Shown one piece after another: positions 1-64,000 of a stretch of 64,000 nt of DNA. Every line of letters starts with the position of its first letter. Within the stretch, counting starts at the first letter, position 1. Both the position numbers and the translations under genes were made by a program. The notes below the pieces were generated by a model. The model saw nothing but the letters and a program-made list of their open reading frames with translations. It was not told where the DNA came from and searched no databases. Origin of the DNA: an uncultured Acidimicrobiia bacterium (GTDB lineage Bacteria; Actinomycetota; Acidimicrobiia; Acidimicrobiales; AC-14); NCBI GenBank assembly GCA_963836205.1, contig CAWIIV010000020.1, forward strand, positions 96,001 through 160,000, in the 5' to 3' direction.

Positions 1-183
1 CAGCGACATCACCACGAAGGCGATGCGGAAGACGAGGGGGTCGATCCCGAACTGGCGGCCGAGGCCCCCGCAGAGGCCGGAGATGACGGTGTCGTCTGTG
101 GCCCGGGTAAGGCCCCCCAGCGGGGGGCGGGACCCCGGCGGAGGCGGTCCTCCGGGGGGTCGGGTTTCGTGTGCCGTGTCCAT
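1..183 (-). CDS. PspC domain-containing protein (5' part; runs off window start)
   Basis: Manual translation MDTAHE...LTRATDDTVISGLCGGLGRQFGIDPLVFRIAFVV is a PspC motif; divergent from the PspC kinase. Confidence 0.8.
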   Translation of the reverse strand, partial: MDTAHETRPPGGPPPPGSRPPLGGLTRATDDTVISGLCGGLGRQFGIDPLVFRIAFVVMSL

Positions 184-299
184 GGAGGCCAGCATGCGCC
201 TGCCCGGAGCGGACGACCATCCGTGACGTCCCGGACCCGACCCGGACCCGTACCCGACCCCTCCTCCGGACGATGCCCGTAGCCGTCCCCGAAGGCCCC

Positions 300-1562
300 A
301 TGGGATCATCGGAGCAGGTGACCGACCCGCTGGCGAGCGAGAACGCCCGTTCCCCGAAGTCCTGGACCAGCGTGACGCGCCCCCGGGAGGGTCGCGTCCT
401 GGGCGGCGTCTGCGCCGGCGTGGGCCGGGCCTTCGGCCTCGACCCGATCATCGTTCGGATCCTGGTGGTGGCCCTGGTGGCGGCGGGCGGCAGCGGCGCC
501 GTGCTCTACGTGGTCGGCTGGCTGCTCCTGCCCCAGGAGGGCGAGGACGAGTCGCTGGCCCAGGCCGCGGTTCGTGACCGGCGTTACGACCCGGCCGAGA
601 TCCTGGCCGTGGCGGCCGTCGTCTTCGGGGTCCTGCTCCTCCTGCGGGAGACGGGCCTCTGGTTCGGCGACGGGGTGGTGTGGCCGATCCTGCTGTCGGG
701 CGTGGGCCTGGCCGTCATCTGGCGCCAGGCGGGCGACGACGACCGGGCCTCGTTGCAACGGGTCGTCGGACGGCTGCCGGCCGCGGTCGACGTGCGGGGT
801 CGGCGGGCGGCGCTGGCCCGGGTGGTGATCGGGGTGGCCCTGGTGGTGGGTGGAGTCGGGTCCTTCCTCGCCGCCAGCGACGCCTTCTCCGCCCTGCGCC
901 AGGGACTCCTCGCCACCGCCGGCATCGTGGCCGGGGTGGCCGTGATCACGGGGCCGTGGTGGGTGCGCATGGGCCGGGACCTCACCCGGGAGCGGCGGGA
1001 GCGCATCCGGTCGGAGGAGCGGGCCGAGGTTGCCGCCCACCTGCACGATTCCGTCCTCCAGACCCTCGCCCTCATCCAGCGCAACGCCGACGACCCCCGC
1101 ACCGTCGTCACCATGGCCCGCCGCCAGGAGCGGGAGCTGCGGAGCTGGCTCTACCGCGGCGACCCGCCACCGACCGCCGCCCAGTCGCTCGCGGCTGCAG
1201 TTACCCGGGCCGCGGAGGAGGTGGAGGTCGACCACGGGGTGACCATCGACGTGGTGGCAGTGGGCGACGCCCCCCTCGACGACCGGCTGGAGGCGGTGGT
1301 GGCCGCGGCCCGGGAGGCGATGGTGAACGCGGCCAAGTGGTCGGGCGCGGCCAACGTGTCGGTCTACGTGGAAGCGGCCGACGGCGAGGTCAAGGTGTTC
1401 GTGCGGGACTGGGGGTGCGGGTTCGACCCGTCCGGCGTCGCCGACGATCGCCACGGCCTGCAGGAGTCGGTCGTCGGACGCATGGCCCGCCACGGCGGCC
1501 TGGCCGAGGTCCGGACGGGTGCGGGCGAGGGCACCGAGATCCAACTGCGGATGCCCCGGTGA
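300..1562 (+). CDS. PspC-domain membrane sensor histidine kinase
   Basis: N-terminal PspC motif (GRVLGGVCAGVGRAFG), TM helices, H-box AAHLHDSVLQTL, N-box EAMVNAAKW, G-box DWGCGFD; start uncertain (300 or 318). Confidence 0.9.
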   Translation: MGSSEQVTDPLASENARSPKSWTSVTRPREGRVLGGVCAGVGRAFGLDPIIVRILVVALVAAGGSGAVLYVVGWLLLPQEGEDESLAQAAVRDRRYDPAEILAVAAVVFGVLLLLRETGLWFGDGVVWPILLSGVGLAVIWRQAGDDDRASLQRVVGRLPAAVDVRGRRAALARVVIGVALVVGGVGSFLAASDAFSALRQGLLATAGIVAGVAVITGPWWVRMGRDLTRERRERIRSEERAEVAAHLHDSVLQTLALIQRNADDPRTVVTMARRQERELRSWLYRGDPPPTAAQSLAAAVTRAAEEVEVDHGVTIDVVAVGDAPLDDRLEAVVAAAREAMVNAAKWSGAANVSVYVEAADGEVKVFVRDWGCGFDPSGVADDRHGLQESVVGRMARHGGLAEVRTGAGEGTEIQLRMPR

Positions 1563-2206
1563 GCGACAAGCCGAGGGTCTTCCTCGTCGACGACCACCAC
1601 CTGTTCCGGTCGGGGGTGCGGGCGGAGCTGGGCGACACCGTGGAGGTGGTCGGCGAGGCGTCGGAGGTCGAGGCGGCGGTGGAGATGATCATCGAGCGCC
1701 GGCCCGACGTCGTCCTCCTCGACGTCCACCTCCCCGGCGGTGGGGGCCGCGCCGTCGTGGCCCGGGTGGCGCCCGTGGCCCCTGACGTGCGCTTTCTCGC
1801 CCTGTCGGTGTCGGACGCGGCCGAGGACGTCATCGGCGTGATCCGGGCCGGAGCCCGGGGGTACGTCACCAAGACCATCTCCGGACCGGAGCTGACCTCG
1901 GCCATCCTCCGGGTGGCCGAGGGCGACGCCGTGTTCTCCCCCCGCCTGGCCGGCTTCGTGCTCGACGCCTTCGGGACGGCTGCGGCCCTCCCCGACGGCG
2001 GCGATCCCGAGGTCGACCAGCTCACGGCCCGGGAGCAGGAGGTGTTGCGCCTGATCGCCCGGGGCTACGCCTACAAGGCCGCGGCCCGAGAGCTGAACAT
2101 CGGCACCCGGACGGTGGAGACCCACGTGTCGTCGGTGCTGCGCAAGCTCCAGCTCTCGAACCGCCACCAGCTGACCCGCTGGGCCACCGAGCGCCGGCTG
2201 ATCTGA
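1559..2206 (+). CDS. NarL/LuxR-family response regulator
   Basis: VFLVDDH, DVVLLDVHLP, C-terminal LTAREQEVL...TVETHVSSVLRKL; GTGA overlap with the kinase. Confidence 0.92.
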   Translation: MSDKPRVFLVDDHHLFRSGVRAELGDTVEVVGEASEVEAAVEMIIERRPDVVLLDVHLPGGGGRAVVARVAPVAPDVRFLALSVSDAAEDVIGVIRAGARGYVTKTISGPELTSAILRVAEGDAVFSPRLAGFVLDAFGTAAALPDGGDPEVDQLTAREQEVLRLIARGYAYKAAARELNIGTRTVETHVSSVLRKLQLSNRHQLTRWATERRLI

Positions 2207-2281
2207 GTCACAGCTCGCCAGCGGGCACCCGGTGGCCGGGGCGGGCCCTACGCCCGATAATTGGGCCCGGTCCTCAGGCGA

Positions 2282-2599
2282 TCAGGCGGTGGCGGTGGCG
2301 GTGGCGCCCTCCTGCTCGACGGCCGCGCGCACCTTCGGGGGACGGCCCCGCGGCCGCTTGACCGCGAGAACCTTGCCCTTGAAGAACAGCCGTCCGCCCC
2401 ACACGCCGTACGGCTCCCGGCGGGCGAGAGCCGTCTCGAAGCACAGCTCACGCACCGGGCAGACGGCGCAGATGGCCTTGGCCCGGGCGATGTCGTCGAG
2501 CTGCTCCGAGTAGAACAGCGCGACCAGGTTGCCGGTGCCGCTCTTGCACCGGGCCTCGGCCCACAGCTCCTCGTCGTTCTCCTGCAGCTCGGCGAACAT
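2282..2599 (-). CDS. whiB7: WhiB7/WblC-like Fe-S transcription factor
   Basis: Four Cys, EPYGVWGG motif, C-terminal AT-hook KRPRGRPPK; purine-rich RBS before ATG 2599. Confidence 0.85.
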   Translation of the reverse strand: MFAELQENDEELWAEARCKSGTGNLVALFYSEQLDDIARAKAICAVCPVRELCFETALARREPYGVWGGRLFFKGKVLAVKRPRGRPPKVRAAVEQEGATATATA

Positions 2600-2631
2600 C
2601 GCTCCGCTCCTCTCCTGTGTGTACTTCTCCT

Positions 2632-2667
2632 GGAAAACCAAGAGCCGCCGGCTGTTGCCGGCGGCTC
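2632..2667 (-). terminator. Intrinsic terminator in the whiB7 leader (attenuator)
   Basis: 11-bp perfect stem GAGCCGCCGGC-AACA-GCCGGCGGCTC followed by TTGGTTTT on the minus strand, upstream of whiB7. Confidence 0.8.
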
Positions 2668-2698
2668 GAGGGGCCCTGCTTGGAGGTCTGACCGGTTG

Positions 2699-2848
2699 CT
2701 ATCCCGGTGAACCTCCGTAGCCCCTCGGCCGCACGATGTGACCGTTGGCAATCGGCCACGTGACCATCGACACCTCGGCCGCAAACGGACGCGCCGCGTC
2801 GAGGACGCAATCGCTCCGCTTGGCGTAGGTGGTGGCGGTCAACAGCAC
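2699..2848 (-). CDS. whiB7 leader peptide (uORF, 49 aa, likely leaderless)
   Basis: GTG 2848 to TAG 2699: VLLTATTYAKRSDCVLDAARPFAAEVSMVTWPIANGHIVRPRGYGGSPG; its 3' end overlaps the antiterminator stem. Confidence 0.65.
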   Translation of the reverse strand: MLLTATTYAKRSDCVLDAARPFAAEVSMVTWPIANGHIVRPRGYGGSPG

Positions 2849-2854
2849 GGCAAC

Positions 2855-2900
2855 ATGGTTCCCAATTGCCAGGTCCACGTCAACCGATTTACGAGATTTC
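2855..2900 (-). promoter_or_regulatory. Putative WhiB7-dependent sigmaA promoter
   Basis: Minus strand gaaatctcgtaaatcgg-TTGACG-N17-AACCAT-N6-GTG; A/T-rich tract just upstream of the -35, as bound by the WhiB7 AT-hook. Confidence 0.6.
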
Positions 2901-2916
2901 CTGCGACAATCGGTGC

Positions 2917-3264
2917 ATGCCCATGCGGATCGAATGCAAGAACTACGAGAGCCGCACGTATCCGGGCGGCGAAACCGTCCGCAAGTGCAACCTCGACTTG
3001 GCCCCTGAAGCGCCGTGGCGATGCCCGGCCAACTGCTCCGCCTTCGCCCCCCGGCTGGCCGACGTCAACTGGACCCACGGCGAACTGCTCGCCCCGCCCA
3101 CCCCTCCGGAGCCCCCCGGGCTCGACGAGAACGCGGTGCGGCTGCTCGACGAGGCCGAGGACATCGTCAACGCCGCCGGACCGTCGATCATGCGGGAGCT
3201 GCGGGCCAAGGGCTCGCGCGACGAGCGTATGCCCTGGTGGAAGCGGTTCGGCCGCAACCGCTGA
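2917..3264 (+). CDS. Hypothetical Cys-containing protein
   Basis: Host-like codon usage; MRIECKNYESRTY...KCNLDLAPEAPWRCPANC. Confidence 0.75.
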   Translation: MPMRIECKNYESRTYPGGETVRKCNLDLAPEAPWRCPANCSAFAPRLADVNWTHGELLAPPTPPEPPGLDENAVRLLDEAEDIVNAAGPSIMRELRAKGSRDERMPWWKRFGRNR

Positions 3265-3271
3265 GCTGCTT

Positions 3272-3379
3272 TCAGAAATCGAAGGTCAGCGCGAACCACA
3301 GGGAGTACGCGAACCACAGGCCGACGACGAAGGCGACCAGGATCATGATCACCTTCTCGGTCTCGCTCGGCCGCTTCAC
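3272..3379 (-). CDS. Small membrane protein (35 aa)
   Basis: VKRPSETEKVIMILVAFVVGLWFAYSLWFALTFDF; GTGA overlap with the desaturase stop. Confidence 0.55.
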   Translation of the reverse strand: MKRPSETEKVIMILVAFVVGLWFAYSLWFALTFDF

Positions 3380-4200
3380 GGCGCCGCCACCAGATAGCGG
3401 GCGGCGGCGGCGATGCCCTCCTGGGATCGCAGGCCGCGGAGCAGGGCCGGGTAGCCGCCGGTAAGCGCCTGGGCCGGCGTCGACACCCGCTTGCCGCCGG
3501 TCAGCCCGTAGCGGACGGCAACGGTCTCGGCCGCGTAGGTGCCGAAGAGGCGGTCCCAGACGATGAGCATCGAGCCGAAGTTCTTGTCGAGATACTCGGG
3601 GTTCGACCCGTGGTGCACCCGGTGGGCGGCCGGGGTGACGAAGACCCAGTCGAGCGGCGTCCGGCGGCGGACGAGCTCGGTGTGCTGGAGCTGGCCGGCC
3701 ATCAGGACCAGGGCGCCCATGGCGGCGAAGGCGACGGGGTGGAACCCGAGCAGGGGCACCCAGAGGGCGAGCGCGGGCTTGTAGAGCGACTCCATCCACG
3801 GCAGGCGCACGGCCGAGGTGAACGTGAAGCGCTCCAACGAGTGGTGGATCATGTGCGACGCCCACAGCACCCGCACCCGGTGCTCGGCCCGGTGGATCCA
3901 GTAGTAGGCGAAGTCCCGGCCGACGAAGATGCCCAGCCACACCAGCGGGTTGGTCCAGTCGAGGGTGAACAGCCGATGCTGGTAGACGGCCAGAGCCACG
4001 CCGAACATGAGGGCCTTCGACACCACGCCCTTGACTGCCAGGTAGGCCAGGCCGGCCGTCATCGACGTCGCCGATCCCTTCAGCCGCCTGCGGAAGGTCC
4101 CGAAGGCGAGCTCGCCGCCGACGGTCACGGTCACCGAGGCCGCCAGGAGGAGGGTGGCGTGGGCGGTGACCCAGGGGATGAGGGCGGAGGCGTCGGGCAT
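3376..4200 (-). CDS. Sterol desaturase / fatty acid hydroxylase family protein
   Basis: His boxes YYWIHRAEH, HMIHHS, HRVHH; KNFGSMLIVWDRLFGT. Confidence 0.9.
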   Translation of the reverse strand: MPDASALIPWVTAHATLLLAASVTVTVGGELAFGTFRRRLKGSATSMTAGLAYLAVKGVVSKALMFGVALAVYQHRLFTLDWTNPLVWLGIFVGRDFAYYWIHRAEHRVRVLWASHMIHHSLERFTFTSAVRLPWMESLYKPALALWVPLLGFHPVAFAAMGALVLMAGQLQHTELVRRRTPLDWVFVTPAAHRVHHGSNPEYLDKNFGSMLIVWDRLFGTYAAETVAVRYGLTGGKRVSTPAQALTGGYPALLRGLRSQEGIAAAARYLVAAP

Positions 4201-4278
4201 GCTCCTACCGTCGGCCCCCGACGGCCCCGCCGACCCCCGGCCTGGCCCCCAAAGCCCCCTGGGGCCGACCCGATCATG

Positions 4279-4329
4279 TGCTTTCTGAAGCGAAAACGAC
4301 CTCCCATGTCGTTTTTGCTTCAGAAAGCA
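4279..4329. repeat. Intergenic 51-bp palindrome (REP-like)
   Basis: TGCTTTCTGAAGCGAAAACGAC-ctcccat-GTCGTTTTTGCTTCAGAAAGCA. Confidence 0.75.
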
Positions 4330-4367
4330 GTGGCGGGCGGGGCGCCGGGGCGTGGTGAAGTGGCGGG

Positions 4368-6263
4368 GTGGATCCCGCGGCCGCCCTGAAGACGTTGGCG
4401 GGCGCCCTCGTCGGAGGCGGCGAGGTGCGGGCCGGGCAGGTGGCCATGGCGGAGGCGGTGGCCCGGGCGGTACGAGACGGGCGGCCACTGGTCGTGCGGG
4501 CGGGGACGGGAACGGGGAAGACGTGGGCCTACCTGGTCGGATCGCTGCTCGAGTCGGCGGGCAAGGTCGTGGTCGCCACCGCCACCAAGGCGCTCCAGGA
4601 CCAGCTGTCGGGCAAGGACCTTCCCGCGGTAGCCGCGGCCGGCGTGCGGCCCGGACTCACGTGGGCGGTCCTCAAGGGTCGGAGCAACTACCTGTGCCGG
4701 CAGGCGGCGGCGGAGGCGGCTCGCGACGACGACGCCCCCGCCCTCGGGCTCGGCGGCGGGAGCGGGGGCAGCGAGACCGGGCGGGCTGTGGGGCGGGAGG
4801 TGGCCCGGCTGCTGGCGTGGGCCGAGGACAGCGTGAGCGGCGACCGGGCCGAGCTGTCGTTCGAGCCGAGCCCGGCGGCGTGGTCGTCGGTGAGCGTGGG
4901 GTCCGACCAGTGCCCGGGGGCGAAGGAGTGCCCGAGCGGCGAGACCTGCTTCGCCGAGGCCGCCTACGAGCGGGCCCGGGAGGCCGACGTCGTCGTCGTC
5001 AACCTCCACCTGCTCGGGGCCCACGTCGCCTCCGGCGGCCACGTCCTCCCCGACCACGACGTCGTCATCCTCGACGAGGCCCACGAGGCACCCGACGTCA
5101 TGGCCGGCGCCCTGGGCGTCACCCTCACCCCGGGGCGGGTCACCGCCGTCGCCCGGCTGGCGTCGGCCACGAGCCTGTCCCGCCACCGGGACCGTCTCGA
5201 CGACGTCGTCGAACCGCTGGTGGGCACCCGGCTGGCCACCGGCGCCATGGGGAATGCCCAGGTGGGCGAGGTCCTGACCGACCTGGCCGAGGCGTTGCGG
5301 GCGGCGCGGGCGGCGCTCCGTGGCCTCCAGCCCGACCCCGCCCTCAAGGCCCGCCGGGAACGGGCGACCAAGGCGCTCGACTCCCTGGCGGCCGATGTCG
5401 ACACGGTCCTGCACGCAGGCGACGAGGACGTGACGTGGGTCGAGCAGGCGGGGTCGGGGTCGCAGCGGGCGCTGCGGGTGGCACCGATCGACGTCGGGGC
5501 GGAGCTGGCCCGGGTGGCGTGGTCGTCGACGACCGCCATCCTCACCTCGGCCACCGTCCCCATCGGCCTCGGCGCCCAGCTCGGGCTCGGCCGGGACTCC
5601 GTCGAGCTCGACGTGGGTAGTCCGTTCGACTACCGCCGGCTGGCCCTGCTCTACGTCCCCCGCCTCCCCGACCCCCGCCATCCCGACCACGAGGCGGCGG
5701 CCCACGCCGAGCTCGAATTCCTGATCGCTGCCGCCGGTGGCCGCACCCTGGCCCTGTTCACGTCGTGGCGGGCCATGCGGGCGGCCCACGGCGCCCTCGC
5801 CGACCGTCTGCCGTACCGGATCCTGGCCCAGGACGACCTTCCCAAGCCGGCGCTGATCGACGCCTTCCGGTCGGACGAGACCTCGTGCCTGTTCGCCACA
5901 ATGGGCTTCTGGCAGGGCGTCGACGTGCCCGGATCGGCCTGCTCCCTGGTGGTGATCGACCGGCTGCCGTTCCCCCGGCCCGACGACCCGGTGATCCAGG
6001 CCAGGCGGGAGCGGGCGGGACCCAACGCCTTCAACGCCGTCGACCTGCCCCACGTCGCCACCCGCCTGGCCCAGGGGGCGGGCCGCCTCATCCGGAGCAC
6101 GACCGACCGGGGGGTCGTGGCCGTCCTCGACCGCCGGTTGGCGGAGTCGTCGTACCGGCCGGTGATCCTGTCGGCCCTACCGCCGATGCGCCGGACCCGG
6201 GACCGGGCCGACGTCACCGCCTTCTTCGCCGCCCCCGCCGACGCCGCGCCGGACGACGGCTGA
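4368..6263 (+). CDS. dinG: DinG/YoaA-family ATP-dependent DNA helicase
   Basis: AGTGTGKT, LKGRSNYLC, Fe-S Cys, ILDEAH, FWQGVDVPG, QGAGRLIRS. Confidence 0.92.
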   Translation: MDPAAALKTLAGALVGGGEVRAGQVAMAEAVARAVRDGRPLVVRAGTGTGKTWAYLVGSLLESAGKVVVATATKALQDQLSGKDLPAVAAAGVRPGLTWAVLKGRSNYLCRQAAAEAARDDDAPALGLGGGSGGSETGRAVGREVARLLAWAEDSVSGDRAELSFEPSPAAWSSVSVGSDQCPGAKECPSGETCFAEAAYERAREADVVVVNLHLLGAHVASGGHVLPDHDVVILDEAHEAPDVMAGALGVTLTPGRVTAVARLASATSLSRHRDRLDDVVEPLVGTRLATGAMGNAQVGEVLTDLAEALRAARAALRGLQPDPALKARRERATKALDSLAADVDTVLHAGDEDVTWVEQAGSGSQRALRVAPIDVGAELARVAWSSTTAILTSATVPIGLGAQLGLGRDSVELDVGSPFDYRRLALLYVPRLPDPRHPDHEAAAHAELEFLIAAAGGRTLALFTSWRAMRAAHGALADRLPYRILAQDDLPKPALIDAFRSDETSCLFATMGFWQGVDVPGSACSLVVIDRLPFPRPDDPVIQARRERAGPNAFNAVDLPHVATRLAQGAGRLIRSTTDRGVVAVLDRRLAESSYRPVILSALPPMRRTRDRADVTAFFAAPADAAPDDG

Positions 6264-6267
6264 GAGC

Positions 6268-6516
6268 TCAGGCGCTGCGGCGGAGGGGTGCGTCCACGGC
6301 CTCGGGCATCGGCATCGGGCTGACATCGGCCACGCGGCCAACGTCGACCGCACCCACGTTGGCGACCTCGGCCGCCGACTGCGCCCGCCGCCGCCACCGC
6401 CGAGGGGCCGCCACCGACGCCGCCCGGCGGTGCCGATCGGCCTCGCGGCACAGGTCGGCCAGCCGGGCGTCGGACAGCCTCATCATCGTCTCCGTGTAGG
6501 CATCGAACCCGCTCAT
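6268..6516 (-). CDS. Small hypothetical protein
   Basis: MSGFDAYTETMMRLSDARLADLCREADRHR...; host-like codon usage. Confidence 0.55.
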   Translation of the reverse strand: MSGFDAYTETMMRLSDARLADLCREADRHRRAASVAAPRRWRRRAQSAAEVANVGAVDVGRVADVSPMPMPEAVDAPLRRSA

Positions 6517-6812
6517 GCGCCCATGATCGACGAGGCACCCGCGGGCGTGCTCCGAATTTCCGTGCGGGCAGGCGAGGGCGCCTGCCAGCCGAGTGAAACG
6601 CAGAGAGAAGGCCTCCCGACCAGGCCCGCTCGCCGGCAAGCACACGCGCTCGGTTCCTGTCCCGCTCTTCGGCATTGTTGCCTCAGATGCCTCTTCGTCC
6701 CGATGCTTCGCTCCTGGCTGCCCAAACTGCATCCCACACCTGGCGCCTCCGTGTAGGTACGGTTCGGGCGGCCCGGATTGCAGACTTCCTTGGCTGGCAT
6801 GGCCTAGACTAG

Positions 6813-6828
6813 TCGAACTAGTGTTCGT
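6813..6828. promoter_or_regulatory. Putative LexA (SOS) box upstream of the methyltransferase
   Basis: TCGAAC-TAGT-GTTCGT matches the actinobacterial CGAAC-N4-GTTCG; directly after TAGACT (-10-like) and before the GGGAGG RBS. Confidence 0.65.
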
Positions 6829-6844
6829 ATGAGGGAGGTCGACG

Positions 6845-7861
6845 GTGGGCCTAGCGCCAACCCAGTGGGGACATCCGGCGGGATCCGACGTCGTGATCGG
6901 TCGATCGCTTGGGCTGGAACACCTGGCATCGCTTGTCCCAGCCTCGCTGTTGGAGTTCGTCAGGCGCGAGCCTCAGAAAGCCTTCCCTGCAATAGCGAAG
7001 GATCCGGACGCCTGCGCGCAACTGCGCATGGCAGTCGCATCGTTGGAAACGTGTCACCGCCTTCAAAATCTCGACAGCCGGCATCTCGCACTGCCCGACG
7101 GGAGTGTTGGCCTCGTGGTGACATCTCCGCCCTACTGGACGCTGAAGAAGTACAACGAGCACGAGGGCCAGCTCGGCGACGTCGAGGATTACGAGATGTT
7201 CCTCGACGAGCTCGACGAGGTGTGGCGCAGAGCGTACGACGCTCTCGTGCCAGGCGGACGGTTGGTAATCGTCGTCGGAGACGTCAGCGTTTCCAGGCGG
7301 GCGTTCGGCCGACACCTCGTTTTTCCTCTTCATGCAAGCATCCAGGAGCGATGCCGTCGTCTCGGGTTCGACAACCTCGCTCCGATCATCTGGTACAAGA
7401 TCGCCAATGCCCAGTATGAGGCGGGTGGTGGAGGCTTCTTCGGAAAACCATTCGAACCAAACGGCGTCATAAAGAACGATGTCGAGTACATCCTCTTCCA
7501 GAGAAAGCCGGGTGGATATCGGAAGCCGGATATCCCGACTAGGCTCCTCTCCTTGATTCCCGCTACTGACCATTCGGACTGGTTCCAGCAGGTCTGGAGA
7601 CTCAGCGGAGCTTCAACGTCTGAGCACCCAGCGCCGTTCCCGCTCACGCTCGCCGAGCGGCTGATCCGAATGTTCTCATTCGTCGGTGACACGGTGCTGG
7701 ATCCGTTCATAGGAACGGGCACGACGGCCGTAGCGGCCGCACGCTCCGGCCGGCACTCTATCGGATGTGAAGTCGATCCTCACTACTTCGCGAACTCGGT
7801 GCAGCGTGTCACCAAGGCATCCGGGGCGCCCGCTCAAACGGCATTCGATCTCTCGGCCTAG
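6845..7861 (+). CDS. Beta-class N4-C/N6-A DNA methyltransferase
   Basis: Motif IV VTSPPY precedes HPAPFP and motif I VLDPFIGTGTT. Confidence 0.92.
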   Translation: MGLAPTQWGHPAGSDVVIGRSLGLEHLASLVPASLLEFVRREPQKAFPAIAKDPDACAQLRMAVASLETCHRLQNLDSRHLALPDGSVGLVVTSPPYWTLKKYNEHEGQLGDVEDYEMFLDELDEVWRRAYDALVPGGRLVIVVGDVSVSRRAFGRHLVFPLHASIQERCRRLGFDNLAPIIWYKIANAQYEAGGGGFFGKPFEPNGVIKNDVEYILFQRKPGGYRKPDIPTRLLSLIPATDHSDWFQQVWRLSGASTSEHPAPFPLTLAERLIRMFSFVGDTVLDPFIGTGTTAVAAARSGRHSIGCEVDPHYFANSVQRVTKASGAPAQTAFDLSA

Positions 7862-7915
7862 GAGCTCACAGGGATGGCGGAATCGTCGAGGAGGACCGCG
7901 ACGTAACATCTGCCG

Positions 7916-8653
7916 GTGGCACTTCCCTTGAGCTTTCTCACTCACCTGCAAACCAAGGGCTACAACTCACGCAACAGCGTCCACTCGCGTGCCATCTGTG
8001 AAGCCATGGTGGCCGACCTCATGGCGACATGCGTGAGGATCCGAGAGGAGGCCATGGCGGGCCAACTCGTGTTCAAGATCGACCATATCTTGCCGGCAGC
8101 CGGTCTGGACGAATGGAAGACGGACCTCGCTATCGGACCTCCGTCTCCGGACTTCCTGCCCGATCCTGGTACTCCACCCGGGGCAATGCCGGAGGGAACA
8201 CCAATTTCCACCCGAATCGCCGTAGAGGCGAAATCTACGATGACCAAGCACAGCGGAGCCCGCAAGAACCGCAAGCGTGACCTCGAAGCCCACCACCAGC
8301 ATGTCCACGCGTACAGCGAGGCAACGATCGCCGCCAGCATCTCGCTCGTAAACGCTTCCGATACCTTTCAATCGAGTCTTCTCAGCGAGCCGACCCAGAT
8401 TACGACTAGTCGGATGACGGCATATGCCAAGGCCCAAGGCGTGGTCGATCAGGTGAAGATGGTCGCTTTCTCGCCGCACCAGGGTGCACAAGGAATTGAC
8501 GCAAAGTGCGCACTGGTTGTCGAGATGGACAACGTAAACCTTGCCTCGACCAAGTACGTCGAGAAGGCGCCGCCAGCACCGGCGTCGGGTGATCCTCTCC
8601 ATTGGGACTCATTCATCCATCGCGTGTGCGAGCGCTACTCTGAGCGCTTCTAG
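7916..8653 (+). CDS. Putative type II restriction endonuclease (PD-(D/E)xK)
   Basis: TDLAIG...IAVEAKS catalytic-like motif; co-oriented directly after the MTase; A/T-richer than flanks. Confidence 0.6.
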   Translation: MALPLSFLTHLQTKGYNSRNSVHSRAICEAMVADLMATCVRIREEAMAGQLVFKIDHILPAAGLDEWKTDLAIGPPSPDFLPDPGTPPGAMPEGTPISTRIAVEAKSTMTKHSGARKNRKRDLEAHHQHVHAYSEATIAASISLVNASDTFQSSLLSEPTQITTSRMTAYAKAQGVVDQVKMVAFSPHQGAQGIDAKCALVVEMDNVNLASTKYVEKAPPAPASGDPLHWDSFIHRVCERYSERF

Positions 8654-8674
8654 CTCGCATCACACGAGGAACGA

Positions 8675-8860
8675 TCACCCCCCGAAGTCTGTCTGGAGTC
8701 CTCTGAGTTCCTCGACGGGGCCGACGACGCACGAGTACCCAAACTCGTTGGTGAGAGTGCCCCACGCAGCATCGGCGATCCACTCTGGGTCGTCGTAGGC
8801 CACCTCTCCGGGCTCGACTGTCACCGTGATTGTTATGCGGAAGGTTCGAGGCGTCGCCAC
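8675..8860 (-). CDS. Small hypothetical protein
   Basis: VATPRTFRITITVTVEPGEVAYDDPEWIADAAWGTLTNEFGY... reads like globular protein sequence. Confidence 0.5.
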   Translation of the reverse strand: MATPRTFRITITVTVEPGEVAYDDPEWIADAAWGTLTNEFGYSCVVGPVEELRGLQTDFGG

Positions 8861-9076
8861 CGGTACAGCTTCGCTCGAGGCTCGCGGCGAAGCGACAATC
8901 GCCGGGCCGTCCGGCCCGTCCGAGGTCAGTGATTGCGCGTGGGCTGGGCGGCGAATGGCCGGCCCGCGTTGGCACACCCACCGCTGGGCTCTTCCCGAAG
9001 CCCGGAGCTCCGTTCAGGTGGCGGCCGGCCAAAGGCGTTCTCACCGCGATCGCGCCGCGCCTCTAATCTGGCGGCC

Positions 9077-9772
9077 ATGGCGCTGACGCCGGTGCAGGTG
9101 CGCATCCTCGGGTGCCTCATGGAGAAGGAGCGCACCACTCCCGACAACTACCCGCTCACCCTCAACTCGTTGATGTCGGCCTGCAACCAGACCACCAACC
9201 GCCAGCCCGTGAGCAGGCTGGAGGAGGCCACCGTGAGCAACGCCCTGTTGAACCTGCGGGGGCTCAACCTGGTGCGGATCGTCTACAGCCGGTCGAACCG
9301 GGCCGACCGGTTCCGCCAGGTCCTCGACGAGGCCCTGGGGCTCGACGGGAGCGAGGCGGCCGTCGTCTGCCTGCTCATGCTGCGGGGGCCGCAGACGGCG
9401 AGCGAGCTGCGAGCCCGGAGCGAGCGGCTGCACCCCTTCGCCGACCAGGAGGAGGTCGATGACGCCCTCCGCCGCCTGGCCCGGCGGGACGAGCCCCTCG
9501 TGGCCCGGCTCGAGCGCCAGCCGGGGCAGAAGGAGAACCGGTGGGCGCAGCTGTTGGGGGGCGAGCTTCCGGGGGCGGAGGCACCCTCGCTCACGGCCGT
9601 GGCTCCGACCGCCGCCTCGGGACCGGACGGGCTCATGGCCGCGCCGGCGTCGTCGGTGCCGGTGCCCACCTCGGAGCGACTGGCGGCCCTGGAGGGGGCG
9701 ATGGAGGCACTCCGCGACGAGGTTGTCCGGCTCCGGGCCGAGCACGACGAACTGGTGCGGGAGCTCCATTGA
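9077..9772 (+). CDS. YceH / DUF480 family protein
   Basis: RILGCLMEKERTTPDNYPLTLNSLMSACNQTTNRQP, LMLRGPQTASELR. Confidence 0.9.
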   Translation: MALTPVQVRILGCLMEKERTTPDNYPLTLNSLMSACNQTTNRQPVSRLEEATVSNALLNLRGLNLVRIVYSRSNRADRFRQVLDEALGLDGSEAAVVCLLMLRGPQTASELRARSERLHPFADQEEVDDALRRLARRDEPLVARLERQPGQKENRWAQLLGGELPGAEAPSLTAVAPTAASGPDGLMAAPASSVPVPTSERLAALEGAMEALRDEVVRLRAEHDELVRELH

Positions 9773-9780
9773 GAACCCGG

Positions 9781-11574
9781 ATGGTCCTCGCCGCAGCCCT
9801 CCTGGCGCTCGGGGTCGCGACGGGCGCCAACGTGTCCGCGGCCGGCGGGGCCCAGTTCGGGAACGAGCGCATCACCAGCTACGACATCACCATCGCGGTG
9901 GAGTCGACGGGCGACCTCGCCATCACCGAGGTCATCGACTACGACTTCGGCGTCCTGGACCGCCACGGCATCTTCCGGATCATCCCCGTCCGCCTCCGCT
10001 ACGACGACCACTACGACCGGGTGTACCCCCTCACGGTGCGGTCGGTCACCGGCTCGCCGGGCACTCCCGACGAGTACGAGGTCGACACCGTCGGCGGCAA
10101 CAAGGAGATCAGGATCGGCGACCCCGACAAGACGATCTCCGGCGCCCACCGCTACACGATCGAGTACGTGGTGAAGAGCGGGCTCAACGGCTTCGCCGAG
10201 CACGACGAGCTCTACTGGAACGCCATCGGCACGGAGTGGGACGTTCCCGTCGAGCACGCCACCACTCGCGTGCTCACGCCCGGGCCCCTCACCGACGTGG
10301 CCTGCTTCAGCGGACCGATGGGATCGCTCCTTCCCTGCGTCCGGTCGGAGCTCCTCGATCGCGAGGCGATCTTCGTGACGGACAACCTCCGGCCCAACGA
10401 GGCTTTCACCGTCGTCGTCGGCTTCGAGAAGGGCTTCGTCCCGGCGCCTACGCCTGTCCTCGACGAGCGGTGGGCGTTCGACCGGGCCTTCGCCGTCACC
10501 CCGGCCACGGCGGGCGCCAGCGCCGGCATCCTCGCCCTGGTCGTGGGGGGGGCGGCGGCCCTGCTGTGGCGCACCGGCCGCGACCGGCGCTTCGCCGGCT
10601 CGCCCGTCGACATCGCCTTCGGCAGCGAGACGGGGCAGGAGCAGACCGTGCCCCTCATGGAGCGCCCGCTCACGCCGGTGGAGTTCGCCCCTCCCGACGA
10701 CCTGCGCCCCGGGCAGGTGGGCACGCTCATCGACGAGACGGCGAACACCCTCGACGTCACCGCCACCATCGTCGACCTGGCCGTGCGGGGCTACCTGCGC
10801 ATCGACGAGATCCCCAAGGAGGGGTGGTTCGGCAAGAAGGACTGGAACCTGGTCGAGCTCAAGGAGGCCAACGGTCTCCGCAACTACGAGCGCAGCCTGC
10901 TGGCCGCCATCTTTCGGGGCCGGAGCGAGGTCAAGCTGTCGGGCCTGAAGAACACGTTCGCCACCGACCTGAAGAAGGTGGAGGACCTGCTCTACGACGA
11001 CGCCGTGGCCCAGGGCTGGTTCGCCCGCCGCCCCGACCGCACCCGCACCCTGTGGACGGTGCTGGGCGTGTTGGCGCTGGCCGGCGCCATCGGGATCACC
11101 ATCCTGGTGGCGGCCACCACCCATGCCGGGCTGGTGCCGATCCCCTTGATGCTCGGCGGCGTGCTCCTGCTGTTCGGCGCCCGGCGGATGCCCCGGCGCA
11201 CGGGCAAGGGCACGGGCACCCTCCGCCGGGTGCAGGGCTTCCGTCGGTTCATCGAGGAGTCGGAGAAGGACCGGGCCCAGTTCGCCGAGCGCCAGAACCT
11301 GTTCTCCGAGTACCTGCCCTACGCCATCGTCTTCGGCGCCACCGAGAAGTGGGCCAAGGCCTTCGCCGGCATCGACGGCCAGCTGCCGGACACCGGCTGG
11401 TACTCCGGACCCAGCCATTTCACCGTCGGCAGCTTCTCCGACTCGATGAACGGGTTCGCCACCACCACCGCGGGGACGATCGCCTCCACCCCCGCCGGTT
11501 CGGGGAGCAGCGGCTTCAGTGGCGGCGGGTCGTCGGGCGGCGGGGGCGGCGGTGGTGGCGGGGGGTCCTGGTAG
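9781..11574 (+). CDS. DUF2207 family membrane protein
   Basis: Signal peptide, ERITSYDITI, ELYWNAIG, YLPYAIVFG, C-terminal GGGGGGGSW. Confidence 0.9.
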   Translation: MVLAAALLALGVATGANVSAAGGAQFGNERITSYDITIAVESTGDLAITEVIDYDFGVLDRHGIFRIIPVRLRYDDHYDRVYPLTVRSVTGSPGTPDEYEVDTVGGNKEIRIGDPDKTISGAHRYTIEYVVKSGLNGFAEHDELYWNAIGTEWDVPVEHATTRVLTPGPLTDVACFSGPMGSLLPCVRSELLDREAIFVTDNLRPNEAFTVVVGFEKGFVPAPTPVLDERWAFDRAFAVTPATAGASAGILALVVGGAAALLWRTGRDRRFAGSPVDIAFGSETGQEQTVPLMERPLTPVEFAPPDDLRPGQVGTLIDETANTLDVTATIVDLAVRGYLRIDEIPKEGWFGKKDWNLVELKEANGLRNYERSLLAAIFRGRSEVKLSGLKNTFATDLKKVEDLLYDDAVAQGWFARRPDRTRTLWTVLGVLALAGAIGITILVAATTHAGLVPIPLMLGGVLLLFGARRMPRRTGKGTGTLRRVQGFRRFIEESEKDRAQFAERQNLFSEYLPYAIVFGATEKWAKAFAGIDGQLPDTGWYSGPSHFTVGSFSDSMNGFATTTAGTIASTPAGSGSSGFSGGGSSGGGGGGGGGGSW

Positions 11575-11599
11575 CCGACCGCCCCATCGGACCTGGGCC

Positions 11600-11888
11600 A
11601 GAGGGGCTGGAGGTTGAGACAGTGGGCAGTCCGGGCAGTCTCCTAGGCGTGGACCGCGACGTCGACCGTCACGACGTCACCGCCGGGCTGGGGCCCGGCG
11701 ATTCACTCGTGTCGTCCACCGACGGCATCGTCGAGCGCCGCGGGGGCCGGCGGTCCTTCGAGGAGGACGGGGTGGCCGCCGTCCCCGAGGTGAGCGTCGG
11801 GAGGTCGGCCGACGAGGTCGTGGCCGATGCCGAGGGCACCGGCCGCCGCGTCGCGGGGGCGCCGCCCGGGGTCGGGGCCGTCGGCTGA
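11600..11888 (+). pseudogene. C-terminal remnant of a SpoIIE/RsbU PP2C phosphatase
   Basis: VETVGSPGSLLGV...LGPGDSLVSSTDGIVERR resembles the PP2C YTDG region; N-terminus missing. Confidence 0.65.
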
Positions 11889-12298
11889 TGCCGGGCGTCG
11901 GGTCGCAATCGGCGACCAGGTTCCCCGGCGTTCCCGAGAGCGCAGGCCAGGCCCGCCGGTTCGTTGGCCAGGTCCTGATGGCGGCCGGGCGGCCGGAGGC
12001 GGTGGAGGTGGCGGTCCTGCTGGTCAGCGAGCTGGTGAGCAATGCCGTGCTCCACGCCGGCACCGACATCGAGGTCGTGGTCCGGGTCCTCCCCGAACGC
12101 CTGGCGGTGGAGGTCCACGACCAGGGCGGGGGCCATGCGATCCGTCGGCGGTACTCGAACATGTCGGGAACCGGCCGGGGCCTGATGCTGGTGGAAGAGC
12201 TCGCCCGCGACTGGGGCACGGTGGTCACCGACAGCGGCAAGTTCGTGTGGTTCGAGCTCGAGCTCGCCCCCGCCGGGGCCCACCCGGTGAAAGGGTGA
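11888..12298 (+). CDS. RsbW-like anti-sigma factor / HATPase_c_2 protein
   Basis: SAGQARRFV, LLVSELVSNAVLHA, GRGLMLVEELARDWG, GKFVWFEL. Confidence 0.88.
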   Translation: MPGVGSQSATRFPGVPESAGQARRFVGQVLMAAGRPEAVEVAVLLVSELVSNAVLHAGTDIEVVVRVLPERLAVEVHDQGGGHAIRRRYSNMSGTGRGLMLVEELARDWGTVVTDSGKFVWFELELAPAGAHPVKG

Positions 12299-12780
12299 CG
12301 GAGTTGGTCGACATCGACCGCCTGGTGACCGTCCGCATCCTGGGGCTGCCGGTGCCCGTCTACCTGCGGGCGAGCGAGCACGGCGACGAGCTGATGCGAG
12401 AGTTCGCCCTCATCGCGGCCGGCGCCGATTCCGACGGCAATTCCGACCCCGGGGTGCCCGTCCGGCTCACGGCCGTGGTCGACGAGCTGCGGGGTCGCTT
12501 CTCCGGCTTCACCCTCCAGCCCGAGTCCGAGCTGGCCGCGGCCGCCGCCTCGGGTGCGGACACGATCGACCTCGAGTACCGACTCCCCCCGGAGGCGGTC
12601 CAGGCCGCCGTCGACCTGGGCGGCCTGCTCGACGAGGCCGACGAGTTCTGCCGCGCCGGCGACCTCCTCACCCTGGAGACGCCGCCCGAGGCCGTCGAGT
12701 TCCGGCGCTGGTTCCTCGGCGAGTTCGTCCGCCAGGCCGCAGGCGAGGCGCCCGTCCCCTGGTCGGACTGGAACGGTTAG
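12295..12780 (+). CDS. Hypothetical protein associated with the anti-sigma ATPase
   Basis: VRILGLPVPVY...EHGDELMREFAL...LDEADEFCRAGDLLTL...FRRWFLGEFVRQ; GTGA overlap. Confidence 0.75.
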   Translation: MTELVDIDRLVTVRILGLPVPVYLRASEHGDELMREFALIAAGADSDGNSDPGVPVRLTAVVDELRGRFSGFTLQPESELAAAAASGADTIDLEYRLPPEAVQAAVDLGGLLDEADEFCRAGDLLTLETPPEAVEFRRWFLGEFVRQAAGEAPVPWSDWNG

Positions 12781-12800
12781 CCCCGGGGAAGAAGCACGGC

Positions 12801-14246
12801 ATGCCCTTGCATCCCCGCGTCCTCGACGACGCTCCCGTCCCGACGCTCGACGACTATCTCGGTGGCGGCGGGGGGCAGGCCCTGCAGCTGGCGGGCAAGG
12901 CCGAGCCGGAGGGCGTGATCGGGGCCCTGGAGGACTCCGGGCTGCGGGGACGAGGCGGGGCCGGCTTTCCCACCGGCACCAAGTGGCGGACGGTGTTCGA
13001 CAGCCGCTCGGACACCCTCCCGGCGACGGTGGTGGTCAACGCGGCCGAGGGCGAGCCGGGCACGTTCAAGGACCGGGCCATCCTCCGCCGCAACCCCTAC
13101 CGGGTGCTCGAAGGGGCGCTGGTGGCAGCCACCACGGTCGGTGCCGACACGGTCATCGTGGCCATGAAGGCGTCGTTCACCCAGGAGCTGGCCCGGGTGC
13201 GAGCCGCGATCGGCGAGATCCAGCGGGCGGGATGGGGCGAGGGCATCGAGTTGGTCGTGGTCGAGGGCCCCAGCCACTACCTCTACGGCGAGGAGACGGC
13301 CCTGCTGGAGGTGATCGCCGGGCGCAACCCGTTCCCCCGCATCGCCCCGCCCTACCGCCACGGCACCGACGAGCTCGGCCCCGACACCAAGTCGGCGGCC
13401 GACGAGGCCATGGCGTCGGAGACGTCCGACACGGCCGCCGCCCCCACCCTCGTCAACAACGCCGAGACCATGGCCAACATCGCCGGCATCGTGGTCGAGG
13501 GCCCGGAGTGGTTCCGGTCGGTGGGCACCGACAAGTCGCCAGGCACGATCGTGTGCACGGTCACCGGCTCCACCCGCCGCCACGGGGTGGGCGAGTTCCC
13601 TATGGGCACGCCCCTGCGGGAGGTCATCGAGACCCTGGGGGGCGGGATGCGCAGCGGCGAGCGGGTGCGGGCGGTGCTGTCGGGCGTGGCCAACGCCCTC
13701 CTGCCGGGCCATCTCATCGACACCCCCGTCACCTACGAGGACCTGAAGGAGGCCGGGAGCGGACTCGGCTCCGCCGGGTTCATCGTCTTCGACGAGACGA
13801 ACGACCCGGTGGCGGTGGCGGCGGGCGTGTCCCGGTTCCTGGCGGTGGAGTCGTGCGGCCAGTGCACGCCGTGCAAGCAGGAAGGACTGTCGATCGCCGG
13901 GCTCCTCGAGCGAGTGGGCCGGGATCAGGCCGACCCCACCGACCTCGACGCCCTCCGGGCGAGCCTGTCCACCGTCACCGACTCCGCCCGCTGCTTCCTC
14001 GCCACCCAGCACCAGCAGGTGGTGGAAAGCGTCCTGCGCCTGTTCCCCGACACGGTACGGGCCCACCTCGACCAGACGGCGCCGGCGGTGGTGCCCGAGC
14101 TGATCGTCCCCATCGTCGACCTCGAGGGCGAGACGGCAACCCTCGACGAGGAACACGCGGGCAAGCAACCCGACTGGACCCACGACGAGGAGTACTCCGG
14201 TCAGTCCCCGGCCGACCGGGTCGACGCCAGCACGCCCCCCTTGTAA
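12801..14246 (+). CDS. Stand-alone NuoF-like FMN/[4Fe-4S] NADH oxidoreductase
   Basis: GLRGRGGAGFPTGTKW, NAAEGEPGTFKDR, YGEETALLE, ESCGQCTPC...RC. Confidence 0.85.
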   Translation: MPLHPRVLDDAPVPTLDDYLGGGGGQALQLAGKAEPEGVIGALEDSGLRGRGGAGFPTGTKWRTVFDSRSDTLPATVVVNAAEGEPGTFKDRAILRRNPYRVLEGALVAATTVGADTVIVAMKASFTQELARVRAAIGEIQRAGWGEGIELVVVEGPSHYLYGEETALLEVIAGRNPFPRIAPPYRHGTDELGPDTKSAADEAMASETSDTAAAPTLVNNAETMANIAGIVVEGPEWFRSVGTDKSPGTIVCTVTGSTRRHGVGEFPMGTPLREVIETLGGGMRSGERVRAVLSGVANALLPGHLIDTPVTYEDLKEAGSGLGSAGFIVFDETNDPVAVAAGVSRFLAVESCGQCTPCKQEGLSIAGLLERVGRDQADPTDLDALRASLSTVTDSARCFLATQHQQVVESVLRLFPDTVRAHLDQTAPAVVPELIVPIVDLEGETATLDEEHAGKQPDWTHDEEYSGQSPADRVDASTPPL

Positions 14247-14308
14247 CCACCCCCGGCGGTAGGGTGATCGCTCACCGGACGGGGACGGCCTGGCGAAGGG
14301 AGCTGGTG

Positions 14309-14871
14309 ATGGAAAGGACGACGTCCAGCGGGCGCGGTACGACCGGGTGTTCCAGGCCTACGAGAGCCCCGAGGGCGACCTCACCTGGGACAGCTTCTCG
14401 GCCCACATCGACACCCTGGCCGCCCAGCGGGGGATGGCCGCCGACTCGCCCGAAGTCGGCACCCTCCGGGAGGGGCTCCGGGCCTACTGGGACCAGCTGT
14501 CGGGCATGGCCGACACCGACCACGACGGCCGGGTCAGCCGCGACGAGTGGCGGGCGTTCTGCACGGGGATGACCGAGGTCGTGCGCCAGGCGGCGGCCGC
14601 CGGCGGCGAGTTCCCCCTCACCCCGTGGATCCGGGCCCTCTACGCCCTCATCGACGCCGACGGCGACGGGCGCATCACCCAGGAGGAGTACGGGAACTGG
14701 CTCGCCGTGCTCGGCCTGGCCGCCGACACCGACGTCGCCGCCGCCTTCGCCGGCTTCGACACCGACGAGAACGGCACCCTGTCGTGGGAGGAGTTCGCCT
14801 CGGCCAGCCAGCAGTACTGGTCGGACTTCGAGAACCTCGACCTGCCCGGCGCCCGCTGGATCGGCCCGTGA
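14309..14871 (+). CDS. EF-hand calcium-binding protein (calerythrin-like); probable 1-bp indel just after ATG 14309
   Basis: EF loops DTDHDGRVSRDE, DADGDGRITQEE, DTDENGTLSWEE; the coding frame extends upstream of GTG 14347 towards an out-of-frame ATG. Confidence 0.82.
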
Positions 14872-16010
14872 AGGCCCGGACCCGGTCCGGAGCCGCCCTG
14901 GCCCTCGCCCTGTCCGTGGCCGGGACCCTGCTGGCCGGCTGCGGGGACCCACCGTCGTCGCCGGGGCCGACGACCACCGAGCCCACCACGGCCACCACGG
15001 CCACCACCTCCGCGCCGCCGACCACCGTCGAGGCAGTCGACTACCACCGCTTCGGCGATCCGAAGGTGCTCACCAACGGGTTCCTCGGTCGGTCGAGTGC
15101 TGACGGGACGGTCCTGTTCGTCGAGGCCGTCGACCCCGAGCTGTCGAAGCCGGGGTGCGAGGGGCAGCCCGAGCCGGTGATGTTCCGCGTGCCCACCGAT
15201 GGCAGTCCCCGGGCCGCCGTCCTGGTCGACGGGGCCACCATCCGCGGCACCGTGGTGCGCGGACCGGAAGGGCGGGTGGCGGTGGTGAAGGGATGCGAGG
15301 AGTTCGTGTCCGACGTGCTGGTCGGCTCGGAAGCGGCCGACGGCACGTTCGCCGACCTCCGCCGGGTGCCCCTCGTCCGGGAGTCCGGGTTCCTCTCCGG
15401 GTTCGGCTGGTCGGCCGACGGCCAACGGCTGCTCGCCGGGCGCAACAACCTCACCCAGGAGACGCCGGCCGACATCGTGTCGATCGACCCGACCACCGGC
15501 GCCTCGACCCTCGTGTTCACCGTCGACGGAGCCGAATCCAGGGCCGTCACCCAGGTGGCCCAGCTCCCCGACGGCACCTACGTGGTGGCCGGATTCGGCT
15601 CGGTCAGCCTCCGTGACTCGACCGGTGCGGCCCGGGCCCGGGCGCCGGGCTTCGGGTTCACGGTCTCCGAGGCTTCGGGGGTGGCCGTCTACCGCGACGG
15701 CGTCGTCCTGCTATCGGACGGGGGCCCCCGGACGGTGGTCCCCGCCGAGCCCGGCGTCATCGTGATCACGGCCGCCTTCTCCCCCGACGGCGCCGCCCTG
15801 GTGTACACGTCCGGTCCCGAGGGGGTGGAGTCGGTCGCCGTCACCACGCTCGCCGACGGCCGCACGACCACCGTCGAAGGCCCCGCCGGGCGCCACCTGC
15901 GGGCGCTCTTCACCGGCGACGGGCGGGCGGTGGCCTTCAATCGCCAGCCCGACCCCGACGCCAACCCCGAGGCCGGCGCCGAGGTCGTCCTGGTCCCCGT
16001 CGGCGGCTAA
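14868..16010 (+). CDS. Lipoprotein with TolB/WD40-like beta-propeller
   Basis: Lipobox LLAGC, Thr-rich linker, WSADG/FSPDG/FTGDG repeats. Confidence 0.75.
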   Translation: MKARTRSGAALALALSVAGTLLAGCGDPPSSPGPTTTEPTTATTATTSAPPTTVEAVDYHRFGDPKVLTNGFLGRSSADGTVLFVEAVDPELSKPGCEGQPEPVMFRVPTDGSPRAAVLVDGATIRGTVVRGPEGRVAVVKGCEEFVSDVLVGSEAADGTFADLRRVPLVRESGFLSGFGWSADGQRLLAGRNNLTQETPADIVSIDPTTGASTLVFTVDGAESRAVTQVAQLPDGTYVVAGFGSVSLRDSTGAARARAPGFGFTVSEASGVAVYRDGVVLLSDGGPRTVVPAEPGVIVITAAFSPDGAALVYTSGPEGVESVAVTTLADGRTTTVEGPAGRHLRALFTGDGRAVAFNRQPDPDANPEAGAEVVLVPVGG

Positions 16011-16396
16011 CGGGCGGGGGCGGGCGGGGGGCGGGGCGGGCCGGAGCGCCGGAGGCGGCCGCCGTAGGCGACGGCCGTGGTGGCGACGGCCACGCCCAGG
16101 ATGCCGAGGCCGATGGCCGGGTTCATCCCCGACGGGTGCCACGGCGCCACGAGGTAGTGCTCCAGGTAGCCGCCGGCGTAGACCTCGTCGCCCGCCAGCC
16201 GGCGCAGGGCCTTCTCCCAGTCGGTCAGCGGGCAGTCGAGGCCGCCGGCGTAGATGGCGGCGGTGCCGGCGAGGACCACGAGGTGGGCCTTGGTGACCCG
16301 GGGATGGCGGCGGGCGACGAACCCGCCGGCGAGCAGGAACCCGATGATGGCGAGGTGGGACACCGCCACCGCGTCGGCCGCGCGTCGCAGGACCAT
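16007..16396 (-). CDS. DUF2784 family membrane protein
   Basis: HLAIIGF, CPLTDWEKALRRLAG, GGYLEHYL. Confidence 0.8.
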   Translation of the reverse strand: MVLRRAADAVAVSHLAIIGFLLAGGFVARRHPRVTKAHLVVLAGTAAIYAGGLDCPLTDWEKALRRLAGDEVYAGGYLEHYLVAPWHPSGMNPAIGLGILGVAVATTAVAYGGRLRRSGPPRPPPAPAR

Positions 16397-16441
16397 CGAA
16401 CGGCCAGGGTAGCGGCGGGCGCCGACCGAGCCGCCCCTCCA

Positions 16442-16493
16442 CGAACTGGTGACACGAAAGGTGGCCACCGCCACCGAAAACGTCACCGGTTCG
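16442..16493. repeat. 52-bp palindromic element, copy 1
   Basis: CGAACTGGTGAC-N28-GTCACCGGTTCG. Confidence 0.8.
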
Positions 16494-16509
16494 GGGTGTC
16501 GGTGTCGGG

Positions 16510-19344
16510 CTACCCGGTGTTTCGCAGCCCGGCGGCGATGCCGTTCACCGTCAGCAACAGCGCCCGGCGGAGCATGGGTGGGGGGTCGTCCGACGCCCGC
16601 AGGCGGCCCAGCAGGCTCACCTGCAGCCGGCAAAGGGGGTCCAAATAGGCCTGGCGGACGTCGAGCGTGCGTTGCAACTCGGGCTGGCGGTCGAGCAGCC
16701 GACGCTCACCGGTCAGGCGCAGCACCTCGTCCACCGTCCGCTCGTGCTCCTCCCGGATGCGGTCGAACAGGTGGTGCAGGCCGGGGTCGACGAGGGTGCG
16801 CACGTAGTGGCGGGCCAGGCCCATGTCGGTCTTGGCCAGGGTCATCTCCACGTTGGACACGAACACCCGGAAGAAGTGCCAGTGCTCGTGCATCTCGGCC
16901 AGCACGTCGCCGTAGCCGGCCTCCCGGGCTGCGGCCAGGCCCGTGCCCAGCCCGAACCAGCCGGGGATGATCTGGCGGGACTGGTTCCACGCGAACACCC
17001 ACGGGATGGCCCGCATGGAGTCGAGTCCCCCGCCGCCCTCGACCCGGGACGCGGGACGGGACCCGATGTTGAGGTCGCCCAGCTCGGTGACGGGCGTCGC
17101 CGTCAGGAAGTAGTCGACCAGGCCGGGCGCATCGACCAGGGACCGGTAGGCGGCGAAGGCGGCGTCGGACACGTCGTCCATGGCCACGTCCCACCGGTCG
17201 AGCACGTCCATCGGCTGCCGGGAATCCCGGTGCAGCAGCGACGCCTCCAGCACCGCCGCCAGCAGGATCTCCAGGTTGTGGCGGGCGAGGCCGGGCAGGC
17301 CGTAGCGCTCGGAGATCACCTCGCCCTGCTCGGTGATCTTCATCTGGCCCTCGAGGGTGCCGAACGGCTGGGCCAGCACCGCCTCGTGGGCTGGTCCCCC
17401 GCCCCGGCTCACCGTGCCCCCCCGGCCGTGGAACAGCCGCAGCAGCACCCCGTGGCGCTGGACCACGTCGCGCAGCCGGCGCTGGGCCCGTTGGATCTCC
17501 CACTGCGACGTGGTGATGCCGGCGTCCTTGTTGGAGTCGGAGTAGCCCAGCATGACCTCCTGGACGTCGCCCCGCAGCGCCACCAGCCGCCGGTAGGACG
17601 GGTCGGAGAGCAGCTCGTCGAGGATCTCGCCCGCCCGCCGCAGCTCGACGACCGTCTCCAGGAGGGGGACGAAGTTGATCCGGGCCAGGCCGGTGCGCAC
17701 GTCGACCAGGCCCGCCTCCCGGGCCAGGACGGCCGCCGCCAGCACGTCGTCGGCGCCGCCGGTCATGGAGACGATGTAGGTCTCCACGATCTCGTCGCCA
17801 TAGCGGTCGAGAGCCTGGCGCATGGCCTCGAAGGTGGCCATGGTGGCCGCCGGCCCCTCGGGCAGGACGGTGGTGGGGGCGATCAGGGGGCGCCGGCTGG
17901 TGAGCTCCCGGGACAGCACCCGCATCCGCTCCGACCGGAGGAGCCGCTGGTAGGGGACGGGGAGGTCCTCCAGCGGGTCGAACAGGGCGGCCAGGGCCTC
18001 GTGGTGCTTGGCCGCGTGCTCCCGCACGTCCATGGTGGCCAGGTTGAGGCCGAAGGTGGCGGTCGTCCGCATCATGCGGGCGACGACCCCGGCGGCGGCG
18101 GTGCCGCCCCGGTTGGTACGCAGCGACGTGGCCATGATGGCCAGCTCGTTCAGCAGCTCGAAGCGGTCGCGGTAGTCGAGGCCGTCGACATGGGACGTGC
18201 CCTCGGCCGCCCGCCGGGCGGTGTTCTCCAGCCGCTGGCGGATGTAGGCGCATTTCAGCCGGTAGGGCTCCTCGCCGTAGAGGCGCACCGAGCGGTCGTA
18301 GACCTCGGGCATGACGATGCGGTCCTCGGCCAGGCCGAGCAGCAGGTCCTCCGACACGGGGACGATGCGGGTGGAGATGCTCAGGTCGCGCACCAGGGCG
18401 TCGACCGAGGCAATCAGGTCGGCGATGCCCCGCTCGTGCTGGATGGCGAGCACGTCGAGGGTGACCTGCGGCGTGACGTTGGGATTTCCGTCCCGGTCGC
18501 CGCCGACCCACGTCCCGAAGCGCAATGGGCGGGCGCCCACGCCCAGGTCGACCCCCAACCGGGCCAGCTCCCGGGTGAGGTCCTCCAGGATGTCGGGGAC
18601 GACGGCCCGGCACAGCTCCTGCAGGTGGTACTGGATCGAGCTGGCCTCCTCCGACGGCTCGGGCTTGCCCTGGCGCAGCTCGTCGGTCTGCCACAGAAGG
18701 TCGACGACCTCGGCGAACCGTCCCTCGATGCGCTCCCGCTCGGCGGGGGACGCGTCCTGCCGGGTGCGGAGCAGCTCGGCCACCTGCCGCATCTTGGACA
18801 GCACCGACCGGCGGGCGGCCTGGGTGGGGTGCGACGTGAACACCGGCCACAGCTCGAGCCGGCGGACGACGTCGTCGACGAGGGTCGACGGCACCCCCTC
18901 GGCCTCGATGCGGTCGACCGCCTCCGCCAGCCGTCCGCCCCGGCCCGACGTGCGCTCGACGTGGCGGGCCTGGTGCACCTGCTGGACCACGTTGGCCAGG
19001 TGGAACCAGGCCGAGAAGGCCCGCACCAGGAGGATCTCGGTGGGCAGGTCGACCCCCGCGAGGACCGCGCCCAGGCGGGCGTCGGCCTTCTCCCCCGCAT
19101 CACCGCCGTCGTCGTCGTCCGGCTGGCCCTCGTGCGGCCACGTGGCCCGGGTGGCGCGCTGCACCTCCTGGACCAGGGCCGACAGGGCCGGGCCCTCCTG
19201 GCGGTCGAGGGACTCCCCGAGCATGCGCCCGACCCATTCCAGGTCGGCCCGTACTGCGGGGGCGTCGGGGTCGGGCTCGGCCACCGTGTAGCGCGCTGTG
19301 GCGGGAGCCGGAGCCGGGGCCGGGGCCGCGGTCGGGGGCGTCAT
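16510..19344 (-). CDS. ppc: Phosphoenolpyruvate carboxylase
   Basis: VFTSHPTQ, WVGGDRDGNP, VMLGYSDSNKDAG, LFHGRGGTVSRGG, C-terminal GIAAGLRNTG. Confidence 0.97.
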   Translation of the reverse strand: MTPPTAAPAPAPAPATARYTVAEPDPDAPAVRADLEWVGRMLGESLDRQEGPALSALVQEVQRATRATWPHEGQPDDDDGGDAGEKADARLGAVLAGVDLPTEILLVRAFSAWFHLANVVQQVHQARHVERTSGRGGRLAEAVDRIEAEGVPSTLVDDVVRRLELWPVFTSHPTQAARRSVLSKMRQVAELLRTRQDASPAERERIEGRFAEVVDLLWQTDELRQGKPEPSEEASSIQYHLQELCRAVVPDILEDLTRELARLGVDLGVGARPLRFGTWVGGDRDGNPNVTPQVTLDVLAIQHERGIADLIASVDALVRDLSISTRIVPVSEDLLLGLAEDRIVMPEVYDRSVRLYGEEPYRLKCAYIRQRLENTARRAAEGTSHVDGLDYRDRFELLNELAIMATSLRTNRGGTAAAGVVARMMRTTATFGLNLATMDVREHAAKHHEALAALFDPLEDLPVPYQRLLRSERMRVLSRELTSRRPLIAPTTVLPEGPAATMATFEAMRQALDRYGDEIVETYIVSMTGGADDVLAAAVLAREAGLVDVRTGLARINFVPLLETVVELRRAGEILDELLSDPSYRRLVALRGDVQEVMLGYSDSNKDAGITTSQWEIQRAQRRLRDVVQRHGVLLRLFHGRGGTVSRGGGPAHEAVLAQPFGTLEGQMKITEQGEVISERYGLPGLARHNLEILLAAVLEASLLHRDSRQPMDVLDRWDVAMDDVSDAAFAAYRSLVDAPGLVDYFLTATPVTELGDLNIGSRPASRVEGGGGLDSMRAIPWVFAWNQSRQIIPGWFGLGTGLAAAREAGYGDVLAEMHEHWHFFRVFVSNVEMTLAKTDMGLARHYVRTLVDPGLHHLFDRIREEHERTVDEVLRLTGERRLLDRQPELQRTLDVRQAYLDPLCRLQVSLLGRLRASDDPPPMLRRALLLTVNGIAAGLRNTG

Positions 19345-19366
19345 GGGCCGGCCATGCCCAGGTCGG

Positions 19367-20161
19367 TCATGCCTGGTCGGCCCACACCTTCATCCGCTCC
19401 AGGCGGGGGGCGCCGTAAGTGGTCACCATGGCCACGTCGGTGGCGTCGCGGCCCCGGCCGATGAGGACCCGGCCGATGCGGCGGGCGTTGTTGCGGGGGT
19501 CGAAGGTCCACCACCTGTCGCCCAGGTAGACCTCGGTCCAGGCGCAGAAGTCCATCTCGTCGTAGGGAGGGGGCACGTCGATGTCGGGCAGGTAGCCGAA
19601 CACGTAGCGGGCGGGGATGTTGAGGCTGCGGCAGAAGGTGACCATGAGGTGGGCGAAATCCCGGCACACGCCCTCGCCCGAGCCGTAGACGTCGCAGGCG
19701 GTGGTGGTGGCGGTGCTGGTGCCCGCCAGCCACTCGACGTTGTCGTGGACCCAGTTCGACACCGCCTGGACCCTGTTCCAGCCCGGCTCGCTGTCGCCGA
19801 AGAGCTTCCAGGCGTCGTCGAAGAGCACGTCCGACTGGCAGTAGCGGCTGGGGAGCAGGTACACGAGGGCGTCGGCCGGGAGGTTCTCGACCGGCGTCTG
19901 CTGGGCGTAGATGTCGACCGGGTCGGGATAGGGGGACACCTCCACGGTCGCGTCGTAGGTGAGGGTGGTCGTACCCACGGGCAGGGTGAGGCGGTCGCAC
20001 ACGTTGCCGAAGGCGTCGCAGTAGAAGGCCCGGCCCAGTTCGGGGTCGGTGACCCAGCTGGCGGACAGGATCTGTTCCTCGGGTCGGGCCCGCACCTGCC
20101 ACACCGATGGCGTGGGTCCGGACGCGTTCCACTCGAACTCGCACCCGACTCGCACCTTCAT
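19367..20161 (-). CDS. Transglutaminase-family protein
   Basis: LLPSRYCQSD, GVCRDFAH, ARYVFGYLPD, GRGRDATDVA. Confidence 0.9.
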   Translation of the reverse strand: MKVRVGCEFEWNASGPTPSVWQVRARPEEQILSASWVTDPELGRAFYCDAFGNVCDRLTLPVGTTTLTYDATVEVSPYPDPVDIYAQQTPVENLPADALVYLLPSRYCQSDVLFDDAWKLFGDSEPGWNRVQAVSNWVHDNVEWLAGTSTATTTACDVYGSGEGVCRDFAHLMVTFCRSLNIPARYVFGYLPDIDVPPPYDEMDFCAWTEVYLGDRWWTFDPRNNARRIGRVLIGRGRDATDVAMVTTYGAPRLERMKVWADQA

Positions 20162-20311
20162 GACGCGGCCCTCATGGCGACCATTCTCCCTCGCGCGGAT
20201 GAACGGGCGGTTTCCCGGCTGTCACGTGCCGGCGTCGCCCCCTTCGGCCTACCTTGGCGACCTACCTGGGGCGACCTACCCTCGCGCCGCGCATCCCAAC
20301 GGTGGGTTCCC

Positions 20312-21070
20312 ATGAGTCTGGCCTGGCCAACCCCGACGCCCGCCCCAGCCGGGGTGGTCGTCGCCACCCTCAACGTCCGCAACACCGCCGATCGCTGGCG
20401 GGAGCGGGCACCGTTGCTGGTAGAGCAGCTGGTGGCCCTCGACCCCGACATCGTCGGCGTGCAGGAGGTGCGCCGGTTCCCCGACCAGGCCCGGCGCATC
20501 GCCCGGGCCGGGGGCCGGAGCGCCGTGCGCAAGGCGTTCAAGACCGGGCCCAAACGGCTGTGGGAGGGAGTCGCCGTGCTCAGCCGGCTCCCGGTGACCG
20601 ATCACGCCCGGCTACGGCTGCGGGGGCAGTCGCGGGTGGCGCTGCGGGTGACGGTGGAGCTGGCCGGCGGGCAGGCCCTCGACGTCTACGACACCCACTT
20701 GGCCGACGGCGACGAGGCGGTGCGGGTCGCCCAGGCCCGGCGGCTGCTGGCGTGGATGGACGAGCGGCCGGAGCGGCCGGCGGTGCTGGTGGGCGACTGC
20801 AACTCACGGCCCGGCTCGGCCCCGATCCGGGTCCTGACCGGACGCCTGCGGTCGGCCTACGCCGAGGTCCACGGGTCGGAGCCGCGGCGCACGGTCCCAC
20901 CCGGCGGGTCGGGGCCGGGCGCGGTGCTCGACTACGTCTTCGTCAACCAGCTGGTGGCGGTGCTCGACGCCGGCCTCGCCTTCTACCGGCCGTCGCCCGC
21001 CGACCCGTCCCTGTTCCCCTCGGATCACCTGGGCCTGTGGGCGACGCTCAGCGTGCTTCCTGCCGGTTGA
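20312..21070 (+). CDS. Endonuclease/exonuclease/phosphatase family protein
   Basis: TLNV, DIVGVQEV, THL, GDCNS, LDYVFV, PSDH. Confidence 0.88.
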   Translation: MSLAWPTPTPAPAGVVVATLNVRNTADRWRERAPLLVEQLVALDPDIVGVQEVRRFPDQARRIARAGGRSAVRKAFKTGPKRLWEGVAVLSRLPVTDHARLRLRGQSRVALRVTVELAGGQALDVYDTHLADGDEAVRVAQARRLLAWMDERPERPAVLVGDCNSRPGSAPIRVLTGRLRSAYAEVHGSEPRRTVPPGGSGPGAVLDYVFVNQLVAVLDAGLAFYRPSPADPSLFPSDHLGLWATLSVLPAG

Positions 21071-22040
21071 GTCGCCGTCGTACCCGCAGTCCCCCGATGA
21101 CCCCGCCGACCGCGATGATGCCGATCACCACCAGCAGCACCCACGTGGCGTTGGGGTTGGGGTCGCGCAGGTTGGACGGCCGGGTCAGGTAACGGTCGAG
21201 GAACGCCACCGTCTGGGGCCAGACGTCGTCGACCAGGCCGCGGCCGTGGCGGCCCCCGGGCACGACGATCAGCTCGTGGGCGATGCCGGCGGTGTCGAGA
21301 CGGGCGGCCATCGCCTGGGCCTGGTCGACCGGAACCAGCTCGTCGCTGCTGTTGACCAGCAAGAGGGGGGCGTCGGTGGGGTCGACGTGGGTGATCGGCG
21401 AGGCGTCGTCCCACCGCTCGGGGCATTCCGCCGGCGGGCAGGACAGGAGGAAGCCGGACAGGGCAGGCGCCTCGCCGGCCAGGGCGGTGAGGTCCATGGG
21501 ACCCGACCACGACGCGCCCACCAAAACGCGCGAGCCCCGGTCGGGCGGCCCGTCCCCCACCGTCGCCAGCATGGCCGCCAGGTGGCCGCCGGCGGAGAAG
21601 CCCAGGGCCCCCATGAGGCCGGCGTCGAGGCGGTAGTCGAAGGCGTGGAGGCGGGCCCACTCCACCGCCGCCCGCACGTCGTCGATCTCGGCGGGGAAGG
21701 CCTCGGGCGCGTTGAGGCGGTAGTTGGGGGCGAACACCACCCACCCCCGCTGGGCCATGCGGGAGGCGATGTCGACCACGTCCCGCTTGTCACCGGTGCG
21801 CCAGGCGCCGCCGTGGAGCAGGATCACCGAGACCCGCTCGGCGTTGGTGTCGTCGGGGACGTAGACGTCGAGGAAGAGGTCCTGGCCGCCGGCGCTGCCG
21901 TACGTGACGTCACGGGTGATGAAGAAGGGGCGCATGGGTTCGGGGGCCACCGTCGAGGGCGGGGTTGTGGGGGTCTGGCCCGCGCCGAGGGTGAGGACAG
22001 CGGCCACCAGGGCGAGGACGGCCCGGCGGGTGCGCGTCAC
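21048..22040 (-). CDS. Secreted/anchored alpha/beta hydrolase (esterase)
   Basis: LLHGGAW, GFSAGGHLA nucleophile elbow, N-terminal signal, C-terminal TM helix. Confidence 0.87.
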   Translation of the reverse strand: MTRTRRAVLALVAAVLTLGAGQTPTTPPSTVAPEPMRPFFITRDVTYGSAGGQDLFLDVYVPDDTNAERVSVILLHGGAWRTGDKRDVVDIASRMAQRGWVVFAPNYRLNAPEAFPAEIDDVRAAVEWARLHAFDYRLDAGLMGALGFSAGGHLAAMLATVGDGPPDRGSRVLVGASWSGPMDLTALAGEAPALSGFLLSCPPAECPERWDDASPITHVDPTDAPLLLVNSSDELVPVDQAQAMAARLDTAGIAHELIVVPGGRHGRGLVDDVWPQTVAFLDRYLTRPSNLRDPNPNATWVLLVVIGIIAVGGVIGGLRVRRRLNRQEAR

Positions 22041-22468
22041 GGGCGGAGGAGGGCGGCCGTCGACCATCGCACCCGGTGGCGGTCGAAGGCGTCCTCCAGG
22101 GCCTGGGCCGGGGCCAGCCCCATCGCCCGGCGGACGAGTGCCAGCAGCACTCCCGCGTACTCGCCGCCGTGGGCCGCGAACGTCACCGGCGTGAGGCAGT
22201 GGGCCACCTCGTGGAGGACCGTCATCTCCCGCCGGGCCCACCGCGGCATCTGGAGAACGCCCTCGGCGCTGGCCGTGGCCCGCTTGTGGCCGTGCCCGGG
22301 GCGGACGTCGAAGGTGCGGGCGCCCCACCGGTCGATGAACCACCCGGCGGCCGCCACCCCGTCGACATAGGCCTGCATGACGGCGACCGTGGGCAGGGCC
22401 TTGCCCGGATCGACCTCGTTCTCGGCCCGGTACAGGCGAGCCCGCTGGCTGTCGCGCGGCCGGTCCAC
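22037..22468 (-). CDS. TIGR04338-like metallohydrolase
   Basis: RDSQRARLYRAE, VLHEVAH, AHGGEY. Confidence 0.8.
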   Translation of the reverse strand: MDRPRDSQRARLYRAENEVDPGKALPTVAVMQAYVDGVAAAGWFIDRWGARTFDVRPGHGHKRATASAEGVLQMPRWARREMTVLHEVAHCLTPVTFAAHGGEYAGVLLALVRRAMGLAPAQALEDAFDRHRVRWSTAALLRP

Positions 22469-22724
22469 CCGCGGGACCGTACCCGCTGCCCGCCCGCTCG
22501 CCGGACCACCCCGACGGATGTAACCGCGCCGCACCGGGGAGACTCGACGCGACGTGTCCCGTCCCAATCCTTCCGCCCGCCGGTCTTCGCCGCGCCTGGG
22601 TCGCCAGGCTCCCCTGACGCGCCGCGGAACCGACGGCGGGCCCGCCTGCGGCCGTCCTGTGGCGCGGCGCCATGCGATCGTGGCACCGCCCCGCGCTTTG
22701 GCGCGTCTGAGTCGCCAGGCGGCC

Positions 22725-23729
22725 ATGAGGCCCCGCGAGACCCTCGGCCGGCCCCGCGCCGACCGCGGCCTGGCGCCGGCGGTCACGTTCCTGGTCTTCG
22801 CCCTCGTCGCCACCGCGTGTGGCGGCGACGGCGGGTCGCCCGCGGTCCAGGGTCGGCCGCCCGAGACCACGACCACCGCCCCCGCGCCGACCACCACCGC
22901 CACCGTCGCCCCGACGAGGGCGGAGGCCAAAGCGGTCGTCTCGCCTACGGGCGTCGTCGTCCCGGTGGTCTCCCACACCGACGTCGGCTGGGTGGTGCGG
23001 ACCCCGTGCAGCGAGACCGCCGTCCTCACCGAGGGCACCCCCGTGGCCGAAGCCACCATCGTCGTCGACCCCGGCCACGGCGGCACCGAGCCGGGGGCCA
23101 TCTCCCCCGCCGGCCTGCGGGAGGCCGACGTCAACCTCGGGGTCTCCCGGCACCTCGAAGCGGCCCTGGAGGCGGCCGGCGTCAGCGTCCTGCTCACCCG
23201 CACCGGCGACTACGACGTCAACCTCGGCCCCCGCGCCGAGATCGCACGGGCCCTGGGGACGAAGGCGTTCGTGTCCATCCACCACAACGCCGAGCCCGAC
23301 GGTGCGTGGCCCGGCCCCGGCGCCGAGACCTACTACCAGATCGCCTCCTCTGACTCGAAGCGCCTGGCCGGGCTCATCTACGAGGAGGTCGTCCGCGCCT
23401 TCTCCGCCTACGACGTGGCCTGGGTGGCCGACCGCGACGCGGGCGCCAAGTTCCGCCCCGGCGAGCGGGGTGACTACTACGCCGTCCTCCGCCTGCCCCA
23501 AGACGTGGTCAGCGTGCTGGTGGAGAGCGCCTTCGTGTCCAACCCGCCCGAGGCCGAGCTGATCAGCCGGCCCGAAGTGCAGCAGGCGGAGGGCGAGGCC
23601 GTGGCCCGGGGCATCCTCCGCTACCTGAACACGCCCGACCCCGGCTCCGGCTTCACCGACCCCTACCCTCGCACCGACCCCCCCGGCTCGGGAGCGGTGC
23701 CTCCGTGCGTGGAGCCTCGCCTCGAATAA
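22725..23729 (+). CDS. N-acetylmuramoyl-L-alanine amidase lipoprotein
   Basis: Lipobox VATAC, VVDPGHGG, FVSIHHNA, SVLVESAFVSN. Confidence 0.9.
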   Translation: MRPRETLGRPRADRGLAPAVTFLVFALVATACGGDGGSPAVQGRPPETTTTAPAPTTTATVAPTRAEAKAVVSPTGVVVPVVSHTDVGWVVRTPCSETAVLTEGTPVAEATIVVDPGHGGTEPGAISPAGLREADVNLGVSRHLEAALEAAGVSVLLTRTGDYDVNLGPRAEIARALGTKAFVSIHHNAEPDGAWPGPGAETYYQIASSDSKRLAGLIYEEVVRAFSAYDVAWVADRDAGAKFRPGERGDYYAVLRLPQDVVSVLVESAFVSNPPEAELISRPEVQQAEGEAVARGILRYLNTPDPGSGFTDPYPRTDPPGSGAVPPCVEPRLE

Positions 23730-23799
23730 GAGGTGTCACTCGCAGAAAGGGTGCGGCTCGGGGTACCGGCGTGCGCCGAGCCCCGCCCGGGGTCGGATG

Positions 23800-24189
23800 T
23801 CAGCCGGGGGTCGACGGGTGGATCGTGAGGGTCGGCCCGGCCTGCCCCCGGAGGACCCGGATGGCGAGCTGCCCGTTGGCCAGCGACGCCTCCACGCCCG
23901 CCCCGAAGCCGTCGGGGAGGTCGAGCTCGCGCTCGTAGCCGCCGTACTCCCACTCGTGGACCAGGTACTGGCGGGGACCGGCGCTGCGCACGTGCGACCA
24001 GAGCCGCAGGCAGCCGGGCCGCAGCTCGATGGTGACGTCGTCGGCGGTGACCGCCGGCATGGCCGCCACCACCACCAGGGCGTTGGTGGTCTCGTACACG
24101 TTCACCGGCACCGGCTGCGGCCGCATCTCGTCCTCGACCTCGGCGGTGGCGTCGTGGACCTGGTCGGCGGTGGGCTGGTCGATGGGCAT
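23800..24189 (-). CDS. Hsp20/alpha-crystallin family protein
   Basis: PVNVYET, EWEYGGYERELDLP, ASLANGQLAIRV. Confidence 0.85.
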   Translation of the reverse strand: MPIDQPTADQVHDATAEVEDEMRPQPVPVNVYETTNALVVVAAMPAVTADDVTIELRPGCLRLWSHVRSAGPRQYLVHEWEYGGYERELDLPDGFGAGVEASLANGQLAIRVLRGQAGPTLTIHPSTPG

Positions 24190-24220
24190 GGGAGACCTCC
24201 TACCCGAGGCTCGGGCGGGT

Positions 24221-24556
24221 TTAGTCCTGGAAGTCGAGGGCCTGCTCGGGCCAGGGCGGCGGGTCGGCGAGGATGAGGTCGTGAATGTCCTTCACCTGGA
24301 GGCGGAACCAGTGGTCGAAGGGGTCGAGGGACACGCCCATGCCGATCATGGCCTCGTCGAGGTTCTCGGCCTCGATGTAGTAGATGACGAACTCCTCGCC
24401 CTCGTTGCCGTGGAGGAAGACCTGCTCCCGGGTGATGCCGAGGCGCTGGCGGGAGTCGACGTAGTCGGGGTTGTCGTCGTTGCACTGGGCCATCAGCTCG
24501 CGCCAGGCGTCGATCTTGCCTGGGATGATCAGCAGTACGAGGGCTGAAGCCGGCAT
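24221..24556 (-). CDS. Hypothetical protein (DUF6176-like)
   Basis: IIPGKIDAW...SRQRLGITREQVFL...PFDHWF. Confidence 0.7.
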   Translation of the reverse strand: MPASALVLLIIPGKIDAWRELMAQCNDDNPDYVDSRQRLGITREQVFLHGNEGEEFVIYYIEAENLDEAMIGMGVSLDPFDHWFRLQVKDIHDLILADPPPWPEQALDFQD

Positions 24557-24674
24557 GCATCCTCCTCACGACAGGGCTCGTAGCGTTGGTCTGCCGCGAC
24601 CGGGACCCTAGCCAAACTGCGGCTACCCGAAGGTCGACCGCCACACGGCCCGCCGCAGCCGGCTGCGGCCCGTT

Positions 24675-24729
24675 CCCGTTGGTTGTGCGGTTCTGTCGGT
24701 ATATCCCACACAACTGCACAACCAACGGG
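24675..24729. repeat. Intergenic ~55-bp palindrome (REP-like)
   Basis: CCCGTTGGTTGTGCGGTT...AACTGCACAACCAACGGG. Confidence 0.75.
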
Positions 24730-24782
24730 GGTTCCGGGTTGCGGGGGACATAACGTCTGACGGCCACGCGACGTGGGGAGGG

Positions 24783-24960
24783 ACCGGGACAAGGTCGACA
24801 AGTTCGCCCGCTGCCGGTGGAAGCCGGGGCCAGACAGCGTCCCCGTCCTGTCCGACTGCCCCCGGTGGGTGGCCGGGCACGTCGTCGAGCGGTTCGACAC
24901 CGGCGACCACGTCGGCCACCTGCTCGACCTCTTCGAAGGCGCGGCCGGCGAATGGCCCGC
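24783..24960 (+). pseudogene. C-terminal fragment of a flavin reductase-like protein
   Basis: DKVDKFARCRWKPGPDSVPVLSDCPRW...DTGDHVGHLL; no N-terminus, begins just after the palindrome. Confidence 0.65.
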
Positions 24961-24986
24961 CGCAGGCGGCTGCGGCCCGCGACTCC

Positions 24987-25733
24987 TTACGCCGAGACGA
25001 CCACCGGGACCGCCCACCGGCGCTGGTGGTGGTCGACCCAGTGGTCCATGAGGTTGACCCGGCCCAGGAACTCGTTCCAGCTCAGGCACGGGACGTGGCG
25101 CCAGGCCTCGTTCTCCGGGTGCGACACCACGTACCCACCGAGGTAGACGAACGGGATGTTGACGCCCTCCATGGCCTGCACCCACTCCGGGAAGTGGGCG
25201 GCCGCGGCCAGGACCTCGGCCGACGCCGAGTGGCGGCCCCGGATCTCGATGGCCCGGACCCCGTCGATCGGGTCCCAGCCCGCGGCCAGGTCGATGGTGA
25301 CCCGCCGGATCCCGGGGACGTGCCTGCCGCCGGGGAGCAGCCGCACCGGGCGGGGACCCTCCAGGTGCTGGCGCCAGCTCCAGTTCTCGGGCACGCCTTC
25401 GGAAGCGGCCGCCCACAGCTCCTCGAACGTGCGCCGGATGCCGTCGACGCCGTCCTTCTCGGGCAGGAAGACGGCCACCACGTCGGCCATCAGCGGCTGG
25501 GGGTGCACCACGGGAGTGGTGTCGACGGCGTCGAAGTCGGCGTCGGTGAAGCCCCAGTCCCGCTCCGCGTTCCAGCGGCGGACGTTGGCCAGCTGGTCGG
25601 CGACGGGGATGAAGAGACGCTCGTTCAACGTGGCCCGGTCGATGGTTTCGATGGTCACGAGTGTACGGCGGGGGGTCGGAAGCTCTGCGCCATCAGGTTC
25701 GGCGGTGTCGGGTGCGAGGGTGAGTGCGGACAC
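24987..25733 (-). CDS. Hypothetical protein
   Basis: 248-aa ORF with host codon usage and GGAGG RBS. Confidence 0.8.
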   Translation of the reverse strand: MSALTLAPDTAEPDGAELPTPRRTLVTIETIDRATLNERLFIPVADQLANVRRWNAERDWGFTDADFDAVDTTPVVHPQPLMADVVAVFLPEKDGVDGIRRTFEELWAAASEGVPENWSWRQHLEGPRPVRLLPGGRHVPGIRRVTIDLAAGWDPIDGVRAIEIRGRHSASAEVLAAAAHFPEWVQAMEGVNIPFVYLGGYVVSHPENEAWRHVPCLSWNEFLGRVNLMDHWVDHHQRRWAVPVVVSA

Positions 25734-25770
25734 GAGGTTTCCTCCGTAGCAGCGATGTCGAACTTCGTTT

Positions 25771-25797
25771 CAACGGCCCCGTCACTCACGACATTCC
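25771..25797 (-). promoter_or_regulatory. Putative SigR/SigH-type ECF promoter
   Basis: GGAAT-N18-GTTG upstream of the 24987-25733 gene. Confidence 0.6.
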
Positions 25798-25816
25798 CGC
25801 CGCCTCAGGCCGCGGT

Positions 25817-26053
25817 TCACCGGCGGTAGCGGGCGACGAGCTCGTCCCGGCCACGGCGGTCGAGGGGGGGCGGGGCCACCCGGCTGACGGCCCGCACCAT
25901 CGTCCGCATCTGCCGGAGGTAGGCGGTGCAGTGCCGGCATGCCCGCAGGTGCTCCTCGAGGCGGGCGCGGACGGCAGGGCCAAGTGCACCCTCCAGGTGA
26001 TCGGTGACCAGCTCGACCACCTCCTGGCATCCGAGTCGGCGGCGGCCGGGCAC
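25817..26053 (-). CDS. zf-HC2 (anti-sigma-type zinc finger) small protein
   Basis: CQEVVELVTDHLEG...EEHLRACRHC. Confidence 0.82.
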   Translation of the reverse strand: MPGRRRLGCQEVVELVTDHLEGALGPAVRARLEEHLRACRHCTAYLRQMRTMVRAVSRVAPPPLDRRGRDELVARYRR

Positions 26054-26063
26054 GAAGGTGCGC

Positions 26064-26816
26064 TCAGACCGGGACCGGGGTGGCGTTGGCGACCGGCACG
26101 GCGAAGGCGCGGCACCACACGAGGACGGTGAACTGCTCGGCGACGACGTCGACCCCGGCCGGAATCGGGTAGTTCTGGCTCCCCCGGTTGCCCTTCAGCG
26201 CCCCCAGGTCGTGGCCGCCGCCGGGCGACTCCCGATCGGCGCCCGGCACCAGGTGCACGAAGTAGTCGGGCCCGTTCTGGATGTCGATGTCCTCCAGGCG
26301 GACGATGTGCGACCCGTCGTCGAGGCGGTACAGGGCCGCCGCCCCCGACGCCCGGTGGTCGATGCCCCGCAGCTCGCCGATCGAAAGGAGAACGGGGCCG
26401 GACGGGGCCGGGACCGGGACCGGGGCGGTGGCGGTCACCGACGGCCCCGTGGGGAGGGCGGGCCCGTCAGCCGGCGTCGCCACCGCGACCGGAGCCGCCA
26501 CCGCCGCCGATCCGGGAAGGGGCTCCACCACCTCCTCGTCGGTGAAGTACGGGACGACGAGGAGCCACCCGATCAGGCCGACGGGCACGGCCATCACCAG
26601 GCCCCGGACGACGGCGCTGTCGACGCAGCGGCGCAGCACCCACGACAGCGCCACCAGGGCCAGCACGATCACGGCCAGCCGGCTGAGGGCGGCGGGCGAG
26701 GTGAGCGTGGCCTTGACCACGTCGCCCCGGAACACGACGGCGGCGGCCACCGCGGCCACGACCACCCCTCCCCAGGCCAGGTCGCCCGGACGCACCGCCC
26801 GGGGCGCCGGGGTCAC
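26064..26816 (-). CDS. DM13 domain membrane protein
   Basis: TM helices then [38 protein letters not shown]. Confidence 0.85.
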
Positions 26817-28113
26817 GGCCGGACGGCTGCGGAGGGCCCGGCGACCCAGGACAGGTCGCCGGGGAGGTAGCGGGCGCCGGTCCGGCGCCAGTGGTCGAGG
26901 ACGTCGTCGGCGGGGCACCGGCCCCGCTCGACGTAGCGGTCGAGGTAGGCGGCCACCGCGCCGACCGTGGCCCGGTCGGCGCCCGTGCGCACCAGGGAGT
27001 CGAGTGCGAGCCGGAAGCAGGCCCGGGCGGCGTCGGCCAGGGCGGGATGGGCCAGGCCGAGGCGCGACGCCGGCACCCACAGGTCGGCCGTGCTCCAAGC
27101 CGCCTGGGCCGCCGCCTCCCCGGCCTCGTCGTCGTACATCAGGGCGGTGGCCACGGCCACGGCCACCCGCCACCAGGGCCGGGGCAGGCTGTCGACCATC
27201 CGCAGCTCCAGCCAACCCCGGGGCCGCACCGGCGGGAAGAGCGTGGTCAGGTGGTAGTCGAGGTCGTCGAGGGTCGGGAAACCCAGGGTGTGGCCGTGGT
27301 CGACCCACTCCCCGAACGTCAGCGGCGTGCGCACCGGCACGCACCGCCCGGCGCCGTCGTGGATGAGCATGACCTGGGCGTCCATGACGTACGCCCCCCA
27401 CGTCCCCGGCCACGGTCCGGGTCCGCCGGCCGACCGGGTGCGGGACGGGTCGATCCGCCACCAGGTGGCCAGCCGGTACGATTTCCATCCGCTGGGCCCG
27501 CCCGCGACCAGGGGCGAGTTGGCGAAGCTGGCCGCCAGCGTGGGGCCGAGCAGGTGGGCCAGGCCCCACCGGGTGTCGGACGAACGGTTGCGGGCGTCGA
27601 AGTCGAGGTTGACCTGGAGCCCGGCGGTTGCGCACATCATGGTGCGCCCGGCATTCGCCCAGTCCTGGTCGGGGCCGGCGAAGTAGGCCTCCATGGCGTC
27701 GTACCGGGGGGAACGGATGACCCGGGCGGTGGTGGGCGACGGGTCGATGCCGCTGCCGACGAGGACGATCCCGAGGTCGGCGAGGCGGTCGGCGACCAAC
27801 GTCAGGTCGGCCTCGAGCAGGGAGCACGCGGCGGAGACGTCGGCCGCCGGGGGGAGCTCAGCTCGAGCTGGCCGCCGGGCTCGAAGGTGACGGAGGTGCC
27901 GCTGGCCAGGGGTCCGAGCGCCTCCAAGGCCCCCCGGACCGCGTCGTGGGAGGCCCGCCCCCCGTCGAGGCCCATCGGCAGCATCTCCAACTCGATGCCC
28001 ACCCGATCGGCACCCATGAGGTCGGGGCCTTCGAGCCGCGGCAGGAAGAAGCCCCGCCGTACGGCGTGCTCGACTGCGGCCTCTCGGCTGAGAACAGCGA
28101 CCCTTTTCGGCAT
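26813..28113 (-). CDS. egtA: Glutamate--cysteine ligase (EgtA/GCS2-like), frameshift near 27850
   Basis: [50 protein letters not shown]; two frames join at a G6 run. Confidence 0.8.
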
Positions 28114-28233
28114 GATGGACCTTCCCGCCGCCTTACCGGCTCTTCGCTACGACATCCCCGTCCGGATGACCCCCTCCAGCGTTACACCCCCGAAGCGCGG
28201 TGGCCGACACGCCTCGGTGGGCAGAACCCATCT

Positions 28234-28584
28234 ATGCCCAAATATCTGGTCAACGAACAAGCGGTGGCCCATTGCCGCCGGCTGATCGACGCCCGCCGGT
28301 ACGTGCTCCGCAGCACCTGGGGCGAGGTCCAGGCCACGGCCGAGGACGAGAACAAGTACCTCGAACGCCACTCCTGGGAGGAGTACGCGGCCTGGCACCT
28401 CGGGCTCACGGTGGGCGCCAACGACGAGACCAAGGCCCGCCACGGCTTCGGCTACGGCGACTTCCGGCGGGTCCACCGCTCGGCCCTCATCGCCTGCGTC
28501 TTCCGGGCCGCGGAGTGGAACCACAAGGAGGTCGAGCTGGCCGCCCACGACCTCCTCCAGTACCTCGACGCCAAGCGGGCCTGA
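28234..28584 (+). CDS. Conserved hypothetical protein
   Basis: MPKYLVNEQAV...WEEYAAWHLG...GYGDFRRVHRSALIA; host codon usage. Confidence 0.78.
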   Translation: MPKYLVNEQAVAHCRRLIDARRYVLRSTWGEVQATAEDENKYLERHSWEEYAAWHLGLTVGANDETKARHGFGYGDFRRVHRSALIACVFRAAEWNHKEVELAAHDLLQYLDAKRA

Positions 28585-28653
28585 CCCGCCCATCCGTGCC
28601 ACGCTCGGTGTAACACCGTTCGTCCCCGGAGGACGGTCGAGCGTGAAGGAGCG

Positions 28654-29574
28654 GTGATGGTCGTCAGGAATCCTCGGGCGGAAGCGGCGATTCGCATCAA
28701 CCACCGGTACGACCCGAGGGTCCCCGAACCTTCGCCGCCGGCGGTGAACGAGGGCCCGTGGTTCGCCGACGACCCCGTCGCCGGCGGGGAGCTGGTGCCT
28801 TTCGTCCGCCCCGGCGCCCGCACGTGGGACGACTTCTGCACCGAGATCGGCAACGCCGAGCTGCGCACGTGGTGCGAGCTGCGGTGGCTCGTCCCCCGCG
28901 GCCTCGACCCCCTCCCGCCCGCCTTCGCCGAGACCCGCGACGCCCTCCACCGGGTGGCCGAGCACGTGATCGCCCCCCGCCGGCACCTGGCCAACGGCAA
29001 GATCGGCCTCCGGTACACCTACCGCGGCTTCGGGACGCCCTATTTCGACGACGACCACCAGGTGCGGGTGGAGGACGGCGAGCTGGTCGACCGCAACCGC
29101 CGGCGCCAGCTCACCACCCTGGCTGCGGCCGCCGAGCTCGTCGGCGTCGAGCTGGGGAAAGGTACGGGCGTCTACACCCCCACCACCCCCTGCGAGCCCG
29201 ACGCCCCCCTCGCGGTCGACTTCAACGCGGCCCGGGCGGTGGGCGACTGGTTCGGCTTCGTGACCGCCGTCCTCGAACAGCTCCGGGAGGAGGCGGGCGA
29301 CGACGACTCGCCGTCGAGGGTGCAGCTCTGGCCGGAGCACTTCGACATCGCCGTCGACCTCGGCCCGGAGGGCGACCGGGCCAACTTCGGGGGCTCGCCG
29401 GGTGACGCCGGGCACCCCGAGCCCTACCTCTACGTCGGCCCGTGGGACACCCGGCCCCGGGAGGGCGACTTCTGGAACGAGCCCTTCGGGGCGTCGCTGT
29501 CGTACTCCGCCATCCGGGCGGGGGCCGACCCGCTCGAGTTCCTCCGACAGGGAAAGGCGCTGGTCAGGTCATGA
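28654..29574 (+). CDS. Hypothetical protein (DUF5996-like C-terminus)
   Basis: VQLWPEHFDIAVD, GSPGDAGHPEPYLYVGPW; start uncertain. Confidence 0.72.
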   Translation: MMVVRNPRAEAAIRINHRYDPRVPEPSPPAVNEGPWFADDPVAGGELVPFVRPGARTWDDFCTEIGNAELRTWCELRWLVPRGLDPLPPAFAETRDALHRVAEHVIAPRRHLANGKIGLRYTYRGFGTPYFDDDHQVRVEDGELVDRNRRRQLTTLAAAAELVGVELGKGTGVYTPTTPCEPDAPLAVDFNAARAVGDWFGFVTAVLEQLREEAGDDDSPSRVQLWPEHFDIAVDLGPEGDRANFGGSPGDAGHPEPYLYVGPWDTRPREGDFWNEPFGASLSYSAIRAGADPLEFLRQGKALVRS

Positions 29575-31520
29575 GCGAGAACGCATGGGTGAGGATCGAC
29601 CCCGGGGGCCTGGAGGAGGGGCGGGTGACGACCGTGGTCGCCGCCGGGCGGGCCATCTGCCTGGCCCGCACCGCCACCGGGTACGGCGCCCTCGACAACC
29701 ACTGCCCCCACCAGGGCGGGCCCCTGGGCGACGGCCAGATCGCCGACGGCTACGTCATCTGCCCGTGGCACGCCTACGAGTACGACCCGGCCACCGGCAA
29801 GCCCCCGCCCGGCTTCAAGGACGGAGCCACCCCCTACGCGGTCGAAGACCGGGGCGCGGACGGCCTGTGGGTCGAGCTGCCGGTGGCCGAGAACCTCGTC
29901 TCGCTGATGGACCAGATGGTCGACGTGCTCTGCGAATGGGGTCTCGACACCGTGTTCGGGATGGTCGGCCACTCCAACCTGGGCCTGGCCGACGCCCTCC
30001 GCCGCGCCGAGGAGGACGGGCGCATCACCTACATCGGCATCCGCCACGAGGGGGCGGGCGCCTTCGCCGCCTCCGGCTACGCCAAGGTGTCGGGCCGACC
30101 GGCGGCCTGCCTCACCATCGCCGGCCCCGGCGCCACCAACCTCCTCACCGGCCTGTGGGACGCCAAGGTCGACCGGGTGCCGATCGTGGCCCTCACCGGG
30201 CAGGTGAAGTCGCAGGTCATCGGGCCGGGGACGTTCCAGGAAGTCGACCTCGCCTCCGCCTTCAAGCCGGTGGCGGCGTGGAGCCAGACCGTCCTCCGCC
30301 CCGAGAACGCCACCGAGCTGGCCGCCCTGGCCATGAAGCACGCCCTGGTGGAGCGCGACGTCGCCCACCTCATCTTCCCGGACGAGGTCCAGGAGCTGCC
30401 GGGGGTCGCCACGCCCGCGCCCCGGCCCCGCCTCGGGAGGGTCGCGGCCCCGGAGATCGGCCCGCCCGAGGCCGAGCTGGCCCGCGCCGTGGAGCTGCTC
30501 CGCGCCGCCCAGCGGCCGGTGATCATCGTCGGCAACGGCGCCCGCGGCTACGGCGACGAGATCGCCGCCTTCGCCGAGCACGTCGACGCCCCCGTGATCA
30601 CCACGTTCAAGGCCAAGGGGCTGGTCCCCGACTCCCACCCGCTGGCGTGCGGCGTCCTCGGCCGCTCGGGCATCCCGGTGGCGTCGATCCACATGGGCCG
30701 CAGCGACTGCCTGCTGGTGCTGGGGGCGTCGTTCTCCGACCACACCGGGATCGCCACCTACGTCCCCACCATCCAGGTCGACTTCGAACGCATGATGCTG
30801 GGCAAGTTCCACCCCGTCACCGTCCCCCTGTGGGGTGAGATCGGCCGCACCCTGGCCCTGCTGGCCGCGGCCGTACCCGCGGCCGAGCACCCCGCCCAGC
30901 GGGAGTCGATCGCCAAGCAGTGGCGCCGGTGGCGGGCGGAGAAGGCGGCCCGCTCGCTGTTGGCCGACGGCCGCGGGCGCATGCACCCGGCCCACGTGTT
31001 CGAGGTGTTGTCCCGCCTGGTGCCGGAGGACGCGGTCGTCCCCGTCGACGTGGGCAACAACGCCTACTCCTTCGGCCGCTACTTCGAGACCCAACGGGGC
31101 CAGACGGTGCTGATGTCCGGTTACCTGGGCTCGATCGGCTTCGGGTTCCCGGCGGCCATGGGCGCGTGGGCCGCCACCAAGGGCACCGGCCGCAAGGTGG
31201 TCTCGATCAGCGGCGACGGGGGTTTCGGGCAGTACCTGGCCGAGATGACCACGGCGGTCGCCCACTCCATGCCGATCACCCACGTCCTGCTCAACAACGA
31301 CGAGCTGGGCAAGATCTCCAAGGAGCAGATCGGTGCCCTCCGCCCGGTGTGGCAGACGGCCCTGGTCAACCCCGACTTCGCCGCCTACGCCCGCCTGTGC
31401 GGGGCCCGCGGCTGGCGGGTCGAGCGCCCGGAGGACCTGGAGCCGGCCCTGGCCGAAGCCCTCGCCGTCACCGACGGTCCGGGCCTGGTCGAGGTGGTGA
31501 CGTCGGCCCGCGACGTCTGA
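29571..31520 (+). CDS. ThDP-dependent pyruvate oxidase-like enzyme with N-terminal Rieske [2Fe-2S] domain
   Basis: CPHQGG...CPWH; IRHEGAGAFAA, AGPGATNLLTGL, GDGG...NN ThDP motif. Confidence 0.88.
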   Translation: MSENAWVRIDPGGLEEGRVTTVVAAGRAICLARTATGYGALDNHCPHQGGPLGDGQIADGYVICPWHAYEYDPATGKPPPGFKDGATPYAVEDRGADGLWVELPVAENLVSLMDQMVDVLCEWGLDTVFGMVGHSNLGLADALRRAEEDGRITYIGIRHEGAGAFAASGYAKVSGRPAACLTIAGPGATNLLTGLWDAKVDRVPIVALTGQVKSQVIGPGTFQEVDLASAFKPVAAWSQTVLRPENATELAALAMKHALVERDVAHLIFPDEVQELPGVATPAPRPRLGRVAAPEIGPPEAELARAVELLRAAQRPVIIVGNGARGYGDEIAAFAEHVDAPVITTFKAKGLVPDSHPLACGVLGRSGIPVASIHMGRSDCLLVLGASFSDHTGIATYVPTIQVDFERMMLGKFHPVTVPLWGEIGRTLALLAAAVPAAEHPAQRESIAKQWRRWRAEKAARSLLADGRGRMHPAHVFEVLSRLVPEDAVVPVDVGNNAYSFGRYFETQRGQTVLMSGYLGSIGFGFPAAMGAWAATKGTGRKVVSISGDGGFGQYLAEMTTAVAHSMPITHVLLNNDELGKISKEQIGALRPVWQTALVNPDFAAYARLCGARGWRVERPEDLEPALAEALAVTDGPGLVEVVTSARDV

Positions 31521-31556
31521 CCTCGTCCGGACACCCCTCCGGCTCCGTAAGAATGC

Positions 31557-33293
31557 ATGCCCATGGCCAAGGAACGCGCCCCCGGACGTCCGGTCAGCTT
31601 CGGTTCCGACGGCGCCCTGGACCGGCCCGCATCGGAAGCCGACCTCGACTTCGTCCGCCGGCCCATGGTGCGCTGGCTCGACCCCCACCAGCTCCTCGAC
31701 ACCGCCGGCCGGGTCCTGGCGTCGGGATTCTGGAGCGCCTACACCGACAACCGGGAGCTCCAGGCCATGGTGGCGGCGGGCGTCCACGACCGGACGGCGG
31801 CGTCCGACGTATGGGTCGACTACGTCTCCGACCTGGGCGACGGCTTCAACTCGACGTACACCGTCGCCTACCTGCTGGCCCAGCCCGAACTCGACCTCGA
31901 CGGGGAGCACACCCGGCGGGGACGGATCCTGGTCATGGGCGGCGACCAGGTGTACCCCGTCCCCAAGCGCTCGGAGTACGAGAACCGGCTGCTGGGGCCC
32001 TACCGGGCGGCCATGCCCAACCCGTCGGACGAGAAGCACGACCTGTTCGCCATTCCCGGCAGCCACGACTGGTACGACGGCCTCATCAACTTCACCAACA
32101 TCTTCTGCCGGCGGCGGGAGCTGGGGGCGCTGCGGACGAGCCAGACCCGGAGCTATTTCGCGGTCGCCCTCCCCCACCGCTGGTGGCTGTGGGGCATCGA
32201 CCTCCAGTTCGGGGACTTCATCGACGAGGCCCAGGTCCGCTACTTCAACGACATCGCCAGCGACGCCATGAAGCCGGGCGACCGCATCATCCTGTGCATG
32301 GCCAAGGAGGTCGACAGCGGGCCCAAGAGCGCCGAGGTCTGCTCCGACCGCGACGTCCGGTACCTGGAGCGGGAGGTGGTCGGGCCCGCCGGCGGCCGGA
32401 TCGAGGTGTTCCTGAAGAGCGGGCGCCACTACTACAGCCGCTACGAGGAGGAGGACGGCCGCCAGCTCATCACCGCCGGCGGCGGGGGGTCCTTCCTCCA
32501 CCCCACCCACCAGCTCCCGGAAGGCTCCAGCCCCCACGGCAAGCTCAAGACGAACTACCGGAAGCAGGCGGTCTATCCCACCGAGACGGTGTCGAAGGGG
32601 CTGCGCAAGCGGGTCTTCCTGCTGCCCGCCTACAACCTCCCCCTGGCCGCGGTGCTGGGGATGGTCCACGTGCTGCTGGCCTTCCTCCTGCGGCTGCACC
32701 TGGAGGACCAGTACCTCACGCTCGGGGTCGCCGACCTGTGGCACGCCCTGTGGGAGACGCCGGCCGCCTTCCTGCTGGTCTTCCTCCTCATCACCAGCAT
32801 CGGAGCCATGGTGTTGCTGGCCCACGACGCCGCCGGCTGGCCCCGATTGGCCCTGGGGCTCGTCCACTCCACCCTCCAGGTGGGCGGGCTGGCCTTCGTC
32901 TATCTGGTGGCGTCGCACGGGGCGGCCACGCTGGGGGCCTCGGGCGGGGTGGTGTCGCTCCTCGTCTTCCTCGTCCTCGTGTACCTGATCGGAGGGATCG
33001 GGGGGGTGCTGGGGATCGCGGCCTACTTCTGGGCCACAAACATCCTCGGCTACCACGGCAACGAGGTCTATGCCCCCCTCCACCACGAGGACCTCAAGAA
33101 CTTCCTCCGCCTCCACTTCGAGGCCGACGGCGGTCTGACCATCTACCCCATCGGCATCGACCGGGTCGGCCGCCACTGGAAGCTCAACCCCGAGGGGCCG
33201 GCCGACTCGCCGTGGTTCGTGCCCGACGGCCACAATCCTCCGCGACCCCACCTCATCGAGCCGCCGATCCGGATCAAGGGCGGTCCCGGCTGA
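31557..33293 (+). CDS. Membrane metallophosphoesterase (calcineurin-like)
   Basis: SDLGDG, GGDQVYP, IPGSHDWYDGL, GGGGSFLHPTH, C-terminal TM bundle. Confidence 0.82.
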   Translation: MPMAKERAPGRPVSFGSDGALDRPASEADLDFVRRPMVRWLDPHQLLDTAGRVLASGFWSAYTDNRELQAMVAAGVHDRTAASDVWVDYVSDLGDGFNSTYTVAYLLAQPELDLDGEHTRRGRILVMGGDQVYPVPKRSEYENRLLGPYRAAMPNPSDEKHDLFAIPGSHDWYDGLINFTNIFCRRRELGALRTSQTRSYFAVALPHRWWLWGIDLQFGDFIDEAQVRYFNDIASDAMKPGDRIILCMAKEVDSGPKSAEVCSDRDVRYLEREVVGPAGGRIEVFLKSGRHYYSRYEEEDGRQLITAGGGGSFLHPTHQLPEGSSPHGKLKTNYRKQAVYPTETVSKGLRKRVFLLPAYNLPLAAVLGMVHVLLAFLLRLHLEDQYLTLGVADLWHALWETPAAFLLVFLLITSIGAMVLLAHDAAGWPRLALGLVHSTLQVGGLAFVYLVASHGAATLGASGGVVSLLVFLVLVYLIGGIGGVLGIAAYFWATNILGYHGNEVYAPLHHEDLKNFLRLHFEADGGLTIYPIGIDRVGRHWKLNPEGPADSPWFVPDGHNPPRPHLIEPPIRIKGGPG

Positions 33294-33297
33294 CGCG

Positions 33298-33468
33298 TCA
33301 GATGGCGATGTGGACGTTGAACAGGACCAGGGGCCACACGAGGACCGCCAGAAGCGCGGAGAGGACGCCCGACAGGCTGTCGAGGTGATCGAGGAAGCCC
33401 TTGTTGGCCGCGACCACCAGCCCGATGACGATCCAGACGACGAACCCGAGGCTGACCGGTCTACGCAT
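33298..33468 (-). CDS. Small membrane protein (56 aa)
   Basis: MRRPVSLGFVVWIVIGLVVAANKGFLDHLDSLSGVLSALLAVLVWPLVLFNVHIAI. Confidence 0.7.
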   Translation of the reverse strand: MRRPVSLGFVVWIVIGLVVAANKGFLDHLDSLSGVLSALLAVLVWPLVLFNVHIAI

Positions 33469-33613
33469 GGGTCTGCCCCTCGGCCGCGAGCCCGGGGTGG
33501 ACCGGGCCCTGGACGGGCGGCCGCTCGACGAGGCGATCGAGCCACGTGGCGACCCAGAGGAAGAGGACCAGCCCGGCCAACACCGCCGGCGGGGTCCAGA
33601 GGCTGAGGTTCAT
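33461..33613 (-). CDS. Small membrane protein (50 aa)
   Basis: MNLSLWTPPAVLAGLVLFLWVATWLDRLV...; overlaps both neighbours. Confidence 0.55.
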   Translation of the reverse strand: MNLSLWTPPAVLAGLVLFLWVATWLDRLVERPPVQGPVHPGLAAEGQTHA

Positions 33614-33834
33614 CGGGAGGCCCCGGTCGACGCTCGGCGGTGGCGACGGCGGCCGCGGCCGCTGGCGGGACGGGTGCTCGGTTCCGACTCGATGCCGGCG
33701 GGGGCGGCGGTGGTGTCGCGCTCGACAGCCTGACCGTCGGCAAGGACGATGTCGCTCGCCCGCGCCGCCGTCACCCGCAGGGCGACGTTGGACTGGAGGG
33801 GACGGGACGGGAGCGCGAAGGCTCGGTGGGGCAT
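33610..33834 (-). CDS. Small hypothetical protein
   Basis: GGGAGG RBS, ATGA overlap with the next gene; low complexity. Confidence 0.35.
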   Translation of the reverse strand: MPHRAFALPSRPLQSNVALRVTAARASDIVLADGQAVERDTTAAPAGIESEPSTRPASGRGRRRHRRASTGASR

Positions 33835-34915
33835 GGGACCTCCCTGGTGACGAACGCACTTGACTGCGTTACCAGGGTCCGGAGCAACGCTCCCGGGAGG
33901 GTGCCGACGGTGGCCGGCAGAGTCCGACACGGTGCGGGGACTCACTCCGTGTCGGGCCTGACGATACACCCCTCGCCGGCGCGCGGTCGTCTCTTGGACT
34001 CATCCAGTTGCTGGCCTTCGGCTTCTTGGCCGACGGCGGCGTAGCGATGGTGGTGGTCGGGCCGGATCGGAGCGACGGCGACGGCGATCGCCGCTCGGGT
34101 CGTCGGTACCGTCGATCGTGGCGACGGCAGATCTCCCTCGCGAGGCGAGCGCCATGACAAGGACCGCCGCCGTCCACCAGCAGTATGGACGGCGGCCGAC
34201 GGGCCGATTCGGCGGCGGCCGGGCGCGGACACCGCTGACCCCGTACGGGGCTTTCCGAGGGACCGGCCGATGACGGGGTCAGGATTCAAGTCGACGGAAT
34301 GACGGACGTGGCCGCGGCACGCGGTGGAGGGAGGCATGGCCCCCCTGGGCGGCCGCCATATCGGCTGTCTGGGCGAACTGTCGGTTCGGTCAGCGGCCAT
34401 GGGCCGCTCGACGTGTACCAGCGAGGGCTCCAGCCACGGTCAGGCCTCGCCCGGATCCTGGGCCTCGACTGCCCGCATGAGGCCTGTCGGAGTGTCGGCG
34501 GCGAACGGGTTCCGCCCTGACGGGACCTCGAGCGCGCCTGGCCGAGCGCTGCGGGTCCTCGGAGTGCCCCGCTGTGGGTGGCGTTGGTGCCTGCCCGGCG
34601 GCTGCAGGCGCTGCTGGTACCGGCCGAGGCGCTGCTCGGAGAGGTTGTCGCTTGCCCAGGGTCACGAGGCGACTGTGGTCAGGAATCCGTCCTGAGAGGA
34701 CGACGAGGTGATAGCCGGGGGCGGCCGGGTCGAGACCTCCCGTACAGGAGCGGTGTTTGGGGCGTCGGCCAATGCAGGCTCGGGCTCGAAGGGCTCCCGC
34801 GCGGATCAGCAAGAACCGTTCCTACGGATTCGAGCGCCGCCCTCCGCCTTGGAGGCGCTGGTCTTGGCCAGGGTCCAACGGCCTAGCTTAGGCTGCGGAC
34901 ATCGGGGACGAGGAG

Positions 34916-36457
34916 GTGACACCCGCCGTGGAGATCTACCAGCTTGAGCAGGTCTTCAAGTTGTCGGGCGTGCCGGATCTCACCTTCGTCGAGCCGGTCG
35001 AGTTCACTCGTCTCGTTGTGGCGCTCCGGACACCTGGCCGGGGCGTCGTCATCGAAGGACCATCGGGCATCGGCAAGACAAGCGCCGTCACGAAAGCGCT
35101 CGACAGGATCAGTCCCAACTCCGAACAATTGGCACTCCGTCTCTCGGCGCGAAAGCTCGACGACCGCGAGTTGATCGCCGAGCTCCCAGGCATGGGCGCC
35201 GCGGGTCTAGTCGTTATCGATGACTTCCACCGACTGGACTCAGCGGTCAGACTCTCAATTGCCGACCACTTGAAGGTTCTTGCGGACGAGGAACGCACCG
35301 ACACGAAGATCGTCGTGATCGGAATCAACCAAGCTGGTGAATCGCTTCTTTCGTTCGCTCCGGATCTTAGCGGCCGTATCGAGGTAATCAAGTTCGGAGT
35401 TAACCCTGATGACCGAGTGGAACAACTAGTCGAGCTGGGCAGCAAAGCGCTTAATATCGAGATTCCGATCGGACACGAAATAGTGCGGGCCGCTGATGGC
35501 AGCTTCAACATTGCCCAAATGCTCTGCCACGACGCGTGCTTGACTGCCGATATAACCGCGACTATGTCCGAAGGCGTTTCCTTGGGCGTCTCGTACGAAT
35601 TGGTGAAGGAACGCGTTCTAGACCGTCTCGCGGGATCCTTCTACAAGCGAGCCGAGGTCTTTGCGAAGGGAAAGAAGCTCAGGAGGGAAGGTCGTGCGCC
35701 ATATCTCCAAATCCTTCGTTGGTTGGCAATGAGCGATGAGTGGACCATCGACCTCGACCGGGAGATATCAAAGAACCCAACGCTGCGCGGCAGTGTCAGC
35801 CAAGTGGTCGAGAAGGGTCACCTCGCGAACCATCTTGACGAACACGCGAATCTGCTTGCCGACTTACTCCACTACGACACTGGTGCCCGAGTACTCGCCG
35901 TCGAAGATCCGAAGTTCTTTTTCTTCATCAAGAATCTTGCTTGGAACAGGTTCGCCGAGCGTATTGGCTACTTTGACGTGTCGTTCTCGTCTCGCTATGA
36001 CTTCGCCCTGTCCTTCTCGGGAAGTGATCGCGATATTGCCCAAGCCCTATTCGACGCTCTGTCCGAGCTTGAGTACGAGGTCTTCTACGACAAAAACGAG
36101 CAGGACCGAATACTCGCGGAGAACGTCGAGGAGTACCTGGCGCCGATATATAAGAGCGAGGCGAGCTACGTGATTGCAATCCTGGGACCTGATTATCCGA
36201 AACGCATTTGGACGAAATTCGAGTCCGAGCAGTTTAAGAAGCGTTTCGGTGAACATGCCGTTATTCCGGTCTGGTTCGCGGGACAGGACTATGCCGTGTT
36301 TGACATTTCGCGCGAGGTCGGAGGGGAGACTATCGATCGTGGCGAGCCCATCGAAACGCAGATCGAGGCGATCGCTGAGCGGCTCGCGAAAAAGCTTCGA
36401 GCGCACCGCATTGCGGGCGACGAGGGTCTGGACGCCGAGCCGGTAGTCTTGTCTTGA
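34916..36457 (+). CDS. AAA+/STAND-like NTPase with C-terminal TIR domain
   Basis: Walker A GPSGIGKT, Walker B VVIDDFH; TIR YDFALSFSGSDR...EVFYDK...RIWTKFES; A/T-richer than flanks. Confidence 0.85.
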   Translation: MTPAVEIYQLEQVFKLSGVPDLTFVEPVEFTRLVVALRTPGRGVVIEGPSGIGKTSAVTKALDRISPNSEQLALRLSARKLDDRELIAELPGMGAAGLVVIDDFHRLDSAVRLSIADHLKVLADEERTDTKIVVIGINQAGESLLSFAPDLSGRIEVIKFGVNPDDRVEQLVELGSKALNIEIPIGHEIVRAADGSFNIAQMLCHDACLTADITATMSEGVSLGVSYELVKERVLDRLAGSFYKRAEVFAKGKKLRREGRAPYLQILRWLAMSDEWTIDLDREISKNPTLRGSVSQVVEKGHLANHLDEHANLLADLLHYDTGARVLAVEDPKFFFFIKNLAWNRFAERIGYFDVSFSSRYDFALSFSGSDRDIAQALFDALSELEYEVFYDKNEQDRILAENVEEYLAPIYKSEASYVIAILGPDYPKRIWTKFESEQFKKRFGEHAVIPVWFAGQDYAVFDISREVGGETIDRGEPIETQIEAIAERLAKKLRAHRIAGDEGLDAEPVVLS

Positions 36458-36761
36458 GAAGAAGCGGAACTCGTCACTGACTCCGAGAAGCGGCGACGGG
36501 TGTCCTGATAAACGTGTGATCACGTGTTCCTTCGTAGACCGCGCATCGACACGATTGGCCCAGACAATGAGAAGGCGCCCCATTGCAAAGAGGATCCGCT
36601 TGGGGGGCGGCGAGGCTCGCCGATTTGCGCTCGGCGGTTGCCGCCACGGACCTCGTCGATTGGGGCCGAGATCGGCACAAGCGGCGCTCAAACCTCACAC
36701 CCAAAATGCCTTGCTGCTGATACTGGCGTATTCCACTGGCCCACATTTTCACCCCATCGAC

Positions 36762-36790
36762 TTGACAACCGAACACATGTTCGATAACAT
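36762..36790 (+). promoter_or_regulatory. sigmaA promoter with LexA box in the spacer
   Basis: TTGACA-N17-TAACAT enclosing CGAAC-ACAT-GTTCG; ATG 6 nt downstream (leaderless). Confidence 0.85.
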
Positions 36791-36796
36791 GAGGGT

Positions 36797-37969
36797 ATGT
36801 GGGAAGGGCGGACAGGGGGTCGGCTGGCAGAGGTTGTGACGATGCTGCGCGAGATGGTGTCGGGCTTCGAGCCGGCAGCGCTCGACGGGCCGGCGGCGGT
36901 GGAGGCGTTGGGGCTGTTCGGCGAGGTCGAGCGGCTGGGGGCGGCGGGGGTGGCGCTGGCCGGGGGGCGGGTGGAGGCGACCCGGGCCTGGCAGGGCTCG
37001 GGGACGCGTTCGGCGGCGCATTTCGTGGCCTCCCGCTGGGGGTCGTCGCTGCGCTCGGCGGTGGTGGCGTTGGAGACGGCCCGCCGTCTGGAGTCGCTGC
37101 CGGCGACGGAGGAGGCCCTTCGTTCGGGGAGGCTGTCCCTGGCCCAGGCGAACGAGGTCGCCTCGGTGGCCGGGGATCGGCCCGAGCGCGAGGCCGAGCT
37201 GGTGGCGGCGGCCGGTTCGGAAACCCTGCCGGCGTTGCAGGAGCGGTGCCGGGCGGTGCGGGCCGAGGGATCGGCCGCCTCCGAGGGCTACCGACGAATC
37301 CATCAGCACCGCTACCTGCGGCACTGGAGCGACGAGGAGGGGGCGTTTCGCCTGGAAGCCCGGCTCTGTCCCGACGCGGGGGCCAAGCTGCTGGCCGCGC
37401 TGGGGGCCCACCAGCGACGGATCTTCGCCACCGCCCGGGGCGAGGGCCGGCGGGAGCCCTACGAGGCCTACGCGGCCGACGTCCTGGTGGCGATGGCCTG
37501 CGGTGGTGGAGGCGGGGCGAAGGGACCGGTACCGGTCGTCCACGTCCGGGTCGATCACGCGGCCCTGGTCCGGGGACGGGTCGAGGAGGGCGAGGTGTGC
37601 GACATCCCGGGGGTGGGGCCGATCCCGGTGGCCAGCGCCCGGGCCCTGGCCACCGACGGCATCCTCAAGGTGCTGGTGACCAAGGGCGTCGACGTGGTGG
37701 CGGTGGCCCACGGGGGACGGACCGTCCCCGCCCACGTGCGCTCGGCCCTGGAGACGAGAGATCCGAAGTGCGTGGTCCCCGGCTGCGACGTACGCCAGCG
37801 CCTGGAGATCGACCACCTCGTCTCCTTCGCCCAGGGCGGTCCCACCACGCTGGAGAACCTGGCCCGGCTCTGCCACCGCCACCACGCCCTCAAGACCCAC
37901 CAGGGCTGGGTCCTGGGTGGCCGCCCCGGAGCATGGACATGGGACCCACCACCGGAGATGCCACCGTGA
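36797..37969 (+). CDS. DUF222 / HNH endonuclease (13E12-repeat-like)
   Basis: ALRSGRLSLAQA; RDPKCVVPGC...EIDHLVSFAQGGPTTLENLARLCHRHH. Confidence 0.88.
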   Translation: MWEGRTGGRLAEVVTMLREMVSGFEPAALDGPAAVEALGLFGEVERLGAAGVALAGGRVEATRAWQGSGTRSAAHFVASRWGSSLRSAVVALETARRLESLPATEEALRSGRLSLAQANEVASVAGDRPEREAELVAAAGSETLPALQERCRAVRAEGSAASEGYRRIHQHRYLRHWSDEEGAFRLEARLCPDAGAKLLAALGAHQRRIFATARGEGRREPYEAYAADVLVAMACGGGGGAKGPVPVVHVRVDHAALVRGRVEEGEVCDIPGVGPIPVASARALATDGILKVLVTKGVDVVAVAHGGRTVPAHVRSALETRDPKCVVPGCDVRQRLEIDHLVSFAQGGPTTLENLARLCHRHHALKTHQGWVLGGRPGAWTWDPPPEMPP

Positions 37970-38256
37970 GGTGCGGGGTGAGGGCTGGCCGGAACGCCCG
38001 CCGACACGCGGCGTCATGCCTGGGCCGACGCGCGAAGTCTTGAGCCCGCGCACAGGGGCCGCGGCCCCTGGGGTTTGGCGGGCCGCGGTCGCCCCCCGGC
38101 GGCGCCGGCTCGTCGGACCGGGCCGGATGGAGCGGCCGGTCGAGTCGCGAAACCGACCTCGCGCGGAATCGGCCGGCGAAACCACCAATCGGGGGGTGGG
38201 CGGCGTTGGAGTTGGCGTGGTTGGGCATGCTGCATCCACGAGGCCGGTGTCGGCCG

Positions 38257-38565
38257 ATGTCGGAGGAGGAGGTTCGGGTGACGGAGGATGGAGACCTGTC
38301 GAGCAAGGTGAAGGGGCTGGTGGCGAAGGCCAAGAACGCCATCAGCGGGGGCGACGACGACGGGGGCACGGGGAGCGGCGATTCGGCCGGGCCGGTGGCG
38401 AAGGTGAAGGCGGCATTGTCGAAGGCCACCGAGGCGGTCACCGGGCTGGTCAAGAAGGACGACGACGGCGCCGGCGCGACCGACGCCCACGAGGAGCCCA
38501 CCGAGAACGCCCTCAAGATGAAGGCGGCGGTGAAGGAGGCCCGCAAGGCCAAGGACGACGACTGA
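38257..38565 (+). CDS. Small hydrophilic hypothetical protein
   Basis: Lys/Ala-rich amphipathic segments, host codon usage. Confidence 0.6.
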   Translation: MSEEEVRVTEDGDLSSKVKGLVAKAKNAISGGDDDGGTGSGDSAGPVAKVKAALSKATEAVTGLVKKDDDGAGATDAHEEPTENALKMKAAVKEARKAKDDD

Positions 38566-38604
38566 CCCCACCGCCGACCGACCGGCGCGGGCATCATTGA
38601 GGCC

Positions 38605-39391
38605 ATGACGCTCACAGTGGGACACGGCCCGTTCGGGCAACATCCGGCCGGGATCTTCAACTTCGAGCCGCCGGAGCACGTCACGTTCGTCGAGCCCGTG
38701 CCCCGGCGGAATCCGGGGCCACAAGGACGGCGTCACCCTCGTCAACAGCGAGCGGGCCATGCTCGTCCACCAGAGTCGCCGACTTCCCTACTACGCCTTC
38801 CCCCGGGAGGACGTCTCCATCGGTGGCGCGCCCGAGCCCCTGGTGGAGGGCTACGTCACGGTCCCGTGGGGCGATGTCGACGAGTGGTTCGAGGAGGACG
38901 AGAAGGTCAGCGTCCACCCCCGCGACCCCTACCACCGCATCGACACCTTCACCACGTCCCGGCAGGTGAGGGTGTCGCTCGACGGGCACGTCCTGGCCGA
39001 GTCCACCGGCGCCAAGGCCCTGTTCGAGACCGGCCTCCCCGTCCGCTACTACCTGCCGTTCCGCGACGTGCGGCTCGAACACCTGGTGGCCAGCGACACC
39101 GTCACCCAGTGCGCCTACAAGGGCACCGCCATCCACTGGTCGGCCCGGTTCGGCGACCCGACCCACTCCAGCCCCGCCCATCTCGACCCTGCCCATGTCG
39201 ACCCTGCCCATGTCGACCCTGCCCATGTCGACATCGCCTGGACCTACGAGGGCGACGACGTCCAGCGGGATGCAGAGGCGGTGCGGGGCCGCATCTGCTT
39301 CTACAACGAGCGCACCGACGTCGAGGTCGACGGCCTCAGCCAGGCCCAGCCCCAGACCCCGTGGTCACGGAGCGCCATCGAGGAGCTCTAG
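38605..39391 (+). CDS. Double DUF427 domain protein, frameshift near 38710
   Basis: HPRDPYHRID, LFETGLPVRYY, TQCAYKG, GRICFYNE; N-terminus in another frame (extra A in CGGAATC). Confidence 0.82.
39172..39231 (+). repeat. 15-bp tandem repeat encoding (DPAHV)n
   Basis: GACCCTGCCCATGTC x3 plus a degenerate copy. Confidence 0.85.
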
Positions 39392-39401
39392 GGCCCAGTC
39401 G

Positions 39402-40421
39402 TCAGGGCTGCGACTCCGAGACGTCGCCCGTCTGGCCGAGCAGCCAGCTGCACCATTCCTCGAGGCCCTCACCAGTGCGGGCCGACGCCCGGATGACCCG
39501 GGCGGTCGGGTTCACCGCGTGCAGGTTGGCGAGGAACGTGTCGAGGTCGAAGTCGAGGTACGGGAGGAGGTCGATCTTGTTGACCACCACCACGTCGGCC
39601 GCCCGGAACATCACCGGGTACTTGAGCGGCTTCTCCTCGCCCTCGGTGACGGCGTACACCATCGCCACCGCGTGCTCCCCCACCTTGAACTCGGCCGGGC
39701 ACACCAGGTTGCCGACGTTCTCGATCACCAGCAGGTCGATGTCGTCGAGGGGCAGCCGGCGCAGGCCGGAGCGCACCATCACCGCGTCGAGGTGGCACTC
39801 GCCGCCGAAGCCCTTGCTCGTGTTGACCAGGGCGATCTCGGCCCCGTAGCCCTCGAGCTGGTCGGCGTCGATGCTGGTGGCGATGTCGCCCTCGAGGATG
39901 CCGATCCGCACCGTCGGGCTCAAGGCGGCCAGGGTCTTCTTCAACAGCGACGTCTTGCCCGCGCCCGGCGACGACATGAGGTTGACCGCCCGCACACCCG
40001 CCTTGGCCAGCGCCTGCCCGTTCTCGGCCGCCACCCGGTCGTTCTCGCCCAGGATGTCCTCCAGCACCGCCACCCGCGACCGGCCCGTCTCCGCGTAGCC
40101 GCTGTGATCACCGACGTCCCGGTGCTCGCGCGAGTGCCCGTCGGTGTGATCGTGGTCGTGCCCGCCACCGTCGTGGGGATGGTCGTGCCCGTCGTGGTCG
40201 TGCCCGTCGTGGTCGTGCCCGTCGTGGTCGTGCCCGTCGTGGTCGTGCCCGTCGTGGTCGTGCCCGTCGTGGTCGTGCCCGTCGTGGTCGTGCCCGTCGT
40301 GGTCGTGCCCGTCGTGGTCGTGCCTGTCGTGGTCGAGCATAGGGTCGAAGGACCCCAGGGGCGCGTCCTCGTGGTCGTGGTCGTGGGTGGTGCCGTCCGA
40401 ATGGCGGTGGAACCGGCCCAT
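39402..40421 (-). CDS. hypB: Nickel insertion GTPase HypB with His-rich N-terminus
   Basis: NLMSSPGAGKTSLL, ECHLDA, ENVGNLVCPAEF, KPLKYPVMF, NKID. Confidence 0.93.
   Translation of the reverse strand: MGRFHRHSDGTTHDHDHEDAPLGSFDPMLDHDRHDHDGHDHDGHDHDGHDHDGHDHDGHDHDGHDHDGHDHDGHDHDGHDHPHDGGGHDHDHTDGHSREHRDVGDHSGYAETGRSRVAVLEDILGENDRVAAENGQALAKAGVRAVNLMSSPGAGKTSLLKKTLAALSPTVRIGILEGDIATSIDADQLEGYGAEIALVNTSKGFGGECHLDAVMVRSGLRRLPLDDIDLLVIENVGNLVCPAEFKVGEHAVAMVYAVTEGEEKPLKYPVMFRAADVVVVNKIDLLPYLDFDLDTFLANLHAVNPTARVIRASARTGEGLEEWCSWLLGQTGDVSESQP
40180..40335 (-). repeat. 15-bp tandem repeat encoding (HDHDG)n, about 10 copies
   Basis: TGGTCGTGCCCGTCG repeated in tandem on the plus strand. Confidence 0.95.
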
Positions 40422-40759
40422 CAGTCCTCCTCGACGTCGAAGGAGTCGATCCGGAACTCCTCACCGCTGATCATGGTGACCTTGTCGCTGCCGCACGCCT
40501 CGCAGAGGAGGATCGGCATCTCCAGGGTGGTCTCGGCCCCGCACTTCTCGCACTCGATGACCGCCGGCACCTGCTCGATGACGAGCTTGCTCCCACCCAG
40601 GTTGGTGCCCTCGGTGAGCATCTCCCAGCAGAACGAGAGGGCGTCGGGGACGACCTGGCGGAAATGCCCGACCCGGATGGAGACGCTCGTGACGGTGCCG
40701 CCGTCGGCCAGCTTGGCGACGGAGGACGCGATCGCCTCACACAACGCCATCTCGTGCAC
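40421..40759 (-). CDS. hypA: Nickel metallochaperone HypA
   Basis: MHEMAL start, VVPDALSFCW, CEKC...CEACG, SGEEF. Confidence 0.92.
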   Translation of the reverse strand: MHEMALCEAIASSVAKLADGGTVTSVSIRVGHFRQVVPDALSFCWEMLTEGTNLGGSKLVIEQVPAVIECEKCGAETTLEMPILLCEACGSDKVTMISGEEFRIDSFDVEED

Positions 40760-40836
40760 GAAGCCACCCTCCCTCACCGTTGCGACCCTACCGACACCTT
40801 TGGCCTACCGACACCTTGGACGGTACCGCGACCCGA

Positions 40837-41587
40837 TCACCGTTCCGGGCGGGCCACCTCGAACCACACCGCCTTGCCGGCCCGGTTGGTGGTGACGCCC
40901 CAGGCGGTGGCCATCGACTCCACCATCGAGATCCCCCGGCCGGAGCTGTCGTCGGCCGACTGCTCGCGACGCCGGATCCCGTCCGGCGACTGTCGGCCAC
41001 CTCGATGCGCACCCGGTCGGGGAGGAGCTGCACCGACACGTCGACGTCGGACCGGGCGTGGATGACGGCGTTGGTCACCAGCTCGCTCACCAGCAGCTCG
41101 ACCGTGCCGAGGAGCTCGTCGCAGTCCCAGCGGCGGAGGGTCTCGTCGACGAAGCGGCGGGCCTGGCCGGCACTGGGCGCCTCCGGGGCCAGCCGGGCGG
41201 AGGCGGCGTCGACGGTGCGCCGGACGACGCCGATCATGCCCGCCACCAGCAGGATCTCGTCGCCGAGGCGGCTGGGGGGTACCGCCTTGGACAGGTGGCC
41301 GACGACCCGCCCGCTTCCCCTCCCACCGGTCCGACCTCCCGGTCGGCGAAGCCCACGACGGCGGCGTCGGGCGCAGCCTGGTGCACGGACCCGACGACCG
41401 CCCCACCCTCGGCCCCCGCCAGCAGCAGGTCGACCAGCACCAGGTCGGGCCGGAGCCGCCCGGCCGCGTCCGCCGCCTCCTCGGCGATGCCGACCTCGCC
41501 CACCAGCTCGACCTCCGACCGGCCGGACAGGGCCAGGGACACCAACAGCCGGTAATCGGGGTCGTCGTCGACGACGAGCAGGCGCAC
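40837..41587 (-). CDS. Receiver domain fused to RsbW-like ATPase; two apparent frameshifts (~41320, ~40990)
   Basis: VRLLVVDDD...PDLVLVD; SAGQARRFV, LLVSELVTNAVIHA; GRGISMVESMATAWG...GKAVWFEV, spread over three frames. Confidence 0.7.
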
Positions 41588-41592
41588 GACCC

Positions 41593-43072
<1,480 letters not shown>

Positions 43073-43127
43073 CCCTACCTCCACTCCCCAAACCCCTGGC
43101 TCGGACGTCGAGCCAAACTGCCCGCTC

Positions 43128-43155
43128 TTACCCCCCGCCCGCCACCGCCCAAACC
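43128..43155 (-). promoter_or_regulatory. Putative SigF/SigB-type promoter
   Basis: GGTTT-N17-GGGTAA upstream of the HAMP kinase. Confidence 0.55.
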
Positions 43156-43163
43156 GCAGACCC

Positions 43164-43215
43164 CGAACTGGTGACGAAAGTGGGGGCTCTGGGCCCGGAA
43201 AGTGTCACCGGTTCG
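43164..43215. repeat. 52-bp palindromic element, copy 2
   Basis: CGAACTGGTGAC-N28-GTCACCGGTTCG. Confidence 0.8.
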
Positions 43216-43239
43216 GTGGGGCGGGGAGGCCCGGCCGGC

Positions 43240-44247
43240 TCAGGCCGTCTTGCGTCCAGACCCGGCGGCGGCCTTCTTGGCCGGCGACTTCCTGTTCGGC
43301 GACCTCTTGGCGGCCGGCGACTTCTTGTCCGGCGTCTTCTTGGCGGCCGGCTTCTCGGCGGCCGGCTTCTTTCCGGCCGGACCGTCCTCCCCGTCCTCCT
43401 CCCCCGCCTCCTGGGCCAGCTTCTCGGCGGCCTTGGCCACCTCCTTCGGCAGCCTCGACCCGCCCCCCTTCCGGGCCGCAGCCAGGCTGGCTTCGAGGGC
43501 CTCCATGAGGTCGAGCACCTTGCCCTCGGTCGGGGCCGGCTCCTCGACGGTGACCTTCTTGCCCTTGGCCTTGGCCTCGATCAGGCCCTTGAGCTCCTCG
43601 GTGTAGGTGTCGTGATACCGCTTCGGGTCCCAGTCGGTGGTCAGCGACCCGATGATCTGCGACGCCAGCTTCAGCTCCTTGGCGTCCGGCTTGGGCCCCT
43701 TCCCCGGGAGGGCGTCGATGTCCGACTGGGGGACGACCTCGTCGGCGAAGCGCATGGTCGACATGGCCAGGGCCCCGTCGAGGGGACGGATGGCGGCCAG
43801 GTACTGCTTGGTGCGCATCACGACCGAGCCGATGCCGGCCTTGTTCTCGCTCTCCATCGCCGCCAGGAGCAGCCGGTACGGACGCTCGGCGCCCTCGCCG
43901 GCCGGTGCCAGCCAGTACGTGCGCTCGTAGTAGATGGGGTCGATCTCCCCCAGGTCGACGAAGTCGGCCACGTCGATGGTCTTCGTCGTGCGCGGGCGCA
44001 GGTCCTGGATCTCCTCGGTGTCGACGACCACGTACTTCCCGGACGAGACCTCGTACCCCGACTCGATGTCGTCGCCACTGACCTCCTTGCCCGTCTTGTC
44101 GGAGACCTTCTGGTAGCGGATGCGGGCCCCGCTGCCCTTCTCCAGCTGGTTGAAGTGCACGTTGTGGTCGCGTACCGCGGCATAGGCCTTCACCGGCACG
44201 CTGACCAGCCCAAAGCTGATGGAACCACTCCAGATCGCTCTCGCCAT
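43240..44247 (-). CDS. ku: NHEJ DNA end-binding protein Ku
   Basis: [43 protein letters not shown], Lys/Ala-rich tail. Confidence 0.95.
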
Positions 44248-44278
44248 AACCCGAGTGCTACCCGGGGGCCGCCCCATC

Positions 44279-44330
44279 CGAACTGGTGACGGTTTTGGTC
44301 GTCCCGACGCCCGAAAGTGTCACCAGTTCG
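44279..44330. repeat. 52-bp palindromic element, copy 3
   Basis: CGAACTGGTGAC-N28-GTCACCAGTTCG. Confidence 0.8.
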
Positions 44331-44354
44331 GGGTGGGCGGGGCGATCGGAAGGC

Positions 44355-44924
44355 CTACCGGGTGTCGACGGCGGCGGCCAGCTCCTTCTTGGTCATGGAC
44401 GAGCGGCCGGCGATCTCCTGCTCCGAGGCCAGGGCCTTGAGCTCGTCGACGGTGAGCTTCTCCCGCTCCTCGACGGTGGGGAAGCCCATCTGCGCCCGGC
44501 GGGCGTCCATCTTCTGGCCCAGCCGCTCGCGGAAGTCGGCGTCGGTGGCCGAGCGGACCGACGGGAACAGCTCCTGCTCCTCCTCGTCGATGTGGTGCTC
44601 GACGCTCTCGATGAGGACCATGCCCTTGGCCACCCACGCGTCGCCGCCGGGCGTGAGCGCCTTCATCTCCTCGACCAGGACGTCGGCCACGTGGTGCTCC
44701 TCGAGCCCCTCGTCGATGGTCTCGCCGATCTCCTCCGAAAGGTCGTGGGCCGCGGGGTAGAAGACCTCCTCCTCGATCGTCGTGTGGATCACGAGGTCCT
44801 GGGCCAGGAGGTTGAACAGGCTCGACATCTCGGCCACGTTCTCGCTCTCGTGAGCCGACTGGAATCGGGCGAAGGTGCCCCGGAACCGGTTGTGGTCGGC
44901 AATCAGCAGGTCGAGGCAGTCCAT
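44355..44924 (-). CDS. Hemerythrin domain protein with Rho_N-like tail
   Basis: ADH, HTTIEEEVFYP, EEH, HHIDEEEQELFP; tail LTVDELKALA...IAGRSSMTKKEL. Confidence 0.88.
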   Translation of the reverse strand: MDCLDLLIADHNRFRGTFARFQSAHESENVAEMSSLFNLLAQDLVIHTTIEEEVFYPAAHDLSEEIGETIDEGLEEHHVADVLVEEMKALTPGGDAWVAKGMVLIESVEHHIDEEEQELFPSVRSATDADFRERLGQKMDARRAQMGFPTVEEREKLTVDELKALASEQEIAGRSSMTKKELAAAVDTR

Positions 44925-45013
44925 CGGGTCGCTCCTCTTTCGTCGGTCGGCGGGTTGTCACCGGGCGGGCTACCCAGAACCACCGGACAGCATGCGACTA
45001 GCGTCACGGCCCG

Positions 45014-45874
45014 ATGTGGCATGACCGCACGGTCTCGGTCGTCCTGATGACCTACGCCGAGAAGGACTCGATCCGCGGCACCATCGAGGGCTTCTTCGCC
45101 ACCGGCGTGGTCGACGAGGTGGTGGTCGTCGACAACAACGCCGAGCCCGGCACCCACGACGAGGTGGCGGCCACCGCCGCCCGGGAGGTGCACGAACCCC
45201 GCCAGGGATACGGCTTCGCCACCCAGCGGGGACTGGCCGAGGCCGCCGGCGACCTCGTCGTCCTGTGCGAGCCCGACGGCACGTTCATGCCCGGCGACAT
45301 CTTCAAGCTCCTCGTCTACAGCGACGACTGCGACGTGGTGTTCGGCACCCGCACCACCCGCGAGCTGCTCTGGCAGGGCGCCAACATGGGGTTCTTCCTC
45401 AAGTGGGGCAACTGGGGGCTGGCCAAGGTGATCGAGGTCCTGTTCAACACCAGCCACCTGAGCGACGTCGGCTGCACCTACCGCCTGCTGCGGCGGGAGG
45501 CGGTGGAACGGGTGCAGCACCGTTTCTCCGTCGGCTCCGAGCACTTCGGGCCCGAGCTGATGCTCCTCTGCCTCACGTCCGGGCTGCGGACGGTGGAGGT
45601 GCCGGTGAACTACCTCCCCCGGGTGGGGGTCTCGTCGGTGACGGGAGACCTCGGCAAGGCCTTCCGCCTGGGCCTGCGCATGGGCATCCTCATCCTCGGG
45701 TTCCGGGTGCGCACCCTGGGCCGCAAGCAGCGGGTGGACTGGAAGCGCCTCGACGACAACGCCGCCGACACCGCCGCCGCCGTCGCCACTGTCCCTGTCC
45801 CCCGTGACCACCCGGCGGCCCGCCCGCTCGACGGTCCCGACGACGACCTCCTGGAGGCCGGCTCCTCTGCGTGA
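45014..45874 (+). CDS. Glycosyltransferase family 2
   Basis: VVVVDNN, QGYGFA, EPDG, LSDVGCTYRL, EVPVNYLPRVG. Confidence 0.88.
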   Translation: MWHDRTVSVVLMTYAEKDSIRGTIEGFFATGVVDEVVVVDNNAEPGTHDEVAATAAREVHEPRQGYGFATQRGLAEAAGDLVVLCEPDGTFMPGDIFKLLVYSDDCDVVFGTRTTRELLWQGANMGFFLKWGNWGLAKVIEVLFNTSHLSDVGCTYRLLRREAVERVQHRFSVGSEHFGPELMLLCLTSGLRTVEVPVNYLPRVGVSSVTGDLGKAFRLGLRMGILILGFRVRTLGRKQRVDWKRLDDNAADTAAAVATVPVPRDHPAARPLDGPDDDLLEAGSSA

Positions 45875-47652
45875 GCCTGCGCCGGATGTCGACCTGAGTC
45901 CCCCGTCCCGCCTGGCCCGCTTCGGGCCGGTGGCGGCGGTCGTCCTGGCCTACGCCACGACCATCGCCCTCATGCCCCGGGTCGACGTCCCCGTCGGCGA
46001 CGACTGGGCCTACGCCCGCACCGTCGAACGGTTCATCAACGGCGACGGGTTCCGCATCGTCGACGCCACCGTCGCCACCCTCGTGCTCCAGGCCCTGTGG
46101 GGGGCGGCGGTGACGTCGGTCGTCGGGTTCAGCTACGTGGCCCTGCGGCTGTCGACCGTGATCCTCGTCGCCGCGGGGGCGGTCGCCCTCTACGGGCTGT
46201 GCCGGACGCTCGGGGCCAGCCGCCAGTGGTCGGCCGTGGCCGCCGCCGCCTGGCTGTTCAACCCCCTCGCCTACGTCCTGTCCAACAGCTTCATGAGCGA
46301 CGCCTCCTTCGCCGGGCTGCTGGTGGCCGCCACCCTCTTCTACGTGCGGGGCCTGGGCGGCGAACGGGAGGTGCCGAAGTGGGTGGTGGTGGGCTCGGCG
46401 GTGGCGGCCGCCGCCTTCCTCTTCCGCCAGCAGGGGGCGCTCATCCCGGCCGCGGTGGTGGGGTTCCTGCTGGTCACGCACCGGGTCCGTCTCGACCGGG
46501 CCGGCCTGCGCACCGTGGCCCGGGTGGCGGCGCTGCCCGCCCTCACCGCGGTCGCCTACCTGCTGTGGCTGCGCCTGATCCACGGCGTGCCCGCCTACCA
46601 GGAGATGTTCGCCGAGGAGCTCGGCCTGGTGTGGCGGTCAGGGACGCCCCGGCTCCTGGTCCAGCTGCTGGTGGTGATGGTCGTCTACGGCGGGCTGTTC
46701 CTGCTCCCGGTGGCGGCCTCGGCCGTCGCACGGCTGCCGGCGATGCTGCGGAACTTCCCCCGGCGAGGATGGCGGGTCACCGGTCCCCTGACGGGGCTGG
46801 CGGTGCTCGGCGCCGCCGGCTTCGCCCTCGCCGACCGGCTCATGCCCTACGTCCCCCAGTACCTGGCCGACTGGGGCATCGGCCCCGCCGACCTCCAGGG
46901 CGGCCGGCCCCTCGTCACCGGTCGGTGGCTGTGGGCGCTGGTGACGATGGCCGCCACCGTCGCCGCGGTGGTGACGGCCGTCGCCCTCGGCCGGCGGGTG
47001 GGCGAGGCCCGGGAGCCCCCGGGCGACCCCGGACGGGGTGAGATCGGCCCGGGCGACATCGGCCCGGGCGACGTCGGGACGGGCGGGGGCCGGGCTGGTG
47101 TTCGCCGTGCTCGTGGGGCAGGCGGTGGGCATGCTCCTGCCGACGTTCCACTTCCAGAACCCGACCCCCGGCGCCATCCTCACCATCACCCTCGACCGCT
47201 ACCTCCTGCCCCTGCTCCCGTTGGCGCTGGCCCTCGCCGTGTGGGCGGTGGCCGGCCTGCGCCTGCCGACATGGCCGGCGTGGGCGGTGACGGCGGTGGT
47301 GGGCGTGGTCGCGGTGGCCGGCACCCACGACTTCCTCGTCCTCCAGGGGACGACGTTCGACCTGGCCGAGGCCACTGTCCGGGCCGGCGTCGACCCCAAC
47401 CACCTCGACGGGGGTGCCCAGTGGGACGGCGAGCGCCTCTACCGGGACGGGGTCGAGGTCCCCGACCCCCGGGCCGACCGGACGTGGTGGATCAACCTGT
47501 TCGCCTGGGACAACGACTCCACCTACGTGGTGTCGACCCAGCCCCTCCCCGGCTACGTCGAGGTCCGGCGGGTGCCGTACGACACCTGGCTGCCGCCCGC
47601 CGACCAGGCCCTGCTCCTCCTCCGCCGCCCCGACGCGCCGTGGCCGCCGTAG
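45871..47652 (+). CDS. Polytopic GT-C (family 39-like) glycosyltransferase, frameshift near 47080
   Basis: PVGDDWAY, NSFMSD, FRQQG, DRYLLPL; C-terminus in a second frame. Confidence 0.78.
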
Positions 47653-47659
47653 CCGGCGC

Positions 47660-48253
47660 CTAACCGCCGAGCTCGTAGGTGATGTGGGTGGCGGTCCGGG
47701 AGACGCGCACCGACCGTTGGACCAGCTCCCGCCGGCTGCTGCCCGCGAACAGGGGTGTGCCTGCGCCCAGGATCACCGGGGCGACGTGGAGGCGCAGCTC
47801 GTCGACCAGGCCTTCGTCGACGCACTGGCGGACGACGTCGGCCCCGCCCATGACGAACACGTCCTTCGCTCCCGCCGCGGCCCGGGCCTGGGCGACGGCC
47901 GACGCCAACCCGTCGGTCACGAACGTGAAGTCCAGATCGAGGCGCACGTGCTCGGGCTCGGAGTGGGTGACGACGAAGAACGGCGGCGTCCCGGCCAGTC
48001 CGGCGCCGTAGCCCATCTCGTCGTTCCACCCGAGAGGCCCGTCGACGACGTCAAACAGGCGACGGCCCATGATGACCGCACCCGAGTCCCCGGTGGCTTC
48101 CCGGAGGACTGCGGTGTCGACCTCGTCGTCGCTGTCGACGGCCCAGGTGTGCAACGCCTCACCGCCGTGGCCCAGACCGTGTTCGAGGTCGGGATCGGGT
48201 CCGGTCACGAACCCGTCGATCGACATGGAGATATCGGCGATCACCCTGGTCAC
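47660..48253 (-). CDS. Dihydrofolate reductase / RibD_C family protein
   Basis: [40 protein letters not shown]. Confidence 0.88.
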
Positions 48254-48537
48254 GGCGCCTCCCCGTCGAGGCGCTCGTGCAGGCGGACGGTGACCGTGTC
48301 GCCCGCCTGCTTGGCGATGGCGGTTCGCACGTCGGCCTTGACCGGCAACTTGTGGGTGCCGTCGCCAAGGGCCATGAACGAGCTGCGGAAGGGGTGGCCG
48401 TCGACCGTTCCCCTGATCTTCACCAGGCCGCGGGTGCCGAAGAACCCGGCCGAGCCGGGCATGACCACGTAGGTCCACCCGCCCTTGCTCGGGCTCTTCT
48501 GCAGGGTGGCGGTGAACTCCTTCTCCAACACGCTCAT
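48250..48537 (-). CDS. DUF1905 family protein
   Basis: [26 protein letters not shown]...GDTVTV. Confidence 0.85.
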
Positions 48538-48569
48538 GGGGACGCCTCCTGATCGACCGGCTACTGACG

Positions 48570-48598
48570 TAGACGGGGGAACGCGCTCGGACTCATCG
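48570..48598 (-). promoter_or_regulatory. Putative SigG-like ECF promoter
   Basis: CGATGA-N18-GTCT upstream of the DUF1905-DHFR pair. Confidence 0.45.
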
Positions 48599-48610
48599 CT
48601 GCTCTTTCAT

Positions 48611-48673
48611 TCAACCAGATGGTTGACAACGCCCGCCGACCGGTCTACGTTGGTGTTCAACCGAATGGTTGAA
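48611..48673. promoter_or_regulatory. Two palindromic ArsR-type operators
   Basis: TCAACC-AGAT-GGTTGA (48611-48626) and TTCAACC-GAAT-GGTTGAA (48656-48673) before the ArsR gene. Confidence 0.75.
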
Positions 48674-48689
48674 TGAAAGGAGGAGGCCA

Positions 48690-49073
48690 GTGTCGGCAGA
48701 TCCGTTGTCCCGGGTGTTCTCGGCCCTGGCCGACCCCATCCGGCGCGACATGGTGGCCCGGCTGGCGGTGGCCGACGCCACCGTGAACGAGCTGGCCGAG
48801 CCCTACGACGTGACCGTCCAGGCCGTCTCCAAGCACCTCAAGGTGCTGGCGGAGGCGGGCCTGGTGAGCCGGACCCGGGAGGCCCAGCGTCGCCCGGTGC
48901 ACCTCGAAGCGGAGGTCTTCGACCTGATGACCAAGTGGATCGAGCGCTACCGCGGCCAGGCCGAGGAGCGCTACCGCCGCCTCGACGACGTCCTCCGGTC
49001 TATGCCGGACTTCGCCGCACCCACCCCTCAGGTCGCACCCACCCCTCAGACCGAGAAAGGAACACCGAGATGA
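48690..49073 (+). CDS. ArsR-family transcriptional regulator
   Basis: FSALADPIRR, AVSKHLKVLAEAGLV. Confidence 0.9.
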   Translation: MSADPLSRVFSALADPIRRDMVARLAVADATVNELAEPYDVTVQAVSKHLKVLAEAGLVSRTREAQRRPVHLEAEVFDLMTKWIERYRGQAEERYRRLDDVLRSMPDFAAPTPQVAPTPQTEKGTPR

Positions 49074-49549
49074 CCACCACCACCCACGAGACCGAGATCA
49101 TCGTCGACCCCGACCTCCCCCTCGTCCGCATCATCCGCGAGTTCGACGCTCCCCCGGCCAAGGTCTTCCGGGCCCACACCGACCCCGACCTCTTCGTCCG
49201 GTGGAACGGCCCCCGGGGCATGGAGACGCGGATCGACCAGTTCGACTGCCGCACCGGCGGGTCGTACCGCTACCTGATGACGCAGGACGGCGAGGAGTAC
49301 GGCTTCCGGGGTTGCTTCCACGAGCTGCGCCCGGCCGAGCTGCTCGTGCAGACGTTCACCTTCGAGGGCATGCCCGACGGCGTGGCCCTCGAGCGGATCG
49401 TGTTCGAGGACCTCGGCGACGGTCGCACCCGGCTCACGTCGACCTCGTTGGTCGACTCCTTCGAGGTCCGCGACGCCTTCGTGGCCAGCGGCATGGACGT
49501 CGGCGTCCGCGACGGCTACGAGCGCCTCGACGAGCTGCTGGCCGGCTGA
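49070..49549 (+). CDS. SRPBCC/AHSA1 family protein
   Basis: IIREFDAPPAKVFRAHTDP, DCRTGGSYR, SGMDVGV...YERLDELL. Confidence 0.88.
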   Translation: MTTTTHETEIIVDPDLPLVRIIREFDAPPAKVFRAHTDPDLFVRWNGPRGMETRIDQFDCRTGGSYRYLMTQDGEEYGFRGCFHELRPAELLVQTFTFEGMPDGVALERIVFEDLGDGRTRLTSTSLVDSFEVRDAFVASGMDVGVRDGYERLDELLAG

Positions 49550-49586
49550 GCGCGGGTCGTTCGGCCGTTGCGCCCTTCAGGCGACC

Positions 49587-50030
49587 TCAGGTGATCGGGG
49601 GGCGCTCCTCGTCATGCCAGCGGCGCAGGCGGCCGATGGCGGCGGGGAGCGTCCCGTCGCCGAGGCAGGTGAGGATCGTCCCCTCCGAGAACCGGTCGGC
49701 CCGGACGACGGCCGTCACCATCCGGACCGCCTCGGCCACGGGGGCCGCGTCGAGGCCGCGGCCGCCCGGGTACCGGCTGAGCCCGTCCCACGAGTGCCAG
49801 TCGAACGGGAGGCTGGCCCCCAGGGCGTAGATGGCGGCGATGACCCGGTCCACCGCGGGGCTGTAGACGACGTACGGCATCTGGAGGACGGGCTGGTCGA
49901 AGCCCGCCCACCGCCCGGGTTCGGGCTCGGCGTCGAGGGCCACCACCGCGTCCCAAAGGTCGTCCCACCGGGCCTCAGGCGCAGCCCGCAGGAGCCGCTC
50001 GATCTCGCCGTCACCCGGCCCGTCGAACAC
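49587..50030 (-). CDS. DUF6508-like protein
   Basis: QMPY, FDWHSW, TAVVRADRFSEG. Confidence 0.72.
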   Translation of the reverse strand: MFDGPGDGEIERLLRAAPEARWDDLWDAVVALDAEPEPGRWAGFDQPVLQMPYVVYSPAVDRVIAAIYALGASLPFDWHSWDGLSRYPGGRGLDAAPVAEAVRMVTAVVRADRFSEGTILTCLGDGTLPAAIGRLRRWHDEERPPIT

Positions 50031-50141
50031 CGGAGGAGGCTACGCCGACCCTTGCCTAAGGGTCTCTCGGTGCGTTCGCGGGCGGGTCGGCGCGAGACTG
50101 GATGGGAGCGTGGAGTCGAATCTCGCAGGTGGGAGGCCCAG

Positions 50142-50562
50142 ATGATCCGCTTCGACGTGCTCGTCGCCAACGTGACCGAGGCCGGCGACATCGTCCTGCT
50201 CGCCTTCGTCGTGATCCTCACCCTCGCTGTGGGCCTGGCCTTGCTCGGCATCGACGCCGTCGTGGCCCGCCGTGGGCGGCGAGGTGGCCGAGGTCGTAGC
50301 CGCGACGGAGACTGCCCGTGCGGGCCCGTCCGACCTTGCCCTCAGGAGGGAGGTCCAGACGGGCATCACCAGGCCGCCTCCCGGTACCGGCCGCCGGGTG
50401 CGAGCTGGACGGGCGAGGTTCCATCCAGGCGGACGAGCCCGTGGCCTGAGCGCAGATCGAGATGGCCGTCCGAGCACTTCCCGGGCCCCAGCGCTGGTCG
50501 GAGGGACGATCATGATCGGGCGGCGGGGGCTTCGCCGGTCCCGCGGGACCGCTATGCGATGA
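50142..50562 (+). CDS. Possible small membrane protein (3' end uncertain)
   Basis: GGGAGG RBS, hydrophobic N-terminus MIRFDVLV...LLGIDA; reading frame unclear afterwards. Confidence 0.3.
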
Positions 50563-50569
50563 TCGCCCG

Positions 50570-51208
50570 GTGCGCGACGCGTCCGCCTACTTTTCCACCC
50601 GCTTCACGCCCACCGAGGCGCGCGACAAGGTGTGGGCGTCGCTGTGCACCTACCTCCAGCGTTGGGTCCCGGACGACGCGGCCGTGCTCGACCTCGGCGC
50701 CGGCTACGGCGATTTCAGCCGTCACATCAAGGGTGGGCGGCGGGTGGCCTTCGACGCCAACCCGGGGCTGCCCGACATGGTCGAGCGGCCGATCGAGGCT
50801 GAGGTCGGCGACGTCACCGACCTCACCCGGTTCCCGGACGAGACCTTCGACGTCGCCTTCGCCAGCAACCTGCTCGAGCACCTGGCGTGGCCGGAGCTGG
50901 AGCGGGCGATCGCCGAGATCCGGCGCGTCCTGCGCCCGGGCGGCCGCTTCATGGCGGTGCAGCCGAACTTCCGCCTGAGGCCACGGGAGTACTTCGACGA
51001 CTACACCCACCGGACGATCTTCACCGATCGCTCGCTCGGTGACTTCCTGGCCGCGTCCGGGTTCGCGGTCGAGCACGTCGAGCCCCGCTTCCTGCCGCTC
51101 ACCATGAAGTCCCGGTTGTCCTTCGGCCACGCCCTGGTGCCCCTCTACCTGCGCCTGCCCTATCGGCCGCTCGCCGGGCAGATGCTCGTGGTGGCCGGCC
51201 GCGCCTGA
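50570..51208 (+). CDS. Class I SAM-dependent methyltransferase
   Basis: VLDLGAGYG, FDVAFASNLLEHL, LRPGG, YFDDYTH. Confidence 0.88.
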   Translation: MRDASAYFSTRFTPTEARDKVWASLCTYLQRWVPDDAAVLDLGAGYGDFSRHIKGGRRVAFDANPGLPDMVERPIEAEVGDVTDLTRFPDETFDVAFASNLLEHLAWPELERAIAEIRRVLRPGGRFMAVQPNFRLRPREYFDDYTHRTIFTDRSLGDFLAASGFAVEHVEPRFLPLTMKSRLSFGHALVPLYLRLPYRPLAGQMLVVAGRA

Positions 51209-51296
51209 CCGACGAGGGGGGCGCCGGCCCCGCACCCAGATGCCGACCGGGCAACGGGTCGTCCCCTACCGTGAGCCTCCTACGACCGGAGGACAC

Positions 51297-52118
<822 letters not shown>

Positions 52119-52160
52119 CCGAGCGGTGGCGACTGCCGGGGGTGCGGCCCAGGAATGGTG

Positions 52161-54059
52161 TCAGGCGATGACGTGCTTGGCCCGGTTCACCAGGTCGGCG
52201 AGGTCGGCCGGCGCCGACTTGCGGAAGGCGCCCTCCACCGCCACCCGGGGCTTGGCCAGCAGGGCCCAGGGGCGCTTCGAGTCCGAGCCTTTGAGGGGGA
52301 GGTGGCCGCCCTCGGCCGAGCCTTCGGCCCGGACCGGGTCGAGCTGGTCGAGGCGGACGCGCCAGACGGCCACCCGGCCGACAGCCGGGTCGAGGGGGCC
52401 GGCGGTGCTGTCGCCCCGGGCACACACGCCGACCAGGCGGGCCGTCGTCACCAGCAGGGTCGACGTCCCCCGGAAGGCGGGGGTGGCGGACCCGTCGTCG
52501 AACATCGCCATCGACACCAGATAGGCGCCCCTCACCTGTTCTCCGGCCTCGAGCACCGGGAACCAGGTGGCGGTGTCGAAGCGAACGCCGAGGTCGGGGG
52601 CGGCCAGAAGCTCCTCGGGTGACGAGACGACCACCTCGATGACCTGGAAGCGGCGGGGGTCGGCACGGCGGCGCTCGGGCGGCCAGAAGCCCGCCGGCGG
52701 CGCCGCCAGCAGCCACCCGGGCGGGGACGCGGTCGGCCTGGTCGCAATTGGTCGCCCCGGCGCACTCCCTGACACCGACGAGGGCGCGGCCAGGCTCGCT
52801 CCGTCCGGGGCCGCCCGGCGGCCGAACACCGGCGGCGGGATGGGGGGCATGGGCACCGAGGGTGCGGACGGCACCGATGTCGGCTGGGAGCTCGGTGCAC
52901 TCTGCCGGATCGAGGGTGGACCTGGCGGCGGCGGGGGCGGGGGCGGAAAGCCCGACGGTGCCGGCTCGGGCGCGAACGGCGGCATGCCCGACGACGAGGG
53001 ATACCTCGACGCCGGTGGGGCCGGGTCGGGCTCGAACGGCGACGGGCTCGACGGCGACGACGGATACCCCAACGCCAGCGGGGCCGGTTCCGGTTCGAAC
53101 GGCGCCAGGCCCGACGGCGACGACGGATACCCCAGCCCCGGAAGGGGCGGGTCGGGCTCGAACCGCGACCGCGACCTCGGCGGCGGCCCCGCCGGCTGGG
53201 GGGCGAAGAAGTCGTCGTCCTCGTCATCCGACGCGTCGACGTCGAGCGAGACGCCGGCGTCGAAGAAGGCTTGGCTCTCCTTGGGCAGCCACAACAGCCC
53301 CACGATCGCCACGGCCATCCCCAGGGGGATGAACAACGGTCCGGTGAGCGAGCCTTCGTTGCCCAGGAGGATGGCCACCACCGCTCCTCCCATGAGCCCC
53401 GACACCTGGGTGCGGGCCGCGGGATCGCCTGTCTGCAGCCGGCGGCGGTCCTTGAGGCACACGACGGCGATCCCGGCCAGGGCCAGGCCGGCGAACCCGT
53501 ACTTCGCCCGCACCGGCATGGCCGGCAGGAAGGCGACGCCGACCGCCAGCATCAGGGCGGCGAGCATGGCCACCAGCGCCCGGGCGGCCGTGATCGGCAC
53601 CGGCACCGACCCCGGCGGGCGGGCGGTGAAGAACTCCCGTGCCCGCGGCGGTACGAGCAGGCCGGCCATCACCGCGATCGAGCACACCATGGTGACCGTC
53701 GCCGACCCGTCGTCGAAGCCGTAGCCCGCCAGGAGACCGAAGGCGAGGCTGCCGCTGACCACCACCGTGACCACCCGCGCCACCGGGTCACCCTGGCTCA
53801 GCCGCCACGCGAGCAGGAAGCAGGCGACCGCGAAGAAGCCCAGCTCGAAGAACAGCACCACCACGAGCGGGCCGAACGAGTCCCACAGCCCCCCGTCGCT
53901 GAGGAGCTTGAACGCATCCGGCAGGTCCTGGAGGACGGGGATACCGGTGAACAACCCCGCCACGCACAGCAGCCCGACGACGGCCACCAGCTCGCGCGGC
54001 AGGTCCACCGGCAGCGAGCGCCGGGGCCGATGCACCTCCACGGGCCGGTTCACCTCCAC
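52161..54059 (-). CDS. Polytopic membrane protein with Pro-rich linker and C-terminal unknown domain
   Basis: About 8 TM helices in two similar halves, FEP...YPSS repeats, C-terminal domain similar to the adjacent gene. Confidence 0.75.
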   Translation of the reverse strand: MEVNRPVEVHRPRRSLPVDLPRELVAVVGLLCVAGLFTGIPVLQDLPDAFKLLSDGGLWDSFGPLVVVLFFELGFFAVACFLLAWRLSQGDPVARVVTVVVSGSLAFGLLAGYGFDDGSATVTMVCSIAVMAGLLVPPRAREFFTARPPGSVPVPITAARALVAMLAALMLAVGVAFLPAMPVRAKYGFAGLALAGIAVVCLKDRRRLQTGDPAARTQVSGLMGGAVVAILLGNEGSLTGPLFIPLGMAVAIVGLLWLPKESQAFFDAGVSLDVDASDDEDDDFFAPQPAGPPPRSRSRFEPDPPLPGLGYPSSPSGLAPFEPEPAPLALGYPSSPSSPSPFEPDPAPPASRYPSSSGMPPFAPEPAPSGFPPPPPPPPGPPSIRQSAPSSQPTSVPSAPSVPMPPIPPPVFGRRAAPDGASLAAPSSVSGSAPGRPIATRPTASPPGWLLAAPPAGFWPPERRRADPRRFQVIEVVVSSPEELLAAPDLGVRFDTATWFPVLEAGEQVRGAYLVSMAMFDDGSATPAFRGTSTLLVTTARLVGVCARGDSTAGPLDPAVGRVAVWRVRLDQLDPVRAEGSAEGGHLPLKGSDSKRPWALLAKPRVAVEGAFRKSAPADLADLVNRAKHVIA

Positions 54060-54066
54060 CGGCGGG

Positions 54067-54681
54067 TCAACTCCACAGGCTCGATCGAGCGTCGGGCCGG
54101 CGGTGGGTGACGGCGTTGAGGGCGGTCGCCAGCTCGTCGGGGGCGACTGGTTGCGGCCGGCCGTCGACCACCCGGTGCACGTTGGCCAGCGTCACCCCGC
54201 CCACCAGCCGGTCGGTCGAACGCACCGCCACCACCGTGGCGCCGCCGGCGTCGACGACCCGGGCCATGTCGACGTGGGCCAGAGGGAAGGACCAGGCCAC
54301 GACCGTCCCCCGTTCGAAGTCGACGAGTCCCGAGACGACGTCGCCTCGGGGGCAGATGCCCACCATCCGGCGGGCGGTGAGGACCACCGTCGACCAGCCC
54401 CGGAAGGCGGGGACCAGTCGGGCGTCGCCGCGGCCCCGGGCCGGTGCCGAGGACGAGTCGAGGCCGATGTGGGCGGTCACCAGGGCGACGAAGCGGCCGC
54501 GGCCGGGCTCGTCGGCGGCGACCAGCGGAAACCACGTCGAGCGGTCGGGTCCGAGCTCGAGGGCAGCCATCGGTCCCTCGGACGGCGGACCGCCGCCCAC
54601 GATGGCGAAGTGAGGGAGGAACTCGGACGACCGGGCGAGCACCCGCAGGACGTCGGCCGGGGTCAGCCCCCCGACGTTCAT
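54067..54681 (-). CDS. Hypothetical protein paralogous to the C-terminus of 52161-54059
   Basis: Shared TWFP...PAFRG.ST...T.R..G.C.RGD motif. Confidence 0.7.
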   Translation of the reverse strand: MNVGGLTPADVLRVLARSSEFLPHFAIVGGGPPSEGPMAALELGPDRSTWFPLVAADEPGRGRFVALVTAHIGLDSSSAPARGRGDARLVPAFRGWSTVVLTARRMVGICPRGDVVSGLVDFERGTVVAWSFPLAHVDMARVVDAGGATVVAVRSTDRLVGGVTLANVHRVVDGRPQPVAPDELATALNAVTHRRPDARSSLWS

Positions 54682-54756
54682 GGACGTGCGTCCAACGCCG
54701 GCATCCGGCGGAGTGTAGAGGTTGCCGCCCCCGCGATCCGGGAGGGGCGTCGGGAG

Positions 54757-55224
54757 CTACGGCAGCTCGGACAGCTTCTCGGCGAGGGGATCGAGCAGGA
54801 CGAAGAGGAATTCGGAGATGGCCACCACCTCGGGCGACGGCGGGACGCCCTCGACGCCGTCGGCATCGTCCTCCATGAGCTGGACCCACGCGTCGAGAAG
54901 GGCCTTGGCCTGCTCGACCGGCATGGCCACGCCGAACAGGGCCTGGTTGCCGACCACCCGGGCCGCACCTCCGCCGCGGGGGATGGTGAGCGACTGCTCG
55001 ACGACCTCGGACACCCGGCCGGCGATACCGACGGGCCGGAAACCGGTGGGCGCGGGGACGGGATCGGGCCGGGTCGGACGACGAGACGCCTCGAGCTGGC
55101 GGGTGACGCCCACGGCCGTGGGATCCGATGCCAGGTCGACCAGAATTCGGGCCTCGGCATCGTCGAGATCGGCCTCGAGGGCTTTGATCTCGTCGGACGC
55201 GGCCAGTTCGCGCCATCCGCTCAT
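54757..55224 (-). CDS. Hypothetical protein
   Basis: GGAGG RBS, ATG 55224; the true stop may be 54678 (ATGA overlap) if indels are present. Confidence 0.6.
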   Translation of the reverse strand: MSGWRELAASDEIKALEADLDDAEARILVDLASDPTAVGVTRQLEASRRPTRPDPVPAPTGFRPVGIAGRVSEVVEQSLTIPRGGGAARVVGNQALFGVAMPVEQAKALLDAWVQLMEDDADGVEGVPPSPEVVAISEFLFVLLDPLAEKLSELP

Positions 55225-55474
55225 TGCGTCCTCCGAAATGCCGGGCGACCGAGGATGCCAGGATCGGTGTCCTGACCTGCGCATCTCTCGACTCGATTCT
55301 CGTCCACGGGCTTCTCGCATCCTCCCGCCGGTTTGGTCAGGGCGGGCCACCCGACCTGGACGACAAAGGAGCTCGGATCCAGAGTCATTTGGCCACTGTT
55401 GTCGGCGTACCCACCGGGAAACCGGCGCTAACCAGCACCGACGCGCTACCGGCAGCGGCCGCCGATCGAGAACC

Positions 55475-56497
55475 TCAACTGGATCCCGTCGACTTCCCCA
55501 CTCCGGGCCTGCTGACCCCGGGGCCGAGGCAGCAGGGGTCGGTGCCCCGGTCGACGCAGGTCTCGCACTCCAGCTCGAAGGTGGCGTGGGTGATGGAGAA
55601 GCGCTCGGCGATGGCCACCTTGGCCGCCTGCGCCACCTCCTGGGCCTCCGCCAGCGACGGCCGGCCGGAGAGGACGAGGTGGGCCGACACCGCCCGCACG
55701 TCGGGCGACAGGCTCCAGGCGTGCACGTCGTGGACGTCGTCGACCGAACCGAGTCCGACGATGGCCTGGATGAGGTCGTCGACGACCAGCCCCGGCGGGG
55801 TGGACTCGAGGAGCATCGACGTGGTCTCCCCCACCAGGCGCAGGGCCTGCACCGCGATGAGGGCGGCGATCACGAGCGACACCGCGGGGTCGAGCCACTG
55901 GTAGCCGCCGGTGACGATGATCACCACCGCGGTGATGGCGACGCTGGCCGAGGTGGCGGCGTCGCCCGTCATGTGGAGGGCGGCCGAGCGCATGTTGAGG
56001 TCGTGGCGGTGGCCGTGGCCGAGCATCCAGGCCGCGGCCCCGTTGACCACCGCCGACACCACCGCGGCTCCGAGCACCCACCCGCCCTCGACGTCGGGCG
56101 GGTGCAGGAGGCCGCGGACCCCGAAGTAGCCGATGAGGGCGGTGACGGCGAGGAGGGCGGCCGCGTTGGCCTGGGCCGCCAGCACCGTCGACCGGTGGAA
56201 GCCGTAGGAGTGGCGGACGGTGGCCGGCCGGCGGGCGAGGCGGACGGCGTAGAGCGACACCGCCACCGCGGCCACGTCGGTGAGGCTGTGGCCGGCGTCG
56301 GCGACCAGGCCAAGAGAGTGGGCCATGACGCCGACCACCGCCTGGGCGACGACGATGGCCAGGTTGAGGACGAGCACGATGAGGAGTCGTCGCTCCCGCA
56401 CCGTCGACCGGGCGTGCGCATGGGCGTGCGGGGAGGGGCCGCCGGGTTCGGCGTGGCCGGCGGGGGCTTCGGGGGGGCCCGCGGGGGTGTCAGCCAC
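55475..56497 (-). CDS. Cation diffusion facilitator (CzcD-like)
   Basis: ADAGHSLTD, HSYGFHR, DLNMRSAALHMTGD, VHDVHAWS. Confidence 0.9.
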   Translation of the reverse strand: MADTPAGPPEAPAGHAEPGGPSPHAHAHARSTVRERRLLIVLVLNLAIVVAQAVVGVMAHSLGLVADAGHSLTDVAAVAVSLYAVRLARRPATVRHSYGFHRSTVLAAQANAAALLAVTALIGYFGVRGLLHPPDVEGGWVLGAAVVSAVVNGAAAWMLGHGHRHDLNMRSAALHMTGDAATSASVAITAVVIIVTGGYQWLDPAVSLVIAALIAVQALRLVGETTSMLLESTPPGLVVDDLIQAIVGLGSVDDVHDVHAWSLSPDVRAVSAHLVLSGRPSLAEAQEVAQAAKVAIAERFSITHATFELECETCVDRGTDPCCLGPGVSRPGVGKSTGSS

Positions 56498-56885
56498 GGT
56501 CGTCGCGCTCGTGTTCGACGGCCACGTCGAGGAGCATTCTCACGTGGCCGTCGGTGAGGGAGTAGTAGGCCCGGCGGCCGGATCGGCGCACCTTCACCAC
56601 CCGGTGGGCCCGCAGCAGGCGTAGGGCGTGGCTGGTGGCCGACTCCCCCAGCCCGGCGGCGGCGGCCAGGTCGCACACGCACAGCTCCCCCGCCTCCAGC
56701 AGGCCGAGGAGGAGGCGCAGGCGGTTCTCGTCGCCGAGCAGGGAGAAGACCTCGGCCACCGACGTGATCGACTCCGGGGCCGGCAGGGCCCGCTGCACGG
56801 CGTCGACCCGCTCGGGGTCGACCATCCGCACCTGGCACTCGTCGAGGTGAAGGGCGTGAGGGGTCGCCGGCTCCATGGACACCAT
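56490..56885 (-). CDS. ArsR/SmtB (CadC-like) metal-sensing repressor
   Basis: ELCVCDLA, SATSHALRLLR, YYSLTDGHV, N-terminal Cys. Confidence 0.9.
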   Translation of the reverse strand: MVSMEPATPHALHLDECQVRMVDPERVDAVQRALPAPESITSVAEVFSLLGDENRLRLLLGLLEAGELCVCDLAAAAGLGESATSHALRLLRAHRVVKVRRSGRRAYYSLTDGHVRMLLDVAVEHERDDRG

Positions 56886-56895
56886 TGTGTCTCTA

Positions 56896-56913
56896 TCTGA
56901 ACATATGCTCAGA
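56896..56913. promoter_or_regulatory. SmtB/CadC-type operator
   Basis: TCTGA-ACATATGC-TCAGA palindrome right after TTGACG on the minus strand. Confidence 0.7.
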
Positions 56914-56928
56914 CGTCAAGAAGGCGGC

Positions 56929-59614
56929 TCAACCGGCGGCGGCGCCGGTGACCTCGACGACGGCCCGCATGCCCAACTGGTAGTGCCCCGGCAGGTGGCA
57001 GCCGATGAGCACCTGGCCCGGCTGGTCGAAACGGTAGACGAGGCTGGCGGTGCGCCCGGGCTCGACCTGCACCGAGGCCGCGCCGTGGGCATGGTTGTCG
57101 GCGCGGCCCGCCCGGTCGGCCTCTCCCTGGACCTCCTCGTCGCCGATGACCGCCTCGTGGACGGCCGCGCCGTCGTTGCGGAACACGAAGCGCACCTCCT
57201 CGCCGGCGGCGACGTCGAGCACCGTGGGCGAGTAGGCGAACTCCGACATGGCCATCTCCACCACCCGGTCGACGGGCCGGGCGTCGTCGTCGCCGCCGGC
57301 TCGGGCCCAGAGTGCCACCGCCACCAGGGCCAGGGCGGGCACGGTCCAGGCCAGGGCGAGTCCCCATCGCCGGTCGCGGGCGGGCGCGGCGGCCGCGTTC
57401 GAGGGCCCCCGACCGAAGCGGTAGAGGCGGAGGCTGTTGGCCACCACCGACACGCTCGACACGCCCATGGCCGCCGCCGCCACCCACGGGTCGAGCAGGC
57501 CGGACGCGGCCAGGGGGATCGCCACCAGGTTGTACCCGAACGCCCACCCCAGGTTCTGGAGGATGGTCGTGTACGTGGCCCGGGCCAGGCGGATGGCGGT
57601 GGCGACCCCGGCCAGGTCGGCCGAGAGCAGGGTGATGGCCGACGTCTCGACGGCCACGTCGGTGCCTGTCCCGATGGCGATGCCGACGTCGGACCGGGCC
57701 AGGGCGGGGGCGTCGTTGACCCCGTCGCCCACCATCGCCACCACCCGTCCCTCGGACTGGAGGCGGGCGATCTCGTCGGCCTTGGCGTGCGGCAGGACCC
57801 CGGCCATGACCCGGGCGATGCCGACATCGGCGGCGATGGCGGCCCCGGTGCGGGCGTTGTCGCCGGTGACCAGGGCCACCTCGACGCCCATGGCCGCGAG
57901 CTCGGCGACGGCGGCCCTGGCGCCCGGGCGGACGGTGTCGGCCAGGGCGAGGAGGCCCCGGGCCTGGCCGTCCCACCCCACGAAGACCACGGTGCGGCCC
58001 TCCGCCTCCAGCCGGTCGGCGACCGCCTCCAACTCGGCCGTCGGGGCGACGAATCGGCGGTTGCCGACCACCACCGACGAGCCGTCGACCTCGGCCCGCA
58101 CGCCCTGGCCGACCACGGACTCGAAGGCGGTGGCGGTCGCGCCTGCGGCGGTGAGGCCGCGGCTGCGGGCGCCGGCCACCACCGCCCGGCCCACGGGGTG
58201 CTCCGACCCGAGCTCGGCCGCCGCTGCCCGGGCCAGGACCACGTCGCCGCCGACCACGTCGGTGACCGACATCTCGCCCACCGTGAGGGTGCCGGTCTTG
58301 TCGAACACGACCGTGTCGACGCCCTTGGAGCGTTCGAGCACCTCGCCGCCCTTGATGAGGACGCCCAGGGCCGCGCCCCGGCCGGTGCCGACCATGATCG
58401 CCATGGGCGTGGCCAGGCCGAGGGCGCACGGGCAGGCGACGATGAGGACGGCGATGGCGGCGAGAAGGCCGTCGAGGGGACGGTCGGCAGCCAGGGTCCA
58501 GACGGCGAAGGTGACGGCGGCCACGGCCAGCACGACCGGGACGAACACCCCCGCCACCCGGTCGGCCAGCCGTTGCACGGGCGCCTTCGACCCCTGGGCC
58601 TCGGCCACCAGGCGCACGATCCGAGCCAGGGCGGTGTCGGTGCCGACCGCGGTGGCCCGCACCGTGAGCACCCCCTGGCGGTTGACGGTGGCGCCCGCGA
58701 CCGAGTCGCCCGGCCCCTTGTCGACCGGCACCGACTCCCCGGTGAGCATCGACTCGTCGACCGCCGACGCGCCGGCGACGACCACCCCGTCCACCGGCAC
58801 CTTCTCCCCCGGGCGGACACGCACCTGGTCGCCTACGCGCACCCGGCCCACGGGCACCCGGTGCTCGCCGTCGGGATGTGCAGGGTCGAGGAGGGACGCC
58901 TCGTGGGCGCCGAGCTCGGCCAGCCCGGCGATGGCCCGAGTGGCCCGACCCTTGGCCCGCGCCTCCAGCCACCGGCCGAGGACGAGGAAGGCCACGATCA
59001 GGGCCGACATGTCGAAGTGGAGGTGGCCGCCGAAGGCGTGGCCGCCACCGTGGGCGTGGCCGGGGTCGGCGAAGAGCAGTCCGGCCACCGACAGGCCGAA
59101 GGCGGACAGGGTGCCGACGGCGACGAGGGTGTCCATGTTGGCCGTCCCCGCTCGGGCCCGCACCACCGCCCCCCGCAGGAAGGGGAACCCGGCCCAGAAC
59201 TGCACCGGCACGGTGAGGAGGGCGGCCGTCCACCGGGCCCAGTCGTCGCTCGGGCGGAAGGTCGACAGGGCCAGCACGACCAGCGTGAGGGGCCAGGCCA
59301 CGACGACCCGGCGCCACCAAACGTCCTGCTCCGACCGCGGCCGGGTGTCCGCCGGGCCCGCCGCTTCCCGGTCCGGACGGCGGGATCGGCAGCAGGCCGT
59401 AACCGATGGCGGCCACCGCCTGGCCCAGGCGCTCGACGTCGACGGTGGCGGGGTCGAAGTCGATCGTGGCCCGGCCGGTGGCGAAGTTCACGCCCGCCCG
59501 CTCGACACCACCCTGCCGGCCGAGGACGCGCTCCACCCGGGCCGCGCACGACCCGCAGGTCATGCCGGTGACGTCGAGCTCGATGTGCATCGGGGCGGGG
59601 GCGGTGGTCGTCAA
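56929..59614 (-). CDS. copA: Cu(I)-transporting P1B ATPase with N-terminal HMA and C-terminal cupredoxin; frameshift near 59345-59385
   Basis: [43 protein letters not shown]; C-terminal H...[11 protein letters not shown]. Confidence 0.88.
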
Positions 59615-59618
59615 CCGG

Positions 59619-59936
59619 TCACCCCTCGGCGGGGACCTCGGCGGGGGCCTCGGCCCGGGCCGGACCGGTGGTGATCCGGTCGAAGCGGAGGGCCTGCATC
59701 AGCTCGTCGACGATCTCGGTGGTGCGGCCCGAACGCATGGCCTCGGCCACGCACGTCTCCAGGTGGTTGCGGAGGATGGTGCGGCTGGCCGCCTCCAACG
59801 ACCCCTGCACCGCCGACAACTGCTTCATCACGTCGACGCAATAGGTGTCGTCCTCGACCATGCGCAGGACGGCGTCGACATGGCCGCGGGCGCTGCGCAG
59901 CCGGTTGACCAGAGCCTTCTTGTCCGCTTCCTTCAT
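59619..59936 (-). CDS. csoR: CsoR-family copper-sensing repressor
   Basis: RLRSARGHV, YCVDVMKQ, NHLETCV. Confidence 0.88.
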   Translation of the reverse strand: MKEADKKALVNRLRSARGHVDAVLRMVEDDTYCVDVMKQLSAVQGSLEAASRTILRNHLETCVAEAMRSGRTTEIVDELMQALRFDRITTGPARAEAPAEVPAEG

Positions 59937-59946
59937 GGTGCTAGGG

Positions 59947-59967
59947 TACCCCACCTGGGGAGGGGTA
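59947..59967. promoter_or_regulatory. CsoR operator
   Basis: TACCCC-N9-GGGGTA between divergent csoR and copZ. Confidence 0.75.
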
Positions 59968-59977
59968 AGCTAGGGAC

Positions 59978-60202
59978 ATGGAGCCGACGACGAAGACGCA
60001 GGTCCGCATCTACTCGGTGCCCGCCATCTCGTGCGGGCACTGCAAATCAGCCATCGAGGCCGGCGTGGCGAAGGTGGCGGGAGTCGACCGGGTGGAGGTC
60101 GACGTCGCCGCCCGTACCGTTCGGGTCGAGGGCGAGGCGTCGGACGAGGCGGTGCGGTCCGCCATCGACGAGGCCGGCTACGACGTGGGCGGCCTCGTCT
60201 GA
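59978..60202 (+). CDS. copZ: Copper chaperone CopZ (HMA)
   Basis: ISCGHC, AIDEAGY. Confidence 0.88.
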   Translation: MEPTTKTQVRIYSVPAISCGHCKSAIEAGVAKVAGVDRVEVDVAARTVRVEGEASDEAVRSAIDEAGYDVGGLV

Positions 60203-60406
60203 GAGGGTCTCGACGCAGCGATAGATCGTACAGGTGGATGTCGGGGAAGTTAGGCCTGGATCTCGGACGTGAGCTCGTCGGCGGTGACATGGCCACCGGA
60301 GCGCAAAGGGGAGCTGATGATCGCCCGCCGGGACGTCGTGACCCGCCCACCACGGTCGCGAAGCATCCCGAGAATCTGCTCGAGGCGCTCGGCATTGGCC
60401 ACTGTC
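60203..60406 (-). pseudogene. Truncated Fur-family regulator (DNA-binding part only)
   Basis: LRDRGGRVTTSRRAII...HVTADEL...FPDIHL / TIYRCVETL across frames, cut at the copZ stop. Confidence 0.7.
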
Positions 60407-60456
60407 ACGCTCGGGGAGCGTACCGGGCCGAGCGACGAACAATTCGCGAACCGTAC

Positions 60457-60486
60457 TTGCACTACGAACACATGTTCGTGTAGAGT
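60457..60486 (+). promoter_or_regulatory. sigmaA promoter with LexA box
   Basis: TTGCAC-N18-TAGAGT enclosing CGAAC-ACAT-GTTCG. Confidence 0.78.
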
Positions 60487-60532
60487 GGGGGTACTTCCCC
60501 CTTGGTCAGGTGCTCGACCGGGGAGTCCGGCG

Positions 60533-61678
60533 ATGGACGTGGTGACTGGGCTGGTGGCGGCGGTCGACGCGCTGTGCGCGGCCGACCCCTCGACGCTGGC
60601 CGACGGCGAGAGCATCGTGGCCCTCGACCGCCAGCGGCAACGGCTGACGGCGGTGCTCACCCGGGCCTCGGCCGCCTTCGACTCGGCAGGTTCGTGGGCC
60701 GACGACGGCGCCCGTTCGGCGGCCAGGTGGATGGCGGCCCGCTGCGCCCTGCCGGTGGGCAGTGCCCGGGAGCGGGTGCATCTCGGTCGTGGGCTACGAC
60801 ACATGGCGCTGGTTGAGCAGGCATGGCTGGCGGGCGACGTCGGCCAGGCCCAGGTCTCGGCGTTGGCGGCGGCTCGCACCGAGGCCACAGCCGACTGTTT
60901 TGCCCGGGACGAGGAGATGTTGGTCTCCCAGGCCAAGGAGCTCAGTCACCGCCACTTCAGCCGGGCCCTGGCCTACTGGGCCCAGCACGCCGATCCCGAC
61001 GGGGCCGAGGACAAGGCCGCCGCCCAACGTGATGCCCGGCGCCTGCACCTGTCGGCCGGCTTCGAGGGGACGTGGGTCCTCGACGGGCTGCTCGACCCCA
61101 TCTCGGGATCGATCGTGGCCGATGCCCTCAAGGCGGTGGAGGAGGAACTCTTCGCCGCCGACTGGGCCGAGGCCAAGGACCGGGTGGGAGATGCGGTGTG
61201 CGCAGCCGACCTGGGCCGCCGCCCGGCCCAGCGCCGGGCCGACGCCCTCGTCGAGCTGGCCCGGCGGGCCCTGGCCATGCCGGCGGGAGCACGCATGCCC
61301 GAGCCGCTGTTCAGCGTCCTCGTCGGCTACGAGACCTTCGCCGGACGCATCTGCGAGCTGGCCGACGGCACCGTGGTCACGCCGGGGTCGCTCGTTTCCT
61401 GGCTCGACCAGGCGTGGGTGGAGCGGGTCGTCTTCGAGGGAGCGGATCGGGTCACCAACGTGGGCGTGCGCCGGCGCATCTTCGCCGGGGCCACCCGCCG
61501 GGCGGTGCAGGTCCGGGACCGGGAGTGCTTCCACGAGACCTGCGAGGCCCCCACCGACGACTGCCAGGTCGACCACGTCCAGCCCTGGGCCATGGGCGGG
61601 CTCACCGTCGACGACAACGGCCGCCTCGCCTGCGCCTTCCACAACCGCCTGCGCCACCAATCACGACCGCCGCCGTGA
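60533..61678 (+). CDS. DUF222 / HNH endonuclease
   Basis: QRRADALVEL; RDRECFHETC...QVDHVQPWAMGGLT..DNGRLACAFHN. Confidence 0.88.
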   Translation: MDVVTGLVAAVDALCAADPSTLADGESIVALDRQRQRLTAVLTRASAAFDSAGSWADDGARSAARWMAARCALPVGSARERVHLGRGLRHMALVEQAWLAGDVGQAQVSALAAARTEATADCFARDEEMLVSQAKELSHRHFSRALAYWAQHADPDGAEDKAAAQRDARRLHLSAGFEGTWVLDGLLDPISGSIVADALKAVEEELFAADWAEAKDRVGDAVCAADLGRRPAQRRADALVELARRALAMPAGARMPEPLFSVLVGYETFAGRICELADGTVVTPGSLVSWLDQAWVERVVFEGADRVTNVGVRRRIFAGATRRAVQVRDRECFHETCEAPTDDCQVDHVQPWAMGGLTVDDNGRLACAFHNRLRHQSRPPP

Positions 61679-61897
61679 AGGCGGGAAGGAGCGGTTCGGG
61701 GATCGCTGAGTGCAGGCGCAACCGTGGACGCAGCGGCGCGGAGCTCGGGTCGGCGAAGGAGCACGCCCACGCGTCTGTGGTCGACGGGTTGGGCGTTCCG
61801 GACTTGGCGGCGGGAACGTAAGCCCGGAACCCCGTCGTTGGTCGCCGGCCGCGGTCGGGCGGCGAGGTTGTCGTTGGGGTTGCGTAGGGTCGACGGG

Positions 61898-64000
61898 GTG
61901 ACTGGGCGTGGACCGGCTGCCCTCGGGCGGGGTGTGGTGGTGATGGCCGACGGGGAGATCCCGGCCGAGTGGGCGGGCGCGCCGGTGGTCGTGGTCGACG
62001 AGGCGGCGATGGCGGACCCGGGGCGGTGCGTCGCCGAGATGCACTCGGCGTGGGCGGCGCGGCGGCCGGTGGTGGTGGCGCTGGCGGTCGACCCGGCCCG
62101 GTTCCGCGAGCCGGAGTCGTGGGCGGTGGAGCCGTGGACACTCGGCCCGGCATTCGAGGCGTACCGCGACCGGCTGCACTTCCTCGTGTGGGCCAACAAT
62201 TACGACGCCCGAAAACCCGGCGATCCCGTGTGGTGGTGGGGCCGGAAGACGGAGCGCCTCGGCGCCCACCCGGCCCCGGACGGCACTTCCTCCGACGTAC
62301 TGCTCCCGAACGGGCGGGCGGCGTGGGTCGACGGTGGTCCCCGGGGCCCGCTCGACACCGGCGACGGGGCGGCGGTGGTCCACGTGGAGTCGGTGGCGCT
62401 CGGCCGGCTCACCCCGGCACCCCCGCCGACCTCGCCCACGGCCGTCCTCGCCCCCGACCAGTTGGCGGCGGTGGCCCACGGCGCCGGCCCGGCCCGGGTG
62501 ATCGCCCCCGCGGGGTCGGGCAAGACACGGGTCCTCACCGAGCGCCTCCGCCACCTCGTGGTCGACCGCGGTTTCGAGACCGAGACGGTGCTCGCGGTGG
62601 CGTACAACAAGAAGGCCCGCGAGGAGATGGAGAACCGGTGCCGGGCATTCCGGCCCCGGGTCCGCACGATCAACGCCCTCGGGCTGGCCCTTCTCACAGA
62701 GGCCCGCGGCAGTCCCCCGGCGGTCCTCGACGAGCGTGACGTCCGGGAGATCGTCACCACCCTTGTGCCCCGACCCCGGCGGCGGGTCAACACCGACCCC
62801 ATCGGCCCCTATCTCGACGGCCTGTCCCTCATCCGCCTCGGCCTACGCGACCCGGTGGCGGTGGAGGACTCCCGCGACGACGTCCCCGGCCTGGCCGAGG
62901 CCTTCGCTCCCTTCCGCCAGCGGCTGGCGGCCAGTGGCGCGGTCGACTTCGACGAGCAGGTCTACGGCGCCATCGAGATCCTCCTCGCCGGCGGCGACTT
63001 CCGCCGTCACGCCCAGGCCGGGTGCCGCCATCTCCTGGTCGACGAGTTCCAGGACCTCACTCCGGCCCACGTCCTGCTCCTGCGGCTGCTGGCCACCCCC
63101 GCCCTCGACGTGTTCGGCGTCGGCGACGACGACCAGGTCATCTACGGCCACGCCGGTGCCGACCCCCAATTCCTGGTCAACTTCGAGCATCTGTTCCCGG
63201 CCGCGGCCGACCATCCCCTCGAGGTCAACTACCGCGGCCCGGTGGAGGTGGTCGCCGCCGCCCGCCACCTTCTGTCCTACAACGACCGGCGGGTGCCCAA
63301 GCAGATCCGCCCCGGCCCCGACGCCGACGCCACCGTGGGTGCCCTCACCGTCCGCCGGCACGCCCCCGAGGCTGGTGGCACCGCGGTAGCAGACGTCGTC
63401 TCGACCTGGCTGAGCGAAGCCGAACCCGCCGGCATCGCGGTGTTGGCCCGGGTCAACTCCCTGCTCCTCGCGCCCCAGGTGGCGCTGGTCGAGGCCGGCG
63501 TCCCGGTCGACTCGGTGCTGCGGGCCAGCGTTCTCGATCGCACCGGGGTGCGGGCCGCCCTCGCCTACCTCCGCATCGGTGCCGACCCCGACGACATCGA
63601 CGGTGCCGACGTGGTCGAGGTGTACCGGCGGCCGTCCCGGGGCTTCCCCCAGTGGTTCCCCAAATGGCTTCGGGGCCGGCTGTCGATCGATCGGCTGGCG
63701 GCCATGTCGTCCCGCATCGACGACGTGAAGGTCGGCCAGAAGGTCACCGAGTTGGCCGCCGACCTCCGGCGGGTGGCCGACGCCGTTGCCAGCGGCACCA
63801 CCGCCACCGCCCTGGCCGTCGTCCGCGACGAGATCGGCCTGGGCGGGGCGATGGGCATGCTCGACTCGTCCCGCGCCGGCGAAGGTGGGTCGAGCCACCT
63901 CGACGATCTGGAGGCCCTGGCCCAGGTGGCCGCCCTCCACCCCGACGCCGCCTCCTTCGAGCCGTGGCTGCGGGAGGTGCTCCGGCGGGAGGCCACGCCA
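61898..64000 (+). CDS. UvrD/REP-family helicase with long N-terminal extension (runs off window end)
   Basis: Manual translation: DQLAAV, APAGSGKT, VAYNKKA, LLVDEFQD, VGDDDQVIYG, LEVNYR. Confidence 0.9.
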   Translation, partial: MTGRGPAALGRGVVVMADGEIPAEWAGAPVVVVDEAAMADPGRCVAEMHSAWAARRPVVVALAVDPARFREPESWAVEPWTLGPAFEAYRDRLHFLVWANNYDARKPGDPVWWWGRKTERLGAHPAPDGTSSDVLLPNGRAAWVDGGPRGPLDTGDGAAVVHVESVALGRLTPAPPPTSPTAVLAPDQLAAVAHGAGPARVIAPAGSGKTRVLTERLRHLVVDRGFETETVLAVAYNKKAREEMENRCRAFRPRVRTINALGLALLTEARGSPPAVLDERDVREIVTTLVPRPRRRVNTDPIGPYLDGLSLIRLGLRDPVAVEDSRDDVPGLAEAFAPFRQRLAASGAVDFDEQVYGAIEILLAGGDFRRHAQAGCRHLLVDEFQDLTPAHVLLLRLLATPALDVFGVGDDDQVIYGHAGADPQFLVNFEHLFPAAADHPLEVNYRGPVEVVAAARHLLSYNDRRVPKQIRPGPDADATVGALTVRRHAPEAGGTAVADVVSTWLSEAEPAGIAVLARVNSLLLAPQVALVEAGVPVDSVLRASVLDRTGVRAALAYLRIGADPDDIDGADVVEVYRRPSRGFPQWFPKWLRGRLSIDRLAAMSSRIDDVKVGQKVTELAADLRRVADAVASGTTATALAVVRDEIGLGGAMGMLDSSRAGEGGSSHLDDLEALAQVAALHPDAASFEPWLREVLRREATP

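Follow-up and report, generated by a model that had tools for sequence, protein, structure and literature searches.

An intact member of a widespread NTPase–winged-helix–TIR protein family, a predicted variant of NTPase-switched TIR defence

Introduction

STAND proteins, among them Avs, the Rst TIR-NLR and the ATPase-containing TIR-II proteins of Wang et al., couple an NTPase, a helical domain and a winged helix to an effector that kills the cell. In the accessible parts of PMC13581612, PMC9122126 and PMC11350192, these proteins are described with the effector at the N-terminus and a repeat sensor at the C-terminus. TIR-II proteins (Wang et al. 2024) comprise a TIR domain and TPR repeats, with or without an ATPase. 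The largest accessible STAND survey clustered only sensors of at least 400 aa (PMC13581612), so that short sensorless members lie outside its sensor analysis.

In Thoeris, the TIR gene is accompanied by a co-encoded ThsA-type effector, and AbTir, a bacterial NADase, is controlled by an N-terminal coiled coil. The accessible part of 10.64898/2026.10.06.757174 reports that the WxxxE motif of AbTir (W204-E208) is essential for NADase activity, that W204 is needed for ADPR cyclisation, and that the active site forms only between TIRs assembled head to tail. Among single-gene systems, DS-41 of DefensePredictor (NF053860) is a validated defence protein of 502 aa, annotated as an Orc1/Cdc6-like ATPase with a winged helix in the accessible parts of PMC13092281, whose supplement rows give an ATPase annotation only. 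Here we describe a gene from an uncultured Acidimicrobiia bacterium whose product joins an NTPase of this general kind to a C-terminal TIR domain. On the sequence and modelling evidence presented below, it is a real, intact member of a widespread family, and a predicted variant of NTPase-switched TIR defence.

Results

The window (the whole stretch of 64,000 nucleotides that was analysed) contains the following gene and translation signal:

34916..36457, + strand: NTPase-wHTH-TIR gene, 513 aa from GTG 34916; probable start GTG 34928, 509 aa
34911..34919, + strand: Shine-Dalgarno-like sequence AGGAGGTGA, putative ribosome-binding site

The open reading frame is intact and spans 513 aa when counted from GTG 34916, as the initial annotation had it. 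However, translation probably starts at GTG 34928, because AGGAGGTGA, which overlaps GTG 34916, is placed 8 nt before GTG 34928 and because the database copy of the protein (P0001) is 509 aa long. Residue numbers given here follow the 513-aa frame. The gene had been assigned to an A/T-richer islet with foreign codon usage, and the measurements agree: its GC content is 56.5% compared to 71.4% for the source genome, a value as low is reached in only 0.26% of 2,689 windows of 1.5 kb, and its GC3 is 0.68 compared to 0.89–0.97 in five neighbour genes. The islet (34.8–36.8 kb) corresponds roughly to the gene itself and about 300 bp, and the left flank has a GC content of 69–75%. No promoter was found upstream of the gene by a sigma-70 scan, which does not reach many actinobacterial promoters. 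Among the sequencing runs listed, none of RNA contained the gene; one DNA run with a small share covered fragments only and was uninformative.

An AlphaFold2 model built from a 92-row alignment (pLDDT 89.9, pTM 0.82) assigns aa 6-503 to the NTPase, the winged helix and the TIR domain, with the NTPase beginning at most 10 residues from the N-terminus. The N-terminal two thirds of the protein comprise:

34937..35665, + strand: AAA+ core and helical lid (aa 8-250), Orc1/Cdc6- or small-STAND-like by model, structure matches and conservation
35057-35080, + strand: Walker A, GPSGIGKT (aa 48-55), from the sequence
35210-35230, + strand: Walker B, VVIDDFH (aa 99-105), from the sequence
35375-35377, + strand: R154, invariant, at the putative arginine-finger position
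35666..35704, + strand: basic loop opening the winged helix (aa 251-263), conserved; from conservation and charge
35705..35965, + strand: winged-helix-type domain (about aa 264-350), from the model, with weak structure matches (Z at most 5.7), the leading ones mostly to winged helices

Both Walker motifs are thus where they had been annotated. Conservation was measured in two sets, one of 124 full-length sequences and one of 79 sister-clade, partial or fused sequences: K54, D102, D103, H105, G136, R154, G175, G195 and Q201 are 97–100% conserved, and the copy in the window retains every family-invariant residue. R154 (99–100%) lies at the end of the helix preceding the last strand, a position that would suit an arginine finger. 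Orc1/Cdc6 ATPases have a Walker B Asp-Glu and a sensor-2 Arg. The protein shares with them the AAA+ core, lid and winged helix, but its second acidic Walker B residue, D103, is Asp in 99% of members and position 198, where the sensor-2 Arg would sit, is variable; with this combination ATP turnover may be slow. The two NCBIfam Orc1/Cdc6 models score 15.7 and 13.3 bits, below their cut-offs of 417 and 181.3. The helical domain of STAND proteins carries a GxP motif. Its probable position here, matched by eye, reads G195-S-F, with the Gly in 100% of members and no Pro.

A structure search against 48,161 chains placed PAB2304 first (2qen; Z 16.3, rmsd 5.3, 284 residues aligned, aa 12-340), followed by clamp loaders and ORC subunits. 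SSO1545 (2fna) scored Z 14.4 over 288 aligned residues, and archaeal Orc1 on DNA (2qby) Z 14.1 with an rmsd of 4.7 over 272. PAB2304, SSO1545 and Orc1 share the same three-part, repeat-free module over aa 11-340 and are the best whole-module matches; the PAB2304, SSO1545 and Orc1/Cdc6 chains lack a TIR domain and are 12–15% identical to the protein. MuB, TnsC and Avs5 structures matched the NTPase at Z 12.0–12.6, the Avs5 filament (9nc9) aligning over 263 residues at Z 12.6. The ESM Atlas features of aa 1-352 led to unnamed AAA_22/nSTAND1-like clusters. A homodimer prediction of aa 6-497 scored 0.00 and is uninformative either way.

The helical, winged-helix-like middle that had been read from the sequence is present in the model. 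Folded alone, residues 236-358 reach a pLDDT of 96; their structure matches in a wide VIA search are weak (Z up to 5.7) and mostly winged helices, and Foldseek with the winged helix alone returned nothing at E 0.001. We therefore name no close structural relative. Winged helices of STAND proteins need not bind DNA. The basic loop has a mean net charge of +3.6 in the 124 full-length members as opposed to −0.4 in the sister clade described below. S293, Q296, K300 and G301 are conserved, on or just after helix 288-299, the conservation of S293, Q296 and K300 being confined to the minimal family.

The C-terminal part of the protein carries:

35990..36406, + strand: TIR domain (aa 359-497), from Pfam, model and conservation
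36209-36223, + strand: WxxxE motif W432-E436, from the alignment with AbTir

The TIR domain seen initially matches Pfam TIR_2 above the cut-off (aa 363-455, E 5.7e-8). The catalytic Glu proposed for it is E436, which is found in 124 of 124 full-length homologues; W432 is conserved in 96%, and W432-x-x-x-E436 aligns with the WTNYE motif of AbTir. The closest solved TIRs by sequence include this NADase (family profile, E 2.5e-12), and in the structure search the TIR matches PdTIR (Z 13.0). Given the shared WxxxE motif, the TIR domain is predicted to be of the NAD-cutting AbTir type, with the NTPase module in the place of the coiled coil that controls AbTir. A match to the ThsB profile is weak (E 0.0033).

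No named defence system matching the full length of the protein was found in PADLOC or NCBIfam, and the NCBIfam release of June 2026 holds no family for the NTPase-wHTH-TIR protein. The protein shares an NTPase, a helical domain and a winged helix with the STAND receptors but differs from them in lacking repeats and in carrying its effector at the C-terminus. Neither a TPR or LRR sensor, as initially annotated, nor a WD40 one is detected by Pfam or seen in the model, and the absence of TPR also separates the protein from TIR-II. The only PADLOC model that matches the NTPase is PDC-S59 (E 9.7e-17, aa 79-274), through profile positions 136-331 of 428 only, covering neither Walker A nor the TIR domain. 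PDC-S59, a distant relative, also matches 20 of 22 family and sister-clade proteins scanned. The NF053860 model of DS-41 (cut-off 370 bits) does not match the present protein at E 0.1, has no match over the cut-off in the source genome and matches only 2 of 40 family members, weakly (best E 3.3e-6).

The architecture is not described in the accessible text of PMC11350192, PMC13581612 and PMC13092281, the figures and tables of the first two of which may hold a description, nor in the accessible parts of PMC9122126, PMC8195603, PMC13069673, 10.64898/2026.10.19.760177 and 10.64898/2026.10.06.757174. Literature searches on PDC-S59, on ATPase-, NTPase- and STAND-TIR fusions, on nSTAND4-6, on sensorless STAND proteins and on accessions and family identifiers returned no description of the family. 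Five homologue accessions are absent from the accessible supplement 4 of PMC11350192, and its primers, compared by eye with about 600 nt on each side of a P2-borne homologue, gave no match, a result of low weight; the family may be among the 64 clusters of Wang et al. (PMC11350192), which is accessible in part. Likewise, six accessions are absent from the seven accessible supplements of PMC13581612, a survey whose 589 clades may include the family. The P2-borne homologue WP_047644722 is absent from the accessible content of ten DefensePredictor files. The initial proposal of a candidate new system is supported in part: no named system was found to match over the full length, and the protein is one member of a large family, with PDC-S59 as a distant relative.

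Of 7,999 candidates scored in a word-indexed search, 2,196 were homologous proteins, with a best value of 83%. Their loci come from actinobacteria, proteobacteria, cyanobacteria, Bacteroidota, acidobacteria and archaea. Homologues were also found in eight plasmid records (at least 80% coverage), in metagenomes (80 kept of 288) and on 18 IMG/VR contigs (12 after de-duplication). PHROG 6841 matches aa 97-484 (E 9.6e-51) as well as all four phage-borne homologues tested; it is probably the same NTPase-wHTH-TIR family, and no function is assigned to it there. Two-ORF splits occur in 9 of 111 loci, possibly through decay or assembly error. A profile search of 1.84 billion representatives yielded 427 matches at 1e-30.

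In a tree of the module (112 proteins and the query), the minimal NTPase-wHTH-TIR proteins separate with support 1.0 from a clade of 63, in which a TIR directly precedes the module in 46 and follows it in 43. Other C-termini in this sister clade are calcineurin-like phosphoesterase or Sir2 domains. TIR, Sir2 and calcineurin-like phosphoesterase domains are all established defence effectors. Their occurrence after the module suggests that the C-terminal position behaves as an effector slot. Fused forms were drawn from the best 150 of the 427 profile-search matches, 60 of which were scanned for domains: among these 60, sister-clade proteins carry N-terminal DUF4062, Sir2, PNPase, caspase, kinase, HD-CE, EAD1, HsdM or even a whole NB-ARC-TPR protein. 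The entire TIR-NTPase-TIR cassette of the sister clade is found appended to kinases, caspases, a methyltransferase and complete NLRs.

After collapsing at 90% identity, 111 loci remained. The commonest neighbour cluster (HsdM-like) is present in only five, which argues that there is no partner gene, as had been proposed, and that the family would act as a single gene; in contrast to Thoeris, no effector lies beside the gene in the window and no partner recurs. Where 3 kb or more of flanking sequence was available, the gene exceeds its flanks in A/T content at every locus (64 of 64). Restriction endonuclease (BglII-type, NgoFVII-type), HsdS or SLATT genes, identified by Pfam, directly adjoin it at L019, L106, L109 and L005, and L113 has an HsdS-like gene. 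The Kitasatospora homologue ROR43394.1 bears the accession next to ROR43393.1, a protein listed as TIR-II in the accessible supplement 4 of PMC11350192. Searched with our own TIR profile, the flanks (about 880 kb) gave 10 matches at 7 of 111 loci, versus 9 others in the 4.05 Mb of the source genome. A rule by which the gene resides in TIR islands was rejected, a second TIR being present in only 7 of 111 loci by this profile, which misses some ThsB types.

The homologues show a moderate association with defence neighbourhoods, as had been expected. RM, CBASS or ThsB/TIR-type PADLOC matches lie within 5 kb at 11 of 57 loci compared to 0 of 18 random windows (Fisher p 0.038); when PDC candidates and an HNH-effector-like match are counted as well, the figures are 14 of 57 and 2 of 18 (p 0.19). 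The test set comprised 144 neighbours of 16 loci and 146 (of 284 listed) neighbours of 41 loci, with a mean flank of 6 kb per locus, and the control set, taken from the same single phylum, 130 of the 148 ORFs in 18 random windows of 10 kb; generic kinase, ABC-ATPase, PolA, WYL, NUDIX and HTH profile matches were dropped from both. As the RM/CBASS/TIR category was picked post hoc, once the matches were known, this modest and fragile association is suggestive only. No such neighbour is present at 46 of the 57 loci, and none was seen beside the copy in the window, where the PADLOC scan covered the downstream DUF222-HNH neighbour.

At 9 of 12 distinct viral loci (L116, L117, L119, L120, L121, L123, L125, L126 and L131), the gene stands alone among virion, packaging or lysis genes, named by eye. 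The only annotated phage case is an E. coli P2-like prophage, in which WP_047644722.1 lies between a virion morphogenesis gene and baseplate V (the S-V slot). A text search of Rousset et al. 2022 for this slot gave no match. In the INPHARED phage set, the search gave one partial TIR match only. The P2-borne homologue is present in 2 of 5,426 complete E. coli genomes (blastn), which gave no match with the gene of the window or with a Pantoea homologue.

The flanks of the gene contain:

34389..34529, − strand: Ser/Thr protein kinase gene remnant; intact gene at the same site in G001 and G007
34539..34755, + strand: internal, frameshifted and decayed DUF222-HNH gene remnant, in the orientation of the downstream copy
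36762..36790, + strand: promoter-like TTGACA-17-TAACAT of the DUF222-HNH gene, with a CGAAC-N4-GTTCG box inside the spacer
36797..37969, + strand: intact DUF222-HNH gene, 390 aa, neighbour of the NTPase-TIR gene and multicopy in the source genome

Both flanks had been described as decayed. This applies to the left one, in which the kinase remnant is 66.7% identical over 51 aa to the intact gene of G007 and the DUF222-HNH remnant has 70% DNA identity to the downstream copy, but not to the right one, in which about 340 bp of intergenic DNA lead to the intact DUF222-HNH gene. We take the box in its promoter-like sequence to be an actinobacterial LexA-type box. Three further copies of this gene at 92–93% and one at 75% are present in the source genome. 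It was ruled out as a functional partner, since none lies near the NTPase-TIR gene in 111 other loci and the source genome has many copies; apart from this site, the two were seen together only once, as a read-through fusion in Mycolicibacter terrae (P0279).

In five of seven congeneric genomes (G001, G002, G004, G006 and G007) the gene is missing between nearby flanks on one contig, whereas in G003 and G005 the two flanks are widely separated or on different contigs. The kinase gene is intact at the site in G001 and G007, and G001 also carries a DUF222-HNH gene there. A search of 60 relatives found no full-length homologue (one weak match, E 7.3e-4), and among 400 other genomes of the phylum a single one carries such a homologue. 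The gene-free site in congeners and the rarity of the gene in relatives and phylum indicate that the gene was acquired horizontally and inserted recently, the site being a variable one. It may have entered between two DUF222 copies. We also considered a composite element flanked by terminal repeats and rejected it, as the islet has no convincing direct or inverted repeat at its borders.

Discussion

The data are best accounted for by a single-gene abortive-infection defence in which NAD+ cleavage by the TIR domain is switched on by NTPase assembly, a reading to which we assign a probability of a little under 0.6; the family is likely to protect bacteria from phages by draining the cell of NAD. 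At rest, the protein would be a compact, nucleotide-bound monomer that keeps its TIR apart from other TIRs. An infection cue would trigger nucleotide exchange, upon which the NTPase domains would assemble through R154 in an Orc1/Cdc6/TnsC-like manner, align the TIRs head to tail and so create a composite active site; NAD+ would be drained, and the infected cell would stop or die. The cue would most likely be foreign DNA, exposed or in replication, which the basic loop and winged helix would read. We consider foreign DNA and a phage protein about equally probable as the cue; the former is favoured by the likeness of the module to DNA-loading ATPases (Orc1/Cdc6, TnsC, MuB), by the arginine-finger-like residue and by the basic surface specific to the family. 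The defence reading as a whole draws on the conserved ATP site and WxxxE motif, the lack of a recurring partner, lone carriage in temperate phages, the defence-type neighbours and the effector domains in the C-terminal slot of the sister clade, and DS-41 provides a precedent for a single-gene system with an ATPase of this kind.

The family might also be the minimal form of an unnamed class of immune switches with neither a repeat sensor nor an N-terminal effector. In these, an initiator-like AAA+ module would use its winged helix and basic loop to read invading DNA directly, polymerise along that DNA and thereby activate whichever enzyme is fused at the C-terminus (TIR, Sir2 or phosphoesterase), the sister-clade cassettes being portable amplifiers downstream of other sensors. 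We advance this broader proposal tentatively and regard it as rather doubtful.

An improbable alternative is that the TIR makes a cyclic ADP-ribose-type signal, the protein being an extra sensor that feeds effectors elsewhere in the genome. In Thoeris, spare ThsB genes feed effectors encoded elsewhere. Such a role would fit the TIR, SLOG, SLATT, patatin or caspase genes found near L010, L007, L012, L005, L066 and plasmids H1, H4 and H5, and the TIR-profile matches in the flanks (10 in about 880 kb versus 9 in 4.05 Mb). However, no effector recurs among the 111 loci, a lone insert in unrelated prophages could not rely on a host effector, and the sister clade fills the same slot with the directly acting Sir2 and phosphoesterase domains. 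W432 points both ways: it matches AbTir W204, the residue required for ADPR cyclisation, but AbTir, with the same Trp, still hydrolyses NAD+ (10.64898/2026.10.06.757174, accessible part).

Somewhat less credence is due to the idea that the target is mobile DNA, such as plasmids or competing temperate phages, or that the gene is an addiction module for the element that carries it. Homologues do reside on plasmids, near integrases and toxin-antitoxin genes and in prophages, and for other systems a proposal exists that selfish elements are countered by Orc1/Cdc6-like DNA sensing (10.64898/2026.10.19.760177, accessible part). On the other hand, no antitoxin partner is present in the 111 loci and many copies lie among ordinary chromosomal genes. 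If the cue is foreign DNA, this idea overlaps with the NAD-draining defence preferred above.

We find it unlikely, at long odds, that the cue is metabolic, with ATP or ADP binding as the off state and infection-driven nucleotide depletion freeing the TIR without any ligand sensor. The lack of a sensor domain, the Walker B Asp-Asp and missing sensor-2 Arg, which fit a binding switch, and the pTM of 0.82, which may hint at a fixed, closed arrangement, are compatible with it. However, the basic loop and the S293/Q296/K300 surface are conserved in no group but the minimal family, which suggests a specific ligand, and the invariant R154 fits ATP-dependent assembly better than ATP-dependent inhibition. 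Least probable of all is that the family functions elsewhere and the copy in the window is silent cargo stranded at a variable site: the upstream patchwork of two gene remnants, the missing promoter in a sigma-70 scan that omits many actinobacterial promoters and the lack of the gene in 60 relatives are outweighed by the intact frame, the retention of every family-invariant residue and the good ribosome-binding site.

If the protein does defend, an NTPase switch would need no repeat sensor to recognise infection and to drive an effector at its C-terminus, and replication-initiator-like ATPases would be linked to NLR-type immunity. The system is cheaply testable, as it consists of one gene (about 1.5 kb) and has an orthologue, WP_047644722.1, that occurs naturally in E. 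coli. The exact sequence of this orthologue is present on 299 contigs, and its location marks the S-V slot of P2 as a place where cargo of the defence type is carried.

Homologues in prophages and beside defence-type genes

Homologues of the NTPase-wHTH-TIR gene of the window are found in P2-like prophages, in Escherichia and Serratia alike, where they fill the slot that separates gene S from gene V. This slot may be a source of other defence cargo.

NTPase-wHTH-TIR genes in the S-V slot of P2-like prophages (homologue loci)
L120, 7986-9491
L131, 7983-9506
L140, 6001-7527

Defence-type genes also lie near homologues elsewhere. On the Pantoea plasmid NZ_CP099730.1, four genes annotated as TIR share a stretch of about 8 kb (L030, 9998-17915) with a phospholipase of the CBASS type and a macro-domain gene. 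Genes for a ThsB-type TIR protein, Nmad2 and a nucleotide kinase accompany the homologue in two unrelated taxa (L010, 11653-16795; L033, 114-4660), with a TIR-SLOG protein in addition at L010; this set resembles the gene list of DS-4 (DefensePredictor; PMC13092281, supplement). Near the homologue of genome G444, an ORF that by eye resembles Cas1-like proteins (L159, 1985-3676) is surrounded by insertion-type genes.

Added domains

In the sister clade (P0185-P0270), a TIR-NTPase-wHTH-TIR cassette is joined to kinases, caspases, PNPase, Sir2, DUF4062 and HsdM-HTH, and one partner is a full TIR-NB-ARC-TPR protein; we found no description of this appended cassette in the literature. Rare members of the minimal NTPase-wHTH-TIR family bear an N-terminal receiver or HTH domain (P0124, P0140, P0141 and, by eye, L119, 7509-9464), a domain composition that suggests extra regulation.

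A repeated DUF222-HNH unit

The DUF222-HNH gene of the window belongs to a unit that is repeated in the genome (G000) and starts at the promoter.

Close DUF222-HNH copies in G000
Window 36762-37969, (+) strand, promoter and gene
Contigs C6, C22 and C23, further copies

A CGAAC-N4-GTTCG box lies between the -35 and -10 hexamers in all five close copies; the whole genome holds 26 such sites. Several congeners also have more than one DUF222-HNH copy. The unit has the look of an HNH element that is spreading and under SOS control. The close homologue P0279 of Mycolicibacter terrae, annotated as a 970-aa read-through fusion, has a DUF222-like gene (recognised by eye) in front, and is the second case, besides the window, with DUF222 directly upstream of a homologue.

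Another ORF of the window, at 31557-33293, encodes 578 aa and is conserved across the seven congeners (G001-G007). It had no Pfam match at E 0.1; by eye, its N-terminus is metallophosphoesterase-like and membrane helices lie C-terminally.
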